Part shown: positions 1 to 64,000 of the stretch, one piece after another | Position numbering within the stretch: the stretch's first letter is position 1 | Layout of the letters: each line of letters begins with the position of its first letter | From: Anaeramoeba ignava BMAN | Lineage: Eukaryota > Protista > Anaeramoebae | Length of the DNA stretch: 64,000 nucleotides | Assembly (NCBI GenBank): GCA_028826165.1 | Contig: JAPDFW010000143.1 | Location: forward strand, 53,278-117,277 | Reading direction: 5' to 3' | Position numbers and translations under genes: made by a program | Notes under the pieces: generated by a model | What the model was told of the DNA's origin: nothing | What the model saw: only the letters and a program-made list of their open reading frames with translations | Databases searched by the model: none

Positions 1-1338
1 ACAACAATTTGATATTCTTTAAAAAAATAATAAATAGCTTCAATAGTTGATAAACAATTTTTGCCAACATTTTGATATCTCCAAAACTTAGTTTCATAGT
101 TTGAAATTTTAACTTTTTTCATTGGAATTATAAATTTACTTGAAAGAATTGAACTTGTTTGATTCCAAGTTGAATCAATAAAAAAAACTTTTTTGATTTG
201 TTTCCAATCAACTTCAGGTATTGATAATGAATCTTCTGATGGAAATAAAACAACTGTTTCATTTGGATTAAAAAATTTTGCATCTTTTTTTTCTTCGTTT
301 TCTAAATCATCTGGAAATTCTAATATTTTTGCTTCTTTGCTTAATATTCTGGCATGAACAGCTGTGCTTTTGCTTTTCTTTTCATTTGGATGATGAATAC
401 TTTTTAATTATTTTGAATTTGAAATTGAAATTGAAATTGATATTGATATTGAAATTGAAATTGAATTTGAATTTGAAATTGAAATTGAATTTGAAATTGA
501 ATTTGAATTTGAAATTGAATTTGAATTTGAAATTGAAATTGAATTTGAAATTGAATTTGAAATTGAAATTTGAAATTGAATTGAAATTGAAATTGAATTT
601 GAAATTGAAATTGAAATTGAAATTGAAATTGAAATTGAAATTGAAATTGAATTTGAAATTGAAATTGAAATTTGAAATTTGAATTTGAAATTGAAATTGA
701 AATTGAAATTGAAATTGAAATTGAAATTGAATTTGAATTTGAAATTGAATTTAAAAATTGAAATTTGAAATTGAAAATTAAAATTGAATTTGAAATTGAA
801 ATTGAAATTGAAATTGAAATTGATTTTGAAATTGAATTTGAAATTGAATTTGAAATTGAAATTGAATTTGAAATTGAAATTGAAATTGATTTTGAAATTG
901 AATTTGATTTTGAAATTGAAATTGAAATTGAAATTGAAATTGATTTTGAATTTGAATTTGAATTTGAAATTGAATTTGAAATTGAAATTGAAATTGAAAT
1001 TGAAATTGAAATTGAAATTGAAATTGAAATTGAAATTGAATTTGAAATTGAAATAAAATTGAAATTGAAATTGAAATTGAATTTGAAATTTGAAATTGAA
1101 TTTGAAATTGAATTTGAATTTGAATTTGAAATTGATTTTGATTTTGAAATTTGAATTGAGAATTATAATTAATCTACATAAAAGTATCTAAAGGAAGTTT
1201 AACATTTGGAATCCCTTCTTTATTTCCAATAATTTCATAACAATAGTAACAAAAAAATTTAAATTTTTTATTACATTTTGGACAAAATCCTCTTTTTGAT
1301 TCTTGTAACGGTTTAAAAGAAGCTAATTTAAATTCCAT
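1..1338 (-). CDS. DTWD1: DTW-domain tRNA-uridine aminocarboxypropyltransferase (DTWD1-like), 3' end beyond the window
   Basis: Exon 1 1338-1178 reads MEFKLASFKPLQESKRGFCPKCNKKFKFFCYYC...IPNVKLPLDTF. After a GT-AG intron (1177-400), exon 2 reads IHHPNEKKSKSTAVHARIL...FIDSTWNQ. The CxxC..CxxC, KSTAxH and DSTW motifs fit DTWD1. Confidence 0.85.
400..1177 (-). repeat. 778-nt intron filled with a (GAAATT/GAATTT)n hexamer microsatellite
   Basis: Seen directly. It explains the spurious KLKL/EIEI ORFs. Confidence 0.9.
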
Positions 1339-1521
1339 TTAAATTTTTATTTTTTAAATTTAAAATTAAAAAAAAAATGAAAAGGAAAAAAATAAAAAAT
1401 TTGTTTTGTTTTTGTTTTGTTTTTTTTGAAATAAAGTCAAAACAACCATTTTTAAATTAAAAAATTATTTTAATTTTTTTTTCATTTTTTTTCTTTTCAT
1501 TTTTTTTTTCTTATTTCAATA

Positions 1522-4500
1522 ATGACAACAGATCCATCTAAATTATTTGATAAAACAGATAAAATAGGAGAAGGAGTTTTAGGTTCTGTTTATAAAGGGT
1601 AAAAAAAATTAAATATAAAATTAATTAAATTAAAAATTATTTATAAAAATTTTCCTTTTATTTTTATTTGTTATTAATTCATTTAGAATTGGAAAAGATG
1701 CAAAAAAACCAATTGCACTTAAAGTTATTAATTTAACTGAAACAGAATCTAAAATTAATGATATTAAACATTTAGGAATTACAATAACAAAACAAGTAAA
1801 TCTTTTTTTAATAAAATTAAATATAAAATTATTTACAAAATTATTTATAAAATTATTTATAAAATTAAATATAAAATTATTTATAAAATTATTTATAAAA
1901 TTATTACAAAATTTAATATAAAATTAAATATTAAATTATTTATAAAATTATTATAAAATTATTACAAAAATTTAATACAAAAATTTAATATAAAATTATT
2001 TATAAAATTTAAATATAAAATTATTTATAAAATTTAAAATAAAATTATTTATAAAATCATTTATAAAATTATATATAAAATTAAATATAAAATTATTTAT
2101 AAAATTATTTATAAAATTATTTATAAAATTATTTATAAAATTATTTATAAAATTATTTATAAAATTATTTATAAAATTATTTTATAAAATTATTTATAAA
2201 ATTATTTATTAAATCATTTATAAAATTATTTATAAAATTATTTATAAAATTATTTATTAAATTATTTATAAAATTAAATATAAAATTATTTATTAAATTA
2301 TTTATAAATGTATTTATAAAATTAAATATAAAATTAAATATAAAATTAAATATAAAATTAAATATAAAATTATTTATAAAATTAAATATAAAATTATTTA
2401 TAAAATTAAATATAAAATTATTTATAAAATTAAATATAAAATTATTTATAAAATTATTTTATAAAATTATTTATAAAATTAATTATAAAATTATTTATAA
2501 AATTTAAATATAAAATTAAATATAAAATTATTTTATAAAATTAAATATAAAATTATTTATAAAATTATTTATTAAATTATTTATAAAATTTAATATAAAA
2601 TTAATTATAAAATTATTTATAAAATTATTTATAAATTTATTTATAAAATTATTACAAAATTAAATATAAAATTATTTATAAAATTATTTATAAAATTAAA
2701 TATAAAATTAATTATAAAAGTATTTATAAAATTAATTATAAAAGTATTTATAAAATTATTTATAAAATTATTTATTAAATTTAAAATAAAATTATTTATA
2801 AAATCATTTATAAAATTATTTATTAAATTATTTATAAAATTAATTATAAAATTATTTATAAAATTATTTATAAAATTATTTATAAAATTATTTATAAAAT
2901 TAATTATAAAATTTAAATATAAAATTAAATATAAAATTATTTATAAAATTAAATATAAAATTATTTATAAAATTATTTATTAAATTATTTATAAAATTTA
3001 ATATAAAATTAATTATAAAATTATTTATAAATGTATTTATAAAATTATTTATAAAATTATTTATAAAATTATTTATAAAATTATTTATTAAATTATTTAT
3101 AAAATTAAATATAAAATAATTTATAAAATTAAATATAAAATTAAATATAAAATTAAATATAAAATTATTTATAAAATTATTTATAAAATTAATTATAAAA
3201 TTATTTATAAAATTATTTATAAAATTATTTATAAAATTATTTACAAAATTATTTATAAAATTTAATATAAAATTATTAATAAAATTAAATATAAAATTAA
3301 ATATAAAATTAATTATAAAATTATATATAAAATTATTTATAAAATTATTTATAAAATTATTTATAAAATTAAATATAAAATTAAATATAAAATTAAATAT
3401 AAAATTATTTATAAAATTATTTATAAACTTATTTATAAAATTAAATATAAAATTATTTATAAAATTATTTATAAAATTATTTATAAAATTAATTATAAAA
3501 TTATATATAAAATTATTTATAAAATTATTTATAAAATTATTTATAAAATTATTTATAAAATTAATTATAAAATTATTTATAAAATTAAATATAAAATTAA
3601 TTATAAAATTAAATATAAAATTATTTATAAAATTATTTATAAAAATTAAATATTAAATTATTTATAAAATTATTTATAAAATTATTTATAAAATTATTTA
3701 TAAAATTATTTATAAATGTATTTATAAAATTAAATATTAAATTATTTATAAAATTATTTATAAAATTATTTATAAAATTATTTATAAAATTAATTATAAA
3801 ATTATTTATAAAATTAATTATAAAATTATTTATTAAATTATTTATAAAATTATTTATAAAATTAATTATTAAATTATTTATAAAATTATTTATAAAATTA
3901 TTAATATAATTAAATATAAAATTATTTATAAAATTTAATATAAAATTATTTATAAAATTTAATATAAAATTATTTATAAAATTAATTATTAAAATTATTT
4001 ATAAAATTAATTATAAAATTAAATATAAAATTATTTATAAAATTATTTATAAAATTATTTATAAAATTATTTATAAAATTATTTATAAAATTTAATATAA
4101 AAATAATTATAAAATTAAATATAAAATTATTTATAAAATTATTTATAAAATTATTTATAAAATTAAATATAAAATTAAATATAAAATTATTTATAAAATT
4201 ATTTATAAAATTATTTATAAAATTATTTATAAAATTATTTATAAAATTATTTATAAAATTATTTATAAAATTATTAATATAATTAAATATAAAATTATTA
4301 CAAAAATTTAATATAAAATTATTTATTAAATTATTTATAAAATTAATTATAAAATTATTTATAAAATTATTTATAAAATTATTTATTAAATTAAATATAA
4401 AATTAAATATAAAAATTATTTATAAAATTATTTATAAAATTATTTATAAAATTATTTATAAAATTAAATATAAAATTATTTATAAAATTATTTATTAAAT

Positions 4501-6798
4501 TAAATATAAAATTATTTATAAAATTAAATATAAAATTATTTATAAAATTATTTATAAAATTATTTATAAAATTATTTATAAAATTAATTATTAAATTAAA
4601 TATTAAATTAAATATAAAAATTAAATATAAAATTATTTATAAAATTTAATATAAAATTATTTATAAATGTAATTATAAAATTAAATATAAAATTATTTAT
4701 AAAATTATTTATAAAATTAATTATAAAATTATTTATAAAATTATTTATAAAATTATTTATTAAATTATTTATAAAATTATTTATAAAATTAAATATAAAA
4801 TTATTTATAAAATTTAAGTCAAAAAACCCAAATTTAATGAAATATTCAGGAACTTATATGAAGGGAAATGAATTATGGTTGGTAATGGATTATTTCGATG
4901 GACGTAAAAATTAAATTTTATTTTTATATTTAAAATTTTAAAATTTAATTTCTCTCTTTTTTTTTTTTGTTGTTTAAATAGATTCTGTTACTGATTTAGT
5001 AATTAAATGAAATTAAATTGAATTTAGATTAAATTAAAAAAAAAAATTTATTAAAATTTATTAGTTAAAACCAGGTCCTTTAGCTGAACAACATATTGCA
5101 GTAATTTTAAAAAATATTATTCAAGGAGTTCGTTATTTACATTCTCATAAACTTGCACATGGAAATATCAAATGTATCAAATTTCTTGTTAATGGAAAAA
5201 AAAAAGGAGAAATTAAAATTTAAATCTTTTTTTTTTTAGGTTCAAATATTCTCGTTTCAAAAACAGAAGTTAGATTAACAGATTATTTGGTTTCAAGCAA
5301 AATTATTCAACTTCGAAGACATTATAAAACTTTTTCAGGAGTTTGAATTTTTTTAAAAAAACAAAAACAAAAACAAAAACAAGACAGTTTGATTTATTTG
5401 AATTTTTTTTTAGAAAGTTTATTGGATGTCACCACAAATGATTGAAAATAATATTTTTAGTGAAAAAGAAGATATTTGGGCAATTGGAATTGCAGCTTTA
5501 GAAATGGCAAAAGGTAAATTTATTCAAAAATATAAAAAATAAAAATAAAAATAATAATTCATTTTCAATTATTTTTAATATATATATATATATCAAAATT
5601 TTAGGAGAACCACCATTTTATAATTTGGATTATGAAAAAGGTTGTAAAGCAATTGTTGAATCACAACCACCAAAATTAACTGGATCATTTAGTACTAAAT
5701 TTGCAGAATTTATTTCTTTATGTTTATCAAAAGATCCAAGAAAAGTTTGAAATGATTTTTAAGTTTAAATTTCTAATTTAAATTTTAAATTTTTGAATTG
5801 ATTTTTTTAGAGACCATCTGCAAAAGACCTTTTAAAACATCAATTTATGAAAAAAGTGAAGAAAACTAGAATTGTTGCAAGTTTGATTGAAAGATATGCT
5901 GTTTGGGAAAATTTACATCGAGATATTCAAAATGAAAATGAAAGTGTGAATGGAAATCAAAAAGATAGTTCACTTGGGTTTGAATTAAAATTAAAATTCA
6001 TTTATAAAATTAAAATTAAAATTAAAATTCTTTTTTTTCAATCATTTTAGTGAAGAATTACTTGATGATTTCAATTTTGTTTCAACAAATGAAACTGATA
6101 AACAAAATACAAATGAAAAAGTAAAAAAAAAAACCAAAAACAAGAAATCAAGTTCAATTTTGATTTTTTATTCTTTTTTATTCTTTTTAGGAATCACCAA
6201 AAGAATCTAAATCAAAAAGTAAACGAGCAATTACTATTGATAAAAAACCAAAGAAAGAAGTACAAAAAAAGAAAAAATCAGAAAGTAGTAGTGAATTTGA
6301 AGAATATGAAAAAACAAAAGGAAAAAAAAATTCAAGAAAAAATGATGCAATGAATGTAAAAAAATTTAAATTGAAAAATTTAAATTAAAATTAAAATTAA
6401 TAAAAAATATTTGATTTAATTTGAAAGGCGGATCAACCTTTTACACAATTAATGATTTCTACACTTTCAAAATTGAAAGAATCACAAAGTGAAAAATCAG
6501 TTTTATCAAATTTAAGTCAAATGCAAACACTTTTTTCTTTTTGTGAAGATAATTCTAAAGGATTTATTAAATGTTTTGCTCAAGAAGTTATAAAGCAAAT
6601 TGAACAGTAAAATTTTTTAATTTTTTAATTTTTTAATTTTTAATTTTAATTTTTTAATTTTATTTTTTATTTAGATCAAATGAAAAGGAAGTACAAGAAA
6701 TTCTTTCAACAAAAGGAAAAGGATCTCCACTTGCAAATGAAACAACAACAGCACAATATGTTTTGGAAAGATGGAAAACAAAATTTGATCAATATTAA
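1522..6798 (+). CDS. STE20/GCKIII (MST3/4, Sid1-like) family protein, probable pseudokinase, multi-exon
   Basis: Spliced translation: MTTDPSKLFDKTDKIGEGVLGSVYKG / IALKVINL / ELWLVMDYFDG / YLHSHKLAHGNIKCSNIL / RLTDYL / YWMSPQMI / DIWAIGIAALEMAKGEPP / RPSAKDLLKHQF, ending TAQYVLERWKTKFDQY*. Confidence 0.8.
1796..4818 (+). repeat. 3023-nt intron filled with a 12-mer satellite (ATAAAATTATTT)n
   Basis: GTAAAA donor at 1796, AAG acceptor at 4818. The kinase frame continues across it in phase 0. Confidence 0.85.
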
Positions 6799-7036
6799 AA
6801 ATATTCTCATTTTTTTTTTAATTGATTTTTTAATTGATTTTTTTTTGAAATTTTTTTTGACTTAATTCAAAAAGAAGGAGAAAAAGTATAAAAAAAACAA
6901 ATTATTTTCACAAGATTAAAAAATTAAAATTAGAAAATTAAATGGAATGAAATTTTAATTAAAATTTTTTTTTTGATTAAAATTTTTGAAAGAAAAATGA
7001 AAGTTTGAAAAAAACTTCATTCAAAAAAAAAAAAAA

Positions 7037-8893
7037 TCATTTACGTTCTCCTAAATTATTTCCTTTAGGATCAAGAAAATTCTCAATAACAGCTTTGACA
7101 ACATTATCCAAAATTGATCTAATTTTCTCAGGATCATCTTTACCAGACATTTCAATATAATACTTGATTTTAGGTTCAGTTCCTGAAGTTCTAAGAGTAA
7201 CAATACAACCATTATCAAGAGTAAAGGTGATCATTTGGGAACTTTTGCTGCAAGGAAGAATAGGAACCAAATCAGGTTTTGAATTGTCATAACAAACAGT
7301 CAAATCTCTTATGAATTTAATAGGAAAATCACCGCAGAATTTAGGATAATTTCCATCATTTCTAATCTTGTTGAAAATCGAGGAGATTGTGACAGGATCG
7401 TAACAGAAAAAATAACTGTTTTCAAAAATAAAATGTCCGTATTTTTGGTGAATTCGGGACAATTTTTCGGTTAAATCCATTCCAAATCCGGCAAGATAAT
7501 TTGCCATTTGGGAAATAAGAACAGCAGCACTAATACCGTCTTTATCTGGTACAATAAGACTTGACATGTAACCGATGCTTTCCTCGAAACCAAATACGCA
7601 ATGAAAACCTTTTTTCTCGAGATCAAAACCTTTATTTGCGATCCACTTAAAACCAGTGAGAGTTTCTTCATATCGAATTCCTTCTGCTTGAGCAAACGCA
7701 GAGAGCATACCGGATGAGACAACTGTTGAGACCATGAGGAGTTTGGAAGGATCGATGTCTTTGTTTGACTTCTTCAGGTTCATGAGAAGCCACCAAGCAA
7801 GAAGAATTCCGACGTCATTTCCATGAAGAAATTTCCACTTTCCATGGGATTTTTCAACAACAGCAATACGATCCGCATCGGGGTCGTTAGCAAGAATGAG
7901 ATCACAACCTGTTCTCTCTGCGGTTTCGATCGCGAGCTTGAGTGACTCTTTCCCTTCTTCAGGATTTGGATACTCGACAGTGGGGAATTCTGGGTCGGGT
8001 TCGACTTGTTCTTTGACAGGCTCGATTTTTTGGATATCACAAGCCTGACAAGCCTTCTTAAACCACCGGTACCCGACACCATGCATTGCTGTGTAGGTGA
8101 TTTTGCGGTCTGTTTGGGGATTGCTTTTGTAGTTTGTTGGAAGTTGCGATTGAAGATATTCATAATATTTATGATCAAATTGATTTTCAATTAAATTGAC
8201 AATTAAGGGGTTTTTTTTGAGATCAATTTGCTCGATTTCCCAGATATCAAGATTGGCTTCTATGCATCTTGAAATACCGACATCATGCGGGGAGATGATC
8301 TGCGCGCCATTATCCCAATAAACCTTATATCCGTTATCGTTTTTTGGATTATGAGAAGCTGTCACCATGACACCAGCGGCTGTCTTAAGTTGAGTTATAG
8401 CAAACGGTACAAAGGGCGTAGGTACGGGTTCGCTATAATAAAACACCTTGATTTTTTGCGATGCGAAAATCCGTGCTGAAATCTCGGCAAAAGTCTGTGA
8501 ATTATTCCGAGCATCGAATCCAATCACAACTCCCAGTTCGCGTATTTTGTCCTTGAATTGCTCTTCTAAATATCTTACCAGTCCTTGCGCTGTTTGTGCT
8601 ACAGTAATCTCGTTCATTTGTGAGTATCCTGCTCCCATCCTTGCTCTGAGCCCGGCTGTCCCGAACGATAGTCGTTGTCCAAATATTTTCTTTAATCCTT
8701 TTGTGTCATTTTTTGATACTAATTCTTTAACTTCTTTTTTTGTTTCTTCGTTTTTATCAATTTTTAGCCATTTTTCTGCTTCTCTATATATTGATGTTTT
8801 GTATTTGTAGATTGCTATACCGCTTGCTATTGCTACTACTGCTCCTGCAACTGTTTTTTTGTTATTTTTGATGTAATTGAAAATGGATTGCAT
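7037..8893 (-). CDS. PGM2: Phosphoglucomutase-2/phosphopentomutase, intronless, with an N-terminal hydrophobic helix
   Basis: Motifs FGTAGLR, TASHNP (phosphoserine), DPDADR (metal), FEESIG and LRTSGTEPKIKYY. Confidence 0.93.
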   Translation of the reverse strand: MQSIFNYIKNNKKTVAGAVVAIASGIAIYKYKTSIYREAEKWLKIDKNEETKKEVKELVSKNDTKGLKKIFGQRLSFGTAGLRARMGAGYSQMNEITVAQTAQGLVRYLEEQFKDKIRELGVVIGFDARNNSQTFAEISARIFASQKIKVFYYSEPVPTPFVPFAITQLKTAAGVMVTASHNPKNDNGYKVYWDNGAQIISPHDVGISRCIEANLDIWEIEQIDLKKNPLIVNLIENQFDHKYYEYLQSQLPTNYKSNPQTDRKITYTAMHGVGYRWFKKACQACDIQKIEPVKEQVEPDPEFPTVEYPNPEEGKESLKLAIETAERTGCDLILANDPDADRIAVVEKSHGKWKFLHGNDVGILLAWWLLMNLKKSNKDIDPSKLLMVSTVVSSGMLSAFAQAEGIRYEETLTGFKWIANKGFDLEKKGFHCVFGFEESIGYMSSLIVPDKDGISAAVLISQMANYLAGFGMDLTEKLSRIHQKYGHFIFENSYFFCYDPVTISSIFNKIRNDGNYPKFCGDFPIKFIRDLTVCYDNSKPDLVPILPCSKSSQMITFTLDNGCIVTLRTSGTEPKIKYYIEMSGKDDPEKIRSILDNVVKAVIENFLDPKGNNLGERK

Positions 8894-9333
8894 TTTTTTT
8901 TTTCTTTTTTGAAAAATGAAAAAAAATTAAAAAAAAAAATAAATAAAAATCAAAATTCCACAAAAATTTTTCAAAAAGAAAAAAATTAACGAATTAAAAA
9001 AAAATAGCAAATAAGATTAAAATTAAAAAAAAAATAAGATTAAGATTAAAAATAAAAATAAAATTAAAAATAAAATTAAAATTAAAATTAAAATAATAAA
9101 ATTAAAATAAGATTAAAAAAAAGTGGAATAAAAATTTTCAATAAATTTTTCAAAAATAAAATCAAACTTAAATAAGATTAAAATTAAAAATAAAATAAAA
9201 AAATAAAAAAAATAAGATTACAAAAAGAACAAAAAGAAATTTTTCAAAAAAATCAAAAAATAAAAAATAAAAATAAAAAAAAAAAAATAAAAGAAAAAAA
9301 AAATAAAAGAAAAATAAAAGAAAAGAAAAGAAA

Positions 9334-11702
9334 TCAATTATTAGCAACATATTCAACAGCATTAGCAATCAATCGAGCACCATCAGAAGAACTAAGCCAA
9401 CAAGTAGGATTAACCTTATTAGAAACTGGCCAAATATTAAGAACAACAACAATACCGAAACCTTCCTTCATTCTTTTCTCAGAAACCAAGTGATTTCCGT
9501 TATCCCATTTAGCAATTAATTTAGCATTAGGATCCAAATCAGAACTTATATGGGCTGAATTTTTTCCACCATCAAAAGATCTAACACCTTGAATAATTGG
9601 ATGATCTTGATCAACAATATCCCCCAATTTATGTCTTTCGCCGGAAACATTAACTCCACGTGTTACTGGGAAAAATGATTCTTCAGCTATTCTGCCTTGT
9701 AAAATATAGTGCTTTACATCCTCAATTAGCACTGAACTTCCTACTACTAATCCTTTTCCTGATTCAACATATTCTGCTAAGTTGTTCCCTATTTGGATTG
9801 GATCTTGATACCCGTCAAAATATGAATATGTGAAGATTCCATCAAATTGCATTAGTTTTTCTATTGTGGGTGTTTCGTTGCATACAAATAATATTTCAAC
9901 ATCTTTGATTCCTGTTGATTCAATTGATTTCTTTACATCATTACTCCAATTAATATTATCGTTTGCAACTAAAAGAGCGATTTTCAACTTTTTTTTATAT
10001 AAATCAAATCAAATTAAATCAAATTAAATTAAATTAAAATAAAATATTATTAAATATTATTAAATTAAATATTATTAAATTAAATATTATTAAATATTAT
10101 TAAATTAAATATTTATAAATTAAATATTTATAAATTAAATATTATTAAATATTATTAAATATTATTAAATATTTATAAATTATATAATTATAAATTAAAT
10201 ATTTATAAATTAAATATTTATAAATTAAATATTTATAAATTAAATATTTATAAATTAAATATTATTAAATTAAATATTAATAAATTAAATATTATTAAAT
10301 ATTTATAAATTAAATAATTTTGAATTAAATATTTTAAATTAAAAATATTAAATTAAATATTTATAAATTAAATATTATTGAATTAAATATTTATTAAATT
10401 AAATATTAAATTAAATATTAAATATTTATAAATTAAATATTTTGGATTAAATATTATTAAATTAAATATTAATAAATTAAATATTATTAAATTAAATATT
10501 AATAAATATTATTAAATTAAATATTATTAAATTAAATATTATTGAATTAAATATTATTAAATTAAATATTTATAAATTAAATATTTTTAAATTAAATATT
10601 ATTAAATTAAATATTTATTAAATTAAATATTTTTGGATTAAATATTTATAAATCAAATTGAATTAAATATTATTAAATTAAATATTATTAAATATTATTA
10701 AATTAAATATTATTAAATTAAATATTTTTGGATTAAATATTATTAAATTAAATATTTTTAAATTAAATATTTTTGGATTAAATATTTATAAATTAAATAA
10801 TTATAAATTAAATAATTTATATATTTATATACTTCCTCAATCCGCTTCTTGATCTTCCTCCGCTTAACAGGCCCACCAAGTCTACTAGCAAACTCAATAT
10901 GAACCTGCTTTTTTGAAACATTAAACAAAATATCAACAATTCTTTCCAACGGATAAAGTTGGCTTTGCTGAACAACTTCCAAACACTTTGGAGACATAAC
11001 ATCAAGCCTAATTAAAGGAAGTAAATTTTTCAAACAATTCCTTAAATTCATCTGGTTCTCCTCAAAGTTATTTTTCTGACAAATCCATTTTCCCCATTCA
11101 ACAAGTGAATTAAACACTTTAATTTCAGCTGCACTTAAAAATTTCATATTTAAAACCTCTGTGACGGTTTCTTCAGTTAATCCAACAAAACAATCCCTTT
11201 TCTCGAAAATCTTCTCTCCATTTTTCTGAATAAAATCATAAAGATGATGCTTTGTTGATTCAGCATATTGAGGAAATTCTTGAAACAGTTTTTTGTTATT
11301 AAGAATATGCAAACAATTTTCTCTCAATAAATTAGACTGAATAAAATCAAAACAAATCACAACCAAATCATTCATTTCAAATTCCTTCGCAAATTTCAAA
11401 ACATCCATAATAAAATTCCAATTTAAATGTGGTTTTCTTGTGTAAGAAAATTCCAAAACAACCTTCACTGTTGCAGGTTCATAATTGGGTATTTCCATTT
11501 CAACAACAGGCACATCTTTTTTCTCCTTCCATTTTTCTGGGAAGAGTAATTTGTGCCAAATTCGACTTGATGTCGCTAATATTGTTTTATGTCCATATAT
11601 TTTTTCTTTATTTTTTCCAACTGAAAAAACAACGTCAGAAATTTCTGAATTATTGAATAATTTTTGTAAAACTTGGTCAATTGTTTCTGTATTTTTTATC
11701 AT
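9334..11702 (-). CDS. BTB-BACK protein with a C-terminal class-I GATase/ThuA-like domain (2 exons: 11702-10833 and 9987-9334)
   Basis: BTB motif SDVVFSVG...IYGHKTILATSS and BACK motif EIKVFNSLVEWG. A GTATAT donor after KRIEE and an AAG acceptor before LKIALL join the two ORF-track ORFs in phase 0. Confidence 0.8.
9988..10832 (-). repeat. 845-nt intron filled with an AT satellite (ATTAAATATT-type)
   Basis: Seen directly between the two exons. Confidence 0.85.
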
Positions 11703-11868
11703 ATTTCTATTCTGAAAAATTTATTATTATTAAAAAATTAAAAAATTAAAAAATGAAAAAATGAAAAAATGAAAAAATGAAAAAATGAAAAAAAAATTTT
11801 AATTAAATTTTCCTCAATTTATTTTTTAATTAAAAAAAAAGAAAATTAAAATTAAAATTCGATTCAAT

Positions 11869-14800
11869 TTAATTCTCATCATTTTTATTATTTTTTTTTA
11901 AATTTGGTTCAATTGATAGAAAATTCTTTTTCTTTAATTTTGTATACATTTTCGGACTTATACTTTTTGATCGACCAGATCGATAAGATTTATGAAATAT
12001 AACAATATCATCAACAGAAGGCATTGTTTGACTATGAATACGAGGAGGAATAATTTCATGATCAATTAAATTTTCACTTTTAAATTCTTTTTGATTTTTT
12101 TCGATATTTTTTTCAATATTGATTTCTTTTATTTCTTTTATTTCTTTTGATTTTGATTCTAAATCTAAATTATTTTCTAGATAATTGATATTAATTAGAA
12201 CAGGTGTTGGTGATTCATAAAGTAAATTTGTCATTTTTTGATTTAAATTTTGATTTTGATTTTGATTTTGATTTTTGATTTTGATTTGAATTTTGATTTG
12301 AATTTTGATTTGAATTTTGATTTAAATTTTGATTTAAATTTTGATTTGAATTTTGATTTAAATTTTGATTTGAATTTTGATTTGGATTCTCATTTTGATC
12401 CTTTTGAAGAGATACTGAAATGTAATCTTTTTTCTGGTGATGATTTGTTGTAAATTCATTCCTTTTTAAAATTGAAATGAATCTTCGATTCATTTTTTTT
12501 CTTTGATGTGGATTAGTTTTTACTTCATTCATTTTTCTTTGATTATGTAATTTTGTTTTTTCCATTTCGGATTCAAAAAGTTGTTTGAATGGATCACTTT
12601 CTTTTTGATCTTGTGGGTTTGTATGAGAAGAATTATAATCAATTAAAAAATCATCTTGATTTTGATTTTGATTTTTATCGTTTTTTTTGTTATTTTTTTT
12701 GATGTGTTTTTTAATATGTTTTCTATCATTTTTTTTTGTATTTTGTCCATTTGATTCAATAACTACTTGTGGAATTGGTTCAAAATGATTTTTTTCTGGA
12801 TTTATTTTTGTTTGATTTTCTTCATTGATTATTTCTATAACTTTATATTGTTTTTTAAGTATTTTTTGACTTGAATTATTTTCATTTTTCATTTTTATTT
12901 TCATTTTCATTTTCATTTTCATTTTTATTTTTATTTTCATTTTTATTTTCATTTTTATTTTTATCTTTATCTTTATTTTCATTTTTATCTTCATTTTTAT
13001 CTTTATCTTTATCTTCATCTTGATAAATTATTCCATTTTGAATTTGTGGATCAAATGTTTGTTCATTAATTTTTTGGAATGATTGATCTTTCTGTTGAAA
13101 AATTGGAGTTACAATTAATTTAGGAGAATTAGTTTTTTGATCATCAAATTTTTTAATTGATTTCAATTTTTTATTTTTTTGTTCATTTTCAACTAAATTT
13201 TAAATAAATTTTAAATAAATTTTAAATTAAATTATTTTTGGATTAAATTATTTTTGATTTGAATTATTTTTAAATTGAATTTTTGATTTGAATTATTTTT
13301 GATTTGAATTATTTTTGATTTGAATTTTTACCAATTGATCGAATAAGTTCAACAAATTCTTCAGGATCATCAATAGTCAAATTATATTTAGAAGTAATAT
13401 TTTTAACAAAAGAAGGATAATCTTGTTTTTCCAAATTAAAAGATTCATTAATAGTACTTTGTTTTCCATTAATAAAAACAGGAATATCAATATCAATTTC
13501 TTTTTGTGATTGAATTTCATTTGGATCTAAATAAAAAATAGCACTATTTGCATGAAGTGGTTTTTCTAATTTAGAATCAATGTTTTCTTCATTTTCATTT
13601 GATGTTTCATTTGGAATACTTGGTGTTGAAGCTTTTTCAAAAAATGGATGTTGTAAAAGCTGTTCTGCACTTGGTCTATTTAATTCTGGAAGAATACATA
13701 AATTAATAATTTCAAGAATTTCAGGATCTTTAACTTTTTCAATTGAAAGAGGTTTTTTTCCCTTTTTTAATTTAATTTTTTCATTTGAATTTTTAAATTA
13801 AATTTTTAAATTAAATTTTTGGATTAGATTTTTGGATTAGATTTTTGGATTAAATTTTTAAATTAAATTTTTTCATTTTGGATTAAATTTTTTGGATTAA
13901 ATTTTTTAGATTCGATTTTTTAGATTCGATTTTTTACTGAAAGAACTTTTCTGAATATTTGTGCTGCATTTTCACATTCAAAATATGGATAATCACCTGT
14001 TGCCATTTCTAAAATACACATTCCAAATGCATAAATATCAACTTTTTCTGTATAATGTTCATCATAAAGTTCTGGAGCCATAAAATTTGGTGTTCCTTTT
14101 TAATTTTAATTTTAATTTTAATTTTAAATTTAATTTTAATTTTAATTTTAATTTTAATTTTAATTTTAATTTTAATTTTAATAAATTTTAATTTTAGTTT
14201 TAATTTTAAATTTAATTTTAATTTAATTTTAATTTTAATTTTAATTTTAATTTTAATTTTAATTTTAATTTTAATTTTAATTTTAATTTTAATTTTAATT
14301 TAAATTTTAATTTTAATTTTAATTTTAATTTTAATTTTAATTTTAATTTTAATTTTAATTTTGATTTTAATTTTAATTTTAATTTTAATTTTAATTTTAA
14401 ATTTAATTTTAATTTTTAATTTTAATTTTAATTTTAATTTTAATTTTAATTTTAATTTTAATTTTAATTTTAATTTTAATTTTAATTTTAATTTTTAATT
14501 TTAATTTTAATTTTAATTTTAAATTTTGATTTTGATAAATTAAATTTGAATAGATTAGCAACAAAATAAATAAGTAAATAATAGAATAATAAGTACCAAT
14601 AACACTTTTAACATGATCAGCAAGTTTCAAAGTAGATTCACCTAAATCACCAATTTTGATTTTTCCTTTACTTCCATCAAAAAAAATATTATCACATTTA
14701 ATATCACGATGAATTATTGGAGGATCTCTTGAATGTAAATAATATATTCCTTCTAAAATTTGACGACTAAAATTACGAATAGCTTTTGTACTTAAACTCT

Positions 14801-17800
14801 TCACTTTATCAATATAATTTCTAAGACTTCCTGATGGCATGATTTGTGTAATAAATACTAATATTCTGTTTTCTGAATCAAGCCAAGTGTCAATTAGTTT
14901 AATTATTGCTTTGTGTTCTACTCCGTGAAGTAGTTTGATTTCCCGAAATAATTTTTCAGCATCCATTTGTGTTAAATGATCTAATTTTACTTGATTCCAA
15001 GCTACTTCACATCCCATTTCAGTATCAATTGCGTAATATACTGTTTTTATTGCTCCTCTTCCAAGTAATTTTGAATACTGTTATTTATTTTAATATTTAA
15101 TTTTAATATTTATTTTAATATTTATTTTAATATTTAATTTAATATTTAATTTAATATTTATTTTAATATTTATTTTAATATTTAATTTAATATTTAATTT
15201 AATATTTATTTTAATATTTATTTTAATATTTATTTTAATATTTATTTTAATATTTATTTTAATATTTGATTTAATATTTAATATAATATTTATTTTAATA
15301 TTTATTTTAATATTTATTTTAATATTTATTTCAATATTTATTTTAATATTTATTTTAATATTTATTTTGGATATTTATTTTAATATTTATTTTAATATTT
15401 ATTTTAATATTTATTTTAATATTTATTATTTATTTTAATATTTATTTTAATATTTATTAATTTATTTTAATATTTATTTTAATATTTATTTTAATATTTA
15501 TTTTAATATTTATTTTAATATTTATTTTTATTTATTTTTATTTATTTATTTTAATATTTATTTTAATATTTATTTTTAATATTTATTTTAATATTTGATT
15601 TAATATTTATTTTAATATTTAATTTAATATTTATTTTAATATTTTTTATTTTTTAATTTATTTATTTTAATATTTATTTAATTTAATATTTATTTTAATA
15701 TTTAATTTTAATATTTATTTTAATATTTATTTAATTTTAATATTTATTTCAATATTTATTTTAAATATTTATTTTGGATATTTATTTTAATATTTATTTA
15801 AATATTTATTTTAATATTTATTTTAATTTTTAATATTTAATTTAATATTTTATTTATTTATTTTATTTTAATTTATTTTTTATTTTAATATTTTATTTTA
15901 ATATTTTTAATTTTAATATTTATTTTAATATTTATTTTAATATTTAATTTATTTTAATATTTATTTTAATATTTAATTTAATATTTATTTTTAATATTTA
16001 TTTTAATATTTATTTTTAATATTTAAATTTTTTTAATATTTATTTTTAATATTTATTTTAATATTTAATTTTAATATTTATTTTAATATTTATTTTAATT
16101 TAATATTTATTTTAATATTTATTTTAATATTTATTTTAATATTTTTATTAAATTTATTTTTTTAATATTTATTTTAATATTTAATTTAATATTTATTTTA
16201 ATATTTATTTTTAGTATATTTATTTTAATTTTAATATTTATTTTTTATTTAATATTTATTTTTAATATTTATTTTTAATATTTATTTTAATATTTATTTT
16301 AATATTTATTTTAATATTTATTTTAATATTTATTTCAATATTTATTTTAATATTTATTTTAATATTTATTTTAAATTTATTTTTAATATTTTTTTAATAT
16401 TTATTTTAATATTTATTTTAATATTTATTTTAATATTTATTTTAATATTTATTTTAATATTTATTTTAATATTTATTTTAATATTTAATTTAATATTTAA
16501 TATTTGGTTCTTTATTTTTAATATTTATTTTAATATTTATTTTTAATATTTAATTTTAATATTTATTTTTATTTATTTTTAATATTTATTTTAATATTTA
16601 TTTTAAATATTTTTATTTTAATTTATTTTATTTTTATTTATTTATTTTAATATTTATTTTAATATTTATTTTAATATTTAATTTTAATATTTATTTTAAT
16701 TTATTTTTTTAATTTTATTTTAATATTTTATTTATTTTAATTTTATTTTTTTAATATTTATTTTAATATTTATTTTTAATATTTATTTTAATATTTATTT
16801 TTAATATTTTTTTAATATTTATTTTAATATTTAATTTTATTTATTTTTTTAATATTTATTTTAATATTTATTTTAATATTTAATTTATTTTTTAATATTT
16901 ATTTTAATATTTAATTTATTTTAATATATTTTAATATTTATTTTTTTTAAATTTATTTTTAATATTTTTTTAATGTTTTATTTAATATTTATTTTTAATA
17001 TTTATTTTTAATTTTATTTTTATTCAATATTTATTTTAATATTCATTTTAATATTTATTTTATTATTTATTTTGGATATTTATTTTAATATTTATTTTAA
17101 TATTTATTTTTATTTATTTTAATATATTTATTTTAATAATTTTATTTTTTTTTAATATTTATTTTAAGATATTTAATTTTAATATTTATTTTTAATATTT
17201 ATTTAATATTTTTTTAATATTTTATTTTAATTTTATATTTAATATTTATTTTAATTTTTATTTTATTTAATATTATATTTAATATTTATTTTAATATTTA
17301 ATTTAATATTTATTTTAATATTTAATTTGATTTAATATTTGATTTTTAATATTTATTTTAATATTTATTTAATATTTAAATATTTAATTTTAATATTTAA
17401 TTTAATATTTAATATTTAATTTTATTTAATTTAATATTTATTTTTTAATATTTATTTTTAATATTTATTTTTATTTTAATATTTATTTTAATTTAATATT
17501 TATTTATTTTAATATTTGATTTAATATTTGATTTAATATTTATTTTAATATTTAATTTAATATTTAATTTTAATATTTATTACAATATATTTAATATAAA
17601 TATTTATTTTAATATTTATTTTAATATTTAATTTAATATTTATTCGTTAATGTTCTTTTTTTAATTTGTTTTTTAATTGATGAAAAATAGAATTATTTAT
17701 CAATTAAATAATCTATTTTTGTGTTCAGTTTTGTTTTTAAAAATAAATAAAGAGAAAAAATTTTTTTTTAAATAAAAGTTTCTTGTTTAAAATTAATTAA

Positions 17801-17937
17801 AAATTAAATTGAGAAAAAATTTCCTTAATTTAAAAAAAAAAAGGAATTATAATTGGATTCTTCTTTTGTTTTATTTTGTTTACTCTTGTATATTTCCCAT
17901 GTTTCTCTACTTGCACAAATTTATCTGATTGAAACAT
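11869..17937 (-). CDS. WNK: WNK-family Ser/Thr kinase, about 5 exons; frameshifts in the low-complexity tail
   Basis: Exon 1 17937-17884 reads [18 protein letters not shown]. Exon 2 from 15077 reads [14 protein letters not shown]...CEVAWNQ...[14 protein letters not shown]...KIGDLG. Exon 3 reads [15 protein letters not shown]...[19 protein letters not shown]. The Lys in the Gly-rich loop plus EVAWN is the WNK signature. Confidence 0.9.
15078..17883 (-). repeat. 2806-nt WNK intron 1 filled with a degenerate (AATATTTATTTT)n satellite
   Basis: GTAAAC donor at 17883 and CAG acceptor at 15078, phase 0. Confidence 0.85.
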
Positions 17938-18022
17938 ATTATCCAAAATAAAAATAAAAAGGAAAAATGAAAAGAAAAAAAAAAAATATTTAATTAAAAA
18001 AAAGAATAAAAAAAAAATTAAA

Positions 18023-18107
18023 TGACAGCAGTGGGATTTGAACCCACGCGGACTTCATGTCCATTAGAGCTTAAATCTAACGCCTTAGACCACTCGGCCA
18101 TACTGTC
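18023..18107 (-). tRNA. tRNA-Leu (anticodon TAA), copy 1
   Basis: GACAGTATGGCCGAGTGGTCTAAGGCGTTAGATTTAAGCTCTAATGGACATGAAGTCCGCGTGGGTTCAAATCCCACTGCTGTCA. It has A and B boxes, a long variable arm and downstream T-runs. Confidence 0.96.
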
Positions 18108-18199
18108 TTAATTTAAATTTTTTAATTTAAAATTTCTTTTTTTCTTATTTTTTTTTATTCAAAATTTACCTCTTTTATATATTAATTTTAAAATAATTT

Positions 18200-19485
18200 T
18201 TTTTTATTTTTATTTAAAACATTTACTTAAATTATAAATAGATTTAAAATATATTTAAATAATAATTAATAAATAAATTTATTTCAAAATAAAAAATGGA
18301 ATAAAAATTAAAAATAAAAAAATTTAAATTATAATAAAATAAAATTAAAAATAAAATATATTTAAATAAAAATAAAATAATTTAAATTAATTAAATTTAT
18401 TTCAAAATAAAAATTAAATAAAATTATAAATATAAAAAAAAATATAAATTTAAATTAATAATTAATTAATAAATTTATTCCAAAAATAAAAAAAGTGGAA
18501 TAAAATTATAAATTAAATTATAAATAAAAATTAAATATATTTAAATAATAATTAATAAATTTATTCAAAATAAATTTAAATTCCAAAATAAAAATTAAAA
18601 ATAAAATTATAAATAAAAATAAAATAAAATTTAAATAAAAATAAAATATATTTAAATAATAATAATTAATAAATAAATTTATTCAAAAATAAAAAAATAA
18701 AAAAATAAAATAAAAATTTTAAATAATAATTAATAAATTTATTCCAAAATAAAATTAAATAAAATTATAAATAAAAATAAAATATATTTAAAAATTATAA
18801 TTAATAAAAATAAATTTATTTCAAAATAAAAAGTGGAATAAAAAAATAAATAAAAATAAAATAATTTAAAATAATTAATAAAATTTATTCCAAAATAAAA
18901 ATTAAAATAAAATTATTTAAAAATAAAATATATTTAAATTTAATTAATAAATTTATTTTCAAAATAAAAAAAATTTAAAATTAAATTATAAATAAAATAA
19001 AAATATATTTTAAATTTAATTAATTAAAAAATTTATTCCAAAATAAAAATTAAATAAAATTATAAATAAAAATAAAATATATTTAAATTATAATTAATAA
19101 ATAAATTTATTCCAAAATAAAAAGTGGAATAAAAATTAAATAAAATTATAAATAAAAATAAAATATATTTAAATTATAATTAATAAATAAATTTATTCAA
19201 AATAAAAAGTGGAATAAAATTTAAATAAAAATTATAAATAAAAAAATTAAAAATAAATTTATTTAAATTATAATTAATAAAAATAAATTTATTCCAAAAT
19301 CCAAAAAAAAGTGGAATAAAAATTAAATAAAATTATAAATAAAATAATTTTAAATTTAAAAATAAAATAGATTTAAATAATAATTAATTAAATAAATTTA
19401 TCCAAAATAAAAAGTGGAATAAAAATTAAATTAAATTATAAATAAAATTAAAATAGATTTAAATAATAATAAATAAATAAATTTA
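18200..19485. repeat. Degenerate 60-90 nt minisatellite between the tRNA copies, with TTTATTCCA-N10-TGGAATAAA inverted repeats
   Basis: Recurring unit, e.g. aaatttattccaaaataaaaagtggaataaaaatt at about 19103. Confidence 0.75.
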
Positions 19486-19574
19486 TTCCAAAATAAAAAT
19501 AAAAAAAAAGGAAAAAAATGAAAAGAAAAAAAAAATATTTAATTAAAAAAAAAAAAAGAATAAAAAAAATTAAA

Positions 19575-19659
19575 TGACAGCAGTGGGATTTGAACCCACG
19601 CGGACTTCATGTCCATTAGAGCTTAAATCTAACGCCTTAGACCACTCGGCCATACTGTC
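19575..19659 (-). tRNA. tRNA-Leu (anticodon TAA), copy 2
   Basis: Identical to copy 1, with about 80-90 nt of near-identical flank on each side. Confidence 0.96.
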
Positions 19660-19880
19660 TTAATTTAAATTTTTTAATTTAAATTTTCTTTTTTTCTTAT
19701 TTTTTTTTATTCAAAATTTACCTCTTTTATATATTAATTTTAAAATAATTAAATACGTCATCTTATTAAAAAAATAATAAATAAAAAAAAATTTTTTTTA
19801 AATTTTTTTTTTCATTTTTTTTTCTATTTTTTCTATTTTTATTATTATTATTATTATTAAAAAATTAATAAGAAAAATAA

Positions 19881-20696
19881 ATGGATAAAAAACAACAAGA
19901 AGAAGAAGAAAAAGATTCAAAAGAAAAACAAGAAAATTTAAATAAAGAAAAAGAAAAACAAGAAGATTTAAGCGAACAATCTACACCCAAAAAAGTAACC
20001 TTTCTATTACCAATACCACAAGGAGAAGAATCAGAAAGATATGAAATGCTTCAACGTTCGCAAGACTTTGAACTAATTTATATCAGTTCAACATCTGAGT
20101 CTGAGATGAGTGGAAATGAAATAGCATTTGGAGAAGAAAAAAAACAAGAAAAAGTAATAAAATCTCCACAATCCGACTCGATCCATAAACGCTATCAAAT
20201 CCCAAACAATGAGAACTCAAAGAAATATCGGCGATGGTTAAATAATCAGTATCTTAGTTCGGATCCTGAAAGTGATTATGATGAAAAACATAATTTGGAA
20301 TATAATGATTTAGTTGAAAATTCTTCACTTTTTCAATTCGTTTTTGATAATGATAATCTTCAAAAAATTCAAAAGTTTCTTTGCGTTTCTTTTGATGAAC
20401 AAATGGATTTTTTGGATAGTTTTAAACAAGAAAGACAAAATGAAAGAAAACTTAGAAGAGAAAAAAGAAAAAAAATGAAAGAAAAAAAAACAAATGAAAA
20501 TTTAAATGAAAATGAAAATTTAAATGAAAATGAAAATGAAAATGAAAATGAAAATGAAAATGAAAATGAAAATGAAAATGAAAATGAAAATGAAAATGAA
20601 AATTTAAATCAAAATGAAAATGAAAATCAAAATCAAAATCAAAATCAAAATCAAAATCAAAAACAAAATGAAAATCAAAATAAAAATAAAAATTAG
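19881..20696 (+). CDS. R3H-associated N-terminal domain protein (R3HDM4-like), no R3H domain seen
   Basis: KKYRRWLNNQYL...SSLFQFVF...FLCVSFDEQMDFL resembles the R3H-assoc domain. The protein ends in EN/QN repeats. Confidence 0.55.
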   Translation: MDKKQQEEEEKDSKEKQENLNKEKEKQEDLSEQSTPKKVTFLLPIPQGEESERYEMLQRSQDFELIYISSTSESEMSGNEIAFGEEKKQEKVIKSPQSDSIHKRYQIPNNENSKKYRRWLNNQYLSSDPESDYDEKHNLEYNDLVENSSLFQFVFDNDNLQKIQKFLCVSFDEQMDFLDSFKQERQNERKLRREKRKKMKEKKTNENLNENENLNENENENENENENENENENENENENENLNQNENENQNQNQNQNQNQKQNENQNKNKN

Positions 20697-21116
20697 TAAA
20701 AATTAAAAGGTAAAATTCTATTTTGTAATTTCATTAAATTCATTTAGAATTATAAAATTTAAAACTATCTTCTCAAAAAAAAAACCATAATTTAAAAAAT
20801 ATTTTTTTAAATCATCAAAAAAAATTTTGAATAAAAAAATATTTTTTTTTCTGATTTAATTTTTTCATTTTTTTCCTTTTTTAAAAAACCAGAAAAAAAA
20901 AATGAATAATAATAATCAAAATCAAAATCAAAATTAAAATCAAAATCAAAATTAAAATCAAAATCAAAATCAAAATCAAAATCAAAATCAAAATCAAAAA
21001 CAAAATCAAAATCAAAATCAAAATCAAAATCAAAATCAAAATCAAAATCAAAATCAAAATCAAAATCAAAATCAAAATCAAAATCAAATGAAAATCAAAA
21101 TCAAAATCAAAATCAA

Positions 21117-22902
21117 ATGAAAAATCAAATGAAAAATCAAATGAAAAATCAAAATCAAATGAAAAATCAAAATCAAATGAAAAATCAAAATCTAAATGAA
21201 AATCAAAATCAAATTGAAAATGAAATGAAAAATTTAGAAAAAAAAGTAACAAAAAATTTAATTGAAGATTATTCAAACCTTTTAAATATAAATTTATTTA
21301 AAGATTTTTCAATTTTTGTTGATAATGAATCAAATCCTTTTGAATTTAAAGTTCATAAATCAATTTTATCTTCAAGATCTTCTTTTTTTAATAAGTTTTT
21401 AAGAGAAGAAAATCATCGTGATAAAATTTTTTTAAACCAATTTAATAAAAAAGAAATGGAATCAATTTTGAGTTATATTTATTATGGAAATGTTTCTTTT
21501 GAGAATCAAGAAAACCTTTTTGAATTATTGGAAATTTCAATTCATTTTAAATTAAATTTATTGAAAGAAATTATTCAAAAAAAAATTTCAAATTCAATTA
21601 ATTATTCAAATTTTTTCCAATTTTTTTTCCAAAATCGAGACTTAAAATTAAATGAAATTGAAATAAAATGTTTTGAATTAATAAATCAAAATTTTTCCCA
21701 AATTAAGAAAAATGAAAATTTATTCAATTTAACTGAAGAAGAAATTATCAAATTTATTCAATTTAAACAAGAAAAAAAAGAAATTTTTGAATTTGATTTT
21801 TTTCAATTTTTAAGTAAATGGATTAAAAAAAGAAATGAGAAATTAAAAGGAAAGAAAGAACAAGAAAAAGAAAAGGGAATTGAAAAGAAAAGATTATCTC
21901 ATTCTTTTTTTTCATTGATTGAAAAAGATTCAATTTCAAAACAAGATTTTGATAAATTAAAAGAATTCGATTTTTTTCCAAATTCTTTTTTAGTTAATCT
22001 TGAAAGAACTTCATCTCAAATTCAAGAACAAGAAAATGAAAAGATCAAAAAAGAGAACAAAACTTTCGAAAATACAATTAAAAGAAGAGATAAAAAAATC
22101 AAATTAAAAAAGAATGAAATTGAAGATAAAAAGAAAGAAATAAAAAAGAAAAATCAAGAAATAAAAAAGAAAAACAAAGAAATCCAATCAAAAAATAAAA
22201 TAATCCAATCAAAAGATGAAATAATCCAATCAAAAGATGAAATAATCAAAAATTTGGAATCACAAATTATAAAAAACAAAGCAAAAGAAAAAACATTAAA
22301 GGAATTACATGATAAATTAAAGGAGATCTTTAAAAATTCCGAAATTATTGAAGAAGTTGAATATATGAAGAAATTAAAAAAATGGATAAATGATAATGAT
22401 TTTTTTTCCAAAATGAAAAAAGGATTTTCAGCAAAAAGATGGATTTTCTTCTACAAAATGGCATGAAACAGTTGATGGGAAAGGAAAAACATTAGTTATT
22501 ATCAAAACAACAGATAATTATATTTTTGGAGGATTTACTCAAATTGGATTTAAATCCAATCAATCTGTAAATTTAGCAAAAATTCGTGATCCAAATGCAT
22601 TTATTTTTTCATTAAGAAAAGATGATGATGATAGAATACCTGAAAAATTTACAATCAAAAAAGGAAAAGAAGATTTCGCTATTTTTTCTAATTCAACTTT
22701 TGGTCCAAGTTTTGGAGAATGGTTTAGAAATGTTTATCCAGATTTTTATTTATCTTCTGATTTTCGATCTGGTTATTCAAATTTTGGTCATAGTTATAAT
22801 CTGCCTATTGAAATTGAATATGGTTCAAATCAAGCTAAAAGTTATTTAGCTGGTTCTCCTGATAAATGGGTTATTGATGAACTTGAGACTTATTTCATTT
22901 AA
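21117..22902 (+). CDS. BTB-coiled coil-TLDc domain protein; one frameshift near 22435
   Basis: BTB motif KDFSIFV...FKVHKSILSSRSSFF. After the frameshift, DGFSSTKWHETVDGKGKTLVIIKTTDNYIFGGFT...AFIFSL...FGPSFG...DELETYFI* is a TLDc domain. Confidence 0.8.
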
Positions 22903-23034
22903 AAACTTTTTTCTTTCCTTTTTTTCAAAATTCAATTTTGTTTTCATTTACTTTCAATCAAATTAAATTCTTCGAATCAATAAATAAGAAACTAATCCAA
23001 TTTTAAAAAATTTAATTTTAATTTAAAAATATTT

Positions 23035-23625
23035 TTATCAATTTTATTAAATTTTTTAGAATAATTTTATACTATTTTAAATAAAGAAATATTGATAAAA
23101 TATAAAATAGAAATTAATTTTAAATTTAAATATTTAATATTCTTTAATCCATTTTTGAAATAAATTAATTAAAATATTTTATTAATTTTATTAAATTTTT
23201 TAGAATAATTTTATACAATTTTAAATAAAGAAATATTAATAGATATAAAATAGAAATTAATTTTAAATTTAAATATTTAATATTCTTTATTTCATTTTTG
23301 AAATAAATTAATTAAAATATTTTATTAATTTTATTAAATTTTTAGAATAATTTTATACTATTTTAAATAAAGAAATATTTAATTAAAATATAATAGAAAT
23401 TAATTTTATTAAATTTTTAAATATTAATAGATATAAAATAGAAATTAATTTTAAATTAAATTATTTAATATTCTTTAATCCATTTTTGAAATAAATTAAT
23501 TAAAATATTTTGTTAATTTTATTAAATTTTTTAGAATAATTTTATACTATTTTAAATAAAGAAATATTAATAGATATAAAATAGAAATTGATTTTAAATT
23601 TAATTATTTATTATTCTTTAATCCA
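23035..23625. repeat. Tandem repeat of about 120 bp, about 5 copies
   Basis: Recurring ttttattaaattttttagaataattttatactattttaaataaagaaatatt. Confidence 0.8.
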
Positions 23626-23690
23626 TTTTTTTTCTTTTGTTTCAAAATTTTTTTTTCCTTTTTCATTTTTTTTTTTTCATTTTTTTTTTA

Positions 23691-25625
23691 ATGAGTTTTG
23701 AACAATATCAAAAATATATTTTATTTCGAACACAATTAGGAATACTTTATTTCAAACAAGGAAAATATGAAAAATCATTTGAATGTTTAAAAATATATTC
23801 AGAAGAAGAAATCAAAAAAACTATTATTGAAACAAAACCAAAAAAAATAACTGAATTTTTAGAATTAAAAGATTTTCCAAATTATTTTATTAAAAAAACT
23901 CAAATAATTCAAATACAAAAGAAATTCACACCAAAAATACAATCAGGATATTTGATTTTCTCTTTGCTTTTGCATAAATTTCAAAGAACTGAGGAATCAA
24001 TTCAAATTTTAAAATTTTTCAAGTCAAATTTAAATGAAAATATTCAAGTTAATTTTCTTTTAGGTTATTTTTATCTTTCATTGAAAAATTATCAAAAAGC
24101 AGAAAAATATTTGATTTTAGTCATAATTTCACAAGAACAAAATCAATTCAAATCAAAAGCTTATCTTTTTCTTTCTATTGCTTTGTTTAATCAATCAAAA
24201 TTCAAAGATTCTCTTTCTATAATTGAACAATTTGAAAATAATTTAAACAAAAATTTGAAAATTAGTTCAGATAAAAATCATGATCAAGAAGCTTTATTTA
24301 ATAATTTTTTAACAGAATATTTACCTGAATTAAGTCGAATTCAACAAGCAAGAAATATTTTGATTGAAAAATTAAATCCAAATCAAAAATTAAATCCAAA
24401 TCAAAAATTAAATCCAAATCAAAAATTAAATCCAAATCAAAAATTAAATCCAAATCAAAAATTAAATCCAAATCAAAAATTAAATCCAAATGAAGAATTA
24501 AATCCAAATGAAGAATTAAATTTAAATCAAAAATTAAATTTAAATCAAAAATTAAATTTAAATCAAAAATTAAATTTAAATCAAAAATTAAATTTAAATC
24601 AAAAATTAAATTTAAATCAAAAATTAAATTCAAATCAAAAATTAAATTCAAATCAAAAATTAAATTTAAATCAAAATTTAAATTTAAATCAAAAATTAAA
24701 TTCAAATCAAAAATCAAATTCAAATGAATTGAATTTAAATCAAAAATATATTTCAAATCAAGAATTCATTGCTAATATAAGAAAAGAAATTGAAAAAGAT
24801 TCTTCTTTTAATTTAAATATATTGAATGATTTACAAAAAAATTTCGAAAATTATTTCCAAAAACATCAAGTTATCAATCAAATTATCCTTTCCAAAATTT
24901 ATTTTATATTTTCTAAATATTATTTTCAGAATAAATTATATGAAAAAGCAAATGAATTTTGTGAAAAATCATTGATTCACAATTCAGTTGATAAAAATAT
25001 ATATATTATGTTAGCATTGATAGCTAAAGAAAGGAAAGATTTCGAACAAGAAATGAAAATAATCAAGATTTATTTCAAGATTTATGAAGATTATCGAAGA
25101 TTTATTGAAATTCCATGGATTAATCGAGTAAAAATTTTTGGAAGATATTTCCAAAAAAATAAAGAATTAAATGAAGTGATTGATTTTTCAAAAGAGAATA
25201 AATTAGTAATTAGTATTCAAGAAGCAAATAAATATTTGAAGAATATATTCAAGAAAATTCACAATTCAGATGATAATTTTCCAAAAATACTCACTTATAA
25301 AGGATTCTATTTCAAAAATAATAAGTTATTTTCAATTAAAATGAAAAGCAAAGAATCTCAAAAATTTTCAAAATGTCGAAAATTATGTGAAAATATAGAA
25401 CTTATTAAAAATAGATTTTCTCATCAAATTGAAGAAGTTAGTCAATTTTTTTTAGAACAACATATTCCACATGGTTTATTATTACAAAGCAGTTTTTTTT
25501 ATGAAAATAAGATTTATATTTGGCATTTTTTCAAAGTGACTTTTTGTGATTTTTTAACAGGAAAGAAAACTCAATGGGAAAAGATTGATGCTAATGATAA
25601 AAAGAAAATTACGAGAAAAAATTAA
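23691..25625 (+). CDS. TPR-like helical repeat protein with an internal (P/L)NQKLN hexapeptide repeat
   Basis: TPR-like segments LGILYFKQGKYEKSFECL and LLGYFYLSLKNYQKAEKYL. An 18-nt repeat spans about 24370-24745. Confidence 0.65.
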   Translation: MSFEQYQKYILFRTQLGILYFKQGKYEKSFECLKIYSEEEIKKTIIETKPKKITEFLELKDFPNYFIKKTQIIQIQKKFTPKIQSGYLIFSLLLHKFQRTEESIQILKFFKSNLNENIQVNFLLGYFYLSLKNYQKAEKYLILVIISQEQNQFKSKAYLFLSIALFNQSKFKDSLSIIEQFENNLNKNLKISSDKNHDQEALFNNFLTEYLPELSRIQQARNILIEKLNPNQKLNPNQKLNPNQKLNPNQKLNPNQKLNPNQKLNPNEELNPNEELNLNQKLNLNQKLNLNQKLNLNQKLNLNQKLNLNQKLNSNQKLNSNQKLNLNQNLNLNQKLNSNQKSNSNELNLNQKYISNQEFIANIRKEIEKDSSFNLNILNDLQKNFENYFQKHQVINQIILSKIYFIFSKYYFQNKLYEKANEFCEKSLIHNSVDKNIYIMLALIAKERKDFEQEMKIIKIYFKIYEDYRRFIEIPWINRVKIFGRYFQKNKELNEVIDFSKENKLVISIQEANKYLKNIFKKIHNSDDNFPKILTYKGFYFKNNKLFSIKMKSKESQKFSKCRKLCENIELIKNRFSHQIEEVSQFFLEQHIPHGLLLQSSFFYENKIYIWHFFKVTFCDFLTGKKTQWEKIDANDKKKITRKN

Positions 25626-26240
25626 AATTCATTTATAAATCAAAATCAAAATTAAAATTCATTTAAAAATTAAAATTCATTTAAAAATTAAAATTCATTT
25701 AAAAATGAAATTAAAATTCATTTATAAATTAAAATTAAAATTCAAATTAAAATTAAAATTAAAATTAAAATTCAAATTAAAATTAAAATTAAAATTCATT
25801 TAAAAATTGAAATTCATTTATAAATTAAAATTCATTTATAAATTAAAATTCATTTATAAATGAAATTAAAATTAAAATTAAAATTCATTTATAAATTAAT
25901 ATTAAAATTCAAATTAATATTATAATTCATTTATAAAATTAAAATTAAAATTCATTTATAAATTAATATTAAAATTCATTTATAAAATTAAAATTAAAAT
26001 TAAAATTAATATTAAAATTAAAATTCATTTATAAATCAAAATCAAAATTAAAATTAATATTAAAATTAAAATTCATTTATAAATCAAAATCAAAATTAAA
26101 ATTAAAATTCATTTATAAATCAAAATCAAAATTCAAATTAAAATTCAAAATTAAAATTAAAATTAAAATTAAAATTAAAATTCAAATTAAAATTAATATT
26201 CAAATTAAAATTAAAATAAAAATTAAAATTCATTTATAAA
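25626..26240. repeat. Intergenic (AAAATT/AAATTC)n microsatellite
   Basis: Seen directly. Confidence 0.8.
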
Positions 26241-26323
26241 TGAAATTAAAATTTTTTTCCGATTTTCATTTTTTTCATTTTTTTTCATTTTCATTTTTTT
26301 TAAAAAAGAAAAATATTAAAAAA

Positions 26324-28783
26324 ATGTCAAATTCAGAAAACACTGAAGAAAAACCAAAAATACAACGAGAAGAATGGATGCTTATGGGATTAAGTCGGGA
26401 GAAAAAAGAAAACCGAGAGGAAGAGAAAAAAGTGAAGGAAGAAAAACGAAGAGCAAGAGAATTAAATCCATACATTTCAATAGGAGGACTTCCAAGTGAA
26501 AATAAAAATAAATCAAAAAACGATGATAAACAAAACAATAAAGCAGCTATGCTTTGGAAAATCAAAGCCTTAAAACGCGCAAAAGAAATTGCTGCGCAAC
26601 AAGGAAAAAATCTTAGACAGGTTATTGAGGAAAGATGGAATTATGATGATATTATTCAAGCTGAAAAATATTTAAATGATTTCCAAAAAAATCCTAAATC
26701 TTTTTTGAATTCTAAAAATAATTTTAAATCTAGATCTTCTGTTAATTCTTTTCATAAAAATGATGATAATCAATTTTCTTCAAATCAATTTTCTAAAATG
26801 AAGTTTCCAAAAAATAATATGACAACAAATTATTCAAAAATTATTCAAAAAATTATTCAAAAAATGAAAATCAAAATCAAAAATCAAAATCAAAATCAAA
26901 ATCAAAATCAAAATCAAAATCAAAATCAAAATCAAAATCAAAATCAAAATCAAAATCAAAATCAAAATCAAGAAAAATTATCTACAGATCAAATGAATAA
27001 AATTGCTGGTGATATATTAAAAGCTAAATTATCAAAAGATTTTAAAAAAGTTGAAGAACTTACAAAAATTCTTGAAAATGCAAAAAATCAAAATCAAAAC
27101 AAAAATGAAAATCAAAATCAAAATCATTCAAGAAATTATTCAAAAAATCAAAATGAAAATTATTCAAAAAATCAAAATGAAAATCATTCAAAAAATAATT
27201 CAAGAAATAATTCAAAAAATTATTCAAAAAATTATTCAAAAAATGAAAAACAAAATCAAAATCAAAATCAAAATCAAAATCAAGAAAAATTATCTACAGA
27301 TCAAATGAATAAAATTGCTGGTGATATATTAAAAGCTAAATTATCAAAAAATTTTAAAAAAGTTGAAGAACTTACAAAAATTCTTGAAAATGCAAAAAAT
27401 CAAAATCAAAACCAAAATGAAAATCATTCAAGAAATCAATCAAGAAATTATTCAGAAAATTATTCAAAAAATAATTCAAGAAATTATTCAAAAAATCAAA
27501 ATGAAAATTATTCAAAAAATTATTCAGAAAATTATTCAAAAAATGAAAAACAAAATCAAAATAAAAATCAAAATCAAAATCAAAATCAAAATCAAGAAAA
27601 ATTATCTACAGATCAAATGAATAAAATTGCTGGTGATATATTAAAAGCTAAATTATCAAAAAATTTTAAAAAAGTTGAAGAACTTACAAAAATTCTTGAA
27701 AATGCAAAAAATCAAAATCAAAATCAAAATCAAAATCAAAATCAAAACCAAAATCAAAATCAAAATCATTCAAGAAATTATTCAAAAAATCAAAATGAAA
27801 ATTATTCAAAAAATGAAAATCCATTTCAAAATTATTCTCAAAATTATTCTGAAAATTATTCTGAAAATGAAAAAAAAAGAAAATCATCATACTCAAAATT
27901 CGCACAACTCAAAAAACAAGAAAAAAATGATTCAGGAAACTTTGTAGAAGCAATGCAAATGAACATATTAAAAAATCGAGATTATTCAGTTGAAGTTGAA
28001 TTTAATCCAAAAACAATGTCAGCTTACGAACCACAAAAATTTAATAAAAAAAGACAAAAAAAGGGAAGAAACAGAAAAAAACCAACAATAGAAGAATATC
28101 AACGAGAACAAGAGAAATTAAAACAACAATGCTCCTTTTGCATCTTCTCAACTTCAGAATACAAATCAACAAATCAAAAGCATCTTCTTGTTTCAGTTGG
28201 AGAAACAATACACATTTCTATACCTCCAAATGGATCACTTGTGAATGGACATTGCTATCTTATCCCAAATCAACACATCTCCTGCTTGCTAGATGTTGAT
28301 GAAAATGTTTGGGATGAAATTCAATCTTTTAAAAAATTACTTGTTAATATTTTCTCTAAACATGACAAGGAAGTTATTTTTTTTGAAACTTTTCTGAAAA
28401 CAAGACAAAATCATTCATTTCTTGAATGCGTTCCTTTGGATAAAAATATTCCAGATGATCCAATGCTTTATTTCCAAAAAGAAATTCAAGATTCTGAGAA
28501 AGAATGGTCAGAAAATATTAAGGTAATTGACACTCGAAAAAAAGGTTTTAGAAAATCTTTACCTTCTGGTTTATCTTATTTTAATGTTGAATTTGGACTT
28601 AATTATGGTTTTGCTCATGTAATTGAAAATGATTCTTCTTTTCCAAAATCTTTTGCTTATCGGATTATTTCTTCTCTTTTGGGTTTTGATGATATTTATT
28701 GGAGAACATTAAAATCACCTGGAATTCAAAAAGAAACTGATCAATCAAATCAATTAAAAATTTTAATTTCAAAAGCAATTTAA
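26324..28783 (+). CDS. CWF19L2: CWF19-like protein 2 (CwfJ C-terminal domains; intron-lariat spliceosome factor)
   Basis: QREEWM, ELNPY, WKIKALKRAKE...IEERW, NKIAGDILKAKL (x3), CSFC, GHCYLIP, VIFFET, HSFLECVP, YFNVEFG and GFAHVIE. Confidence 0.9.
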   Translation: MSNSENTEEKPKIQREEWMLMGLSREKKENREEEKKVKEEKRRARELNPYISIGGLPSENKNKSKNDDKQNNKAAMLWKIKALKRAKEIAAQQGKNLRQVIEERWNYDDIIQAEKYLNDFQKNPKSFLNSKNNFKSRSSVNSFHKNDDNQFSSNQFSKMKFPKNNMTTNYSKIIQKIIQKMKIKIKNQNQNQNQNQNQNQNQNQNQNQNQNQNQNQEKLSTDQMNKIAGDILKAKLSKDFKKVEELTKILENAKNQNQNKNENQNQNHSRNYSKNQNENYSKNQNENHSKNNSRNNSKNYSKNYSKNEKQNQNQNQNQNQEKLSTDQMNKIAGDILKAKLSKNFKKVEELTKILENAKNQNQNQNENHSRNQSRNYSENYSKNNSRNYSKNQNENYSKNYSENYSKNEKQNQNKNQNQNQNQNQEKLSTDQMNKIAGDILKAKLSKNFKKVEELTKILENAKNQNQNQNQNQNQNQNQNQNHSRNYSKNQNENYSKNENPFQNYSQNYSENYSENEKKRKSSYSKFAQLKKQEKNDSGNFVEAMQMNILKNRDYSVEVEFNPKTMSAYEPQKFNKKRQKKGRNRKKPTIEEYQREQEKLKQQCSFCIFSTSEYKSTNQKHLLVSVGETIHISIPPNGSLVNGHCYLIPNQHISCLLDVDENVWDEIQSFKKLLVNIFSKHDKEVIFFETFLKTRQNHSFLECVPLDKNIPDDPMLYFQKEIQDSEKEWSENIKVIDTRKKGFRKSLPSGLSYFNVEFGLNYGFAHVIENDSSFPKSFAYRIISSLLGFDDIYWRTLKSPGIQKETDQSNQLKILISKAI

Positions 28784-28957
28784 ATAATTAGATAAATAAT
28801 TAGATAAAAACTTTTCTTTTTTTTTAGGAATTTTTTTATCAAAAAGTTTTTTTTTTTGGTTTTTTCGAATAAAAAAAAATTATCAAAACGACATGAATAA
28901 AAGTTCTTTAAAAAAAAAAAATTCAACTGTTTTCATCCTTTTTTTTTTTTTTTTCGA

Positions 28958-30978
28958 TTAAATATCTCTTGATTCTTTTAACATCAATACTTTAACTTCA
29001 TCAAAAATTTTTTGAAAAGCATCTCTGTCAGTTGCACAAGTAAATTTAACATAAATATCTTTTTTATCAGGTCTTTTGTTTAATTCTTTAAATTTTTCTG
29101 TAATAAAAGCTGTTGCATTATCATAATCACAACCACCTTTTTTTTATTTATTTTTCAATTTAAATTTCTTATTAATTAATTAATTTTGTTTTATTTTTTG
29201 TTTTTTTGAATTTACCATCATATTCTGGAAAACACATTTTCAAATCTCTTGTTTGAATTTTTTTCTCAAAAATATCCTTCTTATTTAAGAATAAAATGAT
29301 CATAGAATTCACAAACCATCGACTATTGCAAAGTTCACCAAATAACATTAAAGATTCATACATCCGGTTTTGTCGATGATCTTCATATAACATTTGGTCA
29401 TATTCACTTAAAGAAGCGCAAAATATCATCACATTTACATTCTTTAAATAATTTTATTTTTTGAATTAATTTTATTTGTTTTCATGTAATTGAAAATATT
29501 TTGAATTAATTTTATTTTTTCAATTAATTTTATTTGTTTTCATGTAATTGAATTTTTATTTTTTTTTAATTTTATTTGTTTTCATGTAATTGAAAATATT
29601 TTGAAATAATTATTTTTTGAATTAATTTTATATTTTGAAATAATTTTATTTTTTGAATTAATTTTATTTTTTGAATTAATTTTATTTTTTGAATTAATTT
29701 TATTTTTTCAATTAATTTTATTTTTTCAATTAATTTTATTTGTTTTCATGTAATTGAAAATATTTTGAAATGCTTTTTTTTTGGTTTTAACAAACCTGAA
29801 AACAATGAATCCATTTTTTTCTTTCATTTCTTTGACCACCAACATCAAATAAACTAAATTTTCAATTTTCAATTTTCAAAATTAAAAATTAAAAATTAAT
29901 TCATTTATTTTTTGTTTAATTATTTACATAAATTTAACTCCTTCATATTCAAAAGGAACTTCAACAATTCCTGTTGTTTTAATTCTAGCTCTGAAAATAT
30001 CTTCATGAGTTGGGACATAATCATCACTTGTGATTCTTTCAAGATTTTCAAAAAAACTTTAAATAAAAATTAAATGATAAAAAAATTTAAATTTTTCATT
30101 TTAAAATTTTTGAATTTGTTTTGCTTTTTTTTTTACTATTGAGTTGAATCATGAATTTGAAATTCATTTGCTCTTTTAAATACTTGTTGAATTTTTTCAT
30201 CCTTCCATAAGATTTTTAATGAAGATATAACATCTGCTGTCAATTCTTCAGTTTCAATTTTTTCAATATGAGGCTAAAAGAAAAAAAAAATTTTGGAAAA
30301 AAAAATTATAAAAAAATTTGAAAATACATGAAATGTAATGAAATGAAAAAAAACAAACCTGTAAATAATCATCTAAAACAATTTCAAATTGGTGAGATGC
30401 TTCAACAAGAGCTCGCATTCCTTCAAGAATATTTATATGAATTGGTCCACGAAAATCAAGTAATTCATCATGTGAAAAATCTTGAACATGAAGTATTCTA
30501 ATTTGTCGAAGGATTGTTGATTTTCCTGAATCTCCAGCTCCTGTTCAATTTTTTTATTAAAAAAAAAATTATATTTATTTAAAAATTTTCTTATTTAATC
30601 CGGAATTGATATTTTTTTTAATTTATTTTTAAATTTATTTTTAATTTATTTAGATGGTTAATATGGCTAAAAAATTTATTTAAAATTATAATGTTGATAG
30701 TTTTTTTGTTTTTTTTTTGCTTTTTTAATTTGTTTTTTTTTTTGAATTAATTTCTTCATTTAGATTCGTTGATTTTAATAAAAAAAAAAAAACAAATCGA
30801 TTAAGAAAGTAAAATTTAAAAAAAAAAATAATTATAAATAATAAATAATAAATTGAAAAAAAAAAAAAAAAATTTAACCTAAAAGTAAAAGTTTCATTTG
30901 TTCAGGGACATTTGAATTTGAAACTGTAGGTTCATTTTCATTTGAATTTTCTTCACCATCTCTTGCACAATTCCCCAT
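28958..30978 (-). CDS. Heterotrimeric G-protein alpha subunit, multi-exon
   Basis: N-terminal MGNC (myristoylation/palmitoylation), KLLLLGAGDSGKST, RARIKTTGI, DVGGQRNERKKWIHCF, LFLNKKD and TCATD, across GT-AG introns. Confidence 0.93.
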
Positions 30979-31199
30979 TAAAGATAAAAGAAAAGTAAAA
31001 TTATAATAAAAGATAAAAGAAAATAAAAGAAAAAGAAAAAATTCTAACAAAAAAAAAATGAAAAATAAAATTAAAAAAAAAAATATTAAAAAAAAAAAAA
31101 ATTTTTTTAAAAATTTCCTTTTTAAATAATAATTTTTCCACAATTAAAATCAATAATAATTTTCCAAAATAATTCCCCCAAATAATTTAATAAATCTTT

Positions 31200-33535
31200 T
31201 AAATAATTTATTAAATTTTTAAAATAAATTTTTAAATCAATTTTTAAATCAATTTTTAAATCAATTTTTAAATCAATCTTTAAATCAATTTCCAAATCAA
31301 TTTCCAAATCAATTTCCAAATAAATTTCCAAATAAATTTTTAAATAAATTTTTAAATCAATTTTTAAATAAATTTTTAAATAAATTTTTAAATAAATTTT
31401 TAAATAAATTTTTAAATCAATTTTTAAATCAATTTCCAAATAAATTTTTAAATCAATTTTTAAATAAATTTTTTAAATCAATTTTTAAATAAATTTTAAA
31501 TCAATTTTTAAATAAATTTTTAAATTTTTAATTTTTAAATAAATTTTTAAATCAATTTTTAAATAAATTTTAAATTTTAAATCAATTAAATTTTTAAATC
31601 AATTTTTAAATAAATTTTTAAATAAATTTTAAATAAATTTTTAAATCAATTTTTAAATAAATTTTTAAATCAATTTTTAAATCAATTTTTAAATCAATTT
31701 TTAAATAAATTTTTAAATAAATTTTTAAATCAATTTCCAAATAAATTTCCAAATAAATTTTTAAATCAATTTTTAAATCAATTTTTAAATAAATTTTTAA
31801 ATCAATTTTTAAATAAATTTTTAAATAAATTTTTAAATCAATTTTTAAATAAATTTTTAAATAAATTTTTAAATCAATTTCCAAATAAATTTTTAAATAA
31901 ATTTTTAAATAAATTTTTAAATCAATTTCCAAATAAATTTTTAAATCAATTTTTAAATAAATCTTTAAATAAATTTTTAAATAAATTTTTAAATCAATTT
32001 TTAAATCAATTTTTAAATAAATTTCCAAATAAATTTTTAAATCAATTTTTAAATAAATTTTTAAATCAATTTTTAAATAAATTTCCAAATCAATTTTTAA
32101 ATCAATTTTATTCCACTTTTTTTAAATAAATTTTTAAATCAATTTTTAAATCAATTTTTAAATAAATTTTTAAATCAATTTTTAAATCAATTTTTAAATA
32201 AATTTTTAAATCAATTTTTAAATAAATTTTTAAATCAATTTTTAAATCAATTTTTAAATAAATTTTTAAATAAATTTTTAAATAAATTTTTAAATAAATT
32301 TTTAAATCAATTTCCAAATAAATTTTTAAATCAATTTTTAAATCAATTTTTAAATCAATTTTTAAATCAATTTTTAAATCAATTTTTAAATAAATTTTTA
32401 AATAAATTTTTAAATAAATTTTTAAATAAATTTTTAAATAAATTTTTAAATCAATTTTTAAATAAATTTTTAAATAAATTTTTAAATCAATTTTTAAATA
32501 AATTTTTAAATCAATTTTTAAATAAATTTTTAAATCAATTTTTAAATCAATTTTATTCCACTTTTTTTAAATAAATTTTTAAATCAATTTTTAAATAAAT
32601 TTTAAATAAATTTTTAAATCAATTTTTAAATCAATTTTTAAATCAATTTTTAAATCAATTTTTAAATAAATTTTTAAACCAATTTTTAAATCAATTTTTA
32701 AATCAATTTCCAAATAAATTTTTAAATCAATTTTTAAATAAATTTTTAAATAAATTTTTAAATAAATTTTTAAATAAATTTTTAAATAAATTTTTAAATT
32801 TTTAAATCAATTTTAAATCAATTTTAAATCAATTTTTAAATAAATTTTTAAATAAATTTTTAAATAAATTTTTAAATAATTTTTAAATCAATTTCAAATA
32901 AATTTTTAAATCAATTTTTAAATCAATTTTTAAATCAATTTTTAAATAAATTTTTAAATAAATTTTTAAATCCAATTTTAAATCAATTTTTAAATCCCAA
33001 TTTTTAAATCAATTTTTAAATAAATTTTAAATAAATTTTTAATAAATTTTTAATAAATTTTAAATAAATTTTTAATAAATTTTTAAATAAATTTTTAAAA
33101 TTTTCAAATAAATTTTTAAAAAATTTTAAATCCAATTTTTAAAAATAAAAATTTTTAAATAAATTTTTAAATAAATTTTTAATCAATTTCCAAATAAATT
33201 TCCAAATCAATTTTTTAAATAAATTTTTAAATAAATTTTATTCCACTTTTTTTAAATCAATTCTTAAATAAATTTTTAAATAAATTTTTAAATAAATTTT
33301 AAAATAAATTTCCAAATCAATTTTTAAATCAATTTTTAAATAAATTTTATTCCACTTTTTTTAAATCAATTTTTTCAAATTTTAAATAAATTTTTAAATA
33401 AATTTTTAAATCAATTTTTAAATCAATTTTTAAATCAATTTTTAAATAAATTTTATTCCACTTTTTTTAAATCAATTTTTAAATCAATTTTTTCAAATTT
33501 TAAATAAATTTTTAAATAAATTTTTTCAAATTTTA
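31200..33535. repeat. Intergenic 12-mer satellite (AAATCAATTTTT/AAATAAATTTTT)n between divergent genes
   Basis: Seen directly. It is the source of the LKIY/LKID ORFs. Confidence 0.9.
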
Positions 33536-33558
33536 AATTTCATTTTTCATTTTTAATA

Positions 33559-36500
33559 ATGGATTTTTGGTCTTCAGTTTCTAAAGGAAATTTAACAGTT
33601 TTAAAAACATTTTTAGAAAAAGATTCAACACTTTCTTCTTACAAATTTGTATAACAAAATATTTCTAAATAAAATTAAAATTAAAATTAAAAAAAAATAG
33701 TTTGTAAATTTTTATTATTCAAAAATTTTTAGTATTAAAAAATTCCATTTTAAAATTAGGGAATGACTGTTCTTGATTATTATTTAAAACATAATCATGA
33801 TTATCAAACAATTCAATATTTAATTGAAAAAAGAATCCCTTTAACTGTTTGATTAAAATTTAATTGAAAAAATTCAAAATTTAAAATTTAAAACTTTATT
33901 TATTAAAATTATTCTTTTATTTAGACTTTCAAAATCCATTTTTTCCTTTATTTTCATTCTTTACAAATATTTGATTTATTATTTGATTCAGAAAAACCAA
34001 CAAAAGAAGTAATTATTTTCGATATATTTTTAATTACAAAAAAAAACAAAAAAATTTTTGCTTTTTATTTTTTTCAAAAATTAAAAGAATTTAAATTCAC
34101 TTTTGGTTTTTCAATGCAAAAATCAAGCAAGTATAAAAGCAATTGAATATGTTTTAAAGAGAGGAGCTGATCCAAAAACAATAAATGTAAATCAAAATTC
34201 AAATCAAAATTTAATTTCATTTATTTTTTATTTTTGAAAAAAAAATTTTATTTAGAAATTTCTTTTGATTCATTTAATTAAAAATCAAAGAGATGATTTA
34301 ATGGATAAAATTAAATTATTAATTAATTATGGAGTTGATGTTAATCAAACAAATGAAGTAATGAATATTTTCTTGTTTTTATTCAATCCAAATTTTTAAT
34401 TAAAAAAAATATACAAAATTAGAATGTAAATTTTCATTTAAATTTTATAAATGAATTTTATAAATTAATTTTAAATTTTTTTTAGGGAGAAAAAGCTTTA
34501 AATTTTGCAATTTCTAAAAATTTTTATGATATAGCAAAATTACTATTAGATTCAGGAACAATTTTAACAATAGAAAATGTTGGAATTATTATTTTATTTT
34601 TATTATTTATTATTCTTATTATTTTTTATTCTTATTTTTTTAGATCTCTTCAATTTTTAATAATTTGAAAAATTTATCTTTTAAACTTGAGTTTATAAAA
34701 TTATTATGTGAAAAAATTTCAGATATTAATTCAGTTGATCAAGTAATTATTTATTTTTTGAATCCATAAATTTATTTTAACAAAATTAAATAGAAAGTAA
34801 AAACACAAATTTTTTATTATAATTCAATTAAAAATTTTATAAAAAAAAATTTAAAGGGAAATTCATTACTTCATACAATTTTAAAAAGTGAATCTAAAAA
34901 TATTGAGGAAATAAAAATTGTTCTTGAATCAGGAATTAATCCAAATTTACAAAATGAAGTATTTAAATTTAAAATTTAAAAATTAAAAATTTAAATTGAA
35001 TATTTTTTTTAATCAAAAAAAAAAGGATGTAAATTATAAGATAATTTTTAGATTGAATAAAAAAATAATTATATTATTTATTAGGGTTTAACTGCAATTC
35101 ATCTTGTATCTTCTGAATTTAATGAAGATTTATTCAGATTATTAATAAATTTTGGAGCAGAAATTTCAATTAAAAATGTAAATTAAAAATTCAATTAAAA
35201 ATTCAATTATCAAAATATTTATTTTTCGAATTAATTTTTAATTTGGATATAGAAAAATCAAGAAACTCCAATTGATATTCTCCTTTCTTCTTCAAAATTT
35301 ACTCAAATTTTTGATATTTTAGAAAAATTTAATTATAAATTTGATTTGAATCAAGTAAAAAAATATAAAAATATTATTTACTATTTATTATTTATTATTT
35401 GATTTAGAAACCTCCATTAATTTTCCGTTGCTTCGATTTTAATAAGGGAATTTTAATTGAAATTATTGAAAAATTAGTTAATTTTGGAGCAGATATTAAT
35501 GAAGTTCATGATGTATTTCAATTCATTTATTGATGATTTAATTTTAAATTTAATTTTAAATTTAAATTATTTTTTTTTTAGAAAAAATGCATTCTTAATT
35601 TTTTCCAAATTTTTAATGCAAATACCTCAATTTTAAGAAAACTTTTTGAACTTGGATTAGATTATGAAAAGATGGTTAATTCAAAAAAAAAAATTAGAAT
35701 GAAAATCAATTTAAAATGAAAATCAAACAAAAAAATCTTTTTTAATTTTTAGAAAGGAAAAACTTCTTTTACTTTATTTCCTTTTAATTATGAAGTAAAC
35801 ATTTCTTCAAATAAGAAAACTAAACTTGAAAATTTGGAGCTTTTACTTGAAAAGAAATTTCCACTTTATGATTCAAATTCAGTATTTTTTTTTCAATTTT
35901 GAATTTGAATTGGAAAATTGTTTTTATTTATAATTTTTTATTTTAGAACGAAAATGTTCAAGAATCAATAATTGAATTTGTTTTTAATTGTCAAAAACCA
36001 AAAGAGGCATTGGAACTTATTTTAAATTATGGAGCAAATCCAAATCTTTATTACAAAGTAAATAATTTTTCGATATCAAAAAAATTTAAGTACAATTTAT
36101 TGATTGATTTTGAAAATCAATCATTTTTTGAATAGAAAGAAACAATTTTCTCAAAAATTTTCCAAAGAGTTTCAAAAAAAGCAGAATTATTCAAAGTTTT
36201 AATTGATTATGGAATTGATATTGAAGCACAAAAAGCTGTATTAAATCAAAATATTTTAATTTAAAGGAAAATCAAAACTTATTAAATAAAATCATTTGGA
36301 AATAGAAAACAAATATGAAAAATAGAAGCAGTAAATATATTCAACTTATTGATAAATATGGAAATATTATGCAAGAATTTAGCGAATTATTTTCAAAAGG
36401 AGATTTGACAGATTTTAATATTCCAGTCGAAGATGGAACAATAAAAGCTCATAAATTAATTATTGAAATGAGAATTGGAAAAGAAAATATGACGAAATTT

Positions 36501-37031
36501 TTGGAAAATTGTCAACAAAAAAAACAAAAAGAAATTTATCTTTTAATCAACTTTATTTATTCAGGATTTGTTAATGAATTGAAATATTCTCAAGTGGAAA
36601 AATTATGTGAAGAATTTGGAATTGATTTTATTAAAAAGAAAGGAAGAAAAGGATTAATTGAAGATTTAGAAAAATTAAATGCAAATGAAGAAAGCAAAGA
36701 TTTTACAATTAAATTTGATGAAAAACATGAATTCAAACTTCATAAATTAGTTTTGATTGCAAGAACTGATCTATTTAGAAATATGTTTTTATCTGTTAAT
36801 GATTCAAGTAATTCTGTTCAAAATTATTCTTCTTTTTCTTTTAATTGTTTGAACTTGTTTTTCAAATATTTATATTCAGATTCTCTTACTTTGAATGTTT
36901 CTTTGTTTCTTTTGAGAGAGTTAAAAAATACTCCTATTTATTTTCAATTAAATTCTAATTCTTCTCTTGATCTTAAAATTCTTGAAATTCAATATTATTT
37001 ACGTTCAAAACTTGAGAAAAAACAAATTTAA
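33559..37031 (+). CDS. Ankyrin repeat-BTB-BTB protein: 15 repeat-sized exons, a terminal BTB exon and four 3-nt microexons
   Basis: Exons 33559-33648, 33760-33846, 33925-34008, 34088-34186, 34256-34357, 34486-34578, 34644-34742, 34857-34958, 35085-35177, 35253-35354, 35408-35512, 35582-35674, 35753-35881, 35947-36057, 36136-36237 and 36306-37031, all GT-AG and phase 0. The last exon has TDFNI..IKAHKLI and KDFTI..FKLHKLVLIARTDLFRNMF. Confidence 0.85.
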
Positions 37032-37074
37032 ATATTTTTTTTTTTATTTCTTTTCTTTTTGAAATCAAATCATT

Positions 37075-37935
37075 AAAATTTTATAAATGATTTTTAATTT
37101 TAAATTTAAATTTTAATTTTAATTTTAAATTAAATTTTAATTTTAATTTTAATTTAAATTTTAATTTTAATTTTAATTTTAAATTTGAATTTGATTTAAT
37201 TTTAATTTTAATTTTAATTTTAATTTTAATTTTAATTTTAATTTTAATTTTAATTTGAATTTGATTTAGAATTTAATTTTGAATTTGATTTGGGATTGAA
37301 TTTTAATTTTAATTTTAATTTTAATTTTAATTTTAATTTTGATTTTAATTTTAATTTTATAAATGAATTTTAATTTTAATTTTATAAATGAATTTTAATT
37401 TTAATTTTGAATTTGATTTGGGATTGAATTTTGAATTTGAATTTTGATTTGGAATTTAATTTTAATTTTAATTTTGATTTTAATTTTAATTTTAATTTTA
37501 ATTTTAATTTTAATTTTAATTTTAATTTGAATTTTAATTTAATTTTGATTTTAATTTTAATTTTAATTTTGAATTTTAATTTTAATTTTAATTTTAATTT
37601 TAATTTTAATTTTAATTTTAATTTGAATTTTAAATTTGATTTGGAATTTAATTTTAATTTTAATTTTGATTTAGAATTTAATTTTAATTTTAATTTTAAT
37701 TTTAATTTGAATTTTAATTTTTAATTTTAATTTTAATTTTAATTTTAATTTTAATTTTAATTTTAATTTTAATTTTAATTTTAATTTTAATTTTGATTTT
37801 GATTTTGATTTGGAATTGAATTTTAATTTTAATTTGATTTTTAATTTGAATTTTAATTCCTATTTGATTTAGAATTTAATTTTGATTTGGGATTGAATTT
37901 TGATTTGATTTGGGATTGAATTTTAATTTTAATTC
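37075..37935. repeat. (TTTTAA)n hexamer microsatellite between convergent genes
   Basis: Seen directly. Confidence 0.85.
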
Positions 37936-38233
37936 CTATTTGAGATTATTTAGAGTGGATTGAAAATTTGAAACGTAAATAGTATAAAACAGAATAATCA
38001 AACCAAAAAGGGATAAAAACGATTTCAAAAAAGGAATTTTTTTAACAGAATCCAATAAGGATTTTTTTTGGACATCCTCAACTTCATCTTCATCTTCAAC
38101 TTCATCTTCATCTTCATCTTCATCTTCAACTTCATCTTCATCTTCATCTTCATCTTCAACTTCATCTTCATCTTCAACTTCATCTTCATCTTCATCTTCA
38201 TTATTATTATCATTATTATTATCATTATCATAT

Positions 38234-38264
<31 letters not shown>

Positions 38265-38724
38265 CATTATCATATTCATTATCATTTTCATCATTTTCAT
38301 CATTTTCATCATCATTTTCATCATTTTCATCATTTTCATCATCATTTTCATCATTTTCATTTCCAATTTCTAAATTATTTTCATTTAAATTTTCATCATT
38401 TTCATCATTATCATCTTCATTATCATCTTCATTATCATTATCATTATCATCTTCATTATCATTATCATTATCATTATTTTCATCATCTTCATTATCATTA
38501 TCATCTTCATTATCATTATCATTATCATTATCATTATCATCTTCATTATCATCTTCATTATCATTATCATTATTTTCATCATCTTCATTATCATTATCAT
38601 TATCATCTTCATTATAATCATCATTATCATCTCCATTATCATCATTTCCATTTAAATTTCCATTTAAATCTTCATTATCATTTTCACTATCATTTTCAAT
38701 TATTAAATTATTTTCTTGACTCAT
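37936..38724 (-). CDS. Highly acidic D/E/N-rich protein with a C-terminal transmembrane helix (tail-anchored)
   Basis: The ORF has a unique start (MSQENNLII) and a unique hydrophobic end (FLKSFLSLFGLIILFYTIYV). Confidence 0.6.
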
Positions 38725-38990
38725 TTTAATTTGTGTGTTTTTGTGTGTTTTTTGTGTGTTTTTTTTTTAAAAAAAGAAATTTTTTTTTAACGCAAATAAT
38801 AAAAAGAAAAAAAAAAAGAAAAAAAAGGAAAAAATGAAAAATAAAAGAAGAAAAAAAAAAAATTTAAAAAAAGAAGAAAAATTTTGCTTTTTATTTAAAA
38901 GAAAAAAAAAAAAGTAAAAAAAAAATCAAAAATTGGAACTCTTTTTCCAAAAGAATTGGAATGAAAATTTTTAAAAAAAAAGAAATAAAA

Positions 38991-39310
38991 TCATCTCTTC
39001 ATTTCATCATCATCAAAATCATCAGGAAAACCTTTAAAAAACAAAAACAAAAAAATATAAATTTTTAATTAATTTTTTTAATTTATTTTTTTAATAAATT
39101 TTTTTAATTAAATTTTTTAATTTATTTTTTAATTAATTTTTTTATTTAGAATTTATTTAGAATTTATTTACTGTTATGAAAATCTTTGTGTAAAATTTTT
39201 TCCATTGATCTTCTTTCCATCATTTCAACTAATGCAACAGGATCTGAATCTCCATCCATCATTTGTGCTAACATATATGGATCCATATCTTCAAAACCCA
39301 TCATTTCCAT
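38991..39310 (-). CDS. COPS9: COP9 signalosome subunit 9 (CSNAP/MYEOV2-like), 59 aa, 2 exons (39310-39172 and 39031-38991)
   Basis: MEMMGFEDMDPYMLAQ...LHKDFHNSFPDDFDDDEMKR*. The acidic F/D C-terminal motif and small size match CSN9. It is absent from the ORF track. Confidence 0.75.
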
Positions 39311-39715
39311 TGTAAATTTCTTTTTAAAAAATAAGTATTCAAGAATTTAAAGAAAAAATTTGAAAAAAATGAAAAAAATGAAAATGAAAAAAATATTTTT
39401 TTAATTTATTTTTTTTATTTTCTTTTTTATCCGATTTTTTTTTTGTTTAATTTAATAATTTGATTTAAAATAATTTCTTGAAACTTTTTTATAAATTCTT
39501 TTCTTTCTTTTTTATTCATTTTTCTTTTAATTTTTTTATCAAAAAAAAACAAAAAAAAAACAAAAAAAAATTATTATTTTTGTTTTTCAATTTCTTTCTT
39601 TGATTGAATATGTTTTAATAAATATTTAATTGGTAAATTTATTCTTTTTCATTTTGATGTATAAATTTTAATTATAATTGAAATATTATTTTTAATTTTG
39701 ATTTTGATTTTTTTT

Positions 39716-41128
39716 TCAACCAAGTTTTAACCATAAAATAAGAATTGAAATTAAAATACAAAAAATAAAAAAGCCAATATAAGTTTTCAAAAAATGTTTG
39801 AAACTAATGTATTTAGATGTTTTAATTAAATGAAACATAACTTTAATTGTTGCTCCATTTGACCATTTTGTTGAATTCTATTTAAATTTTTTTTCCGATT
39901 TGAATTAAATTAAATATTAAATATTGAATTAAAAATTGAATATTAAATTGAATTGAATTGAATATTAAATTGGATATTGAATTAAATATTGAATTGAATT
40001 GAATTGAATTGAATTAAATATTGAATATTGAATTGAATTGAATATTAAATATTAAATATTGAATTGAATTGAATATTGAATTGAATTGAATATTAAATTG
40101 AATTGAATTGAATTGAATTGAATTGAATATTAAATTAAATTGAATATTGAATATTGAATCGAATATTGAATTGAATTGAATTGAATTAAATTGAATTGAA
40201 TTGAATATTGAATTGAATATTGAATACTGAAAATTGAATTGAATATTGAATATTGAATTGAATTGAATATTGAATTGAATATTGAATTGAATATTAAATA
40301 TTGAATATTGAATATTGAATTAAATATTAAATATTGAATTAAATATTAAATATTGAATTGAATTAAATATTGAATTGAATGTTGAATATTGAATTGAATT
40401 GAATATTGAATTGAATTGAATATTGAATTGAATATTAAATTGAATATTAAATTAATTGAATTTCCTTCGTTTTAAAAAATTACTCTATAATGTAATAAAT
40501 CAAGAACACGAGCAACATAACAATGGCAATTATTACAAAGAAAACTATATTTTTGTTTATTAAACTCATCTGTAGCAATTTTAATTGCATTATCCAAATC
40601 AATTTGTTGGTCTTGAATAGTTCTTAGAGTTTGAGATTTATGATTTAATTTAAGCTTAGAAAATTTAGTAGGATTTCCAAAAGCCATTCTATCAATACTA
40701 ACAAAATAAGAACCAGCATAATCATAAATAATTCCTTGAGAATTACAAATCCCAACATGACCAATAAATGGAACAATCCAAGAAACAATAGGAAGTGGTG
40801 TCCAAACAATACAAAAAGGATATCTTTCTGAATTTTCTTTTTGGATTGAATCCAATTCTTCAAAATATTCATTTTCATTAAAATTTCCATTTAAATTTTC
40901 AGTTGAATTTACATTTGAATTTCTATTTAAATCTATATTTAAATTTTCAGTTGAATTTACATTTGAATTTTCATTTAAATTTTCATTAAAATTTAATTTT
41001 ATATTTCCATTTATATTTTCATTTATAGTTTCAACTTCAGTTTCAAATTCAGTTTCAACTTCAGTTTCAAATTCACTTTCCAAATTTTTTGATTGAAATT
41101 TCTCTAATTTTTTAATTTCTTTTTCCAT
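39716..41128 (-). CDS. TMEM222: TMEM222/RTE1-like (DUF778) membrane protein, 2 exons (intron 40483-39878)
   Basis: RYPFCIVWTPLP...PFIGHVGIC...YDYAG...NNCHCYVA. Exon 2 adds the C-terminal TM segment. Confidence 0.88.
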
Positions 41129-41224
41129 TTAAAATAAAAAAATAAAAATAAAAATAAAATTCAAAAAATTTTTTTTCATTTTTTTATTTTTTAATAATAA
41201 ATTTTTTTTTTCTATTTGAAAATT

Positions 41225-43452
41225 ATGAATAAAGATGAAGCTGTTAAATGTCGTCAATTAGCTCAACGACTTTATAATGAAAAAAACCTTCCACAAGCTC
41301 TTAGATTTTTTGAAAAAGCTTATAGAATGGATCCAAAACCAGAAATTATGGAAATTATTTCTAAAATAAAAAATGAATTGGATCAAGAATTAAAAAAAAA
41401 AACCGAAAAAGAAAATGAAGAAAAAAAAACAAACAAAAATAAAAAAAATCAAAATAAAAAAAATCAAAATCAAAATGATAATCAAAATAAAAAATAATAA
41501 TAATAATAATATTAATGCAACAAATACTCCAAATGATGATCCTCAAAAAGTTATTGAAATTAAAAAAGTTTTAAAAAAAAAATGTTTATATGAAGTTTTA
41601 GAAGTTGAAAAAACTGCAGATTTAACTCAAATTAAATCTTCTTATCGAAAATTAGCAATGAAATTTCATCCTGATCGAAATAAAACTACTGGTTCTGCAG
41701 AAGCTTTTAAAAGTATTTTTTGACTAATTCAAAAATTTCATTTTCATTTATAATTATAATTATAAATATAATTATAAATATAAATATAAATATAAATATA
41801 AATATAAATATAAATATAAATATAAATATAAATATAAATATAAATATAAATATAAATATAAATATAAATATAAATATAAATATAAATATAATTATAAATA
41901 TAAATATAAATATAAATATAAATATAAATATAAATATAAATATAAATATAAATATAAATATAAATATAAATATAAATAAATATAAATCTAAATATAAATA
42001 TAAATATAAATATAATTATAAATATAAATATAAATATAAATATAAATATAAATATAAATATAAATATAAATATAAATATAAAAATATAAATAAAATATAA
42101 ATATAATTATAAATATAAAATATAAATATAAATATAAATATAATTATAAATATAAATATAAATATAAAATAAATATAAATATAAATATAAATATAAATAT
42201 AAATATAAATATAAATATAAATATAAATATAAATATAAATATAAATATAAATATAAATATAAATATAAATATAAATATAAATATAAATCTAAATATAAAT
42301 ATAAATATAAATATAAATATAAATATAAATATAAATATAAATATAAATATAAATATAAATATAAATATAATTATAGAAATTGGTCAAGCTTATTCTATTC
42401 TTTCTGATGAAACAAAAAGAAAAAGATATGATCAATTTGGTGATGAATCTGAAGTAAATATTTCTACTCCAACTTTTCGTTATAGACGAAATGGAGATCC
42501 TCGACATTATTATTATTCAGAATTTGGACCAGAATTTAATCCTTTTGATCTTTTTGACTTTTTTTTTGAAATGCAAGATTATTCTTCAGGTAAAAATTAA
42601 TTATATAAAATTAATTATAAAAAATTAATTATATAAATTTGATTATATAAATTTAATTATATAAATTTGATTATATAAATTTAATTATATAAATTTAATT
42701 ATATAAATCTAATTATATAAAAAAATTTAATTATATAAAAAAATTTAATTATTTATAAAAATTTAATTATAAAAATTTAATTATAAAAATTTAATTATAA
42801 AAATTTAATTATAAAAATTTAATTATAAAAATTTAATTATAAAAATTTAATTATAAAAATTTAATTATAAAAATTTAATTATAAAAATTTAATTATAAAA
42901 ATTTAATTATAAAAATTTAATTATATAAATTTAATTATATAAATTTAATTATAAAAATTTAATTATATAAAAATTGATTATATAAATTTGATTATATAAA
43001 TTTGATTATATAAAAATTTAATTATATAAAAATTTAATTATATAAAAATTTAATTAGTTCGAATGCAAAATAGAAGAAGAAATCATAGACAAAGAAGACA
43101 ACCACAACAAGAAGAAAGCAACATTATTTCTTTAATTCTTCGATTTTCACCATTTTTACTTTTTTTTATTTTAATACTTTCAACTAAACTTTTTGAGACT
43201 GAAGAAACATTTTCATTTACAAGACAAGGAAATTATGTTTTAAAAAAAGAAACAGAAAATCTTGGAATAAAATATTATGTGAAAAAAGATTTCAAAACAA
43301 CAACACAAGGTTGGATTAATCTTGAAGCTAATGTTGAATATCAATATTTATCAAATCTTAGACAAGAATGTCAATCTGACATGTTTTGGAATAATAATAG
43401 AAAAAATATTCCTCCTTCTTGCAAAGAATATTACAAATATCAAAAAAGTTAA
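41225..43452 (+). CDS. DnaJ subfamily B member 12/14-like (J-domain, TM, DUF1977); introns 41713-42376 and 42590-43057; A-run frameshift near 41490
   Basis: [32 protein letters not shown]|[21 protein letters not shown], then a TM helix and YYVKKDF...LEANVE...C. Confidence 0.88.
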
Positions 43453-43690
43453 AAGTTAAAATTTAAAATTTATAAACCGTTTTTTTTTCTTCTTCTTTTT
43501 TAAAAAAATAATCTTTGAAATTTTTGACATTTTTAAAATTCGAAATTTTTTTCTTTTTGTGAATAAATTAAATTCACTTTTATTTTTACTTTTTATTTTT
43601 TATTTTATTTTGCCAGAAAACAAAATTACAAAAAATTATTTTTCATTTTTTCATTTTTTCATTTTTTCATTTTTATTTTATTTTTATTAA

Positions 43691-46600
43691 ATGGAGAAAA
43701 AAAAAATTAGAAGACAATCAAGAAAATCTATTCAACAATTTAGACCAAGAGCACAACAAAACGCACAAAATCTTACAATTGCAAGAAGAGAAGTGAATAA
43801 AAAAAATTTAAAATCAAATTTAAAATCAAATTTAAAATAAAATTTAAAATCAAATTTAAAATCAAATTTAAAATCAAATTTAAAATAAAATTTAAAATCA
43901 AATTTAAAATCAAATTTAAAATCAAATTTAAAATCAAATTTAAAAAAATTTCAAAATTTAAAATCAAATTTAAAATAAAAATTTAAAATAAAATTTAAAA
44001 TCAAAATTTAAAATCAAATTTAAAATCAAATTTAAAATAAAATTTAAAATCAAATTTAAAATCAAATTTAAAATCAAATTTAAAACCAAATTTAAAATCA
44101 AATTTAAAATAAAATTTAAAATCAAATTTAAAATCAAAATTTAAAAAAAATAAAAAAATTTTATTTAAAATTTATATTTATATTTATTTAAATTATCAGC
44201 TTGAAGCTTACCAATATTTATGTCAATCAGCAGCAATACTTAAATGGATATCTTTAGTTTTAGAAATTGATTTTTTTACAAAAGATTTATTTGAAGATTG
44301 GAATCAAGGAAAAAATAACGTTTTAGCTTCTTTACTTAAAGATGGAACAATTTTATGTCAATTAATCAACAAAATCAAACCAGGAACAATTCAAAATTAT
44401 CATGGATCTCGAATGTGTCAAACTAATAAATTTTTAAGTCTTGAAAATATTATGTTTTTTATTAATTCATCCAAGAAATTTGGAGTTGATCAATCAATTT
44501 TATTCCAACCAACTGATCTTTATGAAGAAAAAAACATGCCTAAAGTTATTTATACAATTCTTGCTTTGGCAAATTGTGTTCTTGAAAATCCTGAATTTGA
44601 TTTTAATATTGAAATTCCTTCTTTATTGGGTGAATTGGAATTTGCAAAACCTGCACTTTTAAAAGCTGCAGATGAATTACAAAATTTTTCAGGAGGAAAT
44701 TTTATTCGTACAAAAAGTTATAAAGAGAAAAAAGAAAAAGAAAACGAAAAAGAAAAAGAAAAAGAAAAAGAAATTCAATTACAAAAAGAAAAAGAAATTC
44801 AATTGCAAAAAGAAAAACAACTTCAACTGGAAAAAGAAAAGCAAATGCAAAAAGAAAAAGAATTGAAATTACAAAAAGAAAAAGAAAAGCAAGTTCAACT
44901 AGAAAAAGAATTAGAGTTGCAAAAAGAAAAGGAAAAACAACTTCAATTACAATTAGAAAAGGATAAACAACTGCAAAAAGAAAAAGATAAACAATTACAA
45001 TTAGAAAAAGAATTAGAGTTGCAAAAAGAAAAGGAAAAACAACTTCAATTACAATTAGAAAAGGAAAAAGAGTTGCAAAAAGAAAAGGAAAAACAACTTC
45101 AATTAGAAAAAGAATTACAAGCACAAAAAGAAAAAGAATTGCAACTGCAAATAGAATTAGAAAAAGAAAAACAATTAAATTTAGAGAAAGAAAGAGAATT
45201 ACAAGCTCAAAAACAAAAGGAATTTAAATCAAATAATAATAATAATAACAACAACAACAACCAAAAAATGGATGATAATACAGAAAAAACAAGCAAAGAA
45301 AATCAAAAAAAATCAAAAACAAAAACTGTTATAAGAATTGATAAATTTTCCATTTTGGTTAATATTAAAACAAACGAAGAAATTCCTAAAGAAAATATAA
45401 AAAAAATGTCAGCTTTAGGATCATTTAATAATTGGTCACAACAACTTGAAATGAAAAAAGATCAATCTGGAAATTTTATTCTTCCTTTAGAATTAGATCC
45501 TACAATTCATACTTTTAGATTTTTGATTAATGATTCAGATTTAGCCAGTATTTTGAAGAAAAAGAAAAAGAAAAAATATATATATATATATATATTATTT
45601 TTATATTTAAATATTTTCATTTTATTTTATTATTTAGTTGATGAAAATATGAAAACAACAATTTCTGAAAATGATCAAATGAAAATGAACAAAATCAATG
45701 CAAAAAAACTTAACAAAAACTTACTAACAACAAATATATCTAAAAATTCTGGAAGTGTTTATAGTTGGGGTTGCAATGAAGATTCCCAATTAGGATTTAT
45801 TGAAAGTATTCAATCAATTAAATTCAAAATTTAAAAAATTAAATTTACAAAATTAAATTTACAAAATTTAAAAATTATCAAGAATCAAAATTTATTAATA
45901 ATCCAATTAGAGTGGATCCACTTATGAACAGAAAAGTTATTTCAATCGCAACAGGAGAATCTCATGTATGTGCTTTAACCAATAGAGGTTATCTTTATTC
46001 ATGGGGAGAAAAGTACAAATTTAATTCAAAAAAAACAAAACAAAACAGAATGATTTATTTGATTTTGTCAATATTTATTATTCAATTATTATTTCAGTAT
46101 TTTTGGAGAATTAGGCCAATCTCATAAAACTGCAGTTTTGAGTCCAAGAATTATTGATGGTTTTTCAGGAATTTCAAATGTTTTTTGTGGAACAAATCAT
46201 ACATTTTTTATTCATAAAAATCAAGTTTATGGATTTGGAAGAAATGATAACGGACAACTTGGTCTTGGACATAAACAACAAGTTTTTTCTCCAACTCATA
46301 TTCAAGCACTTGATGAACATCGAATTTCAATGATTGCAGCAGGAAAATCTCATACACTATTTGCATCTGGTACTTAGAATTAAATATCCTCTTATTTTTA
46401 TTTTATTATTTTGGATCAATTAAAATATTCTAATTTTTATCAATTTTATTATAGATGCTGATAAGTTATTTTCATGTGGATTTGGTAAAATGGGACAATT
46501 AGGTTTTGGTGTTGTAGTTGAGGAATCAAAACCGAAAATGATTAAATTTTTTAAAGGAACAAGAATCAAGAAAATTTCTTGTGGAGAAAATCACACACTT

Positions 46601-49600
46601 GTTTTAACTTGTAAATTAATTTTCCAAAAAATATTGAAAATGAAAAAAAATTTTAATTCAAAAAAAAAAAAATTTAATATATTTTTTTCATAAAATAATG
46701 TAATAGTTTCAGGGCAAGTTTATGGATTTGGTTCAGGTTCGCCAATTAAATTCAATTCAATTCAATTCAATTCAATTTAATATTCAATATTCAATATTCA
46801 ATTCAATATTCAATTCAATTCAATATTTAATTCAATTCAATATTTAATTCAATTCAATATTTAATTCAATTCAATTCAATTCAATTTAATATTCAATTCA
46901 ATTCAATTCAATTCAATATTCAATTCAATTCAATATTCAATTCAATATTCAATTCAATATTCAATTCAATATTCAATTCAATTCAATTCAATTCAATTCA
47001 ATTTAATTCAATTTAATTCAATTTTTATTTTAATTTTTATTTTAATTCAATTTTTATTTTAATTCAATTTTTATTTTAATTCAATTCAATATTCAATTCA
47101 ATTTTTATTTTAATATTCAATTCAATTCAATTCAATTTAATTCAATTCAATTCAATATTCAATTCAATTCAATTCAATATTCAATTTAATTCAATATTCA
47201 ATTTAATATTCAATTTAATTCAATTAAATTCAATTCAATTTAATATTCAATTCAATTCAATTCAATATTTAATATTTAATTCAATATTTAATTCAATTTT
47301 TATTTTAATTCAATTTAATATTCAATTCAATTCAATTCAATATTCAATTCAATTTAATATTCAATTCAATTCAATTCAATATTCAATTCAATTCAATTCA
47401 ATTCAATTCAATTCAATATTCAATTCACATCAATTTTTATTGTAATTCAATTCAATATTCAATTCAATATTCAATTCAATATTCAATTCAATATTCAATT
47501 CAATATTCAATTAAATATTCAATTCAATTCAATATTCAATTCAATTCAATTCAATATTCAATTCAATTTAATTCAATTTTTATTTTAATTTTTATTTTAA
47601 TTCAATTTTTATTTTAATTCAATTTTTAGCAATTCATGGAGAATTCGGATTTTCTTCTAAAAAAAATCTTCATGCACCAAAAAAACTTGAATTTTTCCAA
47701 AATATAAAAGTGATTGATATTTCTTGTTTTGGAAATCATTCCCTTATAATGACAGAAAAAGAAGTTTATTTTCTTGGAGAAATTTATGGATACAAAGAAA
47801 TTTTCACAAGAAAAATTGAGGAATTTAGCGGCAAAAAATTAGTTTCAATCAAATCAGGAATGAATATAAATGGGATATTAACATTAAATGATCAAACAGG
47901 TCTTCAAGAATTAAGTGTTATTAAAACAGTTCCAAAACAAATGAAACAAGAAAATCAAGGAATTGATGGAATTGAAGTGGATGCTGTTTCAAATGAGAAA
48001 TGTGGAAGTATAAAACAAATTTGTTGTGGAGAACAATTTGTGGTTATTTTAAATGAAGAAAGTGAAATATTCTTTCTTGGCAAGTCAGAAAATGGAGAAA
48101 ATGGATTTGGAGAATTGAGAAAAGAAACACAAACACCAGAAAAAATCACATTTTTCAATCCGATAAAAATTGCAAAAATTTCATATGGATTTTATCATTC
48201 ATTATTTTTAACCGATGAAGGTCATGTTTATTCAAGTGGCTCAAACGAGCATGGCCAACTCGGGATTGGGGATGAAACAAGCAAAACAACATTTCCTCAT
48301 TTGATTGAAAGTTTATTAGGAAGAAAAATTGTGGAAATTTCAGCAGGAAGAACCCATTCAATGGTTCTTTCAGAAAAAGGAAAAGTATATGTTTTTGGAT
48401 CAGGAATTTGTTTGGGATTGAAAAACATTCAAAAAGCATTTTTCCCGCTTCAAGTTGTTGAAGGATTAGAAAATGAAGTGATTGTGGATATTTCAGTTGG
48501 TCATTCACATTCTTGTGTGATCAATCAACATGGGAATTTGTTTACTTGGGGAGTTGGACAATTTGGAATTCTTGGGCATGGAAACACAAATGATTATAAT
48601 TTCCCCAAAAAAGTTGAATCAATTGAAGATTTGTGTGTTATTTCAGTTGATTCTGGAAATTGTCATACTGCTGTTTTAACTAAAGATGGTGTTGTTTTTA
48701 TTATGGGTGGTGGTTGGTCTGCTGAAAAAGATGTTAAGGATGATTTGCTTGAACCTCAACTTATCCAATCTCTTCTTGCTCATCGTGTTGTTCAAGTTTC
48801 TTGTGGTGGATTTCATACTCTTGCTTTGACCGATACTGGAAATGTTTTTTCTTGGGGTTTGAATAATAAAGGGTATTATTATTATTATTTAAAAAAAAAT
48901 TGGAAAGAGAAGAACGAATTTATTAATTTCTTTTATTTTCTTTTTATTTTCTATTTCTTTATCTTTAGGCAATTGTAATGTTTCTTTTAAAAAATATTTA
49001 AAACATTTAAAACCATTTAAAATTATTTATAACATTTAAAATATTTAAATTATTTATAATATTTAAATTATTTATAACATTTAAAACATCTGAAATTATT
49101 TATAATATTTAAAATATTTATAATATTTAAATTATTTAAATTATTTATAACATTTAAAACATCTGAAATTATTTATAATATTTAAAATATTTATAATATT
49201 TAAATTATTTTAAAATATTTATAATATTTAAATTATTTAAAATATTTAAAAACATCTGAAAATATTTAATAATATTTTAAATTATTTATAATATTTAAAA
49301 ACATTTAAATTATTTATAATATTTAAAACATTTAAAATATTTAAAACATTTTAAAACATTTAAAACATTTTAAAACATCTGAAAATATCTGAAATTATTT
49401 ATAATATTTAAAATATTTAACAATATTTATAATATTTAAAATATTTAAAAACATTTAAAACACATTTAAAACATTTAAAACATTTAAAAATATTTATAAT
49501 ATTTAAATTATTTAAAATATTTATAATATTTAAAACAATTAAAACATTTAAAATTATTTATAATATTTAAAATATTTATAATATCTAAAAGCATTTAAAT

Positions 49601-50407
49601 TATTTTATAATATTAAAATTATTTTAAACTTAAAATTATTTAAAACATTTAAAACATTTAAAACATTTAAAATTATTTATAATATTTTAAAATATTTATA
49701 ATATCTAAAAGCATTTAAATTATTTATAATACTTAAATTATTTAAAACATTTAAAACATCTGAAAACATTTAAAACATTTAAAACATTTAAAATATTTAA
49801 AATATTTATAATAATATTTAAATATTTTAAATTATTTATAATATTTAAAACATTTAAAACATTTAAAACATCTGAAAACATTTAAAATATTTATAAAATA
49901 ATATTTAATAACATTTAAATTATTTAAATTATTTAAATTATTTATAATATCTAAATTATTTATAATATCTAAATTATTTATAACATCTAAATTATTTATA
50001 ATATCTAAATTCATATTTTTTTAGAGGTCATGGCGATTATGAAAATGATTCTAAACCAAAATTAATTCAAAAATTAAAAAATAATCAAATTAAATCTGTT
50101 TCTGCTGGTGATTTTCATTCTTTAGTTCTTTCTGAAAATGGAGAAATTTTTAGGTAAAATTCCCAAAAAAAAAAAAATTTTTTTTTCATCCTTTTTTTTT
50201 TAAATTAAATATAAATTATTTTCTTTCTGTTTTTGTTTTTTTTATTAAAAAAATAGTTGGGGAAGTTGTGATTATGGTCAATTAGGTTTGGGAAGAAAAA
50301 ATGATGAAATAAGTCCACAATTAATTACAGAATTACAAGAAAGAAAAGTTTTTTTCATTTCTTCTGGTCAATCTTTTTCAGGATGCATTACAAATTCTGT
50401 TATTTAA
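43691..50407 (+). CDS. Multidomain protein: IQGAP-type calponin-homology domain, E/K/Q coiled coil, CBM48/AMPK-beta-like domain, RCC1 repeats
   Basis: CH: LEAYQYLCQ...LKDGTILCQLINKIKPG...FQPTDLYEEKNMPKVIYTI. CBM48: GSFNNWSQQLEMKK...FRFLIN. Many RCC1 motifs (GRNDNGQLGLG, ISCGENHT, GSNEHGQLGIG). Confidence 0.82.
46737..47629 (+). repeat. Intron filled with an (ATTCA)n pentamer satellite
   Basis: GTTCGC donor and TAG acceptor. The same sense-strand unit fills the TMEM222 intron. Confidence 0.8.
48975..50024 (+). repeat. 1050-nt intron with an (AAAACATTT/ATTATTTATAAT)-type satellite
   Basis: GTAATG donor and TAG acceptor, downstream of a 6-nt microexon. Confidence 0.8.
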
Positions 50408-50495
50408 TTTCTTTTAATTTCATTTCAACTTTTTTTTTTTTAATCTTTTTCTTTCCAAAAAAAAAATAATAAAATGAAAAATGGAAAATTTAAAA

Positions 50496-53400
50496 TTAAT
50501 TTTTTAAATCTTTTAAAATTAAATCAATAATTGAATTTTGATTTAATTGAAAATAATCTTTCAAATCATAAAATTCTTCTAAAATTATTTCTTTTTCTTT
50601 TTCTTTTTCTTTTTCTTTTTCAATATTATTAAATTTATCATGATAAAGAAAATAAATAAATTGATTAATTGTTTCAAATGATTTTCTTGAATAATCATGA
50701 ACTTGATTTGTTGAATCTTGAATATTTAATTCAAACATTCCTTTAAATAATTCACTTCGAATTATTAATATTAATTTATGAATTTTAATTTCTTTTTCTT
50801 CAACAATAATTTTAAAATCTTTGGTTTCATTTTCTTTATATAATTTTGATAAATCATTTATTATTCCTTTTCTTCCTTTTTTATTTTCAATCCAATTTGT
50901 TTCAATTCCAATTTCTTTAATAAAATTTTGGATAATTTCTTTTTCATTTTCATTTTCATTTTCATTTTCATTTTCATTTTCATTTTCATTTTCATTTTCA
51001 TTTTCATTTTCATTTTCATTTTCATTTTCATTTTCATTTTCATTTTCATTTTCATTTTCATTTTCATTTTCTTTTTCTTTTTCATTTTCAATTTGTTTTG
51101 AATTAAATTAAATTTTTCAATAAATTTATCAAAATTATAAAATCCAGTATAAATAAAATTTAAAATAATTTCAATTTCTTTTTGGTTTTGATAACAATTA
51201 TTAATAAATTTTTGTAAAATTAATTCATTATTATCAAATCTTGTTAATAATATTAATTTATGAACTTTAAATTTGAATAAATCATTTGATTGAATTATTA
51301 AATCTGAAAATTGATTATTTGATTTTAATAAATTATTCATATCTTCATTAATTGAATAAATTTGTGAAAATAATTGAATAAATTGTTTTGTGATTTGTTT
51401 TTGTTTCAAATCATAAATATTCATATCATTCATTAATAAAAATTTGATTATATTTTCATTTTGTTTTTTAATTGATATTGAAAGAATTGTTTCATTTTGA
51501 TTTGTTTTTGAATTAATATCAGCACCTTTGGAAATTAAATATTCAACAATTTGAATTGAATTGAATTGGCAAGCAAAATGTAAAGCAGTTTCATTTTGAT
51601 TATTTTTTGCATTAATATCAATTCCTTTGGAAATCAAATATTGAATAACTTTTAATGATAAATTATTTTGACAAGAATAATGTAAAGCTGTTTCATTTTC
51701 ATTTGTTTTTGCATTTATATCAATTCCTGATTCAATAAGAAATTTGATAATTTGAAAAAAATTGAATTGGCAAGCTAAATGTAAAGCTGTTTCATTTTCA
51801 TTATTTTTGGTATTAATATCAATTCCTTTGGAAACTAAATATTGAACAGTTTGAATTGAATTATTTCTACAAGCATAATGTAAAACAGTTTCATTTTCAT
51901 TTGTTTTTGCATTAATATCAATTCCTGATTCAAATAAATATTTAATAACTTGAATTGGTGAGTTATTTTCGCAAGCAAAATGTAAAGCTGTTTCATTTTC
52001 ATTTGTTTTTGCATTAATATCAATCCCTTTGGAAATCAAATATTCAATAGTTTGAATTGAATTATTTCTACAAGCAAAATGTAAAGCAGTTTGATTTTGA
52101 TTTGTTTTTTCATTAATATCAATTCCTTTTTCAATTAAATATTCAATAACTTCAAAGGGTGAATTATATTGACAAGCAATATGTAAGAGTGTTTGGTTTC
52201 GATTTGTTTTTTCATTGATATCAATTCCTTTGGAAATTAGATATTCAATAAGTTCAAATGATTTGTTTCTGCAAACATAATGTAAAACTGTTTGGTTTTG
52301 ATTTGTTTTTGCATTAATATCAATTCCTTTGGAAATCAAATATTCAATAACTTCAAATGATGGATTAAATTGGCAAGCAAAATGTAAAGCAGTTTCATTT
52401 CGTCTTGTTTTTTCATTAATATCAGCACCTTTGGAAACTAAATATTTAATAATTTGAATTGATGGATTATGTCTACAAACAAAATGTAAGACTGTTTCGT
52501 TTTGATTTGTTTTTGCATTAATATCAATTCCTTGTGAAATTAAATATTCAATAATTTCAAGTGATAGGCTATTTTTGCAAGCATAATGTAAAATTGTTTC
52601 ATTATAACCTGTTTTTGCATTAATATCAGCACCTTGTGAAATTAAATATTGAATAATTTCAAGTGTTGGATTATTTCTACAAATTGAATGTAAAACTGTT
52701 TCATTGTAATCTGTTTTTGCATTAATATCAGCACCTTTGGAAATTAAATATTGAATAACTTCAAATGAATTGGATTGACAAGCTGAAAGTAAAGGTGTTT
52801 CATCATAATTTGTTTTTGCATCAATATCAATTCCTTTGGAAATTAAATATTGAATAATTTCAAGTGATAAATTATTTCTACAAGCTGAATGTAAAACTGT
52901 TTCATTTTCATCAATTTTATCATGAATATCAATTCCTTGAGAAACTAAATATTCAATAACTTCAAGTGATGGATTATTTTGATTTTCAAAAACATAATGT
53001 AAAACTGTTTCATTATAATTTGTTTTTGAATAAATATCAACACCTTTGGAAATCAAATATTCAATAATTTCAATTGATGGATTATATCTACAAACATAAT
53101 GTAAAACTGTTTCATTCCATTTGTTTTTTTCATGAATATCAACACCTTTAGAAATTAAATATTCAATAACTTGAATTGATGGATTGTTTTCACAAACCAA
53201 ATGAATAAGTGTTTGATTCCATTTGGTTTTTTCATTAATATCAACACCTTTGGAAACTAAATATTCAATAACTTTGAACGATGGATTGTTTTGACAAACT
53301 AATTGTAAAGCTGTTTCATTATCACTTGTGATTGCATTTATATCAACACCTTTAGAAACCAAATATTTAATAACATCAACTGAATTCTTTTGGCAAGCAT

Positions 53401-54442
53401 AATGTAAGACTGTTTCGTTATCATTTGTAATTGAATTAATATCCAGACCTTTGGAAATTAAATATTCAATAACTTCGAGTGAATTCTTTTTACATGCAGA
53501 ATGTAAAATTGTTTCATTCCATATTGTTTTTGCATTAATATCAACTCCTTTGGAAATTAAATATTTAATAACTTCAAGTGAATTATTTTTGCATGCATAA
53601 TGTAATATTGTTTCATTCCTTTTGGTTTTTGCATTAATATTAATTCCTTTGGAAATTAAATATTCAATAACTTCAAGAGAATTATTTTTGCATGCATAAT
53701 GTAATAATGTTTTATGTCTATTTGTTTTATACTTAATATTAATTCCTTTAGATATTAAATATTTAATAACTTCAAGTGAATTCTTTTTACATGCATAATG
53801 TAAAATTGTTTGATTTTGTCTTGTTTTATCATTTATATTAATTCCTTTGGAAATTAAATATTCGATAACTTCAATTGAATTATTTTGACATGCAAAATGT
53901 AATATTGTTTCATTTGAATTTGTTTTTAAATTAATATTAATTCCTTTGGAAATTAAATATTCAATAATTTTAATTGAATTATATTCACATGCATAATGTA
54001 AAATTGTTTTATTTGAATTTGTTTTTTCATTTATATTAATTTTATTAGAAATTAAATATTCAATAATTTCAATTAATTCTTTTTCATTTTTTAAATATTT
54101 TATTAAATAATGAATAATTGTTTTTCCTTTTTTATCTTTTGAATTAATATTAATTCCTTTTGTTATTAATAATTTAATTATTTCAATTTTTGATTGATTT
54201 ATAATTGAAATTTGTAATAAATTTCTTCTTTTTTTATCTTTAAAATTAATATCATTATCATTATTATTATTAAATAATTCTGTTATTAAATATTCAATTA
54301 TTTCTTTGGAAACTTTTTGTTTTATTGAATATTTTATTATTTTCTTTTTATTTTTTTCTTCATTAATAATTTCTTTTATAATTTCTTTAATTTTTTCAAT
54401 TTCATTTTCTTTTATAATTTTATAAATTTTATTTTTATTCAT
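50496..54442 (-). CDS. Intronless ankyrin (about 28 repeats)-BTB-BTB protein, array copy A; frameshift near 51110
   Basis: The ORFs at 50861-54442 and 50496-50738 are collinear with the intact paralogs. There are small indels near 51105-51190. Confidence 0.85.
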
Positions 54443-54508
54443 TTTATTTTTATTTATTTTTTATTTTTTGAAATGAAAAAAAATGAAAAAATGGAAAAAA
54501 ATTTAAAA

Positions 54509-57500
54509 TTAATTTTTTAAATCTTTTAAAATTAAATCAATAATTGAATTTTGATTTAATTGAAAATAATCTTTTAAATCATAAAATTCTTCTAAAATAA
54601 TTTCTTTTTCTTTTTCTTTTTCAATATTATTAAATTTATCATGATAAAGAAAATAAATAAATTGATTAATTGTTTCAAATGATTTTCTTGAATAATCATG
54701 AACTTGATTTGAAGAATCTTGAATATTTAATTCAAACATTCCTTTAAATAATTCACTTCGAATTATTAATATTAATTTATGAATTTTAATTTCTTTTTCT
54801 TCAATAATAATTTTAAAATCTTTGGTTTTATTTTCTTTATATAATTTTGATAAATCATTTATTATTCCTTTTCTTCCTTTTTTATTTTCAATCCAATTTG
54901 AATCAATTCCAATTTCTTTAATAAACTTTTGGATAATTTCATTTTCATTTTCATTTTCATTTTCATTTTCATTTTGTTTTTCATTTTCATTTTCATTTTC
55001 ATTTTGTTTTGAATTAAATTTTTCAATAAATTTATCAAAATTATAAAATCCAGTATAAATAAAATTTAAAATAATTTCAATTTCTTTTTTTGGTTTTTGA
55101 TAACAATTATTAATAAATTTTTGTAAAGTTAATTCATTATTATCAAATCTTGTTAATAATATTAATTTATGAACTTTAAATTTGAATAAATCATTTGATT
55201 GAATTATTAAATCTGAAAATTGATTATTTGATTTTAATAAATTATTCATATCTTCATTAATTGAATAAATTTGTGAAAATAATTGAATAAATTGTTTTGT
55301 GATTTGTTTTTGTTTTAAATCATAAATATTCATATCATTCATTAATAAAAATTTGATTATATTTTCATTTTGTTTTTTAATTGATATTGAAAGAATTGTT
55401 TCATTTTGATTTGTTTTTGAATTAATATCAGCACCTTTTGAAATTAAATATTCAACAATTTGAATTGAATTGAATTGGCAAGCTAAATGCAAAGCAGTTT
55501 CATTTTGATTATTTTTTGCATTAATATCAATTCCTTTGGAAATCAAATATTGAATAACTTTTAATGATAAATTATTTTGGCAAGTATAATGTAAAGCTGT
55601 TTCATTTTGATTTGTTTTTGCATTTATATCAATTCCTTTGGAAATTAAATATTGGATAATTTGAAAAAAATTGAATTGGCAAGCTAAATGTAAAGCTGTT
55701 TCATTTTGATTATTTTTTGCATTAATATCAATTCCTTTGGAAACTAAATATTGAACAGTTTGAATTGAATTAAATCTGGAAATTAAATGTAAAGCAGTTT
55801 GATTTTCATCTGTTTTTGCATTAATATCAATTCCTTTGGAAATTAAATATTCAATAATTTCAAATGATAGATTATTTCGACAAGCAAAATGTAAAGCTGT
55901 TTCATTTTCATCTGCTTTTGCATTAATATCGATTCCTTTGGAAATTAAATATTCAATAGTTTGAATTGATGGATTATTTTCACAAACAAAATGTAAAGCT
56001 GTTTCATTGAAATTTGTTTTTGCATTAATATCAATTCCTTTGGAAATTAAATATTGAATAACTTCGAATGATGAATTATATTCACAAGCAATATGTAAGG
56101 CAGTTTGATTTCGTCTTGTTTTTGCATTAATATCAATTCCTTTGGAAATCAAATATTCAATAATTTCAAGTGATGGATTATGTCTACAAACAAAATGTAA
56201 AACTGTTTCATTTTGATTTGTTTTTGCATTAATATTAACACCTTTTTCAACTAAATATTCAATAATTTCAAGTGATGAATTATTTCTACAAGCAATATGT
56301 AAAGCTGTTTGATTTCTATTTGTTTTTTCATTAATATCAATTCCTTTGGAAATTAAATATTTAATAACTTCAAGTGATGTATTATTTTGGCAAACATAAT
56401 GTAAAGCTGTTTCATTTCCATTTGTTTTATCATTTATATCAATTCCTTTGGAAATCAAATATTCGATAACTTCAATTTGTGGATTATTTCTACAAGCTAA
56501 ATGTAAAACAGTTTCATTTTGATTTGTTTTTGCATTAATATCAATTCCTTTGGAAATTAAATATTTAATAACTTCAACTAAAGGTTTACTTCTACAAGCA
56601 TAATGTAAAGCTGTTTCATTTTGATTCGTTTTTGCATTAATATCAGCACCTTTGGAAATTAAATATTCAATAACTTGAAGTGAATCATTTTCACAAGCAT
56701 AATGTAAAATTGTTTCATCATAATTTGTTTTTGCATTAATATCAATTTCTTTGGAAATCAAATATTGAATAATTTCAAATGATGAATTATTTCTACAAGC
56801 TAAATGTAATATTGTTTCATTGTAATCAGATCGTGTATTAATATCAGCACCTTTGGAAATTAAATATTCAATAATTTCAGTTGATGAATTATTTCTACAA
56901 GCTGAAAGTAAAGGTGTTTCATCATAATTTGTTTTTGCATTAATATCAATTCCTTTTTCAACTAAATATTCAATAACTTCAAATGATGGATTATATTGAC
57001 AAACTATATGTAAAACTGTTTCATTTTGATTTGTTTTTGCATTAATATTGATTCCTTTTTCAACTAAATATTCAATAACTTCAATTGATGGATTATATCT
57101 ACAAGCTGAATGTAAAACTGCTTCATTCCATTTGGTTTTTTCATGAATATCAACACCTTTAGAAATTAAATATTCAATAACTTGAATTGATGGATTATTT
57201 TCACAAACCAAATGAATAAGTGTTCGATTCCATTTGTTTTTTTCATTTATATCAACACCTTTGGAAATCAAATATTCAATAACTTTAAATGATGGATTGT
57301 TTCTACAAGCAAAATGTAAAGTTGTTTCGTTATCACTTGTAATTGCATTTATATCAATTCCTTTGGAAACTAAATATTTAATAACATCAACTGAATTACT
57401 TTCACATGCATAATGTAAAACTGTTGCGTTATCACCTGTAATTGCATTTATATCAGCACCTTTGGAAATTAAATATTCAATAACTTTGAGTGAATTATTT

Positions 57501-58651
57501 TGGCAAGCATAATGTAAAGCTGTTTCATTCCATATTGTTTTTGAATTAATATCAATTCCTTTGGAAATTAAATATTTAATAACTTCGAGTGAATTGTTTT
57601 GACATGCATAATGTAAAATTGTTTTATTTGAATTTGTTTTTGAATTAATATCAATTCCTTTAGAAATTAAATATTTAATAACTTCAAGTGAATTGTTTTG
57701 ACATGCATAATGTAAAATTGTTTTGTGTCTATTTGTTTTTGCATTAATATCAATTCCTTTGGAAATTAAATATTTAATAACTTCAAGTGAATTCTTTTTA
57801 CATGCAGAATGTAATATTGTTTCATTTTTATTTGTTTTTGAATTAATATCAATTCCTTTAGAAATTAAATATTTAATAACTTCAAGAGAATTATTTTTAG
57901 ATGCATAATGTAATATTGTTTTGTATTGATTTGTTTTATAATTAATATTAATTCCTTTTGAAATTAAATATTCAATAACTTGAATTGAATTCTTTTTACA
58001 TGCATAATGTAAAACTGTTTCATTTTTATTTGTTTTTTCATTTATATTAATTCCTTTGGAAATTAAATATTCGATAACTTCAATTGAATTATTTTGACAT
58101 GCAAAATGTAATATTGTTTCATTTGAATTTGTTTTTAAATTAATATTAATTCCTTTGGATATTAAATATTCAATAATTTGAATTGAATTATATTCACATG
58201 CATAATGTAATATTGTTTTATTTGAATTTGTTTTTTCATTTATATTATTAATTTTATTAGAAATTAAATATTCAATAATTTCAATTAATTCTTTTTCATT
58301 TTTTAAATATTTTATTAAATAATGAATAATTGTTTTTCCTTTTTTATCTTTTGAATTAATATTAATTCCTTTTGTAATTAATAATTTAATTATTTCAATT
58401 TTTGATTGATTTATAATTGAAATTTGTAATAAATTTCTTCTTTTTTTATCTTTAAAATTAATATCATTATTATTATTATTAAATAATTCTGTTATTAAAT
58501 ATTCAATTATTTCTTTGGAAACTTTTTGTTTTATTGAATATTTTATTATTTTCTTTTTATCTTTTTCTTCATTAATAATTTCTTTTATAATTTCTTTAAT
58601 TTTTTCAATTTCATTTTCTTTTATAATTTTATAAATTTTATTTTTATTCAT
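54509..58651 (-). CDS. Intronless ankyrin (about 31 repeats)-BTB-BTB protein, array copy B
   Basis: 1380-aa ORF with GIDINAKTxxNETxLHxAC repeats, then SDLIIQ..FKVHKLIL and KDFKII..IKIHKLILIIRSELFKGMF. Confidence 0.92.
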   Translation of the reverse strand: MNKNKIYKIIKENEIEKIKEIIKEIINEEKDKKKIIKYSIKQKVSKEIIEYLITELFNNNNNDINFKDKKRRNLLQISIINQSKIEIIKLLITKGININSKDKKGKTIIHYLIKYLKNEKELIEIIEYLISNKINNINEKTNSNKTILHYACEYNSIQIIEYLISKGININLKTNSNETILHFACQNNSIEVIEYLISKGININEKTNKNETVLHYACKKNSIQVIEYLISKGININYKTNQYKTILHYASKNNSLEVIKYLISKGIDINSKTNKNETILHSACKKNSLEVIKYLISKGIDINAKTNRHKTILHYACQNNSLEVIKYLISKGIDINSKTNSNKTILHYACQNNSLEVIKYLISKGIDINSKTIWNETALHYACQNNSLKVIEYLISKGADINAITGDNATVLHYACESNSVDVIKYLVSKGIDINAITSDNETTLHFACRNNPSFKVIEYLISKGVDINEKNKWNRTLIHLVCENNPSIQVIEYLISKGVDIHEKTKWNEAVLHSACRYNPSIEVIEYLVEKGININAKTNQNETVLHIVCQYNPSFEVIEYLVEKGIDINAKTNYDETPLLSACRNNSSTEIIEYLISKGADINTRSDYNETILHLACRNNSSFEIIQYLISKEIDINAKTNYDETILHYACENDSLQVIEYLISKGADINAKTNQNETALHYACRSKPLVEVIKYLISKGIDINAKTNQNETVLHLACRNNPQIEVIEYLISKGIDINDKTNGNETALHYVCQNNTSLEVIKYLISKGIDINEKTNRNQTALHIACRNNSSLEIIEYLVEKGVNINAKTNQNETVLHFVCRHNPSLEIIEYLISKGIDINAKTRRNQTALHIACEYNSSFEVIQYLISKGIDINAKTNFNETALHFVCENNPSIQTIEYLISKGIDINAKADENETALHFACRNNLSFEIIEYLISKGIDINAKTDENQTALHLISRFNSIQTVQYLVSKGIDINAKNNQNETALHLACQFNFFQIIQYLISKGIDINAKTNQNETALHYTCQNNLSLKVIQYLISKGIDINAKNNQNETALHLACQFNSIQIVEYLISKGADINSKTNQNETILSISIKKQNENIIKFLLMNDMNIYDLKQKQITKQFIQLFSQIYSINEDMNNLLKSNNQFSDLIIQSNDLFKFKVHKLILLTRFDNNELTLQKFINNCYQKPKKEIEIILNFIYTGFYNFDKFIEKFNSKQNENENENEKQNENENENENENEIIQKFIKEIGIDSNWIENKKGRKGIINDLSKLYKENKTKDFKIIIEEKEIKIHKLILIIRSELFKGMFELNIQDSSNQVHDYSRKSFETINQFIYFLYHDKFNNIEKEKEKEIILEEFYDLKDYFQLNQNSIIDLILKDLKN

Positions 58652-58713
58652 TTTATATTTATTTCTTTTTATTTTTTGAAATGAAAAAAAATGAAAAAAT
58701 GAAAAATGAAAAA

Positions 58714-61700
58714 TTAATTTTTTAAATCTTTTAAAATTAAATCAATAATTGAATTTTGATTTAATTGGAAATAATCTTTTAAATCATAAAATTCTTCTAA
58801 AATAATTTCTTTTTCTTTTTCTTTTTCTTTTTCAATATTATTAAATTTATCATGATAAAGGAAATAAATAAATTGATTAATTGTTTCAAATGATTTTCTT
58901 GAATAATCATGAACTTGATTTGTTGAATCTTGAATATTTAATTCAAACATTCCTTTAAATAATTCACTTCGAATTATTAATATTAATTTATGAATTTTAA
59001 TTTCTTTTTCTTCAACAATTATTTTAAAATCTTTGGTTTCATTTTCTTTATATAATTTTGATAAATCATTTATTATTCCTTTTCTTCCTTTTTTATTTTC
59101 AATCCAATTTGAATCAATTCCAATTTCTTTAATAAAATTTTGGATAATTTCTTTTTCATTTTCATTTTCATTTTCATTTTCATTTTCATTTTCATTTTCA
59201 TTTTCATTTTCATTTTCATTTTCATTTTCATTTTCATTTTCATTTTCATTTTCATTTTCATTTTCAATTTGTTTTGAATTAAATTTATCAATAAATTTAT
59301 CAAAATTATAAAATCCAGTATAAATAAAATTTAAAATAATTTCAATTTCTTTTTTTGGTTTTTGATAACAATTATTAATAAATTTTTGTAAAGTTAATTC
59401 ATTATTATCAAATCTTGTTAATAATATTAATTTATGAACTTTAAATTTAAATAAATCATTTGATTGAATTATTAAATCTGAAAATTGATTATTTGATTTT
59501 AATAAATTATTCATATCTTCATTAATTGAATAAATTTGTGGAATTAAATCAATAAATTCTTGTGTGATATATTCTTTTTTTAAATCATCAATATTCGCAT
59601 CATTCATTAATAAAAATTTGATTATATTTTCATTTTGTTTTTTAATTGATATTGAAAGAATTGTTTCATTTTGATTTGTTTTTGAATTAATATCAGCACC
59701 TTTGGAAATTAAATATTTAACAATTTGAATTGATGAATTCCTTTCAGAAGCGTAATGTAAAGCAGTTTCATTTTGATTTGTTTTTGCATTTATATCAATT
59801 CCTTTGGAAATCAAATATTCAACAAATTCAAATAAATTGCTTTGATATTTCAAAGTAAAATGTAAAGCTGTTTCATTGTGACTTGTTTTTACATTAATAT
59901 CAATTCCTGATTCAATAAGAAATTTCGTAATATCAAATGATTTTGGAGGTTGATATTGATAAATAATATGCAAAGCTGATTGGTTGTTGTAAACTTTAGC
60001 ATTAATATCAATTCCTTTGGAAACAAGTAATTTTATAACTTCAAACGAATTTGGATTTTTATTTTGGCAAACAAAATGTAAAGCAGTTTGATTTCTTTTT
60101 GTTTTTGCATTAATATCAATTCCTTTTTCTATGAGACATTTGATCAATTCAATTGAGTTTTTATTTTGATTTTGACAAGCTAAATGTAAAGCAGTTTGAT
60201 TTTCATTTGTTTTTGCATTAATATCAATTCCTTTTTCTATAAGACATTTGATCAATTCGTTCGAATTTTCTTGATTTTTATTTTTGCACAAACAATGCAA
60301 AGCTGTTTCTTCTCCATATGAAGTTTTTGCATTTATATCAATTCCTGATTCAAGAAGAAATTTGATAATTTGGATTGAATTCGAATTAAGATTTCCGTTT
60401 TCACAAAAAAGATGAAGAGGCGTTTTTCGATTGAATGTTAAATAACCAGATGGCACTTTCCTGAAATAAATGAGATGATCGTGATCTGAAGTTTGATTTG
60501 AGGTTTTGTTTATGTGAGTTTTTAATTCCATTTCTTTTGAAACAAGAAATTGGATAACTTCAAATAAATTTTCATTTTGGTTTTGATTTTGATGTTGACA
60601 AGCAAAATGCAAAGGTGTAGCTTGATTATATCTTGTTTGAGCAGCGATATCAGCTCCTTTTGAAGCAAGAAATTTGATGATTTCAAGTGAGTTTTCATTT
60701 ATGTTACCACAAGCATGATGCAAAGGTGTTTCATTATTTATTGTTTGAGAATTAATATCAATTCCTTTGAAAACTAGATATTCAATAACTTCAAGTGGTA
60801 AATTAGTTTGACAAGCAAAATGTAAAGCTGTTTCTTTATTGTAATTGGTTTTTGCATTAATATCAATTCCTTTTTCAACTAAATATTGTATAACTTCAAG
60901 AGAGGAATTATTTTGGCATGCATAATGTAGTGCTGTTTTACCTTCAATTGTTTTTGCATTAATATCAATTCCTTTTGAGATTAAATATTTAGCAATTTCA
61001 ATTGATGGATTGTTTTGGCATGCTAAATGTAAAGCTGTTTCTTCTCGATATGAAATTGTTGAATTAATATCGCTTCCTTTTTCAACAAGAAGTTTAACAA
61101 TTTCCAACGAATTAAAGAAAGAAGCGATATGTAAAGCTATTTGATTTTGATTTGTTGTTGCATGTATATCAATTCCTTTTTCAACAAGAATTTTAACAAT
61201 TTCAATTGAATTAGGATTTTTACAAGCTATATGTAAAACTGTTTCATTAAAATCTGATTTCACATTAATATCAATTCCTTTTTCAATAAGAAATTTAATA
61301 ATTTCATTTGAATTTTTATGGCTAAAAGCATAATGTAAAGCTGTTTCATTCCATTTTGTTTTTGCATTAATATCAACACCTTTGGAAATTAAATATTGAA
61401 TAACTTTTAGTGTATTTTGAAATTTGCAAGCATAATGTAAAGCTGTTTCATTTCCATTTGTTTTTGAATTAATATCAATTCCTTTGGAAATCAAATATTC
61501 AATAATTTCAAGTGGTTGTTTGTATTGGCAAACAAGATGTAAAACTGTTTCATGATTTATATTTTTTGAATTAATATCAATTCCTTTTGAAATGAAATAT
61601 TCAATGATTTCATTTGGTTTTTGATATTGGCAAACAAGATGTAAAGGCGTTTCATTAAATAAAGTTGTTAAAGTAGGATCAGCTCCTTTTGAAACAAGAA

Positions 61701-62277
61701 ATTTGATCATCTCAATTGATTTTTGGTATTTCAAAACAAAATATAAAGGAGATAATTTTGCATCTGCTTGTGAATTAATATCAGATCCATTTTCAATAAG
61801 AAATTTAATAACTTCAAATGAGTTATATTGACATGCCAAATGTAATGCTATTTTTTGATCAATTCTTTTGATATTAACATCAATTCCTTTTTCAACTAAA
61901 TATTTAATAACTTCAAATGAATGATATTGGCAAGCAAAATGTAAAGCTGTTTCATTTTCTTCTGTTTTTGAATTAATATCAATTCCTTTTTTAATTAATA
62001 ATTTAATTATTTCAATTTTTGATTGATTTATAATTGAAATTTGTAATAAATTTCTTCTTTTTTTATCTTTAAAATTAATATCATTATCATTATTATTATT
62101 ATTATTAAATAATTTTGTTATTAAATATTCAATTATTTCTTTGGAAACTTTTTGTTTTATTGAATATTTTATTATTTTCTTTTTATTTTTTTCTTCATTA
62201 ATAATTTCTTTTATAATTTCTTTAATTTTTTCAATTTCATTTTCTTTTATAATTTTATAAATTTTATTTTTATTCAT
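58714..62277 (-). CDS. Intronless ankyrin (about 24 repeats)-BTB-BTB protein, array copy C with a divergent core
   Basis: 1187-aa ORF with the same termini as copies A and B but a distinct central repeat set. Confidence 0.92.
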   Translation of the reverse strand: MNKNKIYKIIKENEIEKIKEIIKEIINEEKNKKKIIKYSIKQKVSKEIIEYLITKLFNNNNNNDNDINFKDKKRRNLLQISIINQSKIEIIKLLIKKGIDINSKTEENETALHFACQYHSFEVIKYLVEKGIDVNIKRIDQKIALHLACQYNSFEVIKFLIENGSDINSQADAKLSPLYFVLKYQKSIEMIKFLVSKGADPTLTTLFNETPLHLVCQYQKPNEIIEYFISKGIDINSKNINHETVLHLVCQYKQPLEIIEYLISKGIDINSKTNGNETALHYACKFQNTLKVIQYLISKGVDINAKTKWNETALHYAFSHKNSNEIIKFLIEKGIDINVKSDFNETVLHIACKNPNSIEIVKILVEKGIDIHATTNQNQIALHIASFFNSLEIVKLLVEKGSDINSTISYREETALHLACQNNPSIEIAKYLISKGIDINAKTIEGKTALHYACQNNSSLEVIQYLVEKGIDINAKTNYNKETALHFACQTNLPLEVIEYLVFKGIDINSQTINNETPLHHACGNINENSLEIIKFLASKGADIAAQTRYNQATPLHFACQHQNQNQNENLFEVIQFLVSKEMELKTHINKTSNQTSDHDHLIYFRKVPSGYLTFNRKTPLHLFCENGNLNSNSIQIIKFLLESGIDINAKTSYGEETALHCLCKNKNQENSNELIKCLIEKGIDINAKTNENQTALHLACQNQNKNSIELIKCLIEKGIDINAKTKRNQTALHFVCQNKNPNSFEVIKLLVSKGIDINAKVYNNQSALHIIYQYQPPKSFDITKFLIESGIDINVKTSHNETALHFTLKYQSNLFEFVEYLISKGIDINAKTNQNETALHYASERNSSIQIVKYLISKGADINSKTNQNETILSISIKKQNENIIKFLLMNDANIDDLKKEYITQEFIDLIPQIYSINEDMNNLLKSNNQFSDLIIQSNDLFKFKVHKLILLTRFDNNELTLQKFINNCYQKPKKEIEIILNFIYTGFYNFDKFIDKFNSKQIENENENENENENENENENENENENENENENENENENEKEIIQNFIKEIGIDSNWIENKKGRKGIINDLSKLYKENETKDFKIIVEEKEIKIHKLILIIRSELFKGMFELNIQDSTNQVHDYSRKSFETINQFIYFLYHDKFNNIEKEKEKEKEIILEEFYDLKDYFQLNQNSIIDLILKDLKN

Positions 62278-62339
62278 TTTATTTTTATTTATTTTTATTT
62301 TTTGAAATGAAAAAAAATGAAAAAATGAAAAATTTAAAA

Positions 62340-64000
62340 TTAATTTTTTAAATCTTTTAAAATTAAATCAATAATTGAATTTTGATTTAATTGAAAATAA
62401 TCTTTTAAATCATAAAATTCTTCTAAAATAATTTCTTTTTCTTTTTCTTTTTCTTTTTCTTTTTCAATATTATTAAATTTATCATGATAAAGGAAATAAA
62501 TAAATTGATTAATTGTTTCAAATGATTTTCTTGAATAATCATGAACTTGATTTGATGAATCTTGAATATTTAATTCAAACATTCCTTTAAATAATTCACT
62601 TCGAATTATTAATATTAATTTATGAATTTTAATTTCTTTTTCTTCAATAATTATTTTAAAATCTTTGGTTTCATTTTCTTTATATAATTTTGATAAATCA
62701 TTTATTATTCCTTTTCTTCCTTTTTTAGTTTCAATCCAATCTGTTTCAATTCCAATTTCTTTAATAAAATTTTGGATAATTTCATTTTCATTTTCATTTT
62801 CATTTTCATTTTCATTTTCAATTTGTTTTGAATTAAATTTATCAATAAATTTATCAAAATTATAAAATCCAGTATAAATAAAATTTAAAATAATTTCAAT
62901 TTCTTTTTTTGGCTTTTGATAACAATTATTAATAAATTTTTGTAAAGTTAATTCATTATTATCAAATCTTGTTAATAATATTAATTTATGAACTTTAAAT
63001 TTAAATAAATCATTTGATTGAATTATTAAATCTGAAAATTGATTATTTGATTTTAATAAATTATTCATATCTTCATTAATTGAATAAATTTGTGAAAATA
63101 ATTGAATAAATTGTTTTGTGATTTGTTTTTGTTTTAAATCATAAATATTCATATCATTCATTAATAAAAATTTGATTATATTTTCATTTTGTTTTTTAAT
63201 TGATATTGAAAGAATTGTTTCATTTTGATTTGTTTTTGAATTAATATCAGCACCTTTGGAAATTAAATATTCAACAATTTGAATTGAATTGAATTGGCAA
63301 GCAAAATGTAAAACAGTTTCATTTTGATTATTTTTTGCATTAATATCAATTCCTTTAGAAATTAAATATTGAATAACTTTTAATGAAGGATTGTTTTGGC
63401 AAGCTAAATGTAAAGCTGTTTCATTTTCATTTGTTTTTGCATTTATATCAATTCCTTTGGAAATCAAATATTGGATAATTTGAAAAAAATTGAATCGGCA
63501 AGCTAAATGTAAAGCAGTTTCATTTTGATTATTTTTTGCATTAATATCAATTCCTTTGGAAACTAAATATTGAACAGTTTGAATTGAATTGAATCTGGTT
63601 GCAAAATGCAAAGCAGTTTGACTTCGTCTTGTTTTTGCATTAATATCAATTTCTTTTTCAATTAAATATTGAATAATTTCAATTGGTGAGTTATTTTGGC
63701 AAGCATAATGTAAAGCTGTTTCGTTCTCATTTGTTTTTGAATAAATATCAATTCCTTTGGAAATTAAATATTCAACAATTTCAAGAGAATTATTTCGACA
63801 AGCAAAATGTAAAACTGTTTCATTTCGATTTGTTTTTGCATTAATATCAATTCCTTTTTCAATTAAATATTCAATAACTTCAAAGGGTGAATTATATTGA
63901 CAAACAATATGTAAGAGTGTTTGTTTTTGATTTGCTTTTTCATTAATATTAACACCTTTTTCAACTAAATATTGAATAATTTCAAATGGTTTGTTTCTGC
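62340..64000 (-). CDS. Ankyrin-BTB-BTB protein, array copy D, 5' part beyond the window
   Basis: Ankyrin-coding sequence continues to the window edge. The C-terminus is near-identical to the other copies. Confidence 0.88.
   Translation of the reverse strand, partial: RNKPFEIIQYLVEKGVNINEKANQKQTLLHIVCQYNSPFEVIEYLIEKGIDINAKTNRNETVLHFACRNNSLEIVEYLISKGIDIYSKTNENETALHYACQNNSPIEIIQYLIEKEIDINAKTRRSQTALHFATRFNSIQTVQYLVSKGIDINAKNNQNETALHLACRFNFFQIIQYLISKGIDINAKTNENETALHLACQNNPSLKVIQYLISKGIDINAKNNQNETVLHFACQFNSIQIVEYLISKGADINSKTNQNETILSISIKKQNENIIKFLLMNDMNIYDLKQKQITKQFIQLFSQIYSINEDMNNLLKSNNQFSDLIIQSNDLFKFKVHKLILLTRFDNNELTLQKFINNCYQKPKKEIEIILNFIYTGFYNFDKFIDKFNSKQIENENENENENENEIIQNFIKEIGIETDWIETKKGRKGIINDLSKLYKENETKDFKIIIEEKEIKIHKLILIIRSELFKGMFELNIQDSSNQVHDYSRKSFETINQFIYFLYHDKFNNIEKEKEKEKEKEIILEEFYDLKDYFQLNQNSIIDLILKDLKN

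What the first reader, a model, noticed from the sequence alone, without database searches (positions are those of the whole stretch)
33701..35028. Four single-codon (3-nt) microexons each supply the beta-hairpin tip residue of an ankyrin repeat
Seen: 11 introns of this gene are 53-79 nt, but four are 111-128 nt. Each long one has a central AG-NNN-GTAAA: TTT at 33701-33703, AAT at 34423-34425, AAA at 34794-34796 and GAT at 35026-35028. These split the long introns into normal-sized pairs (52+56, 65+60, 51+60, 67+56 nt). Including the codon restores the ankyrin spacing N-x-x-D/N-x-x-G-x-T/S-x-L: DVNQTNE[N]GEKAL, DINSVDQ[K]GNSLLH, NPNLQNE[D]GLTAIH, and SYKF[F]GMTVL. Without it each repeat is one residue short. 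Established: beta-hairpin tip residues are ankyrin target-contact positions (randomised in DARPins), and gene predictors miss 3-nt exons. Inference: a recurring one-amino-acid exon at a binding position could be skipped in frame or evolve independently, tuning specificity.
Basis: partly seen in the sequence, partly recalled or inferred. Interest (0 to 1): 0.92.

Follow-up and report, generated by a model that had tools for sequence, protein, structure and literature searches.

The report
One-codon exons in ankyrin loops
In the anaerobic amoeba Anaeramoeba ignava, this ankyrin-BTB gene has four exons only three bases long, each adding one amino acid at a binding-loop tip; an RNA-derived contig carries two of them, and about 4,000 such one-codon exons appear to exist in the genome, unseen by the public annotation of the genes I checked.

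Summary
Observation confirmed. The gene (33559-37031, +) has 20 exons and 19 GT-AG introns of 51-79 nt, all phase 0, encoding a 742-aa ankyrin-BTB protein of Anaeramoeba ignava. The public protein is this model minus exactly the four microexon residues. One spliced contig of a public run (depth 2.9) carries three extra bases at both junction 3 and junction 4; no direct-skip joint was listed. Junctions 1-2 are not covered by RNA. A 51%-identical paralog keeps all four sites with different codons. The layout is family-wide: 134 hidden 3-nt units in 144 annotated introns (other sizes 0-7), placed at ankyrin positions 2 and 3, often as consecutive pairs or longer runs. Genome-wide a strict motif gives 519 hits at 3 nt against 49 and 46 at 2 and 4 nt (rough estimate 4,000), and A. 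flamelloides shows the same layout. Best reading: one-codon exons included by default through short-intron splicing. This scan noted the layout before on other DNA of this genome, without RNA. No paper found.

The parts
33559..37031 (+). Ankyrin-repeat + C-terminal BTB gene, 20 exons, 19 phase-0 GT-AG introns, 742 aa
   Evidence: open frame; public 738-aa protein equals model minus four residues; Pfam Ank, BTB; five introns seen as GT..AG joints
33701..33703 (+). 3-nt exon 1 (TTT, Phe31) between introns 33649-33700 and 33704-33759
   Evidence: same site holds CAT in both paralogs; no RNA joint listed
34423..34425 (+). 3-nt exon 2 (AAT, Asn156) between introns 34358-34422 and 34426-34485
   Evidence: paralogs GAT; no RNA joint listed
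34794..34796 (+). 3-nt exon 3 (AAA, Lys221) between introns 34743-34793 and 34797-34856
   Evidence: record 2 has 3 extra letters here; AAA fits the single mismatch; paralogs AAC and AAT
35026..35028 (+). 3-nt exon 4 (GAT, Asp256) between introns 34959-35025 and 35029-35084
   Evidence: record 2 leaves 3 unplaced letters (record 171-173) between 34958 and 35085; paralogs GAT and AAT
34256..34357 (+). One-repeat ankyrin exon (34 aa) upstream of unit 2
   Evidence: record 1
34857..34958 (+). One-repeat ankyrin exon (34 aa) between units 3 and 4
   Evidence: record 2
35085..35177 (+). One-repeat ankyrin exon (31 aa) downstream of unit 4
   Evidence: record 2; (PF00023, E 4.5e-4)
36306..37031 (+). 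Last exon, BTB/POZ region
   Evidence: PF00651, E 1.6e-15; records 3-5

Best explanation
These are real one-codon exons that are included by default. The A. ignava spliceosome removes introns of about 50-90 nt one at a time by pairing a donor with the nearest suitable acceptor (intron definition; inferred). Once one flanking intron is gone, the three bases are simply the end of a long exon, so no recognition of a 3-nt exon is needed (inferred). The Anaeramoeba ankyrin repeat carries up to three phase-0 introns at adjacent codon boundaries of the beta-turn (1|2, 2|3, 3|4; shown). With all three, residues 2 and 3 are separate exons; this gene has 2|3 and 3|4 at four hairpins, so residue 3 alone is an exon. 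The layout predates the ignava-flamelloides split and spread by duplication of symmetric repeat exons and of genes (inferred). The product is a normal-length ankyrin-BTB protein, probably a Cullin3 substrate adaptor (from general knowledge of BTB proteins, not tested).
For: Spliced contig with three extra bases at junctions 3 and 4 and no skip joint listed. Four sites kept in 51%-identical paralogs while codons and introns differ. 134 3-nt units against 0-7 of any other size in 144 annotated introns, 142 of them phase 0. A size-blind parse picks 3 nt in 124 of 132 cases and leaves sub-introns of median 71 nt. No stop codon among 120 units; 9.3% of bulk intron triplets are stops. Hairpin spacer is 7 in 331 of 382 non-Anaeramoeba ankyrin matches and never 5, but 5 in 48 annotated Anaeramoeba repeats; predicted units turn 9 of 13 into 7. 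Sites cluster at 3|4, 2|3 and 1|2 (50, 46, 37). Genome-wide 519 at 3 nt, 49 at 2 nt, 46 at 4 nt; pairs one intron apart 841 against 25. A. flamelloides: 48 at 3 nt against 1-12.
Against: RNA support is one contig at depth 2.9 from a run whose type is not on record, and the inserted letters were not printed; units 1 and 2 have no RNA joint. Contigs drop rare variants, so the inclusion level is unknown. Long introns can be spliced in this organism (a roughly 460-nt intron is absent from transcript-derived P0013), so skipping is mechanically possible. Splicing order and intron definition were not tested.
Confidence: 0.8

Rival explanations
1. The units are real exons but are regulated or stochastically skipped cassettes, giving ankyrin isoforms with hairpins shorter by one or two residues and so different binding.
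For: All exons are phase 0, so any skip keeps the frame; the residues sit at library-randomised contact positions; the families are large; schistosome micro-exon genes use alternative splicing for variability (PMC10526429).
Against: The one informative contig includes both units and no skip joint is listed; unit splice sites score as well as ordinary ones (mean 11.9 against 11.7); losing a residue from the four-residue beta-turn should disturb its conserved hydrogen bonding (inference from PMC4308713).
Confidence: 0.1
2. The intron-plus-codon unit is a DNA-level cassette: unequal crossing-over or conversion between AT-rich introns adds, removes or swaps single residues, so loops evolve one codon at a time. 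This is compatible with default inclusion and concerns origin and use rather than splicing.
For: Excess only at 3 nt, none at 6 nt (2472, 408 and 463 for 3, 4 and 6 nt); hairpins extended by runs of 4-9 units; 351 matches to three units in a row (some are satellites); arrays elsewhere with near-identical introns and different codons.
Against: In this gene the 19 introns are no more alike than shuffled ones, and only a few similar pairs occur in other genes; most hairpins keep the canonical length; no strain or allele data.
Confidence: 0.3
3. The units are chance or vestigial splice-like motifs inside long introns, and the public annotation (hairpins one or two residues short) is right.
For: The public model, made in a project that had RNA-seq, omits them; the genome is about 81% A+T.
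Against: Three extra bases in RNA; sharp 3-nt peak with flat controls; conservation in paralogs and in a second species; restored canonical spacing.
Confidence: 0.03

Closest known systems
Schistosoma micro-exon genes (MEGs; PMC10526429)
   Same: Very short exons down to 3 nt, several per gene, proposed source of protein variability.
   Different: MEGs are secreted proteins built largely from 3-81 nt exons with introns up to 5 kb. Here exons are almost only 3 nt, sit at fixed positions of a folded repeat domain, lie between 50-80 nt introns, and no skipping was seen.
Plant small microexons, 1-15 nt (Yu et al. 2022, PMC8831610)
   Same: Missed by annotation, conserved position and phase within gene families, lost by loss of flanking introns.
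   Different: 2,398 across ten species (about 100-235 coding ones per species quoted), most often 9 nt, all three phases. Here an estimated 4,000 in one 43-Mb genome, one size, phase 0 in the genes mapped, often consecutive.
Vertebrate neural microexons under Srrm3/Srrm4 control (abstracts of PMC12626424, PMC4317164)
   Same: Frame-preserving microexons that add residues to proteins (on interaction surfaces, from my own knowledge).
   Different: Those are switch-like, tissue-regulated cassettes in long-intron genes; no regulation is shown here.
One-repeat-per-exon ankyrin genes and designed ankyrin libraries (PMC4308713)
   Same: 33-residue repeat, consensus D-x-x-G-x-T-P-L-H; positions 2 and 3 are among the randomised ones.
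   Different: Here positions 2 and 3 are separate exons; the other randomised positions (5, 10, 13, 33) are not.

Membership tests
Microexon (internal exon of 15 nt or less) | Size and canonical AG / GT flanks with spliceable introns on both sides | tested here: met
Microexon (internal exon of 15 nt or less) | Present in spliced RNA: units 3 and 4 | tested here: met
   record 2: three extra letters at each junction; letters inferred, not printed; one contig, depth 2.9
Microexon (internal exon of 15 nt or less) | Present in spliced RNA: units 1 and 2 | tested here: inconclusive
   no joint listed; no transcript-derived protein fragment found
Ankyrin-BTB protein | Ankyrin repeats followed by a BTB/POZ domain | tested here: met
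Schistosome-type micro-exon gene (MEG) | Coding region made mostly of microexons with long introns | tested here: not met
   12 of 2229 coding bases are in microexons; introns 51-79 nt
Schistosome-type micro-exon gene (MEG) | Secreted protein with N-terminal signal peptide | not tested
   no predictor run; the protein starts with an ankyrin-like repeat and ends in BTB
Schistosome-type micro-exon gene (MEG) | Isoform variety through alternative splicing | tested here: inconclusive
   no skip joint in contigs, which drop rare variants
Regulated neural-type microexon | Condition- or cell-type-specific inclusion by a dedicated regulator | not testable with these tools
   only one contig-level run was available

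The most novel reading that the evidence does not exclude
Anaeramoeba uses intron-flanked single codons as a diversification device: the contact residues of hundreds of ankyrin repeats in ankyrin-BTB adaptors (and longer loops or other gene families) can be added, dropped or exchanged one amino acid at a time, by recombination between flanking introns or by skipping, giving a natural library of binders at single-residue resolution.
Probability: 0.2. Interest if true: 0.93.

Novelty: new variant of a known kind. Interest (0 to 1): 0.8.

Why it matters
Thousands of 3-nt exons, many consecutive, would be an extreme exon-size distribution for a eukaryote, and I found no paper describing it. It offers a natural system for asking how a spliceosome handles exons too small to be recognised on their own, and how introns come to sit at adjacent codon boundaries. 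In practice the public Anaeramoeba ankyrin proteins checked here are one or two residues short at many hairpins, which distorts structure prediction and family analysis. If the layout also speeds change at contact residues, it would be exon shuffling at the level of single amino acids.

Tried and rejected
Alternative acceptor three bases upstream (NAGNAG type) at junction 3: rejected, the bases before 34854 are TA, and the RNA piece has one mismatch where genomic AAG would give none. Donor read-through of GTA at junctions 3 or 4: would need a non-GT donor. The tool's reversed-pattern control is not composition-matched (reversed, the motif contains the common ATG), so I used 2-, 4- and 6-nt spacers as controls instead. 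Transcript-derived (EukProt) proteins as a second RNA test: none found for this gene or for ten other mapped genes; the two that exist map to stretches without units. Recent duplication of introns within this gene: not seen. Single-sequence fold of the annotated residues 118-290: helical repeats, mean pLDDT 65.7, too weak to judge the hairpins. Paper searches for ankyrin or Anaeramoeba microexons found nothing relevant; the genome paper has no passage on ankyrins or small exons.

Full report
Gene and observation. The window lies in a 42.8-Mb, 147-contig genome identified as Anaeramoeba ignava by the source name of the encoded protein. Joining at GT-AG sites gives one open frame from 33559 to 37031: 20 exons, 19 introns of 51-79 nt, every intron in phase 0, 742 residues. 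The public protein P0001 has 738 residues and equals my model with exactly those four residues removed, so the public annotation treats each pair as one intron of 111-128 nt. Shuffling the four long introns gives a central unit with probability 0.001-0.011 each.

RNA evidence. One public run holds the stretch, as contigs, type not on record. It shows GT..AG joints at five predicted introns, so it is spliced RNA. Record 2 (278 letters, depth 2.9) has 64 letters ending at 34741, then letters 65-170 laid on 34853-34958 with one mismatch, then three unplaced letters, then 174-266 on 35085-35177. The upstream exon ends at 34742 and the next starts at 34857, so three extra letters lie between them; A plus AAA against the genomic AAAG gives exactly one mismatch, whereas the skipped form would give 72 in that register. 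AAA is one of nine triplets that fit, and the only one supplied by canonical splice sites in that intron. The three letters at junction 4 were not printed, so GAT is inferred. No direct-skip joint was listed, but two joints in masked repeats were dropped and contigs lose rare variants, so skipping is not excluded. Units 1 and 2 have no listed joint. The run may belong to the same study as the assembly.

Conservation. Two paralogs at about 51% identity (P0151, P0152) have units at the same four hairpins, with codons CAT, GAT, AAC or AAT, and GAT or AAT, in introns that differ in length and sequence. Exact spliced mapping of 16 public BTB-family proteins gave 144 introns, 142 in phase 0, many of 120-580 nt. 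Inside them the motif AG-N(k)-GT[A/T] occurs 134 times for k=3 and 0-7 times for every other k up to 18. A size-blind chain parse chose 3 nt in 124 of 132 cases and left sub-introns of median 71 nt. None of 120 non-redundant units is a stop codon. The spacer between the G-A-D-V-N-like motif and T-P-L-H is 7 in 331 of 382 non-Anaeramoeba matches and never 5; annotated Anaeramoeba proteins show 48 at 5 and 55 at 7, and predicted units move 9 of 13 mapped cases to 7. In ankyrin numbering the introns fall at 3|4, 2|3 and 1|2 (50, 46, 37 cases); the commonest pattern has all three (28), making residues 2 and 3 two separate exons; this gene shows the 2|3 plus 3|4 pattern. Positions 2 and 3 are among those randomised in a designed ankyrin library and lie in the binding beta-turn (PMC4308713).

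Scale. Genome-wide, a strict motif with 12 A/T bases each side gives 519 hits at 3 nt, 49 at 2 nt and 46 at 4 nt; a looser one gives 2472, 408 and 463 at 3, 4 and 6 nt. Two units one intron apart occur 841 times against 25 for 4-nt spacers, three in a row 351 times, some of them satellites. Correcting for the share of mapped units that each motif catches gives 3,800-4,200; this is rough, since sensitivity was measured in one family and some hits lie in tandem arrays of unknown coding status. Six A. flamelloides ankyrin-BTB loci map fully with phase-0 introns and show 48 units at 3 nt against 1-12 at other sizes, in chains about 100 nt apart. The layout is therefore probably older than the split of the two species; A. 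pumila has lost nearly all introns (bioRxiv 10.64898/2026.04.11.717937).

Mechanism. Shown: canonical sites of ordinary strength, unit-length introns on both sides, three extra bases in one RNA contig at two of four junctions, fixed position in the repeat, conservation. Inferred: intron-by-intron removal by intron definition makes inclusion the default; phase-0 symmetry let repeat exons duplicate with their introns; partial patterns such as a 6-nt two-codon unit, or one residue fused to a neighbouring exon, reflect gain or loss of single introns around retained codons. Open: why the excess is at 3 nt only and why some loops are runs of 4-9 units. Duplication of an intron-plus-codon unit would explain this, and arrays with near-identical introns and different codons fit it, but this gene shows no trace of recent intron duplication.

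Comparison. It works like other frame-preserving microexons and meets the definition of one; it is not a schistosome-type micro-exon gene. Three-base exons are known (PMC10526429 gives 3-81 nt; PMC8831610 covers 1-15 nt in plants). New are the number, the single size, the consecutive runs and the fixed place in a repeat domain. No paper on this in Anaeramoeba was found in the searchable library. Earlier notes of this scan describe the same layout in other genes of this genome and say no RNA could be checked; I saw them after forming my reading and do not count them as evidence.

Limits and steps left out. As the operators required, the joined spliced model was not sent to any search or folding tool; I searched exon by exon by reference or with the stored public protein, and used the joined model only inside scripts. 

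Verdict. Observation confirmed; interpretation partly supported; new variant of a known kind; interest 0.8.

Noticed in passing
L040 (gene of P0009), annotated introns of 480 and 775 nt: Each is tiled by consecutive 3-nt units (6-7 and up to 9), implying extended ankyrin loops encoded codon by codon.
   Followed up: partly
L045 4200-7700 (+): Ankyrin-BTB gene in which nearly every repeat is one long exon plus two one-codon exons, more than 20 units.
   Followed up: partly
G000 C1:409305-413133 (-) and C1:1057919-1073177 (-); also C2:7155-9499, C6:23271-25916: Long runs of 3-nt units about 60-90 nt apart; in the two C1 arrays the introns are closely similar while codons differ. Gene family and coding status unknown.
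   Followed up: no
G000 C35:350926-360260, C21:67780-71107, C13:156688-157415: Units with a shared flank recurring at about 180-nt steps or multiples, suggesting another repeat-protein family with one one-codon exon per repeat.
   Followed up: no
L031 and L051 (paralogs P0151, P0152): A 12-nt exon (four residues) splits the intron that corresponds to window intron 34187-34255, where the window gene has a single 69-nt intron.
   Followed up: partly
window 50861-63611 (-): Four long uninterrupted reading frames in tandem; the one scanned is ankyrin-rich. Intronless and microexon-rich ankyrin genes coexist in the genome.
   Followed up: no
L052-L057 (A. flamelloides): Units keep about 100-nt spacing near exon ends while single sub-introns have grown to 2-7 kb; one annotated intron of P0071 hides a whole 93-nt ankyrin exon.
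   Followed up: partly
window 32500-33540 and 37090-37600: The gene is bracketed by low-complexity A/T satellite-like DNA.
   Followed up: no
L024 (P0020) and L012 (P0045): Introns outside ankyrin regions include phases 1 and 2, so the phase-0 rule seems tied to the repeats rather than the genome (few cases, one mapping incomplete).
   Followed up: partly
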